From the IMG/VR virus record IMGVR_UViG_3300025174_000089: DNA of 28,502 nt. The stretch is one strand, 5' to 3'. Shown here one piece after another: positions 1-28,502 of the stretch. Numbering within the stretch: position 1 is the stretch's first letter; each line of letters starts with the position of its first letter. The DNA is from a virus. The position numbers were made by a program, and so were the translations under genes. The notes under the pieces were generated by a model, which searched no databases, was not told where the DNA came from, and saw nothing but the letters and a program-made list of their open reading frames with translations.

Positions 1-67
1 CCCGAGGCTGATGTTCCTTGGGAACCGCAGCACCAATGAATTGATAGAATGCTTCTCTCTGACTCAT
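1..67 (-). CDS. 5' part of a virion gene (MSQREAFYQFIGAAVPKEHQPR...), runs off the window; by synteny possibly a tail nozzle/stabilisation protein
   Basis: ATG at 67-65 overlaps the TGA of the upstream gene (ATGA coupling); frame is open to the window edge; function from position only. Confidence 0.6.
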   Translation of the reverse strand, partial: MSQREAFYQFIGAAVPKEHQPR

Positions 68-732
68 CCAACACCAGCCTTAAAAGCCCTTCCCCCACTC
101 GCAGGAACCTCGCTCGGATGATATTCTGCTCTCCACGCCTCTCTCTCGGCCCCACTATACATGGCCGCAAAAGCAGCAGCCTTGTCCGGTTCAGTCAGAT
201 GCATCCAGCCCTCTGCAATTGCCCCATAGATCAATACATGATCCCATAAAGACGACAAACACGAGTAATTTGAAGTTGGATCAACCACAAGTTGTGTGGC
301 TTTCTTGCGGTAGCCTACCCTAAGATCCACCGCACTCGATGGAGTTGGGAAGAACGTAAGTTTCTTAATATCTCCAGTTGTGGTCACATCCGAGACAAAA
401 TAATGGGTTGGAATTCCAGTTGTTCCAACAGAGCTAATCCATAAGTCATAATCAGTCCCATCGCATTTCTTTAAATCAAACTTGGTGGTCGTATTTGTAA
501 CATTCTCAATATAAAGAACATCCGTACCAGACATCGTATATTCTGCAATACTTGCCGTTGTGGTAATCGTCTCATTCTTGCAGAACTCTGTGAAGTCCTT
601 GGTTGCGGTGATTCTCATCAGAGTCTGGTTCAACCACTGGAGAATAAAGTCATTTGACACCAGGAGCGCATCAGGATTGCCAAGAGCAGACTTGACTCTA
701 TCTATCATCGTCTGAGCATTAAGTTGCCCCAT
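64..732 (-). CDS. Putative head-tail adaptor / tail tubular protein A-like
   Basis: Likely start MGQLNAQ at 732 (TAATG overlap with upstream stop, GGAGG upstream). N-terminal helix ...ILQWLNQ, central beta region with PTHYF and FFPTP, and C-terminal LIYGAIAEGWMHL helix match the pattern of podovirus adaptors. Confidence 0.6.
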   Translation of the reverse strand: MGQLNAQTMIDRVKSALGNPDALLVSNDFILQWLNQTLMRITATKDFTEFCKNETITTTASIAEYTMSGTDVLYIENVTNTTTKFDLKKCDGTDYDLWISSVGTTGIPTHYFVSDVTTTGDIKKLTFFPTPSSAVDLRVGYRKKATQLVVDPTSNYSCLSSLWDHVLIYGAIAEGWMHLTEPDKAAAFAAMYSGAEREAWRAEYHPSEVPASGGRAFKAGVG

Positions 733-1538
733 TAGACATCCTCCGTTGGGATCACATGCGATGCCTGATCCTGGCCCTCCCTGGGAGTCACCACGCCCTC
801 CCAGTTCTCTTGCACAAGTTCCCATTCGCTGCGATGAATCTTACCAACGCCACGTCTTTCGGTAGTAGTTTCGACAATTGCGGTTCCAGTTGTGGGCACA
901 AACTGTCCAGGCTCATCTTTATCGAATTCAAGTTGAGCGTTAATAAATGCCCACGAGGGCACAACACCTGGACCACCAGGAGTAGCAACATCTGGAGTGA
1001 CTATAAAATAGAAATACGCAGATGCCTCTGAAGTTGTGATTTTGGCCCAAATCCTGTTTCCGCCAACAAGAGACCATGTTCTCGCTGGAACCTTAGCAGA
1101 GCCATCTGATGCACACATTCCAAGAACTACCGAAAACGTAGTTGCAGAACGATCATAATGCGGCAAGAACTCAAACGAAAACAACACAGTTGTTGCTGTA
1201 CTGCAATTAGTGGCCTCAGTAGTTCTTAGTGTCCCTTCAGCAGAATTCCAAGTCTGAATGCCGTTCTGCACCGAAGTTTCTACACCGCCCACGTCTATCC
1301 ATCCGACATAGTTTTCGTCCGAGTATGGACCAATAGTAATTAACCCATCATTATCTGCGTCGCTGTTCCAGAAGGCTGTATTATAAGACGAATACAAAAG
1401 ACGGTTCTCTGCCATTGGCATACTCCAACGCCTCTTTGCGTAGATCATCTCTCTTGCCTTATATCGCTGTCCATTTGAATCTGAATGGATCTTGCGATAT
1501 GCAAGAGGATTAGTTATTCCATCTCTACTATCAGGCAT
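732..1538 (-). CDS. Virion-module protein: small conserved phage protein with an inserted carbohydrate-binding-like beta-sandwich
   Basis: 268-aa ORF with SDSNGQRYKAREM near the N-terminus and GKIHRSEWE near the C-terminus; the middle ends in FINAQLE...FVPT, typical of CBM-like phage domains. Confidence 0.55.
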   Translation of the reverse strand: MPDSRDGITNPLAYRKIHSDSNGQRYKAREMIYAKRRWSMPMAENRLLYSSYNTAFWNSDADNDGLITIGPYSDENYVGWIDVGGVETSVQNGIQTWNSAEGTLRTTEATNCSTATTVLFSFEFLPHYDRSATTFSVVLGMCASDGSAKVPARTWSLVGGNRIWAKITTSEASAYFYFIVTPDVATPGGPGVVPSWAFINAQLEFDKDEPGQFVPTTGTAIVETTTERRGVGKIHRSEWELVQENWEGVVTPREGQDQASHVIPTEDV

Positions 1539-1547
1539 CTATGCTCC

Positions 1548-1787
1548 CTATGGCTGAATCACAACATCCACAGATGGCGATGGCGGCCTTGGAATCTTTT
1601 CTTTCTCTTTTTGCCATGCGAAAGTTACCACCGGGGTTCGAACAAATTCGGTGAGTTGAGAAACAACAAGCGCGTCTTTGGCGGCACGGGTAGGAACTTG
1701 GCCGTTATTAGCAATCCCGAAAAACGCATCTCCAAGATCGTCTAAGTCCTTACGAGACATTGTAATTACTATACTTGGCATATTCAT
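1548..1787 (-). CDS. Hypothetical protein (79 aa)
   Basis: Co-oriented ORF filling the gap between virion genes; AAGGAGG RBS. Confidence 0.7.
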   Translation of the reverse strand: MNMPSIVITMSRKDLDDLGDAFFGIANNGQVPTRAAKDALVVSQLTEFVRTPVVTFAWQKEKEKIPRPPSPSVDVVIQP

Positions 1788-1808
1788 GCCCTCCTTATAT
1801 TTGACACG

Positions 1809-3974
1809 TTACCAAATCACCTTTCTGTAGTCATACGCACCGATGTCTGGAGCCCCACCAGTCTTATGCCAATCAATCGTTTCTACAGAGTCGGGCCATG
1901 TTGACCCAGCGACCAATTGCTCTTGATATGAGCCGCCAAGATTCACACCAGCCTCAATGCACGGCGAAGAGGACGTGAGCGTGAAGTCACCACCGGCAGC
2001 GTTGGTGAAAGAAGGATCGGCTTCGACAGAATTGGTTGTCCCGCCGTAGGCAGTTTCCCATGCGTCGTAGGTATTATAGGCTGTCCCAAGCCATGTGACC
2101 AGACCGACAGCCTCTGCTCCAAATGAGTTATGATCAACGATGGTCCCAGTTGCACCACTGACGGCAATCTCATACCAATCGTTTCCAGTTGAGATATTGT
2201 TCTTGATGATGTTATCGGCTGTATTTGCCTCGCCACCGTCGTCAACGCTGATACCGGCCCCGCCAAGATTCCCATAGACGGTGTTGTTGTAGACCAAATT
2301 AGAATTCACCCGACGCCAGAACGCTATCCCACTAGTGCCGTTTCCATAAATCACATTCGAGAAAACCGAGGTTCCGGTTTGGTACTCGACAACAATCCCG
2401 CTACCGAGGTTCTCGTAAACCCGGTTTCGTGCAACAAGGCATGTACTTCCCTGCACCGTGTCCATGTAGATGCCGTGCTTATCATTCAGATAGACGGCGT
2501 TTTCTGTCACTGTGACATTGGGGATTTCTGACCCAGCCTCCGACTTGATGTACACACCAGCGTTAGTATTTCCGCTCTCTGCCGCGTTGTCGTGGATCGA
2601 ACACCGCTGCACTGTCACAGTGTCGGCGTCGTCCAAAATCGAAATCCCGTAGCTGTAATTGTACGAGATCACGGAATCTTGAATGACGAGGTTTGTGACA
2701 TCGGCAGTGTGATCGGCGTCGTATCCCTGAATGCCGGAGATTCCAGCAAACCGAGCCACACAAGAGGTCACGGTCGGACTGGCCGGGCCGTTATCAAGAT
2801 GGAGGCCATAGTAGAGTGGCGCTTGCAGATCCAACCCGGTCAGAGTGATGTAGTCCTTATCGTCAAGAGTGATGCAGGTATTTCGGGTTGGGATTTCCAT
2901 TGTGTAAGCCGCTGGATTGTCGCCTCCCGTGGGATAAACCCAGAGAAGGTTCCCAGCAGCGAGGTAGAACTGACCTTCGGTCAGGGACGCAATTGAAGTG
3001 GTATTGCGCGCGAGTGCGACACCGTTTTGCACAAGACTTTTCAGATCTGCGCTGACCGCCACCACCTTCTGATAGGCGTTCGTGTTTACCGGATCTGCTG
3101 TAGTAACCACCACGCTGTCAATGTCTATGTAATCCCCATTGGCAGGCAGCGCAGTAGCATAGGCACATCCGCCAACCTTATAGGTATCAATGACTTGGCC
3201 GCCCGTGTTGAGCGTGAAATACGAACCCTGACTCACGTCATCAAGCCAAAACTGAAATCCGCCGACCGAAGCATCCGCCAAAAAACGGAGTTTAACTTTG
3301 TACCAAGTGTTCATAGAAATCGTGCTGGAATTCTGAGCGGTCCAGGGACTTGAAATTTCACCCCTGAACTTATAGTCCCCCGCGCCATCCTGACGAATGC
3401 TGAGGATAGCCTTTGCCACACCAGAAAGTAGAAATTGGGCAATTCCTGCGTGGTCATATGTCGCGCTCAGACTAAAGCCTGTCTTTAATCTGATTCTGAA
3501 CTCGATCGTTGTATCAATCGAGGAAGCAACAAACGCAACCTGCGCGTTGCCAATCTGACTTGTCCCGTCATAGGTCGTGCGGAGCCCGTAGGTTCCCGCA
3601 TAGCTCGCGCTTGATGAAGCCATAACCGTATTAGATCCACCCACGTTTGTAGAATCCCACTTTGAGAGATCGCCCGTCTCAAAGTCGTCGGAATGGACGT
3701 ATCCCCGCCAGCCCGTGTAGGCAGGCCCAAGATCGGCTCCGGTGATGATCGAATCGGCCCCCGTCCCATACGCCCCAAATGTGATCGGACTTCCCTCAGA
3801 GCCCGACGACGGCACCGTCAACTGCTCGCGCCAAGTATCTGCCTTGTTAAAAAGGACAGAATCGCCCGCATTGAAACTTGATATGTTAACTTTGTCAACG
3901 GTATCCCAGGGAAGCAATTCCGAAAGACCAGAGTTGCCGTCATCTCCGTCATTGCTAACGTAATATGTACTCAT
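1809..3974 (-). CDS. Right-handed parallel beta-helix (pectin lyase-like) virion protein / spike with an inserted beta-sandwich
   Basis: N-terminus TYYVSNDGDDGNSG...PWDTVDKVN...GDSVLF; repeated N-x-[VI]-Y-x-N-x-x-x-GI beta-helix rungs; C-terminal DPSFTNAAGGDFTLTSSSPCIEAG...PDIGAY. Confidence 0.85.
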   Translation of the reverse strand: MSTYYVSNDGDDGNSGLSELLPWDTVDKVNISSFNAGDSVLFNKADTWREQLTVPSSGSEGSPITFGAYGTGADSIITGADLGPAYTGWRGYVHSDDFETGDLSKWDSTNVGGSNTVMASSSASYAGTYGLRTTYDGTSQIGNAQVAFVASSIDTTIEFRIRLKTGFSLSATYDHAGIAQFLLSGVAKAILSIRQDGAGDYKFRGEISSPWTAQNSSTISMNTWYKVKLRFLADASVGGFQFWLDDVSQGSYFTLNTGGQVIDTYKVGGCAYATALPANGDYIDIDSVVVTTADPVNTNAYQKVVAVSADLKSLVQNGVALARNTTSIASLTEGQFYLAAGNLLWVYPTGGDNPAAYTMEIPTRNTCITLDDKDYITLTGLDLQAPLYYGLHLDNGPASPTVTSCVARFAGISGIQGYDADHTADVTNLVIQDSVISYNYSYGISILDDADTVTVQRCSIHDNAAESGNTNAGVYIKSEAGSEIPNVTVTENAVYLNDKHGIYMDTVQGSTCLVARNRVYENLGSGIVVEYQTGTSVFSNVIYGNGTSGIAFWRRVNSNLVYNNTVYGNLGGAGISVDDGGEANTADNIIKNNISTGNDWYEIAVSGATGTIVDHNSFGAEAVGLVTWLGTAYNTYDAWETAYGGTTNSVEADPSFTNAAGGDFTLTSSSPCIEAGVNLGGSYQEQLVAGSTWPDSVETIDWHKTGGAPDIGAYDYRKVIW

Positions 3975-4213
3975 CGGATTGCCTCATTTGCCTGCTCTTG
4001 AGTTATCACTCCGGCGTCAATCAACAGGCGAATAGCTTTGACGGCATGATCAGTGAGCTTGCTAATTTCATCTGAACGCATGGTTACAACTTTCTCCACG
4101 AGCGTCCGCAGGGTTGATTCGGAGGTCTTGTGTTGGAGTTCGAGAATCTGCCCCTGAAGATCGGCAATCCACCTAACCAGCGCTCTTTTTGATGGCGTCT
4201 TGCGAATGCGCAT
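3971..4213 (-). CDS. Hypothetical helical protein (80 aa)
   Basis: RBS GAGGT; overlaps the next gene by 4 nt; ends in LLIDAGVITQEQANEAI, a short C-terminal helix pair. Confidence 0.7.
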   Translation of the reverse strand: MRIRKTPSKRALVRWIADLQGQILELQHKTSESTLRTLVEKVVTMRSDEISKLTDHAVKAIRLLIDAGVITQEQANEAIR

Positions 4214-4221
4214 AGCCTACC

Positions 4222-5715
4222 TCACTTCTTCGTCACAGTATTGGCAGAGTTTAGAATGAGGTGATACCGGCACGTCATTGTCGGGGTCGTCAGAGAGCTG
4301 TCCGCTGTCACAGAGATCGTGGCAACGTTCGTGCCCGCATCAATCTCCCACGTATCGGTTAGAGTAGACGCACCGGCAGACTCAGCCAGGACCGGACTTG
4401 CGCTTTCTGCAATGGTGAGATGGTACGTATCGGGAGTACCGTTCTTCCTAACGCCAGAGAATCCGACGATTCCGGTGAGAGCCTGATGGTCTGTGGCGTC
4501 TGTTGCGGTGATCGTGTAGGTGAGCGTTCCACCAATGAACTCTCCATCTGCGATTGCAATGTCCAAAACGGCGGTTTTAGCTGCATCACTCAGAGTTACG
4601 GTGTCAGCATAGACGCCCGCGTTCGTATCAAGTGAAAGAGCGCCATATCCAGTCGAACCGTTGGTGATCTTGAGCAGATTCACACCGGCGCGTACGGCAC
4701 CGAGATCGAACGGGCCGTCGGAGTTCTCGCCCGAACTCCAGTTGATCGGAAGCGTGGCGCGAAGGTTGATGCCCGTATTGATGAACTCAAACATGTTAAC
4801 GCTTCCGCCTGTCGCGAAGCCCCTGAGCCCACCCAGCCAGAGATTGCCCTTGTCAGTGCTGGCACCAGAACCGATTAACTGAAGAGTGCGCGTCGTAACG
4901 TATCGGATGTCGGTATCGACAGCATTTGCGCCACCGGCTCCAAAGGAGATTGTACCCTCGAAGATGTCAACGCTGGCATTGGCATCTCCGTCATTATCGA
5001 AACCTAACCATTGGTACCCCCTGATGGCACCGTACCCGGTGGGGGTTCCGTCTGTTACCTGTAGCGCCCCGTCCCCAACTCGGAAGAGCGCCACATCATC
5101 ATCGAACAGTAGTTGTATCGCGTCGGGAATGTTAACTGCCCCATCCGTCCCGCTCGTCGCCGTCATGCCAGCATTGTCTGCACTCTTGGCGATGGTAAGG
5201 CCGTAGGTGCCAGTATCAGGCACGATACGCACGACAGCACTCGAGGCTGTAGCTGATACTCCACTGACCGCGTCAATCGCAGCAGCGAGCGAGGTCGCAG
5301 TGGCATTATTGCTCGTCGCGGCGGTCCAATCGACGCCCTCGGTCAGCACGGTGGCCGCGCCATTGACAGTGACCGTTGCGGTCGAATCTGCCATGCTCGC
5401 GTGGCCATAGGCGACAACCGTGTAGATCCGCCGCCCGATGCCGCCAGCGAGAATTAGATTTGCACCAGTGGTATTGACTGTTGCACCTGGCCACGCATCT
5501 CCACCCTCCGCAAGCAATGTCCCTGGCGCGACATCGCTAGTCGGAGAAACGCCCTCAATTGAAGACAATACTCCCGGCGTCACCGCAATGCTGACCTGCC
5601 CGCCGCCGTCGTCAGTCAGGGTTGCATTGCTAATCTGAATCTTTGTCACGCCACCGATAGAGGGCGATCCATCTTCTTCTTCTACAGTTAAAGAACTACC
5701 ACCAATCCAACTCAT
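4222..5715 (-). CDS. Fibre/adhesin-like structural protein (497 aa)
   Basis: Gly/Ala/Thr-rich beta composition; N-terminal TVEEEDGSPS...TKIQISNATLTDDG motif common in phage fibres; AGGAGGT RBS. Confidence 0.65.
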   Translation of the reverse strand: MSWIGGSSLTVEEEDGSPSIGGVTKIQISNATLTDDGGGQVSIAVTPGVLSSIEGVSPTSDVAPGTLLAEGGDAWPGATVNTTGANLILAGGIGRRIYTVVAYGHASMADSTATVTVNGAATVLTEGVDWTAATSNNATATSLAAAIDAVSGVSATASSAVVRIVPDTGTYGLTIAKSADNAGMTATSGTDGAVNIPDAIQLLFDDDVALFRVGDGALQVTDGTPTGYGAIRGYQWLGFDNDGDANASVDIFEGTISFGAGGANAVDTDIRYVTTRTLQLIGSGASTDKGNLWLGGLRGFATGGSVNMFEFINTGINLRATLPINWSSGENSDGPFDLGAVRAGVNLLKITNGSTGYGALSLDTNAGVYADTVTLSDAAKTAVLDIAIADGEFIGGTLTYTITATDATDHQALTGIVGFSGVRKNGTPDTYHLTIAESASPVLAESAGASTLTDTWEIDAGTNVATISVTADSSLTTPTMTCRYHLILNSANTVTKK

Positions 5716-5725
5716 GAATCACCTC

Positions 5726-6133
5726 CTAGTTAAACCAGGTCAAAATTGCCGTTCCAAGTGCATCGGCATTGTTTGACCCGCTTCCGGTAATCTTTATCCG
5801 CAGGCTCTTGAATGGAGTTTCAAGAATGGAGTTTGTATACCGCTGAAGCTCATTTTCTGTGGTAAGTCCCTCTATAAGAGTTGCACTTTTATAATAGGCT
5901 GTCGTGTCTGTGCCAGCAGCGACGAGATCATTCAGATATTTGAAACCATATGGAGACACCTCCACAGTAATATCAAAATCAATGGTGCCAGCAACGGAGC
6001 TTCCTTTTGCCCAAACCGTATAAGAATATCCGGAGGTGCAATCAACCCAATCGGTCTTCGCCGTAGCTGTAGAAGCAACTGCAACAGCATTCAAAAGAAT
6101 GTTATATTCACTATTCCCAATAAATCCCATCAA
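5726..6133 (-). CDS. Hypothetical virion beta-sandwich protein (135 aa)
   Basis: Jelly-roll-like alternating pattern (SYTVWAKG, DFDITVEVS, SLRIKITG); GGAGGT RBS; lies within the structural operon. Confidence 0.65.
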   Translation of the reverse strand: MMGFIGNSEYNILLNAVAVASTATAKTDWVDCTSGYSYTVWAKGSSVAGTIDFDITVEVSPYGFKYLNDLVAAGTDTTAYYKSATLIEGLTTENELQRYTNSILETPFKSLRIKITGSGSNNADALGTAILTWFN

Positions 6134-6441
6134 TCACCTCCGATGAACTTCTCCCAGAGCGACAGGTATCTTTCCTCTAGGGCTTTCTCACTATCAAGTT
6201 TCTGCAGCGCAGCAACAATAACTTCAGTTGCCTTCTCTCCGATTGGGACATCTTTCTCAAGCATCTTCTTCCAGGTAATCATTTGTCCATCTTCTGAAAT
6301 GATAATCTCTCCCTCTTTAATATCCTCTTCGGAGAGCAGCAGGTTAGAGCGGAGATCTCTGACGATTCTTAGCGTCACAAAGTTCTCCTTCTCAGGCAAG
6401 ATGCCAAACAATGCAATGCGCTCTGGAATATTCAGTACCAT
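6130..6441 (-). CDS. Hypothetical acidic protein (103 aa), possible fibre-assembly chaperone
   Basis: GGAGGG RBS; small charged helical protein following a fibre-like gene; function inferred from position. Confidence 0.6.
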   Translation of the reverse strand: MVLNIPERIALFGILPEKENFVTLRIVRDLRSNLLLSEEDIKEGEIIISEDGQMITWKKMLEKDVPIGEKATEVIVAALQKLDSEKALEERYLSLWEKFIGGD

Positions 6442-6467
6442 GATTGTTCCCTCCTTGGAACAAAGCA

Positions 6468-6485
6468 GGGGCGGTTTCCCGCCCC
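6468..6485 (-). terminator. Hairpin GGGGCGG-GAAA-CCGCCCC after the 393-aa gene; probable terminator or attenuator
   Basis: Perfect 7-bp GC stem with GAAA loop 7 nt after the stop; weak U-tail (TGCTTTGTT). Confidence 0.6.
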
Positions 6486-6491
6486 AATTTA

Positions 6492-7673
6492 TTACGTTGC
6501 ACTATCATACACCCTAATATATACAACCCCAACCCCAACAATGTCAGCGATTGGGATGTACCCGACCTGAGTTCCAGCTGTTCCAGCTCCAGCAACCCAC
6601 CCAACGCTCTCCGGACTCGCTGCCGCGATCAGCGCTGTAACTGCGTATGTCGCAGTATTCAGCCTCCATGCGTGCAGTGAGGCCGGGCTACCCGAAAGGA
6701 TGGCCTGATGCTGTCCGCCGAACACAAGCCTGGCATTGGTCAGCGTACCCCCGCCATCGTAGATCCCGCCCTCAAAGGGGACATGAATCTTACCGGCAGC
6801 CGGAGTGTAACCAGAACCAAAGTTAATCCATGAGCCAACGTTGTAGAGGTGCCCGGTGTTATCAGTGCCGGTGTTCGCGTTAAGAGTAGAATCGAAATAA
6901 GCAGCGATCCCGTATTCGTTGGAAATGTCGGTATCGCCATTGGCAACCGCTACCCGCAGCCCAGAATAGGAATCCCCGCTTGCGATGTTCGTATTAGCAA
7001 CCTGGATGGAATTACCACTCGTATCGCCTACATAAATACCAATTGCGGTGGTGTCAGACTCGATGTAGATACCATGAGAAAAGTCTTGCAGACTTCCCCA
7101 GTGGCCAACATACAAACCAGCATAGACGCCGTTATTGGCTAAGAACGAAGTGGTATTGCTCATGGCAGCAAGAGCAGAAAGACGACCATTGGAATTGATC
7201 GTGGTAGTCCCGCTTCCAAGACCAACGCGCCCGACTACCCCAGCCTGCACCCACGGGTCTGTTGACGGTGCCTGACCATCAATGGTCAGTGCGCCAGAGC
7301 CCTCATATGACCCCATGAGTCCAGCCATGTTGTGACGATTAGTCCCGGCAACGCTTACGATCTGTCCGATTGCCCCAACGGCTTCTTGCTCTCTATTCCC
7401 TCCGGTATAAGTCAGAAGAGTCCTGAACCTACCAGAACGCATTAGAACAGCAGAAGAAAGAGTAACGCCGCCATCATCACCATAGACACCCATGACAACC
7501 GGGCTTGCGGCAGTAATCGCCGCCCCGGAACCATATACACTTGCCTGGGCGCCAATTGTGAAACGAAGAGTTGGTGCGGTAGTTCCGCTAAAAATTGCGA
7601 CCTCGCTGCCCTTAACTCCTACAGCGAAACCGCTCTCCGTTGCGGAATATCCGCGATTATGCGTATAACTCAT
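6492..7673 (-). CDS. Capsid decoration / head fibre-like protein (393 aa)
   Basis: Directly after the MCP; N-terminus MSYTHNRGYSATESGFAVGVKGSE resembles post-MCP head proteins; Gly-rich beta body with repeated GIY[IV] rungs. Confidence 0.6.
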   Translation of the reverse strand: MSYTHNRGYSATESGFAVGVKGSEVAIFSGTTAPTLRFTIGAQASVYGSGAAITAASPVVMGVYGDDGGVTLSSAVLMRSGRFRTLLTYTGGNREQEAVGAIGQIVSVAGTNRHNMAGLMGSYEGSGALTIDGQAPSTDPWVQAGVVGRVGLGSGTTTINSNGRLSALAAMSNTTSFLANNGVYAGLYVGHWGSLQDFSHGIYIESDTTAIGIYVGDTSGNSIQVANTNIASGDSYSGLRVAVANGDTDISNEYGIAAYFDSTLNANTGTDNTGHLYNVGSWINFGSGYTPAAGKIHVPFEGGIYDGGGTLTNARLVFGGQHQAILSGSPASLHAWRLNTATYAVTALIAAASPESVGWVAGAGTAGTQVGYIPIADIVGVGVVYIRVYDSAT

Positions 7674-7723
7674 TTACACCTCCCGAAGAGGAGGGGGCCG
7701 GGTTCACCGACCCCCAGTCTTCA

Positions 7724-8638
7724 TTACGCTCCTGCGTTACCGACAATGTGCATCCAGTCCTTGAACTTGACAGAGAAACGAACACGGGACCGGATTTTAA
7801 TCGCATCACGGTCGAAGTCGGCATCTTCCTTGACTTCCTTGGAGATACGATCATAGAACACGAGGTCTTCCTTAAACCTGGTTGTTGCCAAGAACCAATG
7901 AGTAGTCGTGAAGAAACGGCAAGGGACTGGAATAATGTTGTAGGAAGTAAGTGTGTTCTTGTTATTATCAGCGGTATCCGGCTCGCCACGGTCGGTCTCA
8001 AGGATCTTCCGCACGGCCTTGTTCTGCGACGGGTGATAGAGCAGCCACTTCGGAGCATCCGTCAGAGGCAGCCCCTCATGCGTGAACATGCTATACGCAG
8101 TGAAGTTAATCGCCAGCCACAGGTTATCAAACGACAACGATGCAGCAGTCAGATAGTTCGTTACAGACCCACCAGACTTCTGCAGAGTATGTGCAGCGCA
8201 AAGATAAGCACTGTCATACAGGTAATAGCTTGTCCCGCCCGAGAAAGCGTTCACGAACAGGTTTGCAACGGTGTAGTCACGAATGTAGCTGTGACCTTCA
8301 CCAATCATGGTGCCAAGAGAGCTTACGATGTCAGGTAGATTCTTATTGTCCTCAATAAGTTCCTGAGAAACCATTCCACCAAGAGTATACTTGGTGTGAA
8401 TCCACTGAGCTGTCGGAAGTTCTTGGAACCGGCCATAGTAGAACGGAGACAACTCGTTAGTTGCCACCGCAGCGCCAACGCCAGTAAACCCAAACTGCTG
8501 TTCCAACGCAGCCTGGGACTGCTTGATGGTCGCCAGTTGCTCCCAAGACCAATGCTTCGTATCACAAGAGACACGGAAGGCGGGCTGGAAGATCTGGCGG
8601 CTAACGGCACGAGCAAATTCTGGAGTTACCATTGCCAT
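7724..8638 (-). CDS. Major capsid protein (HK97 fold, Mu gpT-like family)
   Basis: 304 aa; HTKYTLGGMVSQELIEDN, YDSAYLCAAHTL, PKWLLYHP, EPDTADNNKN, HWFL and terminal RSRVRFSVKFKDWMHIVGNAGA match the gpT-like MCP pattern; GGAGGT RBS. Confidence 0.88.
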   Translation of the reverse strand: MAMVTPEFARAVSRQIFQPAFRVSCDTKHWSWEQLATIKQSQAALEQQFGFTGVGAAVATNELSPFYYGRFQELPTAQWIHTKYTLGGMVSQELIEDNKNLPDIVSSLGTMIGEGHSYIRDYTVANLFVNAFSGGTSYYLYDSAYLCAAHTLQKSGGSVTNYLTAASLSFDNLWLAINFTAYSMFTHEGLPLTDAPKWLLYHPSQNKAVRKILETDRGEPDTADNNKNTLTSYNIIPVPCRFFTTTHWFLATTRFKEDLVFYDRISKEVKEDADFDRDAIKIRSRVRFSVKFKDWMHIVGNAGA

Positions 8639-8652
8639 ATCTCACCTCCGCC

Positions 8653-9132
8653 TTATGCGCCAATCACAGACTGAATAATGGCGGGCAGAAACTCAACCAA
8701 TACCCTACCACCAGCAGTCGGTGTGCTCTCTACATAGTCAACAATCACAACGCAATAGGTACCAGAAGTCGTAGCATCAACTTCCCAGTTCCCCGCGCCG
8801 GTTCTGTCAATTCCATACTTACAGCCACGGAAAATATCAGTTCCGGGCGTATGATCAGAATGAGTATTCATCTCATACACATCTCCGGTCCTGACACGAT
8901 TGACATAAACTAGATTGGCCGTGGTTCCGGAGCAGTCCTCCATCATGACACCATAGACCGCTGCTGGGTCTGTGGTATCAGAAAGAGTTACAGCTCCATT
9001 GACTAGATAGACAAGATCAGCCGCCTTGGTGCCAGACTGACTAGCAGCCTCGGGCAGCTTCATCATTTCCATGTCGCCTTGATTCAAAGCATGCCTGAAC
9101 TCAATCTGTTGAGTTCCTGCAGTATAAGTCAT
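8653..9132 (-). CDS. Capsid auxiliary/cement (decoration) protein (159 aa)
   Basis: Immediately upstream of the MCP; KAADLVYLVNG...AVYGVM pattern of beta-tulip-type decoration proteins. Confidence 0.6.
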   Translation of the reverse strand: MTYTAGTQQIEFRHALNQGDMEMMKLPEAASQSGTKAADLVYLVNGAVTLSDTTDPAAVYGVMMEDCSGTTANLVYVNRVRTGDVYEMNTHSDHTPGTDIFRGCKYGIDRTGAGNWEVDATTSGTYCVVIVDYVESTPTAGGRVLVEFLPAIIQSVIGA

Positions 9133-9159
9133 TACGTCCTCCGTTGGAGGACGGCTAGA

Positions 9160-9798
9160 TTACGCGGACTTCTTCGGTCTACCTCTCTTTTTAGGTACCA
9201 CTACGGGAGCCGGTGTTTCCGGCTGCTTAGGAAGATCAACAGTTACCTGGAGTTTGCCTCCCGTATTGACATTGGTAAACACGTCCATTCCCTTAAGATC
9301 CTCATCCGGGATATCGGGCTCGTGAAACACCTCCGGTGGAACCACATTGACCGTCTCCACCAACGATGACCCAACGCTGATACCTTCCGGCGCACGATCC
9401 TTGATCACTGCAGCCTTACCACGACGCGCAGCCTGATACCTTGCATTTTCCTCACGCGAGATTTGTTCTCTGCGTCTTTGGCCCCATTCAAGCGGCCTCA
9501 GACAAACGTAATTCTTATCTTGCATGATCAACCCAGTAGCTGCTTCGGGCGTAAGCCCGTGACGAAATGCAACTTTCTGATTCCACTGCTGAACGTCGTT
9601 CCAATATTCCAAATTTATCGGCTCATATCCCTCAGTTGTCCTACGCTGCTCCAAGTCGTCCTTCACAAAAAACCCGAATTCAAATCCGGGAAATATTTGC
9701 TTGAGGAATTCGGTAAGATGCACGTGGACATTAAAGCCGCGATTGGATTCTACAGGAACCTTATCCCACATTGATTTATCGAGTTTGCGAGTTTCCAT
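9160..9798 (-). CDS. Conserved head-module hypothetical protein (212 aa) with a C-terminal KKRGRPKK basic tail
   Basis: AGGAGGA RBS; lies between scaffold and decoration genes; ends ...PVVVPKKRGRPKKSA. Confidence 0.75.
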   Translation of the reverse strand: METRKLDKSMWDKVPVESNRGFNVHVHLTEFLKQIFPGFEFGFFVKDDLEQRRTTEGYEPINLEYWNDVQQWNQKVAFRHGLTPEAATGLIMQDKNYVCLRPLEWGQRRREQISREENARYQAARRGKAAVIKDRAPEGISVGSSLVETVNVVPPEVFHEPDIPDEDLKGMDVFTNVNTGGKLQVTVDLPKQPETPAPVVVPKKRGRPKKSA

Positions 9799-9806
9799 TT
9801 CTCCTC

Positions 9807-10637
9807 CTATTTCTGGTTAAGATACTTCAACGCTTCTTCTTCGTTCTTGACAACCTGCTCAGTTGAAAGACCCCATTTCTGAGCCCACTCTGCAGTGGTT
9901 GCGTCAATATTGGCTACCGGCCTCGGACCAACCGTCCCCCTGCCTTCCAGGGTCCCTCCACGATACGTAACTGGGGTCCCCGCTGGAGCGGAACCGGCCA
10001 TCCGTCCGGTCTTCAACTTTGCCGCCTGAGTCACCAAAAACGGTGTCATCGGGTTATTCAGAGCGGCTATCGCCTCCTGATTCCCATTGGCTGCGTTTCT
10101 GATGAAATACGAGTATGTCGTATTTACCTCTCGGGCGACCTCTTTGTCCGTCAAAGAAGTGTCCTGTTTTGCATAATCCCGCAATCTGTCTCTCGATCCC
10201 TGTACTGCACCAACCACTCTATCCCTGTGACTTACTTGTACGAATTCCCTCAGCGCCTCAATAAACGGAGCAACTTGTTCAGCAGCCATTTCCTTAGCGA
10301 TCTCCCTAATGAATTGCTTTGGTCTCTTGACAAATTCATTAATGAGTTCTCCAGGTGCTGGCTCGCCCGGGTCTGCTGGATAGGCCGGTGGGGCTTCATA
10401 ACGCTCTGGAGGTGGGATTTGTCCACCATAAGGAGCGGTCCCGGCGGGAGCCGCCGTGGGCGGTCCTGCCGGAGCTGCTCCGAGATCATCAATCCACTTA
10501 AGCGCCTCGTCCACAGTTTCATCGGCTTTAACAGTCTCCGTAGGTTGTACAGGCGGTATAACTGCGGGTGCCGCTGAGCCTGCTGGTTGTGTTTCGCCTA
10601 CATCTGATCCCGGCGTAACAATCGGTACTTCTACCAT
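9807..10637 (-). CDS. Putative capsid scaffolding protein (276 aa)
   Basis: Pro/Ala-rich disordered N-terminus, helical core, C-terminal AEWAQKWGLSTEQVVK helix; located between portal and capsid genes. Confidence 0.65.
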   Translation of the reverse strand: MVEVPIVTPGSDVGETQPAGSAAPAVIPPVQPTETVKADETVDEALKWIDDLGAAPAGPPTAAPAGTAPYGGQIPPPERYEAPPAYPADPGEPAPGELINEFVKRPKQFIREIAKEMAAEQVAPFIEALREFVQVSHRDRVVGAVQGSRDRLRDYAKQDTSLTDKEVAREVNTTYSYFIRNAANGNQEAIAALNNPMTPFLVTQAAKLKTGRMAGSAPAGTPVTYRGGTLEGRGTVGPRPVANIDATTAEWAQKWGLSTEQVVKNEEEALKYLNQK

Positions 10638-10657
10638 GAGTTATCCTCCCATCTGTA

Positions 10658-10686
10658 AAAATAAAGCCTTATTATTGATTTGTCAA
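10658..10686 (-). promoter_or_regulatory. Internal sigma70-type promoter upstream of the scaffold-capsid genes
   Basis: Minus strand TTGACA-17 bp-TATTTT, ahead of the GGGAGG RBS of the scaffold gene. Confidence 0.5.
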
Positions 10687-10877
10687 GTATTTGACACCAA
10701 GAATGAGACTACTTTCATATAAACTTCGTTCCACGTCAAATATCTAAGCTTCATTTCTGCTCCGGTGCTCGCGTGTGCATTTGCAATAGCAGTAGCGGCC
10801 TCCTCTCTAAAATGCATTATAAGATCTTGAAAACCATCATACTTAGCTAATTTCTTGATTTTCTCACGATTAACCAT
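10683..10877 (-). CDS. Small hypothetical protein after the portal (64 aa, MVNREKIKKL...)
   Basis: ATG at 10877 overlaps the end of the portal gene; typical small post-portal gene. Confidence 0.6.
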   Translation of the reverse strand: MVNREKIKKLAKYDGFQDLIMHFREEAATAIANAHASTGAEMKLRYLTWNEVYMKVVSFLVSNT

Positions 10878-12921
10878 TTTTCTTCTCCGTTTTCTTTGCA
10901 TTTGCAACAGCGATCTTTTCCTCAAGCTGCTGAATCTTCAAATCAATTTTAAGCTCCATATTCTCTTCCTGAAGTTGCTGATTCTCCTTCAGAAGCCTCT
11001 CCGCCTCCTTCGTAATTTCCTGAAGTTGCTGTGCAAGCTGCTGCGCCTGCTGCATTAATTCCTGCATCTGACTCTGAAGTTGCTGCACCATCTGCTGGTA
11101 GACCTGACCAACCTGCAACATTGCCTGAACCGGAGGATTAATCTGTTCTATGTCTTTCACCCTAAACTCCTTAAGAAGTCTAGTCAACATAGTAGAATAT
11201 GCATCAGCAGCACCGGCAGCGGCCATCCCAAGCGGCAATCCCTGAGATGCGGCCTCCATCCCCACCTTGAGCAAATCAAGGATCACCCTTTGAGAAGCCC
11301 CAACGCGATCCAACAGAGCAACCATCTCCTGTTTGCGGGTATTCTCGGAAAGCATTGCAGATGTTGCTTTTGGCTCAACCAACACCTTATCTTCAATAAG
11401 TCCAGGCGGAAACTGCACCAGGCCAGGCAAAAACTGCTGATCCACAAATTTCGTATATTCAACCTTATTTTGCCAGAACTGCCGATACCTAGAGAGCATC
11501 TGAATTGACAATTCGGAGATTGCCCCACGACAAATCTCAAGCTTTTCGAACAGCGGCTGCTTGCCCTCTTCGACCAGCAGGGTTTGCCCCGTCGCCGTGG
11601 GGCGATCAACCTGTTCCTGTCCTTGGTTATAGAGGTTGATGGACGCCAAAATGTTAATATGCCTCTCTAAGATTGCAGCCAACTCCAACAGATTATTTGG
11701 AGGTTCGCCCAATTTGAAAACTTCCGTACTTTCCCCCGGAAGACTATTCAGGAGAATAAAATCTCCCATGTTAAATTGCTGAGTTTTGAACAAATCTACG
11801 AGCTGGTGATCTGTAGTCCCTACAAACCAACCCTTTACAGCCAGCGTCCCTGAATCCAAGAGCATATCTATGATGGCCGTGTATGCCTTGTGCAGATGCT
11901 CAAGAATATAGCACAGGCTCATTCCGTCCATCGAATTAGGGCGCCGCTCCCACCACAAGATAACGAATGGCCGCTTATAATTATGATAATAGTTCTCAAT
12001 AGCGCGCAGAATCACCCCGCTGGTATAATCCATCGTGATGATCAACTCCTCTTCGATTCCATCACCATTGATGTCCGCTGCAGTATAGATCTCATGAATC
12101 TCAAAGCGATCCACGGAGGGCTTAAGCCCAAGAAGCTCTTCACGAGTTTTTGTAACTTCATCAATCTCAGCAGCCCGCTGCATCTTCTCAAATACCGGAT
12201 ACCACTCCTGATCACGGATTCTAGACTTGACCGTACTCTCATCTAGATAAACCTTGTGATCTAAGAGTTTTGCAGTATCCTTATCAACCGATGTCGAGGG
12301 ATAAATAAAATCTGACGGGGGGATGAGAACGGGGATCACACCCAGTTTTGAATCATATGTTCGTGGTTGTTCCTGTTGCTGGGTAGTCATCCCCGGAACT
12401 ATACTGCCATCAGGAAGCTGCTGCATCTGTCCAGTAGGAACCTGAGCTTCAACCCATTCCATAACGGTTTTTTGCTCATGAACCCAAGGAACCTTAAGAA
12501 TGCCCATGCCGTAGACGATTGCATTTTCGATCCATTCCATGAATAAGCGCTGGGTATCAAACTGATCAAACGCATAATCCATGAATTCTTCAACCTGCCG
12601 GGCAAAATCCTCGAATTCGGGCTTGCGAGGTTGAGCCACCATCACCTTATCTTGCTGAATGATTGGGTTTACAAGACGCGCCCTGACGGCCTGTACTACT
12701 TCTCTGGTAGTAGGAATGTCAAGCTGCGACTGCCATGAGGCAGGCTTGTCAATCCTCTCGACACGCCCCTCATTCTGCTTTAGCCAAATGGCACGCTTAT
12801 GGTCATATTCCTGCCGATCCTTTAGGGCATCCTTGATATCGTCTTTGAGTGTCTTTGCAAAAAGTTCACGCTGAGACTCACTTTGGAATTGGACATGCTT
12901 TACCTCAACTACGTTTGCCAT
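10870..12921 (-). CDS. Portal protein (P22-like, long C-terminal coiled coil)
   Basis: 683 aa; IENAIVYGMGILKV, DFIYP, IHEIY, RPFVILWWERRPNSMDGMS, VDRPTATG motifs; Gln-rich C-terminal helix; lies after TerL. Confidence 0.88.
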   Translation of the reverse strand: MANVVEVKHVQFQSESQRELFAKTLKDDIKDALKDRQEYDHKRAIWLKQNEGRVERIDKPASWQSQLDIPTTREVVQAVRARLVNPIIQQDKVMVAQPRKPEFEDFARQVEEFMDYAFDQFDTQRLFMEWIENAIVYGMGILKVPWVHEQKTVMEWVEAQVPTGQMQQLPDGSIVPGMTTQQQEQPRTYDSKLGVIPVLIPPSDFIYPSTSVDKDTAKLLDHKVYLDESTVKSRIRDQEWYPVFEKMQRAAEIDEVTKTREELLGLKPSVDRFEIHEIYTAADINGDGIEEELIITMDYTSGVILRAIENYYHNYKRPFVILWWERRPNSMDGMSLCYILEHLHKAYTAIIDMLLDSGTLAVKGWFVGTTDHQLVDLFKTQQFNMGDFILLNSLPGESTEVFKLGEPPNNLLELAAILERHINILASINLYNQGQEQVDRPTATGQTLLVEEGKQPLFEKLEICRGAISELSIQMLSRYRQFWQNKVEYTKFVDQQFLPGLVQFPPGLIEDKVLVEPKATSAMLSENTRKQEMVALLDRVGASQRVILDLLKVGMEAASQGLPLGMAAAGAADAYSTMLTRLLKEFRVKDIEQINPPVQAMLQVGQVYQQMVQQLQSQMQELMQQAQQLAQQLQEITKEAERLLKENQQLQEENMELKIDLKIQQLEEKIAVANAKKTEKKNG

Positions 12922-12922
12922 G

Positions 12923-13183
12923 CTAACCTCTCATTCTGAAGAGTTCTATCCGGTCGGGCTCACCGCTATTGACGTTGCAAATAATGTTGATACGCAATGC
13001 GCCAAAATGGCGCACTAAATCACAGATCTTGTTTGCAGTTTCCTTATCCAATTCATGCATCTTGACGATATCCTCAGATCCTGCCCCAAGGGCGCCCTTA
13101 TGGCTTCTCATGACAGTAAAACGACCAACCATGCCATTTTCTATCCAAGTTGTCACTTCACCAAGAATCGTTGGAAGTTTCAT
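12923..13183 (-). CDS. Hypothetical protein (86 aa)
   Basis: GGAGG RBS; 4-nt overlap with the upstream gene. Confidence 0.65.
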   Translation of the reverse strand: MKLPTILGEVTTWIENGMVGRFTVMRSHKGALGAGSEDIVKMHELDKETANKICDLVRHFGALRINIICNVNSGEPDRIELFRMRG

Positions 13184-13542
13184 TTCCTTCCTCCAAGCAA
13201 TGCAATTGTAATCCTATTTACAGCACATTCCAAGTCATTCGCGTTTTGCCAGGTTGTAGAAGCAAGTATTAGATGAACAAGTTCATGTACAACCGTATAT
13301 TCCTCATTATACATTTCTACTGTCCCGAGCATATTTTGGGGACGATCACATTTAGGAACAACCCTCATAGAAGCTACCAATTTAGGTAAAAACCAATTTA
13401 GATCTCCGGCAATGAAATTTTCTTTTCCCGGGTCGTTATTTATCTCATTCCATCTCACAAATTGAGACTCAATACTCCATTCTGGCAAATTTAACTTTTT
13501 CTGCCATTTTGAGACAAGCCCTCTCAGGTCACGAATCCTCAC
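13180..13542 (-). CDS. Putative HExxH zinc metallopeptidase-like protein (120 aa)
   Basis: YTVVHELVHLIL motif preceded by the WQKKLNLPEWSI pattern; coupled to the TerL stop. Confidence 0.6.
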   Translation of the reverse strand: MRIRDLRGLVSKWQKKLNLPEWSIESQFVRWNEINNDPGKENFIAGDLNWFLPKLVASMRVVPKCDRPQNMLGTVEMYNEEYTVVHELVHLILASTTWQNANDLECAVNRITIALLGGRK

Positions 13543-15116
13543 GTTTCCCCCTGGAGTCCATAAGAGGCGACTCTCTGCCCACCGCCCCTGTCAGTCCAAT
13601 CCTCAATATCATCGTCATCAGCATACTCCGGCTTCGCCTGACCGTGTTTACCCTGCCAAAATGGCACATGCATGGAGGCCGAGTCAATCAAGTCATCATG
13701 CTTGAGACCAGTAGAGCCATCTGGTCTCGGCTGAAACCCAAGCATCTGCTTGATAAGCGGACCCTGATCACGAGTGAAGTAAATCTGCCCATTCATCACA
13801 TATGGCTGCAGGCCCTCAATCCGCGTTGATTTGTTTGACTTCCCAGCTCCCTGCTTCGGTTTTAGTGGATCTATCCAGAAAAAGTAATTCTGCTGACGCA
13901 TGAACTCTTCCGTAAATGATTTCAATGCAAGTTGATAGCCAGCATGTTCGATACCGGTCTTATGAGGCTTCCACTTCTTGTGGAGTTCCATAATTTTTAT
14001 TGCCTGAAGGCGCGGATCAATCCTACCGTGTGACAACCCAAGTAAAAACCCACGAGCAGTGACACGATCCCAACCGAATATAGTAACGGCAAATTCATCA
14101 GATTCAGCAGTACGCCCAAGAGAAGGATCAATGCACATAGTTCGAAACAGATTCCCCACGTTATATTGAACAGCGTCAGCCACGAGGAGGTGCCCGTATT
14201 CGACCCAATTATAGTATTTGATCCCGTCCGGTCGAAATCGCAAGAGCCCTTCAACCACGGGTTTGTTGAGGATTTGGTAGGAGAAGAATATGTCTTCCAT
14301 GTCTTCAAGGTATCCGGCGATGGTTTCGTGCCCAAGTCCTTCTGGAAACAGTAGATCCCCGTCGTCCCCGGAGAAACCCAGTCGTCGAGCAGGATCGTCG
14401 AGGTATGGCCCGATGATCCAGGTTTCATGTCCCCCCCGGTCAATGATGTACTGATACAAGTCTTGCATGGCCCAGCGGGTTCCCACCACGATACGGATAC
14501 CCTCGTTTCGTCTAACGAAGAGGGGGGAAGAGTTCTTAAACCAGCGTATAACCCTTTCCATGTCGGTTTCCGAAAATGCCGTAGTTTCATCAACCACGTC
14601 ATCAAATATGTGGACATCATAGTGTCCTCCAGTGATGACAGAATCAACTCCTCGGGCCGAGATGGTGGGCTCGGGATAAATCCCATGGCGCGGGAGTTCG
14701 ATGCCCTTCTCGCTGAAGCGGTCGCCGCTTCCCGGCATTAGCTCTGGGAAGTAATGCGAAAAGGCCCATGCAGTGATGGTCTTCTTGAGGTCGTTCATGA
14801 CCTCTTTTACCTTTTCAGCGGACGCCTGGACGATAAGGACTCGAACCTCGGGGTTATTTATGACTAGCCAGAGACTCATGGCTATAGTGAGGAGGGAGGT
14901 CTTATAGACGACCCGAGGAGCCAAAATCATCATTTTACGGTTACCAAAGCGCAGATTGCGCTCTACCCATGCCGCCATTCTTCCGTGAAAGTCTGGCGTC
15001 ATGTCCTTAAAACCGCAAAGTGTTCTAGCTGCGAAAAAGAGTGAGTTTCGACAACTCTCACGGATGAATTCGTGATCTAAGCCACAAATGGCGCAGATAT
15101 TAAGATCTTCGGCTAT
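13539..15116 (-). CDS. terL: Terminase large subunit; probable start at ATA 15116 (first ATG at 15002)
   Basis: Walker A-like ILAPRVVYKTS, Walker B HYDVHIFDDVVDE, GTRW coupling motif, nuclease acidic motifs CIDPS, SDEFA and HDDLID; frame stays open 38 codons upstream of the ATG. Confidence 0.9.
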   Translation of the reverse strand: MAEDLNICAICGLDHEFIRESCRNSLFFAARTLCGFKDMTPDFHGRMAAWVERNLRFGNRKMMILAPRVVYKTSLLTIAMSLWLVINNPEVRVLIVQASAEKVKEVMNDLKKTITAWAFSHYFPELMPGSGDRFSEKGIELPRHGIYPEPTISARGVDSVITGGHYDVHIFDDVVDETTAFSETDMERVIRWFKNSSPLFVRRNEGIRIVVGTRWAMQDLYQYIIDRGGHETWIIGPYLDDPARRLGFSGDDGDLLFPEGLGHETIAGYLEDMEDIFFSYQILNKPVVEGLLRFRPDGIKYYNWVEYGHLLVADAVQYNVGNLFRTMCIDPSLGRTAESDEFAVTIFGWDRVTARGFLLGLSHGRIDPRLQAIKIMELHKKWKPHKTGIEHAGYQLALKSFTEEFMRQQNYFFWIDPLKPKQGAGKSNKSTRIEGLQPYVMNGQIYFTRDQGPLIKQMLGFQPRPDGSTGLKHDDLIDSASMHVPFWQGKHGQAKPEYADDDDIEDWTDRGGGQRVASYGLQGET

Positions 15117-15286
15117 TTATTCTTTCCTTTTCCCCTAGATGTCTTTGACTTATGCTTCTTCTGTGTTGACGGTGTCCATCCTGTTTTTCTTAGAGTACCA
15201 TACACATATTTATCTTGTCTTTTCTCATTTCCTGGGAACTTCTTTCGTGCCTCTGACTTAAGTTCCCTCTCAAGCTTCTTGGGCAT
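15113..15286 (-). CDS. Small basic protein (57 aa, MPKKLERELK...YVYGTLRKTGW)
   Basis: AAGGAG RBS before the ATG at 15286; matches a recurrent small phage protein pattern near terminase genes. Confidence 0.7.
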   Translation of the reverse strand: MPKKLERELKSEARKKFPGNEKRQDKYVYGTLRKTGWTPSTQKKHKSKTSRGKGKNK

Positions 15287-15485
15287 CTTTCTTCTCCTTG
15301 TACTTATCGTATTCCCGCTGGAAAAGTTCCAGCTCCGCATCACTAAAGTAATTCTTCGCAAGAACTTTGTCAATCACAGACATTTCGACCACCATGCCAT
15401 CTTTTCGTATCTTTCTAATATATGTCTCCTCCTTTTCATTGTAAATGATTTCGATACTTATAGATCCGTCAATCACAAAGAGCAT
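15270..15485 (-). CDS. Hypothetical protein (71 aa)
   Basis: ORF tiled with overlaps on both sides. Confidence 0.6.
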   Translation of the reverse strand: MLFVIDGSISIEIIYNEKEETYIRKIRKDGMVVEMSVIDKVLAKNYFSDAELELFQREYDKYKEKKDAQEA

Positions 15486-15682
15486 CAGATCGGTGACACG
15501 TCTAATTTGCCGTTATCACGCACTTCAATATCTACAATATCATTCTCAGTACCAATTGTTATCTTAATCGTTCTCGGGGAACGAATTGTAGTGATATGCG
15601 CTACGGCAAGATTGTCGTCCCTGTCCGCAAAATAAATCTTCACCTGGGTGTCATGCATGTCCCATTCCTCATTTCCGCCCAA
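15485..15682 (-). CDS. Hypothetical protein (~57-65 aa)
   Basis: Tiled ORF; start may be the second Met (MHDTQ) after GAGGA. Confidence 0.55.
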   Translation of the reverse strand: MGGNEEWDMHDTQVKIYFADRDDNLAVAHITTIRSPRTIKITIGTENDIVDIEVRDNGKLDVSPI

Positions 15683-16083
15683 TATATAGATTTATGCATG
15701 GATTGATGTTCTTTAAGAGGCATCAATAAAAGATTTTCAATCCTATTATCTAAACCATCACCATTAATATGGTGAATGCTTTCTTTTCTCAATAATTTTC
15801 TACCTAATTTTATCTCAATAATGTGCCTATGTTCAAGAACCCATATATTTGGGTCTGCAATTTTTAAAAGCCAGTATTTATGTCCCTTACAATTCCATAT
15901 ATGACGAGATCCAACCAATAATCTTCTCGCTATTTTTGGTAATCCCTTACCACATCTATGTGGGCAATCTGGAGCATAAAGTCTAAGTGTAAGTCCTTCA
16001 TATGTTTCTTTATCTTTTCTTATCAATCTCCCACAACCGCACTTACAAAATCTCTCTTTCGTAACAATCACTCCTCTCTTCAT
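15640..16083 (-). mobile_element. Free-standing HNH endonuclease (HNH_3-like)
   Basis: FCKCGCGRLI N-terminus; WVLEHRHII...GRKL...SIHHINGDGLDNRIENL motif; visibly AT-rich. Confidence 0.85.
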
Positions 16084-16280
16084 AACTTCTCCTTTGCTAT
16101 TGGATCTGTATCCATATCCCCAATATCGTCCAGAGGATTCTCTGGATCATCCTCATCATCTCCGGGATCTAGTTTTGTCCAAATCTCATCATGCAATCCC
16201 CATTTATCGGCCCATTCACAACCAAGATCAAACATAGTTAAACCAATATTGGTCAAGAACTTAATCAGAAGGAGTCTCAT
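16080..16280 (-). CDS. Small acidic hypothetical protein (66 aa)
   Basis: GAGGTGG RBS; hydrophobic N-terminus, Asp-rich C-terminus; ATGA overlap with the HNH gene. Confidence 0.6.
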   Translation of the reverse strand: MRLLLIKFLTNIGLTMFDLGCEWADKWGLHDEIWTKLDPGDDEDDPENPLDDIGDMDTDPIAKEKL

Positions 16281-17004
16281 CTACCACCTCAGCTTGTTCA
16301 ATGATAATGTGCCCAGCATCAAGTTCTGTATACGTTTTCACCTCCGAAGGTTCCGAAAGTCTCTTAATGCGTTCCATGATGCCGATGGTGTCCTTGATAA
16401 CCTGTAGGGCCTCCGGATTTGGCGTCTGAGCTGCGATCTTGGCCTGGGTGGCATCCTTACCCATGTCGAAGCGATCCATCGCGTCCTGGGCAGCCTTGGC
16501 GCGCACGCCGCCCGGTTGCATCGGGTCATCCATGAGTTCTTCCATCACCAGGGGCGCTCTCAATGCAGCCCTTTGATACAGGGCCAACATTCGACTCCAG
16601 ACGACAGGGCGCCGCACACCAGCGTCCTTTACTGCCTCATCAGCGACCTTTTGTAATGCTCTACGGTATTCCCGGTCATGCCTACCAATCAAATGCGCTA
16701 TCGTAGTCGGCTTCTTCCCTAGTTTTTCTGCAATCTCAGCATAACTAAGTCCCTCTTCTATCTGCATCTTAACAATCTTTTCGATGTTCTCAAGAGTGGC
16801 CCTTCGTGGTCCTGTTACGGAAACCAATTTTGGTTGTTTAGATGCGTTTTTTAAAGCCCACTTTTCTTTATCAGTGAGCGATTCTCCATCTCTTTTCTTT
16901 GCATAGGCTCTACTTACGACCTGTTTAAAGGTCTCTTTCTTCTCATCGTCAGGATTAACATCGCCTTTCGGATTCTGCCATTGAATGAGTTTATCTTTAC
17001 TCAT
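16261..17004 (-). CDS. HTH protein, candidate terminase small subunit
   Basis: Start MSKDKL at 17004; HTH GLSYAEIAEKLGKKPTTIAHLI followed by helices (VMEELMDD...RAKAAQDAMDRF) typical of TerS oligomerisation regions; upstream of TerL. Confidence 0.55.
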   Translation of the reverse strand: MSKDKLIQWQNPKGDVNPDDEKKETFKQVVSRAYAKKRDGESLTDKEKWALKNASKQPKLVSVTGPRRATLENIEKIVKMQIEEGLSYAEIAEKLGKKPTTIAHLIGRHDREYRRALQKVADEAVKDAGVRRPVVWSRMLALYQRAALRAPLVMEELMDDPMQPGGVRAKAAQDAMDRFDMGKDATQAKIAAQTPNPEALQVIKDTIGIMERIKRLSEPSEVKTYTELDAGHIIIEQAEVVDETPSD

Positions 17005-17254
17005 TTTTTCCCTGTCTATATTCAGACAATAGAGAGTCAACCTTAGTAGTTTCAATAACTGACGCAAAATAAGTAATTTGATTCAATTGCTCGCGGTATG
17101 GCTTACGATCGAGCAAATTAAGCCTAATCTTCAGTGCCCTACGGTCCGAATCCCATTCAGCGTCTATAACTTGAAATCTCTCAGAAAAATAGGGCTCAAG
17201 CCACTCATGAAGTTTCTCTACAGAGAAGCGAATACCATAAATTGAGTCGCTCAT
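16997..17254 (-). CDS. Hypothetical protein (85 aa)
   Basis: Tiled ORF with overlaps at both ends. Confidence 0.65.
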   Translation of the reverse strand: MSDSIYGIRFSVEKLHEWLEPYFSERFQVIDAEWDSDRRALKIRLNLLDRKPYREQLNQITYFASVIETTKVDSLLSEYRQGKNE

Positions 17255-17712
17255 AAGTAAATAAAGTCATCCGGATCATCTATCTTGAAACCACGTTTTT
17301 TATTGCTTGCTTTGTTGGATGTAGTTGCCATTGGAGTAGCTAAACTAGGCCAGTCCCAGTTTGATTCTTTACTATTAAGTAACTTAAGATCCCCCCACTT
17401 AGGCATAAGATGCACTAAAAATTGGGGATACTGATGTTCGGCTTTATTAGCAGCAATGACTTCTGGAAGAAGATTGCACTTTGCTATTTCCTCTTTAGTA
17501 ACCTTTATTGAGACCTTATGTTGTTTATTTTCACTCTTAAAAACAATCCACACTGCAGATTGATCATATGAATCCAATGCTTCAAAGAGATACAGATCAA
17601 TCTTCTCTTTGATAACACAATCTTCAAATGGCCCAAGTAACTCCTCAAGAAAATGCTTATTGACCGGCTTTTTAGTAACTACTTTCGTTAATCCAGTCTT
17701 TTTACTAAGCAT
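17251..17712 (-). CDS. Hypothetical protein (153 aa) ending FKIDDPDDFIYL
   Basis: Start MLSKK at 17712 after GAGGAG. Confidence 0.65.
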   Translation of the reverse strand: MLSKKTGLTKVVTKKPVNKHFLEELLGPFEDCVIKEKIDLYLFEALDSYDQSAVWIVFKSENKQHKVSIKVTKEEIAKCNLLPEVIAANKAEHQYPQFLVHLMPKWGDLKLLNSKESNWDWPSLATPMATTSNKASNKKRGFKIDDPDDFIYL

Positions 17713-17996
17713 AGTATCTCCTCTTCCCTCACAATAACCACTTCTAAATTCCAAATCTTGATCTCTGTTCCGGCATACTTACCGATGATGACTCTATCCC
17801 CTTCTTTTATAGCAGATATACACTCAGGACCAACTCCAATGACGGTACAAAGATTCAACCTATCCATGTACGATCCGGCGTTTTCGGGAATCTCCAGGCC
17901 ACTTTCCTTGTACTTCCCATATGGATCATCTCGCCTGAGCACAACTCTATCGAAGATTGGATCTAAACCGACTTCATTCTCGTTGAATTCAACCAT
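17688..17996 (-). CDS. groES: Co-chaperonin GroES (Cpn10)
   Basis: LDPIFDRVVLRR...SGLEIP...TVIGVGP...IKEGDRVIIGKYAGTEIK...IVREEEIL, the canonical Cpn10 pattern. Confidence 0.92.
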   Translation of the reverse strand: MVEFNENEVGLDPIFDRVVLRRDDPYGKYKESGLEIPENAGSYMDRLNLCTVIGVGPECISAIKEGDRVIIGKYAGTEIKIWNLEVVIVREEEILCLVKRLD

Positions 17997-17998
17997 AA

Positions 17999-18193
17999 TT
18001 AATTTCCAACCAGATGAATCTGTGGTATCTTTTTGGTATCAAACAGCTTCATCAAGAATACTGCATCTAAAACCTCACAAACAAGCCATTTCGTGTCACA
18101 ACCGGGACAATGCAATGCAACCTCGGCTTTCTGACTACCAACATACAGGTTTTCTAGTGCCTTAGAACACTCAGGACATTCAAGAGTTGTCAT
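17999..18193 (-). CDS. Small zinc-ribbon protein (64 aa)
   Basis: CPEC and CPGC pairs; start MTTLE after AGGAG. Confidence 0.65.
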   Translation of the reverse strand: MTTLECPECSKALENLYVGSQKAEVALHCPGCDTKWLVCEVLDAVFLMKLFDTKKIPQIHLVGN

Positions 18194-18194
18194 G

Positions 18195-18401
18195 CTATCT
18201 CCTAAATTTCTCTCCTTGGTACACGGCCTCTTCTGGCTTTGCCAATACTGGCCCATCTTCTACAATCTGGAACTCGGTAGCACCAAACTTGTCCTGTATC
18301 TGCTTCAAAACGTCCTGGTTATAAGCACTTTCTGGGTGTAAATAGAAGTTTCTCCAACCAGTAGGAGTCTTGAATCTAATATGAACGAAGGGCCTACTCA
18401 T
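18195..18401 (-). CDS. Hypothetical protein (68 aa)
   Basis: ATG at 18401 overlaps the upstream stop; tiled. Confidence 0.6.
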   Translation of the reverse strand: MSRPFVHIRFKTPTGWRNFYLHPESAYNQDVLKQIQDKFGATEFQIVEDGPVLAKPEEAVYQGEKFRR

Positions 18402-18594
18402 CACTGCCACAAATTCCCGTTCCAGAACCCATTAACTTTCCAGTATTTCGATACCACTGCCAATCTCTAGGACCGATATATAAGTAAACATATTCTGATG
18501 TAACAACCACTTTAACTTTACATGGATTTGATAACTTCAATTGACCCAGAATTAAATCTCCACCTTGTATTTCATAAACCTGTTGATCGCTCAT
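18394..18594 (-). CDS. Hypothetical protein (66 aa, MSDQQVYEI...)
   Basis: ATGA-type overlap with the upstream gene; GGAG RBS. Confidence 0.6.
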   Translation of the reverse strand: MSDQQVYEIQGGDLILGQLKLSNPCKVKVVVTSEYVYLYIGPRDWQWYRNTGKLMGSGTGICGSDE

Positions 18595-18794
18595 AACTCT
18601 TTCTCCGTTTCGTAATCTAACAACTCCTGCCAATAGTTTTTCCCTTGAAACGATATTGCCGCAAACTTACGTGTATCGCCGGTGGCCGGATCGGTGCAAC
18701 AATGGCACTCAGCAGCTTCTCCAGCCTCTATTTCCTTGCCGTTTATAACCAGCGTATCCATCTCACGACTACAAAAAGGACATAAATACTTCAT
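18591..18794 (-). CDS. Small Cys-rich protein (67 aa)
   Basis: CPFC and CHCC; start MKYL after GGAGGAG. Confidence 0.6.
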   Translation of the reverse strand: MKYLCPFCSREMDTLVINGKEIEAGEAAECHCCTDPATGDTRKFAAISFQGKNYWQELLDYETEKEL

Positions 18795-18795
18795 T

Positions 18796-18966
18796 TCATG
18801 ACTCCTCCAAAATCTTTTCAACCGTATCACAACCACGAAACTTTCGTGGTCTCAGGTAATCCAATGCCAGCAAAAGCGCCATTTTTAGGTTACTAACCCA
18901 TGTATCAGGACCATCTTGCACAATAACACGATACCCCTCATAAACTTCCTCAATCTTTACCCACAC
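18796..18966 (-). CDS. Hypothetical protein (56 aa, MWVKIEEVYEGY...EKILEES), absent from the ORF track
   Basis: GTG start shares its G with the upstream TAG; GGAGGA upstream; fills the gap exactly. Confidence 0.55.
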   Translation of the reverse strand: MWVKIEEVYEGYRVIVQDGPDTWVSNLKMALLLALDYLRPRKFRGCDTVEKILEES

Positions 18967-19169
18967 TATTCTTCCTCCAAATTCGCTACCGGATTCATGC
19001 TGCCTCCTGGATTCTTACTGCCTTTCCTGACAAGCTCCTTCACAATGCCCTCCAGCTCATCTAACCTCCATTCCTCATTCTGATTATCAGTAAACTTACA
19101 GTATCTCAAGGCATTCTGCCTTTCTCTAAGCTGTTTTACCGTAAACTTCTCTAAATACTCTAGTTTCAT
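18966..19169 (-). CDS. Hypothetical protein (67 aa, MKLEYLEK...)
   Basis: ATG 1 nt after the upstream TAA; tiled. Confidence 0.6.
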   Translation of the reverse strand: MKLEYLEKFTVKQLRERQNALRYCKFTDNQNEEWRLDELEGIVKELVRKGSKNPGGSMNPVANLEEE

Positions 19170-19170
19170 G

Positions 19171-19341
19171 TTATGAACCATATTCAAATGCCCATACTAT
19201 TTTAGCTGCAATTGATTCAAGCCTTTTATAATATTGTTCTTTGTTCCCATAGTAACTTTTATCTTCTTGTTTTTCTCCAATAAGATCTATCAGTAACCTG
19301 ATTTCCGCTCTAGTGAATGTGATTTTAACTGTTTCTGCCAT
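19171..19341 (-). CDS. Hypothetical protein (56 aa, MAETVKITF...)
   Basis: AGGA RBS; tiled. Confidence 0.6.
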   Translation of the reverse strand: MAETVKITFTRAEIRLLIDLIGEKQEDKSYYGNKEQYYKRLESIAAKIVWAFEYGS

Positions 19342-19349
19342 TTTCTTTC

Positions 19350-19811
19350 CTATAGCCAAATGTGGTCATCTGGATCATCTATTTTAAAATAACCTGATTT
19401 TGGCTTTTCTTGATTAAATTCAACAAGATGCTTGTCTAAAATAACTTCATAACCCTTAAACATGGATAAGGACATTTCTTTCTGTATCATATCAACAAAT
19501 GATTTTGTTTCAGGTACAGTAAGCAATGATTCTGAAATCTTCGCTCCCAACGCATACTTTGTATATGGATATTCTAAACACTTCTGGAAATTCTGCTGCG
19601 CCCAGGCTGATTTATTCATCTCTTCCTGTGTTGGCTGATACTGTATGCATGAATATTCTAACTGCTTTTTTTGTTCATACTGTTTCCATAGTTCCAACTC
19701 TTTTTTCTTGGAGTATTCAGTGGCTTTCTCAATAAACTTCACATACTGCTCATGTGAGTCATCTGGTTCTGGTATTTCTTCTAACTCAAACAACTTTTTC
19801 CACCAGTCCAT
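19350..19811 (-). CDS. First leftward gene, hypothetical (153 aa) ending FKIDDPDDHIWL
   Basis: GAGGAGG RBS directly downstream of the leftward promoter. Confidence 0.75.
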   Translation of the reverse strand: MDWWKKLFELEEIPEPDDSHEQYVKFIEKATEYSKKKELELWKQYEQKKQLEYSCIQYQPTQEEMNKSAWAQQNFQKCLEYPYTKYALGAKISESLLTVPETKSFVDMIQKEMSLSMFKGYEVILDKHLVEFNQEKPKSGYFKIDDPDDHIWL

Positions 19812-19828
19812 GTCGCCTCCTCATTGTC

Positions 19829-19856
19829 AATATAAGCCATATGCAACATTTGTCAA
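19829..19856 (-). promoter_or_regulatory. Leftward sigma70-type promoter
   Basis: Minus strand TTGACA-16 bp-TATATT immediately before the RBS of the first leftward gene. Confidence 0.65.
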
Positions 19857-19946
19857 GTGCCTGAGCGATGTTTGGTCTGACATTTGGTGACATATATCAC
19901 CTAGTAAGAGGTGTTGTATTTTAGACACAGTTACCTTAGTAAAGAT

Positions 19947-20049
19947 AGTAAGAGAAGAGTGAGGTAGAGACACAGAGTATCTTCTTCTGAGACTTTTTAT
20001 ATCTTTGTTTCTTCTTTACAGTAAGAGAAGAGTGAGGTAGAGACACAGA
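19947..20049. repeat. Two exact 30-bp direct repeats AGTAAGAGAAGAGTGAGGTAGAGACACAGA (19947-19976, 20020-20049)
   Basis: Read directly from the sequence; separated by a 43-bp pyrimidine-rich spacer. Confidence 0.95.
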
Positions 20050-20063
20050 ACTAAGAGTCTTTA

Positions 20064-20190
20064 CTAGGATACGACCGAGCAGCCCGCGTTACGCAGTAAG
20101 CGGGTGCGAGGGCGGTAGCGCCCATTTTTCCCTATTCCCTCTTCTCGCGGGGTGGGGGAAGTTGTTAAAGTTCTGCTTGGCCGTATCTAG
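20064..20190 (+). ncRNA. Candidate structured RNA or ssDNA element (four-way junction)
   Basis: Closing stem 20068-20082 / 20173-20187 encloses three hairpins (20083-20104, 20110-20123, ~20135-20160); paired by eye. Confidence 0.45.
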
Positions 20191-20261
20191 AAATGACATA
20201 TCAGGACTAAAGAATCACAGAGAAAGCTCATGCGATGTTAGGTCATAACCCACCCCCTGGA

Positions 20262-20294
20262 GGGGGGAGGGGGGGGACGGGGGGCGCGGGGGGG
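20262..20294 (+). other. G-quadruplex-forming tract G6-A-G8-AC-G6-CGC-G7
   Basis: Four G-runs of 6-8 nt with 1-3 nt loops, read directly. Confidence 0.85.
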
Positions 20295-20300
20295 AGGCGC

Positions 20301-20438
20301 TTGTGAAAGCCTTCACAATCACAATCTCCCCTTGTGAAAGCCTTCACATGCACAAGCTGTCCTTGTGAAAGAACTCACAAGCTTAAAGACTCATACATAT
20401 GCACTTAGCCTTCCCCCAGCTTGTGAAAGATTTCACTT
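20301..20438. promoter_or_regulatory. Array of palindromic TTGTGAA-N4-TTCACAA-type operators (20301-20318, 20332-20349, 20363-20380, 20421-20438)
   Basis: TTGTGAAAGCCTTCACAA, TTGTGAAAGCCTTCACAT, TTGTGAAAGAACTCACAA, TTGTGAAAGATTTCACTT; match the Rex operator and the CRP TGTGA-N6-TCACA core; half-sites near 20452, 20593 and 20639. Confidence 0.75.
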
Positions 20439-20507
20439 TCACATCCAAACACTTCACAAGCACAAGGGTCTTCCCATTGGGCTCAGAGTTGGCACGAAAT
20501 AGCTCTT

Positions 20508-20523
20508 AGCAAGAAGCATGCCA
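20508..20523 (-). promoter_or_regulatory. Sigma54 (-24/-12) promoter, leftward
   Basis: Minus strand TGGCATGCTTCTTGCT fits TGGCAYR-N4-TTGCW with exact GG-N10-GC spacing. Confidence 0.65.
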
Positions 20524-20709
20524 GAATAAGTGTATTTCTTCCTCATTAGGGGTATTCAACAACTGACACAATGAGACCAAGTCTCACACTGCTTGTGACG
20601 AATGGTACTTGATAGACACCAATAGACTTACAGTACGCTTGTGAAAGAAAGGAACAGAGACACAGAGTCTCAATTACTAACTGTAACAAGACAAAGTACT
20701 TGACTGCTA

Positions 20710-20738
20710 TTGACAAGTCTTGGTTCCAGACCGATACT
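20710..20738 (+). promoter_or_regulatory. Rightward sigma70-type promoter
   Basis: TTGACA-17 bp-GATACT about 23 bp before the ATG at 20762, with an AGGGG/AAGG RBS. Confidence 0.65.
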
Positions 20739-20761
20739 AGCCTCAACAGGGGAAAGGCACC

Positions 20762-21232
20762 ATGACGCGCACATATTGGACAGACAAACTCGTTGCAATG
20801 AACGCCTGCCTCGAGGCCGTCGAGTGGGGGCGAGACTATCCATCCCTGGCAGCGGCCTGGAAAGTCTGCAAGCGAGCCGACTGGATGCTATGGCTTGCAG
20901 GCAAGCTGTGCCGCACGATGCCTCAACGAAAGAAACTGACGCTTGCTGCATGCGCGTGCGCAAGAACCGCACTTAAGTATGTGCCGAAGGGCGACAAGCG
21001 CCCATTGGTGGCAATCCAAACAGCAGAACGGTGGGCGCGCGGAGTTCCGGGCGTCACGCTGGAAAATGTGGCGACCGCAGGGGCCGCAGAGGCCGCAAAG
21101 GCCGCAAGGGCCGCATGGGACGCCGCAGGGGACGCAGGGGTCGCCGCAAGGAACGCTGCAAGGCTCAGGGCACTCGAGTTCATGAGCAACATCGTTAGGA
21201 GGCATTATCCAAGAGCCCCACGACTAAGCTAA
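20762..21232 (+). CDS. Imm5-like (putative immunity-domain) phage protein
   Basis: ACLEAVEW...AWKVCKRADWMLWL...LAACACAR...DKRPLVAIQTAERWARG followed by an Ala-rich AAxAAR stretch, the usual pattern of this phage family. Confidence 0.65.
   Translation: MTRTYWTDKLVAMNACLEAVEWGRDYPSLAAAWKVCKRADWMLWLAGKLCRTMPQRKKLTLAACACARTALKYVPKGDKRPLVAIQTAERWARGVPGVTLENVATAGAAEAAKAARAAWDAAGDAGVAARNAARLRALEFMSNIVRRHYPRAPRLS
21074..21163 (+). repeat. In-frame tandem 9/12-bp GCCGCAnnn repeats encoding the Ala-rich segment
   Basis: accgcaggg gccgcagag gccgcaaag gccgcaagg gccgcatgg gac gccgcaggg gacgcaggg gtc gccgcaagg aac gctgcaagg. Confidence 0.85.
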
Positions 21233-21309
21233 GGGGAGAAAGGGAAACAGGAGCAGCACCGAAAAGGACACGGACCTGAATTCAACCGTGAGAAAGGAGA
21301 AAAGCTAAC

Positions 21310-21783
21310 ATGCAGGTACTCCAAGGTATCAAGGTAGATGTGACTGGGACTCGTGGTATCCGTAAGACGGCCAGCCTTGCCGATGATGTCGTGGTCCTGG
21401 CAAACCCCAAGGGGAAGAGTTTCACCATTGCCGTTCGTGACCGGATTTGGTTTTCGGTCGCGGATGGTGATGCGCCTCGGTACGAGATGGCAGGACTGAC
21501 TCCGGCCGCGCAGAAAGAACAGAAGTGCGGCCCGGTGGTGGTCCTGTTCTCGATGCCGGAGCCGATGGGGTTTGGTGCCGTCAGAACGTACCAGGGGAAA
21601 CGTGGAGCGGACAGGGCGGAGGCCCCTTATCGCTCCTTCCGCATTCCCAAGGACTCGGAAGTGGCCAAGTATTTTCCCAACTGGCCGCAGCACGGGCTCA
21701 AGACAGCCACCTACGAAGTAACGGAGATCGAGACATCCCAGGGAATGAGAAAAGCGCTTGTGCTGACCGGATGGGCGAAGTAA
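21310..21783 (+). CDS. Hypothetical beta-rich protein (157 aa)
   Basis: AAAGGAG RBS; followed by a terminator; no recognised motif. Confidence 0.8.
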   Translation: MQVLQGIKVDVTGTRGIRKTASLADDVVVLANPKGKSFTIAVRDRIWFSVADGDAPRYEMAGLTPAAQKEQKCGPVVVLFSMPEPMGFGAVRTYQGKRGADRAEAPYRSFRIPKDSEVAKYFPNWPQHGLKTATYEVTEIETSQGMRKALVLTGWAK

Positions 21784-21798
21784 GGGCTCGTCCGGGTT

Positions 21799-21835
21799 TC
21801 TCCCAGGGGGCGAAAGCCCCTTGGGAGACTTTTGT
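21799..21835 (+). terminator. Rho-independent terminator
   Basis: TCTCCCAGGGGGC-GAAA-GCCCCTTGGGAGA 13-bp stem (one G-U) followed by CTTTTGTT. Confidence 0.85.
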
Positions 21836-21850
21836 TCTAAAAACTGAGGT

Positions 21851-21896
21851 TTGTGAAAGATTTCACATATTAAGTGAATTGTGATGTTTTTCACAA
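21851..21896. promoter_or_regulatory. Second pair of TGTGA-N6-TCACA operators (21851-21868, 21879-21896)
   Basis: TTGTGAAAGATTTCACAT and TTGTGATGTTTTTCACAA, just upstream of a promoter. Confidence 0.7.
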
Positions 21897-21907
21897 ATAA
21901 CGGGATA

Positions 21908-21936
21908 TTGATTTAGCACGGTAAGGAGGGTAAAAT
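21908..21936 (+). promoter_or_regulatory. Sigma70-type promoter for the main accessory operon
   Basis: TTGATT-17 bp-TAAAAT downstream of the terminator. Confidence 0.6.
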
Positions 21937-22156
21937 TCAGGAGGTTAGTAAGGAATGCTGAGGGTCTGCAGACCTTGGTAATAGCAATTGTTCTACGCAT
22001 GCGAAGTTAGGACAATTGCGGGGCTTAGAGCCGCTCTCAGCTAGAATGAAACACCGGACTTGGATTAAAGTTAGCGAGAGAGCTGGATAAAAACGGCCAG
22101 CGGAGCGGGGTGGGGAATCCTGCCAGCATTCCTTAGTGATCTTTTGGAGGACTTAA

Positions 22157-22369
22157 TTGCCAGCACAACAAAAAGCAAAAAGCGGTAATCGCAAGAGTCC
22201 GAGAAGCAATTATCGAAAGGCTCGCAATCTTTCTCGCTATTTGTGGTCTAGAAAATGCTCTGAGTGCGGGAAGCCGCATTTCAGATGCCGTAGTAAACAT
22301 AAGGCAATTGTTGGGATGGTTGGAGATGGAAAAGTTAAGTGGGTTCCAGAAAAAAGGAAAAGAGGATAA
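22157..22369 (+). CDS. Small basic protein with CSEC...H..C zinc-binding-like motif (70 aa)
   Basis: TTG start after GGAGGA; very Lys/Arg-rich. Confidence 0.6.
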   Translation: MPAQQKAKSGNRKSPRSNYRKARNLSRYLWSRKCSECGKPHFRCRSKHKAIVGMVGDGKVKWVPEKRKRG

Positions 22370-22370
22370 A

Positions 22371-22451
22371 ATGGACTTCTTGATTGCGGTATTGCTGCTA
22401 ATTGCAGCCTGTGCTGCGTTAGCTCCTAAAAAATCATGGGAGGATTGGTAG
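22371..22451 (+). CDS. 26-aa hydrophobic peptide MDFLIAVLLLIAACAALAPKKSWEDW
   Basis: AGAGGA RBS; fills the gap between two genes exactly; single hydrophobic segment. Confidence 0.55.
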   Translation: MDFLIAVLLLIAACAALAPKKSWEDW

Positions 22452-22452
22452 C

Positions 22453-22674
22453 ATGAAAAGGATTGTGAAAAAAAGCGCTTTCTCTACATGGCCTAAATAT
22501 CAGAGGAATCTGTACGCACTAAAAAACTATTTTATACGTTTGGGATACCAATCCCATATTGGGAAACTAGTTCCGTCAGCAAAATCGGTTTGGTCTTTCG
22601 ACTTTAAGTTTTGGCCACCATACTTGAGGGTGCATGCCGGAAGATTTCTAATAATTTTGGATGGTGAAGACTAA
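22453..22674 (+). CDS. Hypothetical protein (73 aa), WPPYL paralog 1
   Basis: GGAGGA RBS; C-terminus WSFDFKFWPPYLRVHAGRFLIILDGED. Confidence 0.7.
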   Translation: MKRIVKKSAFSTWPKYQRNLYALKNYFIRLGYQSHIGKLVPSAKSVWSFDFKFWPPYLRVHAGRFLIILDGED

Positions 22675-22727
22675 GGAATAATACATTCAGCTTTTGTGGC
22701 GTTCAGGCCCAGAAAGAGGGTAAAAGA

Positions 22728-22877
22728 ATGATCGGAAGTGCATTCGTTGGGATTATCGCTGCTGAAGTTATAGTAATCTTTGTGCTTATCGTGTTCATCC
22801 TGAAAAGCTCAAAGGAGACAAGGAATTATGAAAAACAGCTTAAGAAGATTCATCGAGACAACAGCAAGGGAAATTGA
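22728..22877 (+). CDS. 49-aa single-pass membrane protein (MIGSAFVGIIAAEVIVIFVLIVFILKSS...)
   Basis: GAGGG RBS; ~24-residue hydrophobic N-terminus then basic tail; overlaps the next ORF by 50 nt. Confidence 0.5.
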   Translation: MIGSAFVGIIAAEVIVIFVLIVFILKSSKETRNYEKQLKKIHRDNSKGN

Positions 22878-23007
22878 CTACTTAGAATCAGAATCGTCGC
22901 ACTACGTTCCTTGGAATATAGTTCTTAAGGCTGAAGAAGGAGATTTTACAGTAATGGACATCTTACGCAAATATCGACAGATGAAAGAAGAGGAGGAGAA
23001 CAACTAA
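22828..23007 (+). CDS. Hypothetical protein (59 aa, MKNSLRRFIE...EEEENN)
   Basis: AAGGAG/AAGGA RBS; stops 1 nt before the next start. Confidence 0.55.
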   Translation: MKNSLRRFIETTAREIDYLESESSHYVPWNIVLKAEEGDFTVMDILRKYRQMKEEEENN

Positions 23008-23008
23008 A

Positions 23009-23206
23009 ATGCGATTTCGACTTTGTTGGTGGGACAGTGAAGAACCCTACGGTTTGCTAATTGGAAACTATAAATATACCTTCCATTTTGGAAGAGTATT
23101 TAATGAAATTCCTCCCATATGGTCGTTTACAATTAGGCTGTGGCCACCTTATCTTTCTATTTATCTAGGGAGGCCGTTTATGGTTTTTGATAGATGGGAG
23201 GATTAA
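23009..23206 (+). CDS. Hypothetical protein (65 aa), WPPYL paralog 2
   Basis: GAGGAGG RBS; C-terminus WSFTIRLWPPYLSIYLGRPFMVFDRWED. Confidence 0.7.
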   Translation: MRFRLCWWDSEEPYGLLIGNYKYTFHFGRVFNEIPPIWSFTIRLWPPYLSIYLGRPFMVFDRWED

Positions 23207-23440
23207 ATGCCAATACCGCCAAAAGTATTAGCAGATAAGTATGCCGATTTGCAAAACAGATTGGCCGAGATTAGAATTGAGGAAAATGAATTGCACTGGG
23301 CACATTTAACGGGAGAAAATAAAGATTTTCTTCACCAGAATCTCAAATTGTTGTGTGAGGCTCTTGAAGTTGCTCGTGCCCAGCTTGGCTGGTGTGAATT
23401 TTACTTTAATCAGCTTGCCGCGAATGGGAAATCTGAATGA
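23207..23440 (+). CDS. Small coiled-coil protein (77 aa)
   Basis: GGAGGA RBS; heptad pattern; ATGA overlap with the next gene. Confidence 0.65.
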   Translation: MPIPPKVLADKYADLQNRLAEIRIEENELHWAHLTGENKDFLHQNLKLLCEALEVARAQLGWCEFYFNQLAANGKSE

Positions 23441-24117
23441 CCAAAGACAAGAAATGCAGTATTTGCGGGAAAGGTGTGTATGAAAACGAGATTTCTCCTC
23501 ATACATTATCCGATGGATCAACGCCTGCTGGTGAATTTTGCAGCAAACACTGCCCCTGTGGCAAACCTCCTCATTTCGTATGGAGTGATTTAGATGAATG
23601 GCATTGTCCTAGTTGTAAAGCACACTGGGCTGCTGAGTGTTCTTGTGACAGTTTAGGAGTCGAGATAGTGTCCAAAGGAAAAAAGTTACCCGCTACAATT
23701 GATTGGCAGTACGTAGCTACATTTGTAGCCCTACCCATAGATCCTGGCACTCCACCTGTGAATAAAATCATTACCATTGTACGCTCGTCCCAAAAGGGGA
23801 AGGCTGATTTGTTCAAACTTTTAGAGTTTTGTTTTATGGATGTTTCTTATTCTGGTTCTGAGACGAAAAAAGTAATTCCTATGTCAATATCTGTAGAGGA
23901 CGACAACTGTGTTTTGCTTGGCACTGCCATTGCCAGTTCATTTAAACATTTGTTGGGAGGTTTTAATATTTATGAAAAATGGATGAATAACTTGGGGAAA
24001 TGCCCCTATCATATTGTCATTTTAGGAGGGGAAAATATCAAGAAACATAGCAGTATGGCGTCTTCGCTGGTTTTTCAGTGGCTTTCAGAGCTTCATTTGG
24101 ACCACAGTTTTTTGTGA
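23437..24117 (+). CDS. Protein with Cys/His-rich (multi-zinc) N-terminus and unknown alpha/beta C-terminus (226 aa)
   Basis: CSIC, FCSKHCPC, HCPSC, H...CSC in the first ~75 aa; directly upstream of the dikinase-like gene. Confidence 0.75.
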   Translation: MTKDKKCSICGKGVYENEISPHTLSDGSTPAGEFCSKHCPCGKPPHFVWSDLDEWHCPSCKAHWAAECSCDSLGVEIVSKGKKLPATIDWQYVATFVALPIDPGTPPVNKIITIVRSSQKGKADLFKLLEFCFMDVSYSGSETKKVIPMSISVEDDNCVLLGTAIASSFKHLLGGFNIYEKWMNNLGKCPYHIVILGGENIKKHSSMASSLVFQWLSELHLDHSFL

Positions 24118-24124
24118 GGGTTAA

Positions 24125-26392
24125 ATGAATAGAATAGAAAGCGGTTGGGCTACTGTATTGGGATACGAAAAGGTATCTCAAATATCTTCACAAAAGGCGC
24201 GCGGTATTGCACTAGTTTCGCAGCTTGGGTATTTTTCCGTGCTAAACACCGTTATTATTTCTTCACAAGAAGCACGGAAATTGGACTCATCTATAATGAA
24301 TAAAGAATTTAGTGAGTCAGTAATAGATCGTTCCTTTACTCTTGACTTACCAATCTTACTAAGAACGTGCCCAGTCACGCCAAGGCACGGGATTCTCGGA
24401 AACAAAAAAATTGTGCTCAAGAGGGTTTCGGAATTACAGGGAGCCTGTTCTGAACTTGCATATTCCATGCTTGAGTATGGCGAATCCGAAGGGGACATTG
24501 TAATACAACCATTTGTTAACGCAGCAATGAATTTGGTTTGGACTAATGGGCATGTGGTAATTGGTCCTGATTTTGATGGTGCAACTGCAGGAAAATTTCC
24601 ATCATTTGGACTTAACGTTCTTTGGCCCAAGTGGTTAGAAAAAGGTATCACAGAGCACATTAAAGGTGATAAACACCATGAGCTTGAATTTGTGATAGAT
24701 AAATCCACAAATGTATTCTGCACTCAAATTCGAGAATCAACAAAACACAAGGATAAGGGACTCGTAGTTTTGCCGAATTCAATTCCAGGATTTGTTCCTG
24801 ATGCAACAAGTCCAAGACTTGGTAAAGAATACTTTGTTATAAAAGTTAAGGGAACGGATCTTGAAATTCTTGAGAAGTTAAAAATAGAAAACGTGCTAGT
24901 CATGCACCAAGCGGGAAATCTCCTTTCCCATGCGTCGGCACATTGTAGGCAAAGGGGATGGGCATATATCTCTAGGATTCTAAATCCAAAGGATATTGAG
25001 AATTGTTATATATGTGAACCCGCACCCGGCAGTGTAATGTTTCTAGAAAAACCAGCAATCGGGGTTAATGTTTCTATTGAAGATTACAAAGCTCAGTTTC
25101 TCGAAGGGTTGCAATTTGTCCTTAAAAATAAGGTTGCGCCGCCGGATCATTGGAGGGCGTTTACTTTATCATTTGCTTTTCATCATTTTAGTACAGGGCA
25201 GAGTCTAAGCCCGGAGATTGCATACCTCGCCGGGATATTTGCGGGCGTCATGTTAAAGTCTGCATTCGCAATTATACTTGGTGAGATGAGGCATTTTGAA
25301 AATCTAGTAGCAGAGACGGATGGATCTGTTTCCGAGTGCTGGGAGATATTTTTGGGTGCCATTTCGGATTCGCTCCACTTGGAAAAGGAAACTCCTAGGA
25401 ATCAGATTTATAAGAGAGTTTTTTCCACAGATTGCAGTAAGTATCTTGGGCGTATTTTGGCGTTGATGAGGGCGTGTCGTATACTATATAATAAGATTCA
25501 ATGGGGAAGCGGATATGGCGGTGATGCATGGGGGAGAGTTACGAGAGCCGCCGTGCGTTCTGTAATTGCTTTGAACTTAGGGAACATGAAGTTTATTTTG
25601 AGAGAGATTAATCTGCTTACGAATGCAGCACATAACTGTGGGTGGGCGTTTAACAAATTTACCGGCCAACAGGATTTGCTGTACTTTATGGGAGATTTCC
25701 TAGGTAATCCACATTGGCCGGTCGGTCTTTCTATGGCCATGAGCGTGCTCAGGAAAGGGATACCAACTTTAGATAAGGACAACTCCACAATTTTTGTTAA
25801 AGAGAACGTTAGGGAATCATTGATTGAGATAGCAAAATTACTTTCAAAAGCATCAGCCATTAAGAAAGTGGGTTTCAAAAAGAAGGCCCCCGATGTAGAT
25901 GTATCCAAGGGATTTACTGCTGCAAAGAAACCAAGTTGTTATATAGCCGTATTTGATAAGCCTTATTCATTGACTGGAGATGAAGTGCCAGAATTTGCTT
26001 TGAGTGGCGAAGCAAAGCTTACGTCACTAGCAAAAGAAAAGGATTACGAGGCGGAGCAGTTAGACAGTAATGAAAAACAAGAGTTTTGTGGCACTGTTTT
26101 CGATTTACAATCGTGTGAAATGTTTCATTCTATGATAACTAATCTTCTTAATGAACCGGATGGCACAGTGGTAACCTTTAATCCAAATATTGCAGAACAA
26201 ATGGCTGATGATGAAAATTGTGGTATTCTACATTCTATAAAAAATAGTCTCAGTCTAGAACTGCCAGGAAATCAAGAGATTGCGTACTTAGAAATGTCAT
26301 GGGCTTATGAACTTCTTTGTGACTCCTATAAGATTGGAGCTAAAAATATGAAGGAACTGTCAAAGGGAGAAAATGATGGCAAAGAAAAATAA
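24125..26392 (+). CDS. PPDK/PEP-synthase-like phosphotransferase: ATP-grasp domain + phospho-His swivel domain + unknown C-terminal domain (755 aa)
   Basis: LLRTCP..PRHG, IVIQPFV, HELEFVI...FCTQIR resemble the ATP-grasp of the PPDK N-domain; AGNLLSHASAHCRQRG matches the GGxTSHAAxxxRxxG swivel motif (His269); no recognisable PEP-binding TIM barrel. Confidence 0.7.
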   Translation: MNRIESGWATVLGYEKVSQISSQKARGIALVSQLGYFSVLNTVIISSQEARKLDSSIMNKEFSESVIDRSFTLDLPILLRTCPVTPRHGILGNKKIVLKRVSELQGACSELAYSMLEYGESEGDIVIQPFVNAAMNLVWTNGHVVIGPDFDGATAGKFPSFGLNVLWPKWLEKGITEHIKGDKHHELEFVIDKSTNVFCTQIRESTKHKDKGLVVLPNSIPGFVPDATSPRLGKEYFVIKVKGTDLEILEKLKIENVLVMHQAGNLLSHASAHCRQRGWAYISRILNPKDIENCYICEPAPGSVMFLEKPAIGVNVSIEDYKAQFLEGLQFVLKNKVAPPDHWRAFTLSFAFHHFSTGQSLSPEIAYLAGIFAGVMLKSAFAIILGEMRHFENLVAETDGSVSECWEIFLGAISDSLHLEKETPRNQIYKRVFSTDCSKYLGRILALMRACRILYNKIQWGSGYGGDAWGRVTRAAVRSVIALNLGNMKFILREINLLTNAAHNCGWAFNKFTGQQDLLYFMGDFLGNPHWPVGLSMAMSVLRKGIPTLDKDNSTIFVKENVRESLIEIAKLLSKASAIKKVGFKKKAPDVDVSKGFTAAKKPSCYIAVFDKPYSLTGDEVPEFALSGEAKLTSLAKEKDYEAEQLDSNEKQEFCGTVFDLQSCEMFHSMITNLLNEPDGTVVTFNPNIAEQMADDENCGILHSIKNSLSLELPGNQEIAYLEMSWAYELLCDSYKIGAKNMKELSKGENDGKEK

Positions 26393-27212
26393 CGATACAA
26401 AAACAACACCAACTGAATGCCACTGGGGCAACTTAGAGGTATTCAGTACAGAATACTCTGTATACTATGGCGGAGGTAAAACAAGAGGAGCAAAAACCGG
26501 AGAGGTAGACGTGATTATAGATCTTGCGCCAAGAACATATGGTACCGGAACTGGATATGCAACAACCTCCCCCCTTTACAGTAAATTGCTGACCCTAAAG
26601 GGTGTTGATGAATTTCTACAGCGTGTTGTTGATAAGGAAAAGGATTACAAGAAAGATCAAATAACATTTGAGTTGGATTGGGACGACCTGGGAGTGCCGC
26701 CATTTACGAAGAAATTCTTTGAGGAGTTCGCGGCAGCCCTTGAAGATGGCTCGCGAGCATTCTTAGAATCTCGCAAAACAAAAAGAAAGATTCTTGTAAT
26801 GTGCGCTGGCGGACATGGAAGAACCGGCACGATGATTGCTATTTTAGCTTTGATAAATGGAGCATTGGCTGGTGATAAAAAAGTTCTTGAGAACATTAGG
26901 GATATGTATTGCCCTAACTGTGTGGAGGCGTTTTGTCAGGCCGAGCTGATTGGTCTTTTTTGTAAAGAGTCTTTCCAATTTACCCTACCGCCCAAAAAGG
27001 CAGCATTAATTGACGCGCATTATGGTTTTGAAGACAGTTCTACTGGCGAGTACAGGTTTCCGTCTAAGAAAGGGGGCATTAAGGATGAGCCTGCAGCAAA
27101 AAAAGCGATAAGTTGTGGAAAGGAGGATACCTTTGTTGGGGTAACGATGAATGACCCGGAATTTGACTATGAGTATGACTGTCAGGATTGTAAGTGGCAT
27201 AGGAGGAAGTAA
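26373..27212 (+). CDS. Cys-based (PTP/dual-specificity-like) phosphatase (279 aa)
   Basis: ILVMCAGGHGRTGT is a CX5R P-loop (Cys144); WDDLGVP acid loop upstream; VEAFCQ resembles the Q-loop region. Confidence 0.85.
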   Translation: MMAKKNNDTKTTPTECHWGNLEVFSTEYSVYYGGGKTRGAKTGEVDVIIDLAPRTYGTGTGYATTSPLYSKLLTLKGVDEFLQRVVDKEKDYKKDQITFELDWDDLGVPPFTKKFFEEFAAALEDGSRAFLESRKTKRKILVMCAGGHGRTGTMIAILALINGALAGDKKVLENIRDMYCPNCVEAFCQAELIGLFCKESFQFTLPPKKAALIDAHYGFEDSSTGEYRFPSKKGGIKDEPAAKKAISCGKEDTFVGVTMNDPEFDYEYDCQDCKWHRRK

Positions 27213-27294
27213 ATATCTAAAGTAAATACGATTTTGTGCTCAACAATCTGAGGTTTGTGAAGAAGAGAATGGTGACTGTTAAAAGGAGGAACAT

Positions 27295-27801
27295 ATGGAC
27301 AAAGACCTGCACCCGATCTTTCAAACAATGGCGTTGCTCGAAATGGTGGAGCCCGGAAAGCTTCCAGATCCGGAAAGTGATGACTACAAAAAGTATGTGG
27401 AGTTGCACACGGGTCCATTTGAAACGAATCAAAAGGAGTTTGATGGGAAGGTTTATGTTCAGGGGCAGATTAGGCAGGTTGATCCCGATTCCCCAATGTT
27501 CAAGATTCAAATTCCTAACTCTGCTGGAGAATGGTATCTTTCGTTACCGTTGTTGATGAAAGACCTTCCCAGTCCGTTGATGAAGGATGCGCCATCTTTG
27601 TATCCTGAATCCAGCGCTAAGATTTTTTACTACAAGGTATGGGTTTCTCCGCTAAAAAAAGCCAAGTGCGGGTCTTGTGACAAGGATCATGGCGTGTTAG
27701 ATGTGATCTTTGTGCAGGATGAGGAGAAGAGAACAGAGGGAATGTCGGATCAGGCGTATGCATTCGTGGAGAGCATTCTTGACGAACTGAAGCAAAATTA
27801 A
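27295..27801 (+). CDS. Hypothetical acidic protein (168 aa) with a CGSC motif
   Basis: AAGGAGG RBS; no recognised family. Confidence 0.8.
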   Translation: MDKDLHPIFQTMALLEMVEPGKLPDPESDDYKKYVELHTGPFETNQKEFDGKVYVQGQIRQVDPDSPMFKIQIPNSAGEWYLSLPLLMKDLPSPLMKDAPSLYPESSAKIFYYKVWVSPLKKAKCGSCDKDHGVLDVIFVQDEEKRTEGMSDQAYAFVESILDELKQN

Positions 27802-27904
27802 GGATATGGGCGCTGCGGCCCAGCCCAAGGAACCAGCCAGAGGGAACAGAAGGGTAGGGAATGCATCCGTCTGGTCAGCGCCCATCAATTCTTTGGAGAA
27901 AACT

Positions 27905-28183
27905 ATGGCGCATTTCTATGGAACGTTAAGAGGAAAAGGTAAAAACGCAGTCACAAAATGTGGCACAAAGAATAGCGGTTTAACCATAACGGCACAGGGC
28001 TGCAAGGGACAGATAGAAGTGAAGATTTATTACGATAAGCTTTGTGACGAAGATATGTATTCTGTATCTCTTGCCCCAGCCAATTTCGGTCCAGGTAAAA
28101 CAACCCTGTTGGCAGTTGGGGTATTGAATATGGCCTATGTGCCGATTTATTCTGGTTATACTGAGGGAGAAAAAGATGGTTAA
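27905..28183 (+). CDS. Conserved phage hypothetical protein (92 aa, MAHFYGTLRG...CGTKNSGL)
   Basis: GGAG RBS before the ATG at 27905; N-terminus matches a recurrent phage family pattern as recalled. Confidence 0.7.
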   Translation: MAHFYGTLRGKGKNAVTKCGTKNSGLTITAQGCKGQIEVKIYYDKLCDEDMYSVSLAPANFGPGKTTLLAVGVLNMAYVPIYSGYTEGEKDG

Positions 28184-28502
28184 GATTTCTTTAACTGCCC
28201 TTTCGACCTCTCCAGAGGATGTTATAGCGGAAATAAAACATATTTACGATTCGTCTCCGAAAGAAGCCAAGGAAGATATTGACTCAGGACAAGTGATTCT
28301 TGATGTAACGGAAATCACCGGACTGTCAGCAGCAATTGCTGTTGCATGTTTAAATGGAATCAGCGGTATTATGCCAATGGTTTTAGAGGATTGGTCTGCT
28401 GAGGGATATGAGCACAAACAAACAGTTGATCTACACGAGATCAGACAAGAGTTTTACCTGAAGTATAGGTCTGTAACTGGAGGAAAAAAAGATGGAAATC
28501 AG
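28176..28502 (+). CDS. Csx15-like small protein, 3' end cut by the window (>=109 aa), absent from the ORF track
   Basis: Own translation: MVKISLTALSTSPEDVIAEIKHIYDSSPKEAKEDIDSGQVILDVTEITGLSAAIAVACLNGISGIMPMVLEDWSAEGYEHKQTVDLHEIRQEFYLKYRSVTGGKKDGNQ; GAGGGAG RBS; a GGAGG...ATG at 28492 suggests it ends just past the edge. The ORF is solid; the family call is tentative. Confidence 0.5.
   Translation, partial: MVKISLTALSTSPEDVIAEIKHIYDSSPKEAKEDIDSGQVILDVTEITGLSAAIAVACLNGISGIMPMVLEDWSAEGYEHKQTVDLHEIRQEFYLKYRSVTGGKKDGNQ

Follow-up and report, generated by a model that had tools for sequence, protein, structure and literature searches.

A Probable, Strongly Diverged Dikinase with a Helical Third Domain Is Encoded Next to a Cys-Based Phosphatase in a Phage Gene Module

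Results

The window, by which we mean the whole analyzed stretch of 28,502 nucleotides of viral DNA, harbors on its plus strand two overlapping open reading frames encoding proteins of 755 and 279 amino acids, respectively (Table 1). Both genes had been reported in a first-pass annotation and both were recovered, the first starting with ATG and sharing 20 nucleotides with the second. Likewise, all motifs claimed for the two proteins were found in the translations at the residues named, i.e., RTCP..PRHG (80-89), IQPFV (127-131), ELEFV (186-190), QIR (201-203), SH (268-269), GYGGDAW (463-469), and HNCG..FNK (503-511) in the 755-aa protein and C144AGGHGR150 in the 279-aa protein. The Shine-Dalgarno-like sequence of the first gene overlaps the TGA stop codon (24115-24117) of the preceding gene. 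That of the second gene is located inside the end of the first, suggesting translational coupling of the phosphatase gene.

Table 1. Positions of the genes, domains, and putative ribosome binding sites at the locus.
Feature	Position	Strand	Size or residues	Basis or remark
Shine-Dalgarno-like GAGGG	24116..24120	+		4 nt 5′ of the ATG of the dikinase-like gene
Dikinase-like gene, whole ORF; probable three-domain swivel-His phosphotransferase	24125..26392	+	755 aa	
Compact ATP-grasp domain (predicted)	24146..24769	+	~8-215	AF2, VIA, hhalign motif register
Phospho-His swivel domain (predicted)	24770..25060	+	~216-312	VIA, PpsA register, invariance
All-helical third domain, presumed acceptor site	25061..25804	+	~313-560	AF2; phrog_20946 homology
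Variable C-terminal tail	25805..26389	+	561-755	Conserved in closest relatives only
Shine-Dalgarno-like GGGAG for the phosphatase gene	26365..26369	+		Within the 3′ end of the dikinase-like gene
Cys-based phosphatase (PTP superfamily)	26373..27212	+	279 aa	Pfam, phrog_17568, family conservation
Gene 3′ of the phosphatase gene	27295..27801	+	168 aa	44% identity to related locus L001

An exhaustive HMMER search with the 755-aa protein yielded 655 cluster representatives (50% identity clusters) at E ≤ 1e-3. In an alignment of 73 homologues with 20-46% identity, the residues R80, P83, G89, G152, T154, E188, Q201, R203, and H269 are invariant, as are E387, R389, G465, G466, H503, and N504 in the third domain; K24 is at least nearly so, together with R80, E188, Q201, and R203. 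Invariance across such divergent homologues indicates that the motifs did not arise by chance. The ATP-grasp residues of note are K24, R80, G152/T154, E186/E188, and Q201/R203, the swivel motif reads G-x-x-x-S-H-x-x-x-x-x-R with an invariant S268-H269, and the third domain is marked by FH353, GE387xR389H390, W460..GYGG466..W469, and N496..H503N504xG..FNK511. The conservation presumed for His269 was thereby confirmed, and the residue registers with the His421 motif of E. coli PpsA. The tails of many homologues of both proteins contain Zn-ribbon-like Cys motifs. Among the sequences covered here the family is found almost only in phages: in bacterial and archaeal genomes, one sequence pattern matched a single contig (a 30-kb contig of a Parvibaculum sp. 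MAG) and a second gave no match, both patterns being so narrow that absence from bacteria is not thereby proven.

The linkage of the two genes, which had likewise been proposed, is kept in related viruses. The phosphatase gene lies directly downstream of the dikinase-like gene in 54 of the 58 related viral loci that contain both, with an overlap of exactly 4 nt in 28 loci, and these two families are the only ones universal in the neighborhoods. Fusion of the phosphatase to the dikinase-like protein was seen in none of 263 family proteins. As a candidate for a universal third gene we considered a family of ~140 aa, which follows the phosphatase gene in 37 loci; it was rejected, being absent from the window. 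The 168-aa gene of the window is unrelated to this family and is shared with the closest relative, L001, only; it is possibly an accessory partner of the closest-relative subgroup, with uncertain membership in the module.

Sequence searches of Pfam, PHROGs, NCBIfam, and PADLOC returned no match for the 755-aa protein. Neither the PPDK_N nor the PEP-utilizers model detects it, and nothing was found among PDB sequences by phmmer with the protein or by the family profile; PF00391 (PEP-utilizers) has no match in a related complete phage either. In tblastn searches of 50,697 phage records, no matches were obtained with the window protein and the family members P0019 and P0035, and the family member P0009 matched uncultured Manatee Spring podoviruses only.

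The AF2 model of the protein (pLDDT 89.7, pTM 0.92) matched PPDK (1dik, E 4e-7) as well as RPH in a Foldseek search. With VIA-align, model residues 8-308 were superimposed on RPH 5hv3 (Z 17.1, rmsd 3.6, 278 aligned) and residues 8-312 on positions 7-513 of PPDK 1dik (Z 16.6), the alignments reaching residues 308-312 and taking in the His domain of RPH as far as residue 866 and that of PPDK as far as 513. The ATP-grasp domain by itself matched RPH 5fbs (Z 14.0, rmsd 2.9, 184 aligned) and PPDK 5jvl (Z 14.0). Moreover, hhalign comparison with the cultured-phage kinases and E. coli PpsA (E 5e-4) placed ELEF and QxR over DIEW and QAR, and SH over His421; the pairwise values were weak, with E 0.038 and 5e-4 and a probability of 1-31%. 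On the basis of the predicted structure and these short motifs, the first domain is assigned as an ATP-grasp domain of the swivel-His dikinase superfamily (VIA Z 14-17), and the second, from the structural alignment and the invariant H269, as its swivel domain. In this superfamily, ATP and Mg are bound by conserved Lys, Arg, Glu, Gln, and Arg residues, and the swivel domain (beta/beta/alpha) carries the catalytic His within G-G-x-T/S-x-H-x-x-x-x-x-R.

The same searches bear on the alternative that the protein is an ADP-forming ATP-grasp ligase, in which the "swivel" would be merely structural. Foldseek indeed gave significant matches to D-Ala-D-Ala ligases, RimK, LysX, and macrocyclases. However, generic ATP-grasp enzymes reach only Z 9-11, as compared to Z 14-17 for the dikinases, which alone align through the second domain. 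Given in addition the invariance of the His motif and its alignment with that of PpsA, and that the split homologues of cultured phages described below carry canonical PPDK_N and PEP-utilizers domains, we consider a ligase extremely unlikely.

As had been claimed, no TIM barrel follows the swivel domain. In the model, residues ~313-570 form helices only, without any strand (pLDDT 85-90), and PEP-utilizers_C has no Pfam or NCBIfam match in the 755-aa protein, which thus lacks the C-terminal PEP/pyruvate barrel of PPDK and PEP synthase. Nor is the order of domains that of RPH, in which the swivel is C-terminal: according to AF2 and VIA, the swivel (216-312) directly follows the ATP-grasp domain and precedes the third domain, which corresponds to the PPDK order. 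When the helical domain alone was compared with the PDB, the best Foldseek match had an E value of 0.34, and the best VIA-align match among 48,161 chains had a Z of 7.0, which is in the noise range for helical proteins. The best VIA matches were GPCR-like and designed bundles, and RPH was absent among the fold matches listed. In a language-model search with two family members, clusters of Rph_4th (PF27448), the Pfam family of the RIF-binding domain of RPH (apex, arm 1, arm 2), ranked first with scores of 0.85 and 0.78, which are below the reliable range.

The main new relationship emerged from comparison with cultured phages. The family of the helical domain aligns with RcZahn gp10, a member of phrog_20946, with an hhalign probability of 97.2% (E 3.4e-11), and the EaRH, GYGG, and HNnG..FNK motifs are kept. 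The PHROG search likewise matched phrog_20946 to the family members P0009 and P0035, and the family HMM detected the phrog_20946 proteins of six out of six cultured phages tested (1e-9 to 3e-4). Judged from these profile comparisons, the helical third domain is homologous to the free-standing protein phrog_20946.

In cultured siphophages, the phrog_20946 gene is located between phosphatase genes, shortly 3′ of a gene annotated as PPDK. The named carriers are the Rhodobacter phage RcZahn (gp6-gp11), the Rhizobium phage RHph_TM16, the Vibrio phages SIO-2, D4, and J26, and the Stenotrophomonas phage DLP_5. Records of the phrog_20946 protein come from phages of Vibrio (33), Stenotrophomonas (4), Rhizobium (2), and Rhodobacter (1), which are also the host groups of the truncated "PPDK", and the two genes are ~3 kb apart. 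The cassette comprises genes of one strand only, spans ~5 kb between terminase and DNA polymerase, and usually includes two phosphatase-like genes with small genes in between. Its "PPDK" covers positions 12-523 of the 865 positions of TIGR01828 (570 bits as compared to a cut-off of 843) and has no match to PEP-utilizers_C; like the window protein, it has ATP-grasp and swivel domains and no barrel. The helical protein and the phosphatases (phrog_17568; HMMER 1e-15 to 1e-23) are homologous to their counterparts in the window as well. In contrast, the cultured-phage kinase has a canonical PPDK_N plus PEP-utilizers sequence with ~200 extra C-terminal residues and the helical domain is encoded by its own gene, whereas in the window the kinase has diverged past sequence recognition and all parts except the phosphatase are fused. 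Since its helical domain is homologous to the protein encoded beside the truncated "PPDK", the window carries the fused, strongly diverged form of a "PPDK"/phosphatase/phrog_20946/phosphatase cassette, and comparison of the two forms identifies the missing third domain as phrog_20946. The cassette is annotated piecemeal (PPDK, tyrosine phosphatase, hypothetical protein), and its parts are treated in the literature as separate metabolic genes. The system had been put forward as undescribed; this stands insofar as our literature searches retrieved no functional study of the module, but not with regard to the genes themselves, as the split cassette is present in ~40 cultured-phage genomes.

These data decide upon the reading suggested by database annotation, namely that the protein is a true metabolic enzyme, either PPDK or PEP synthase, encoded by an auxiliary metabolic gene for the interconversion of pyruvate and PEP. 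The fold and order of the first two domains are common to PPDK, the cultured-phage relatives are so annotated, and one paper supports the role by modeling and docking. However, the third domain is helical and no barrel is present, no Pfam or NCBIfam model matches the 755-aa protein, and the cultured-phage "PPDK" ends before the barrel as well. Moreover, PEP metabolism has no place for the obligate linkage to a Cys phosphatase. In agreement with the first-pass annotation, we therefore reject the identity of the 755-aa protein as a metabolic PPDK, for which we see a vanishingly small probability.

The 279-aa protein is recognized by the Pfam models Y_phosphatase (7e-7, 29.5 bits; cut-off 20.9) and PTP-SAK (7.6e-7, 29.7 bits; cut-off 27) and by phrog_17568. 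Its P-loop C144-R150-T151-G152 is encoded at nucleotides 26802-26828. In 47-55 homologues, C144-A-G-G-H-G-R150-T151, D105 in a WPD-type loop, DW(P/D)D..P, and E185 and Q189 in a Q-loop-like segment are invariant; C16 and C180 are conserved. The family profile matches classical PTP D1 domains in the PDB (RPTP epsilon/alpha, E 2e-10), and the alignment puts the WPD, P-, and Q-loops onto those of RPTP epsilon/alpha D1. The protein thus combines the C-X5-R signature followed by S/T with the general-acid Asp and the Q-loop Gln of the PTP superfamily and, judged from C144, R150, D105, and Q189, is a catalytically complete Cys phosphatase. The presence of both D105 and Q189 indicates that its substrate is a phosphomonoester rather than an anhydride.

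The same two residues bear on a PTS-like phosphorelay, in which a phosphoryl group would pass from His269, possibly via His503, to Cys144, so that the "phosphatase" would act as a phosphotransferase. PTS enzyme I has the same swivel domain, and its relay terminates on a cysteinyl phosphate. The strict gene coupling and the invariance of H503, which lies on a helix, agree with such a relay, as does the similarity of RPH subdomains to parts of the PTS (PMC4844700). However, an invariant Q189 together with an invariant general acid typifies hydrolytic PTPs, and no HPt-like or EIIB-like match for the helical domain was obtained in the fold searches, which renders a relay very unlikely.

A kinase and a phosphatase side by side are also reminiscent of nucleic-acid end healing as by T4 Pnkp. 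Here, the dikinase would act on 5′-OH and the phosphatase on 3′-phosphates, making RNA or DNA cut by host defense nucleases repairable, and both activities would be accounted for without a futile cycle. The surroundings fit, with DnaB and Rad52 encoded in the related locus L001, SNF2 in L002, and DNA polymerase and DNA ligase near the cassette of cultured phages, as do the Zn-ribbon-like motifs in many homologue tails. However, no ligase is consistently linked among the neighborhood families, the phosphatase profile, with its WPD- and Q-loops, is nearer to the classical pTyr phosphatases than to polynucleotide phosphatases, and Foldseek and VIA-align detected no nucleic-acid-binding fold in the helical domain. 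End healing is therefore unlikely in our view. With respect to DNA hypermodification at hydroxymethyl-pyrimidines, two complete relatives of 107-111 kb contain no thymidylate-synthase-like gene, and this candidate was discarded.

Discussion

In our interpretation, the 755-aa protein is probably a strongly diverged dikinase of the PPDK/PEP synthase/RPH class with a helical acceptor domain, which together with its coupled phosphatase constitutes a fused phage module. By analogy with PPDK and RPH, ATP would be bound by the compact ATP-grasp domain via K24, R80, E186/E188, and Q201/R203. The swivel His269 would then attack the β-phosphate, whereupon AMP would leave and the γ-phosphate would be released as Pi, and the swivel domain would ferry the β-phosphate to the third domain. 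There, an acceptor hydroxyl held by E387/R389/H390, the YGG loop, and H503/N504/K511 would be converted into a phosphomonoester. The helical nature of this domain and its occurrence as the separate protein phrog_20946 in cultured phages argue against pyruvate as the acceptor; candidates are a protein tyrosine or another aryl or alkyl hydroxyl, a nucleotide-type small molecule, or a nucleic-acid end. The phosphatase may remove the same mark or act at another position of the same substrate. This gene pair probably forms an obligate, phage-restricted module expressed alongside early and replication genes.

The first-pass annotation had viewed the pair as a writer and an eraser. Since a kinase and a phosphatase present at coupled levels and acting on one mark would constitute a futile cycle, this simple view may be wrong. 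Tentatively, we propose as one possibility a phospho-switch in host takeover or counter-defense, in which the dikinase acts on something that no dikinase is known to modify, for instance a tyrosine in a host or phage protein, or an immune signal or cofactor derived from a nucleotide. The phrog_20946-type domain would recognize the target and catalyze the transfer, with the phosphatase restricting the mark or resetting it. If true, this would be the first signaling system of a virus that is based on a dikinase, and its enzyme would represent a new class of kinases for proteins or nucleotides.

Few acceptors are known for the swivel-His dikinases, a small class of enzymes to which the phage proteins add a large family with a new, presumed acceptor domain. 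The carbon-metabolism annotation of the cultured-phage relatives in databases and papers is very probably wrong. The module has been preserved across genomes that range from podophage-like ones of 40 kb to those of 110-kb phages, and it probably serves a general, as yet unrecognized step of infection. For identification of the substrate, cultured phages of Vibrio, Stenotrophomonas, and Rhodobacter offer tractable systems.

Like PPDK of C. symbiosum (1DIK/1KBL) and E. coli PpsA, the window protein is predicted to have an ATP-grasp domain followed by a phospho-His swivel, with the equivalent Lys/Arg/Glu/Gln/Arg ATP-site residues and the SH motif. In contrast to these enzymes, its ATP-grasp domain is ~130 residues shorter, its sequence has no Pfam or NCBIfam match, a helical third domain replaces the PEP/pyruvate TIM barrel, and it has an obligate phosphatase partner. 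The best structural match of the window protein is RPH (L. monocytogenes 5HV1/5HV3; Z 17.1). RPH and the small-molecule dikinases phenylphosphate synthase and HpeHI likewise have a non-barrel, largely helical acceptor domain and phosphorylate a hydroxyl other than that of pyruvate. However, RPH is arranged as ATP-grasp, RIF-binding domain, and swivel, whereas the swivel of the window protein is central, and RPH lacks a phosphatase partner. To our knowledge, glucan, water dikinase with the glucan phosphatases SEX4/LSF2/laforin of plants and animals is the sole well-studied pair of a swivel-His dikinase and a Cys phosphatase of the PTP fold that acts on one substrate in a productive cycle. The genes for glucan, water dikinase and glucan phosphatase are unlinked in plants. 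The likeness is one of analogy only, as the domain order differs, and Pfam detected no carbohydrate-binding module in the window proteins.

Phage Context of the Gene Pair

The window is phage DNA, and its dikinase-like and phosphatase genes both lie within the plus-strand early block, where they overlap by 20 nucleotides. All motifs quoted for the two ORFs in the first-pass annotation were found at the residues it named. The 226-aa protein encoded upstream of the pair is not significantly similar to the product of the gene that takes this place in L001, the closest relative.

Features of the window with their coordinates
Feature	Position (nt)	Strand	Remarks
Beta-helix tail protein, 721 aa	1809-3974	minus	Right-handed beta-helix/NosD matches, weak polysaccharide-lyase match; likely a depolymerase tailspike
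Capsid protein	7724-8638	minus	
SU10-type portal	10870-12921	minus	
Terminase	13539-15002	minus	
268-aa protein	16261-17067	minus	HTH_38 and sigma-70 region 4 matches; adjoins packaging genes; may be a small-terminase-like DNA binder or a phage transcription factor
Block of small early genes	from ~20.7 kb	plus	
Strong terminator-like hairpin	21799-21828	plus	Inside early block; 13-bp stem, 9 G-C pairs, T run after; lies in a stretch of G+C 0.56, above that of its flanks
Small early ORF, 73 aa	22453-22674	plus	Paralogue of the 65-aa ORF (BLASTP E 5e-11); common motif W-S-F..W-P-P-Y-L..G-R
Small early ORF, 65 aa	23009-23206	plus	
226-aa protein	23437-24117	plus	Immediately 5′ of dikinase-like gene; Cys-rich zinc-finger-like motifs at its start; weak zf-FCS match (7.8e-4)
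Dikinase-like ORF, 755 aa	24125-26392	plus	Own Shine-Dalgarno-like site
Phosphatase ORF, 279 aa	26373-27212	plus	Own Shine-Dalgarno-like site

The Kinase and Phosphatase Genes Form a Conserved Module

Searches of Pfam, PHROGs, NCBIfam, PADLOC and PDB sequences returned zero matches for the 755-aa protein. A word-indexed search yielded 31 relatives, none of which carries a Pfam domain. When 1.84 billion cluster representatives were searched exhaustively with HMMER, 655 passed E ≤ 1e-3, 204 of them also passing E ≤ 1e-10. The family keeps a core of residues 20-520, flanked by highly variable N-terminal extensions and C-terminal tails. In 73 sequences of 20-46% identity, R80, P83, G89, G152, T154, E188, Q201, R203, E387, R389, G465, G466, H503 and N504 are invariant, as is the proposed swivel histidine, His269.

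Gene linkage was followed in 59 IMG/VR loci and three contigs encoding database homologues. The dikinase-like gene is present in 61 loci, the phosphatase in 59 and both in 58; contig ends are among the loci without a phosphatase match. In 54 of the 58 loci the two genes are adjacent on the same strand, 28 of these 54 with a 4-nt start/stop overlap, so that the phosphatase neighbour is indeed kept across phage genomes, and all-against-all clustering of the neighbourhoods gave these two families as the only universal ones. The carrier contigs range from ~40 kb to ~110 kb, some being complete genomes by CheckV, and among them a circular 41-kb podovirus genome from Manatee Spring matches the window in gene layout. 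Narrow patterns run against 185,579 bacterial and archaeal species genomes gave a single MAG contig. Taken together, the dikinase and the phosphatase are a real, conserved module that is almost only phage-borne in the searches made.

In a subgroup of ~100-kb phages, a ~140-aa family without known domain directly follows the phosphatase in 37 loci (e.g., locus L002, 9717-10133); it is not present in the window. In locus L073, NUDIX and NAMPT genes lie ~6 kb downstream.

A Predicted Miniaturised Dikinase Core with a Helical Third Domain

An AlphaFold2 model of residues 1-570, calculated from a 73-sequence alignment, reached a pLDDT of 89.7 and a pTM of 0.92. Foldseek against the PDB ranked pyruvate, phosphate dikinase (PPDK, 1dik; E 4e-7) first, followed by rifampin phosphotransferase (RPH) and ATP-grasp ligases. 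The VIA-align alignments with RPH 5hv3 (Z 17.1, rmsd 3.6 Å, 278 residues; model 8-308 on chain 7-866) and PPDK 1dik (Z 16.6; model 8-312 on chain 7-513) extend over the ATP-grasp as well as the phospho-His swivel domain; generic ATP-grasp enzymes reached only Z 9-11, with alignments ending at the first domain. The sequence-level relation to E. coli PEP synthase (PpsA) is faint, yet in register: hhalign placed G-x-L-L-S-H269-A-x-x-x-C-R of the family profile on G-G-R-T-C-H421-A-A-I-I-A-R, and in the comparison with PpsA and six cultured-phage kinases (E 5e-4) E-L-E188-F and Q201-x-R203 fall on D-I-E-W and Q-A-R of PpsA. In PPDK the counterparts of these two motifs are D321/E323 and Q335/R337, and that of K24 in S-Q-K-A is K22; PDB titles among the VIA-align matches name K22A, R337A and T453A mutants. 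On the strength of the fold matches and the in-register motifs, residues 1-312 as modelled form a dikinase nucleotide-binding domain in miniature together with the swivel domain, and up to phospho-His269 the chemistry can be inferred on sound grounds.

Residues 313-560 are helical throughout in the model, and modelled by itself this domain gave a pLDDT of 84.9. Foldseek against solved structures found no credible relative (best E 0.34), and exhaustive VIA-align peaked at Z 7.0 with GPCR-like proteins and designed bundles, the noise range for helical proteins. Because the third domain is all-helical and without credible structural relative, it is not the PEP/pyruvate TIM barrel, in agreement with the first-pass annotation. 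The statement there that the protein is not a metabolic PPDK likewise stands, the helical domain taking the place of the barrel; a true PPDK role for the module kinase is very unlikely. In a protein-language-model search, clusters of the Pfam family Rph_4th ranked first for two family members (scores 0.85 and 0.78), which is a lead only.

Cultured Phages Carry a Split Cassette

Rhodobacter phage RcZahn was reached by tblastn with a distant phosphatase homologue. Its gp6, annotated as 'pyruvate phosphate dikinase', is followed by two small genes (gp7, gp8), a phosphatase (gp9), a 357-aa hypothetical protein (gp10) and another phosphatase (gp11). The gp6 protein has canonical PPDK_N (2.9e-50) and PEP-utilizers (2.2e-25) domains without the barrel, and matches only positions 12-523 of 865 in TIGR01828 (570 bits; cut-off 843). 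The gp10 protein belongs to phrog_20946 (5e-78) and aligns by hhalign with the helical domain of the window protein (97.2%, E 3.4e-11, query 356-512), keeping E-a-R-H, W-x-G-G-Y-G-G-p-a-W and a-H-N-n-G-p-i-F-N-K.

Rhizobium RHph_TM16 and Vibrio D4, SIO-2 and Vpas_PP24 have the same cassette, flanked by terminase and DNA polymerase, and it is present in Stenotrophomonas DLP_5 too; family HMMs matched the helical protein and phosphatases in all six cultured phages. As a separate gene, the helical protein is present in 40 phage records (Vibrio 33, Stenotrophomonas 4, Rhizobium 2, Rhodobacter 1), ~3 kb from the truncated kinase, and the host groups of both are identical. Whereas kinase and phrog_20946 are separate genes in these phages, the window has both in one protein. 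Given the homology and the shared cassette, the window protein fuses the two functions, which argues for phrog_20946 as the missing third domain of the truncated kinase.

The cultured-phage relatives of the module are very probably mis-annotated. DLP05_143 of DLP_5 (locus L069, 8613-9401), labelled 'thymidylate synthase thyX', is a CX5R phosphatase homologue (phrog_17568, 6.8e-59; phosphatase family HMM, 6e-21), and this mislabel appears to be the source of the name 'thymidylate synthase' for the phosphatase family phrog_17568, because the second DLP_5 phosphatase gene is so annotated.

The Phosphatase and the Possible Acceptor

The 279-aa protein scores above threshold for Pfam Y_phosphatase and PTP-SAK. 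In 47-55 homologues there is little or no variation at C16, D105, C144, G147-G152 (G-H-G-R-T-G), C180, E185 and Q189, and classical receptor-PTP D1 domains align with the family profile (up to E 2e-10) across the WPD loop, P-loop and Q-loop. An Asp as general acid and a Gln in the Q-loop are characteristic of hydrolytic phosphomonoesterases and not of the RNA-triphosphatase branch; with D105 and Q189, the enzyme is expected to act on a phosphomonoester.

The resemblance to classical PTPs favours an aryl or alkyl phosphomonoester, with protein tyrosine and small hydroxyl compounds among the candidate acceptors. A small molecule or nucleotide as target is also in play, since the PTP-SAK match equals that to Y_phosphatase in strength, there are phosphatase matches to nucleotide-conflict families, and some kinase family members (e.g., P0196, P0172, P0216, P0217, P0253) bear a hexapeptide-repeat (left-handed beta-helix, acyltransferase-like) domain N-terminal to the dikinase core. 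Nucleic-acid end-healing is likewise in play, in view of replication genes nearby and Zn-ribbon tails. A route of hydroxymethyl-pyrimidine DNA modification is unlikely.

Comparison with Known Dikinases

The searchable literature on the module parts consists of genome descriptions only. A 2025 paper on Vibrio phage J26 counts the kinase, as PPDK, and the phosphatase as two unconnected auxiliary metabolic genes, and states that the structure and function of viral PPDK have not been studied in detail (PMC12038007). The experimental entry points to the module are clear. RPH and newer cases such as HpeHI and VadK show that members of the dikinase class have come to use acceptors other than pyruvate (PMC4844700, PMC13400623), and the window module is a new form within this class.

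Follow-up and report, generated by a model that had tools for sequence, protein, structure and literature searches.

What does the open reading frame at the right-hand end of this viral DNA encode, and would a protein of this kind cut, bind or have nothing to do with the cyclic oligoadenylates (cOA) of type III CRISPR signalling? The window, i.e. the whole stretch of 28,502 nt analysed here, comes from the IMG/VR record IMGVR_UViG_3300025174_000089. Its initial annotation proposed, from the letters alone, that a phage had captured and shortened a Csx15 gene, whose product could act in the early arm as an anti-type III ring nuclease or as a cOA sponge.

The frame begins with the ATG at 28176 on the plus strand and stays open through 28502, the end of the window, over 109 codons (it is listed as ‘3open’). 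It contains all the strings by which it had originally been recognized, namely SPKE, QVILDV, ITGLSAAIAVACLNGISGIMPMV and VDLHEIRQ. The complete sequence could be recovered from L001 (JGI 3300009285), a metagenome contig of 6,335 nt that is about 97-98% identical to the window and identical to it in the upstream phosphatase gene. In L001, the gene continues for two codons beyond the window (KE) before its stop and the protein has 111 aa, so that the truncation reflects the window edge and no biology. The elements surrounding the two ends of the gene are the following:

27906..28183, plus strand, small upstream gene of phrog_5927 (a PHROG of unknown function), with the start MAHFYG according to the L001 gene call and alignment
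28163..28169, plus strand, ribosome-binding site GAGGGAG, 6 nt 5' of the ATG, read directly from the sequence
28176..28502, plus strand, Csx15-like open reading frame, codons 1-109 of 111, open in the window and of full length in L001:2320-2655
28492..28502 (L001:2636-2833), plus strand, start of a 65-aa open reading frame in the +1 frame, overlapping the 3' end of the Csx15-like frame

The ATG at 28176 overlaps the TAA of the preceding gene (28181-28183) by 8 nt, and translation of these two genes is therefore probably coupled. An alternative start at 28137, corresponding to a 124-aa form (P0001), was ruled out because the relatives all begin at a Met aligned with 28176 and the ribosome-binding site precedes this position. 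For the phrog_5927 gene, a long call from 27806 is probably wrong and the start at 27906 more likely. The 65-aa frame, for which no family match was found, is present only in the lineage of the window and L001, where it lies between the Csx15-like gene and a Rad52-type gene, and is absent from the related contigs L002-L008. The spacer between the 168-aa and phrog_5927 genes (27810-27900 vs L001:1915-2040) is locally hypervariable, with indels and substitutions crowded into this stretch of two contigs that are otherwise about 97% identical.

Relatives of the protein are few. Only 7 clusters came out of a HMMER search run exhaustively over 1.84 billion cluster representatives, of three word-index searches covering 5.8 billion proteins and of a metagenome scan; one cluster among the matches (P0006) was discarded as a spurious repeat protein. 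Searching metagenome contigs for related loci added only L006-L008, and none was found among viral contigs and genome contigs. The relatives are confined to one small phage lineage, in which three clades can be distinguished: the window protein with L001, P0002 and P0003; P0004 and P0007 with the proteins of L007 and L008; and P0005. Identity to the window protein drops to 35-38%, and nevertheless the frame is kept, at lengths of 95-116 aa, with thirteen invariant columns that include E19, G38, A55, A57, C58, G61, G64, P67, V69, D85, R90 and R98 (L001 numbering). The gene is under purifying selection, with pairwise dN/dS values of 0.08-0.15 (Nei-Gojobori). Both the frame kept at 35% identity and these ratios indicate that it is far more than a chance open reading frame. 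At the DNA level, no match to the window came from exact or blastn searches among viral contigs and GenBank phages; nine metagenome studies of groundwater and soil contain near-identical DNA.

The window belongs to the genome of a tailed phage, in which the portal and large terminase genes were clearly identified and the early genes run rightward from about 20.7 kb. The features that frame the locus are:

10870-12921, minus strand, portal
13539-15002, minus strand, large terminase
15640-16083, minus strand, HNH_3 endonuclease, just upstream of the large terminase gene
16261-17067, minus strand, HTH or sigma-70 region-4-like protein of 268 aa, next after the HNH_3 gene
24125-27212, plus strand, 755-aa protein and 279-aa CX5R phosphatase of PTP/dual-specificity type, the phosphatase start being overlapped by 20 nt
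L001:2823-6161, with equivalents in L002-L008, recombination/replication early module comprising a Rad52/Rad22-family annealing protein, a Cas4-like exonuclease, a small protein and DnaB helicase

An HNH gene beside that of the large terminase is the typical cos/HNH packaging arrangement. Upstream of the Csx15-like gene lie the genes for the 755-aa protein, the phosphatase, a 168-aa protein and the small phrog_5927 protein. The phosphatase matches PF00102 and PTP-SAK (E about 7e-7) and the 755-aa protein has no Pfam or PHROG family; the pair is kept in relatives (772 aa and 299 aa in L002; PTP-SAK in L005). Downstream, the 65-aa frame of L001 is followed by the Rad52/Rad22-family annealing protein, the PD-(D/E)XK exonuclease of Cas4-like type, a 100-aa protein and DnaB. 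The gene order is the same in every contig that bears a family member: phosphatase, ~175 aa, ~94 aa, Csx15-like protein, Rad52-type protein, ~307-aa exonuclease, 83 aa and DnaB. Moreover, in L008 and in the ERZ1426817 contig the stop of the Csx15-like gene and the start of the recombinase gene overlap by 4 nt, and a gap of 2 nt separates the two genes in L002-L005 and L007, so that their translation is possibly coupled.

The shortened, phage-encoded nature of the protein and its place in the early arm are thus as first described, and so is the lack of cas genes nearby: no cas10 or CRISPR array was seen in the window or in the vicinity of the gene. The sole ‘cas-like’ neighbour is the Cas4-family exonuclease (C-terminal Cys cluster, phrog_1706, sub-threshold match to TIGR00372), which is a recombination nuclease and no evidence of a CRISPR system. 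The idea of a ‘captured’ gene, which implies recent acquisition, has to be abandoned. The gene is deeply diverged and syntenic in its phage lineage, and its product is 38% identical between L001 and L008, following the divergence of its neighbours (41-66%), which argues for vertical inheritance with the module and not for recent capture.

The proposed kinship with Csx15 survives in part when the family is compared with Csx15 and CARF profiles. The NCBIfam Csx15 model NF040560 (125 positions, curated cut-off 35 bits) is the top or sole match for five family members (E 1.3e-5 to 2.4e-3), although all of these matches, at 18-25 bits, lie below the cut-off. Four of them are:

P0007, residues 9-69 on profile positions 34-93 (E 1.3e-5, 25.4 bits)
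P0002, residues 12-90 on profile positions 39-120 (E 2.4e-5, 24.5 bits)
P0004, residues 13-68 on profile positions 39-92 (E 9.2e-4, 19.4 bits)
L001 copy of the window protein, residues 22-92 on profile positions 47-120 (E 2.4e-3, 18.1 bits)

P0003 has no NCBIfam match, and P0005 has none to NF040560, only a faint match to another CARF family. The CRISPR models of PADLOC are of separate origin from those of NCBIfam; here, the CARF_2M model matches seven of the nine members (best E 2.5e-4), the Csx15 model five (best E 3.1e-4) and two further CARF models one member each. Csx15 or CARF models are the sole recurring matches in these two HMM libraries, and neighbouring proteins run as a control (five against NCBIfam, three against PADLOC) had no Csx15 or CARF-fold match. 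Pfam and PHROGs gave no family for the Csx15-like protein. When the family's own profiles and single members were searched against PDB sequences as a reverse test, no Csx15 chain appeared at E<=10. Weak PDB sequence matches to TFB4, PTHB1 and BORCS7 were judged to be noise, and the leads to ribosomal L7/L12 from a feature search of the ESM Atlas, all below 0.85, were rejected. Genuine Csx15 sought by tblastn in plasmids and phages likewise produced noise only, and six plasmids, including Herpetosiphon pHAU01, Synechocystis pSYSA and Thermus pTT27, had no NF040560 match. Judged by the profile matches, remote homology to the Csx15/CARF clade is probable, at scores under the threshold for membership in the Csx15 family itself.

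Structure prediction was compatible with this homology and decided nothing. AlphaFold2 models of the L001 sequence (6 aligned rows, pLDDT 69.8) and of P0007 (9 rows, pLDDT 80.4) agree in predicting a strand, helix, helix, strand, helix, strand, short bridge and C-terminal helix, an arrangement that would fit a CARF-like protein. Foldseek found nothing in the PDB at E<=0.001 for either model, and no clear structural match to a Csx15 or CARF fold emerged. No Csx15 entry appeared in the fold lists, which cover releases to 8 April 2026 and may therefore lack 9TET and 9TEU.

Csx15 proteins were shown to be ring nucleases or sponges only in 2026, and their dimers stack head to tail, sandwiching cA4 (PMC13148439; bioRxiv 10.64898/2026.10.26.761840). 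They are homodimers with a CARF-type fold of five strands, strand 3 being lost, and an extended hairpin of strands 4 and 5; cA4 binding comes with ligand-induced head-to-tail filaments (PMC13148439). The ‘head’ contributes the loop that follows strand 1 (motif I) and bears the catalytic His (H8 in HaCsx15 and CsCsx15, H13 in CliCsx15; S9/H11 in PfCsx15), and the ‘tail’ contributes a central His (H82 or H90) and three arginines of the last helix (R118, R122 and R125 in HaCsx15). Of these, R118 is indispensable to binding and R125 to catalysis (bioRxiv 10.64898/2026.10.26.761840). In about 80% of the genomes with Csx15, there is a genomic link to cas10 or type III CRISPR.

Against this background, the phage protein appears to keep one part of Csx15 and to have lost another. 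Correspondences between residues were inferred from the coordinates of the profile hits, and the regions concerned are:

28329..28382, plus strand, residues 52-69, AAIAVACLNGISGIMPMV, the best-conserved core, with invariant A55, A57, C58, G61, G64, P67 and V69
28407..28409, plus strand, Tyr78, placed by its spacing to the D-L-x-x-I-R motif
28431..28469, plus strand, C-terminal helix D-L-H-E-I-R...Y-R, with invariant D85, R90 (28443-28445) and R98 (28467-28469)

The matches begin at profile position 34-47 and cover Csx15 positions 34-120 only, so that the N-terminal strand and the motif-I loop with the catalytic His are missing. Residues 1-8 would correspond approximately to profile positions 26-33, leaving the first 25 or so positions of Csx15 (strand 1 and motif I as well as the beginning of helix 1) without a counterpart. 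The family alignment has no conserved His or Ser after the first strand, and there is no His in residues 1-21, in agreement with the initial remark that the usual N-terminal Csx15 segment is not evident. Residues 52-69, spanned by the HMM matches, correspond to the Csx15 helix, the L-H-G turn and the next strand. At the position of the Csx15 His (PfCsx15 H82, CliCsx15 H90), the window protein has Asn60 (28353-28355), as do L001 and P0003, with Gln in P0005 and His in five of the nine members (P0002, P0004, P0007, L007 and L008). Tyr78 is a possible counterpart of the aromatic residue that stacks on adenine (PfCsx15 F106, CliCsx15 Y113); the residue varies within the family, and its loop is deleted in P0003. 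By hit coordinates, R90 falls on or near profile position 118, the first arginine of the tail-face triad. The residues at +4 and +7 from it are Tyr94 and Tyr97, not Arg, and R98, at +8, lies outside the aligned range. We infer that the tail face is partly retained in the phage protein and that the head face is missing altogether.

The similarity with the Csx15 ring nucleases CliCsx15, HaCsx15 and CsCsx15 (NF040560; PDB 9TEU) lies in the small stand-alone format (about 110-130 aa), the core formed by the central helix, L-(H)-G turn and G-x-(F/M)-P-x-(I/V) strand, and the D/N-L-x-x-(I/V)-R beginning of the C-terminal helix. Unlike them, the phage protein is without the N-terminal residues described above, has Asn at the His of the L-H-G turn and Tyr at two of the three tail arginines, and is encoded next to a recombinase and not to cas10. 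With PfCsx15, an orphan of Pseudomonas fluorescens that is a non-enzymatic cA4 sponge (PDB 9TET), it shares a location away from a CRISPR locus and a proposed mode of binding without cutting. However, PfCsx15 keeps S9/H11, H82 and R116/R120/R123 and needs H11, whose region the phage protein lacks, for cA4 binding and filaments. Viral Csx15 is known from over 20 metagenomic homologues, for which a role in countering type III CRISPR signalling and the name AcrIII-3 were first proposed in October 2026 (bioRxiv 10.64898/2026.10.26.761840). These vCsx15, among them URC17498 of the Lokiarchaeota virus Skoll, are likewise virus-encoded and Csx15-like; compared by description, they were found by BLAST or PSI-BLAST and model closely onto HaCsx15, whereas the phage family is truncated and has sub-threshold profile matches. 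The match to CARF_2M (CARF with two transmembrane helices) covers model positions 132-176 of 200, i.e. the C-terminal soluble part, in the one alignment considered; transmembrane segments are absent from the phage protein, whose length is half that of CARF_2M. CARF_2M probably corresponds to the TM-Csx15 fusions of the preprint (bioRxiv 10.64898/2026.10.26.761840).

Our favoured reading, which we put forward tentatively, is that this acidic alpha/beta protein of 111 aa would be a very distant offshoot of Csx15, shortened at its N-terminus, that binds a nucleotide without catalysis and serves as a sponge or decoy. It would have originated from the Csx15 branch of the CARF/SAVED sensor superfamily by loss of the N-terminal part, that is the first strand and the motif-I loop forming the ‘head’ face, with the second His replaced here by Asn. 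The central helix-turn-strand core would have been retained, together with a single invariant arginine of the tail face, the side that contacts cA4 phosphates in Csx15. Such a protein, perhaps dimeric, might bind a second messenger of the cyclic or linear oligonucleotide kind in the early phase of infection. In this way it could serve as a sponge or decoy that counters signalling by type III CRISPR or CBASS-type systems, and anti-CRISPR activity is one of its possible roles. PfCsx15 provides the precedent for a non-enzymatic Csx15 (PMC13148439). In function, the phage protein would resemble Acb2, Tad1/Tad2 and AcrIII-1, small early phage proteins that neutralize nucleotide second messengers, but their folds are unrelated and the activity has been demonstrated for them. 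Several points speak against a sponge or decoy: the requirement of PfCsx15 for its motif-I His, the argument of Chi et al. that sponging is a poor strategy where so much cOA is produced as in type III systems, and the fixation of the gene beside a recombinase. It is improbable, but conceivable, that a ‘head-less’ Csx15 works as a chain terminator or half-site decoy with a tail face only, and not as a ring nuclease. By binding cA4 or cA4-loaded host proteins with one face, it could cap the filaments whose head-to-tail stacking activates effectors of the SAVED/CARF type, for example CalpL, SAVED-CHAT, Cat1 or Cash, an anti-CRISPR mechanism that would be new to the literature. Alternatively, a ‘head-less’ Csx15 could couple the sensing of a nucleotide alarm to the Rad52-type recombination machinery of the phage.

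The main rival to a sponge or decoy, somewhat unlikely in our estimate but serious, is that the protein is an accessory factor of the recombination/replication module, acting alongside the Rad52-type annealing protein and the Cas4-like exonuclease, for instance in mediation or regulation, or by inhibiting host exonucleases in the manner of Gam or Abc, and that its likeness to Csx15/CARF reflects no more than an old shared alpha/beta fold. Its recurrent position just upstream of the Rad52/Rad22-family gene, the ~307-aa exonuclease, the 83-aa gene and DnaB, and the 4-nt overlap or 2-nt gap with the recombinase gene, would find a simple place in this scheme, as would a divergence that tracks that of the neighbours, as for a vertically inherited module gene. 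The protein is also small and acidic, and several phage anti-nuclease or mediator proteins are of this kind. Nevertheless, it has no profile or fold match to a recombination mediator, SSB, Gam or Abc family, and the recurring Csx15/CARF matches would then be a coincidence. The 65-aa gene that intervenes in the window lineage implies that coupling is not obligatory. Moreover, the phosphatase, 168/175-aa and ~94-aa genes are equally syntenic, and adjacency may only reflect a small sample of close relatives.

That the likeness to Csx15 is altogether spurious, and the protein an unrelated small alpha/beta module, for instance a MinC-N/STAS-like protein-protein interaction domain directed at some host protein, e.g. 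of the division machinery, seems unlikely to us. More doubtful still is a CARF-like sensor in place of a decoy, which would relay a host- or phage-made nucleotide signal to early functions of the phage, for instance replication, recombination or a timing decision of the lysis-lysogeny type. The homology evidence for it is identical to that for a sponge or decoy, and cA4 sensing is documented for Csx15 domains in fusions with effectors, e.g. with Schlafen in Cash (PMC13462974). The gene is a conserved core early gene beside enzymes, and the conserved pair of the 755-aa protein and the CX5R phosphatase hints at phospho-signalling in the same operon. Nevertheless, there is no fused or evidently coupled effector, and we know of no stand-alone CARF sensor of 100 aa that acts in trans on phage proteins. 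The weakest alternative, an active ring nuclease cleaving cA4 like AcrIII-3, which the initial annotation had offered first, is hardly credible despite the resemblance to Csx15, some members of which cut, and the His at the L-H-G position of five of nine relatives, since the motif-I His (H8 in Ha/CsCsx15, H13 in CliCsx15) has no counterpart in a match that starts at position 34 or later, Asn60 replaces the second His in the window protein, a single arginine of the triad is aligned and the equivalent of the catalytic R125 is unaligned; cleavage of cOA by the Csx15 mechanism is accordingly unlikely.

Two things are distinctive of this family: its degree of reduction (no head, about 100 residues, scores below the family threshold) and its strict linkage to a recombination module. 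Homology of the phage protein to Csx15 is weakly supported and its function is proposed with low confidence; the consequences can only be phrased accordingly. If the protein does bind cOA, about 100 residues would be enough for a Csx15 fold devoid of its catalytic face, phages would carry CARF-like decoys far more diverged than those seen by searches at BLAST level, and it would become testable whether sponging is ineffective against type III CRISPR, as has been claimed. If it is instead a partner of the Rad52-type recombinase, it would represent a new accessory of a common phage recombination module.

Some features of the phage itself bear on its host and size. The large terminase queried against genome contigs found nothing, and hence gave no host lead. 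One gene is suggestive in this respect:

1809-3974, minus strand, 721-aa protein with right-handed beta-helix, NosD and polysaccharide-lyase-like regions

This protein probably acts as a tail-spike depolymerase, a hint that the host is capsulated or produces EPS. As for size, contig L006 (Ga0209324_10000497, 27,562 nt) encodes at positions 296-628 a protein 100% identical to the L001 copy. The gene lies only 295 nt from the end of this contig, which runs 27 kb beyond the end side of the window, and the complete phage genome is therefore probably 55 kb or more.
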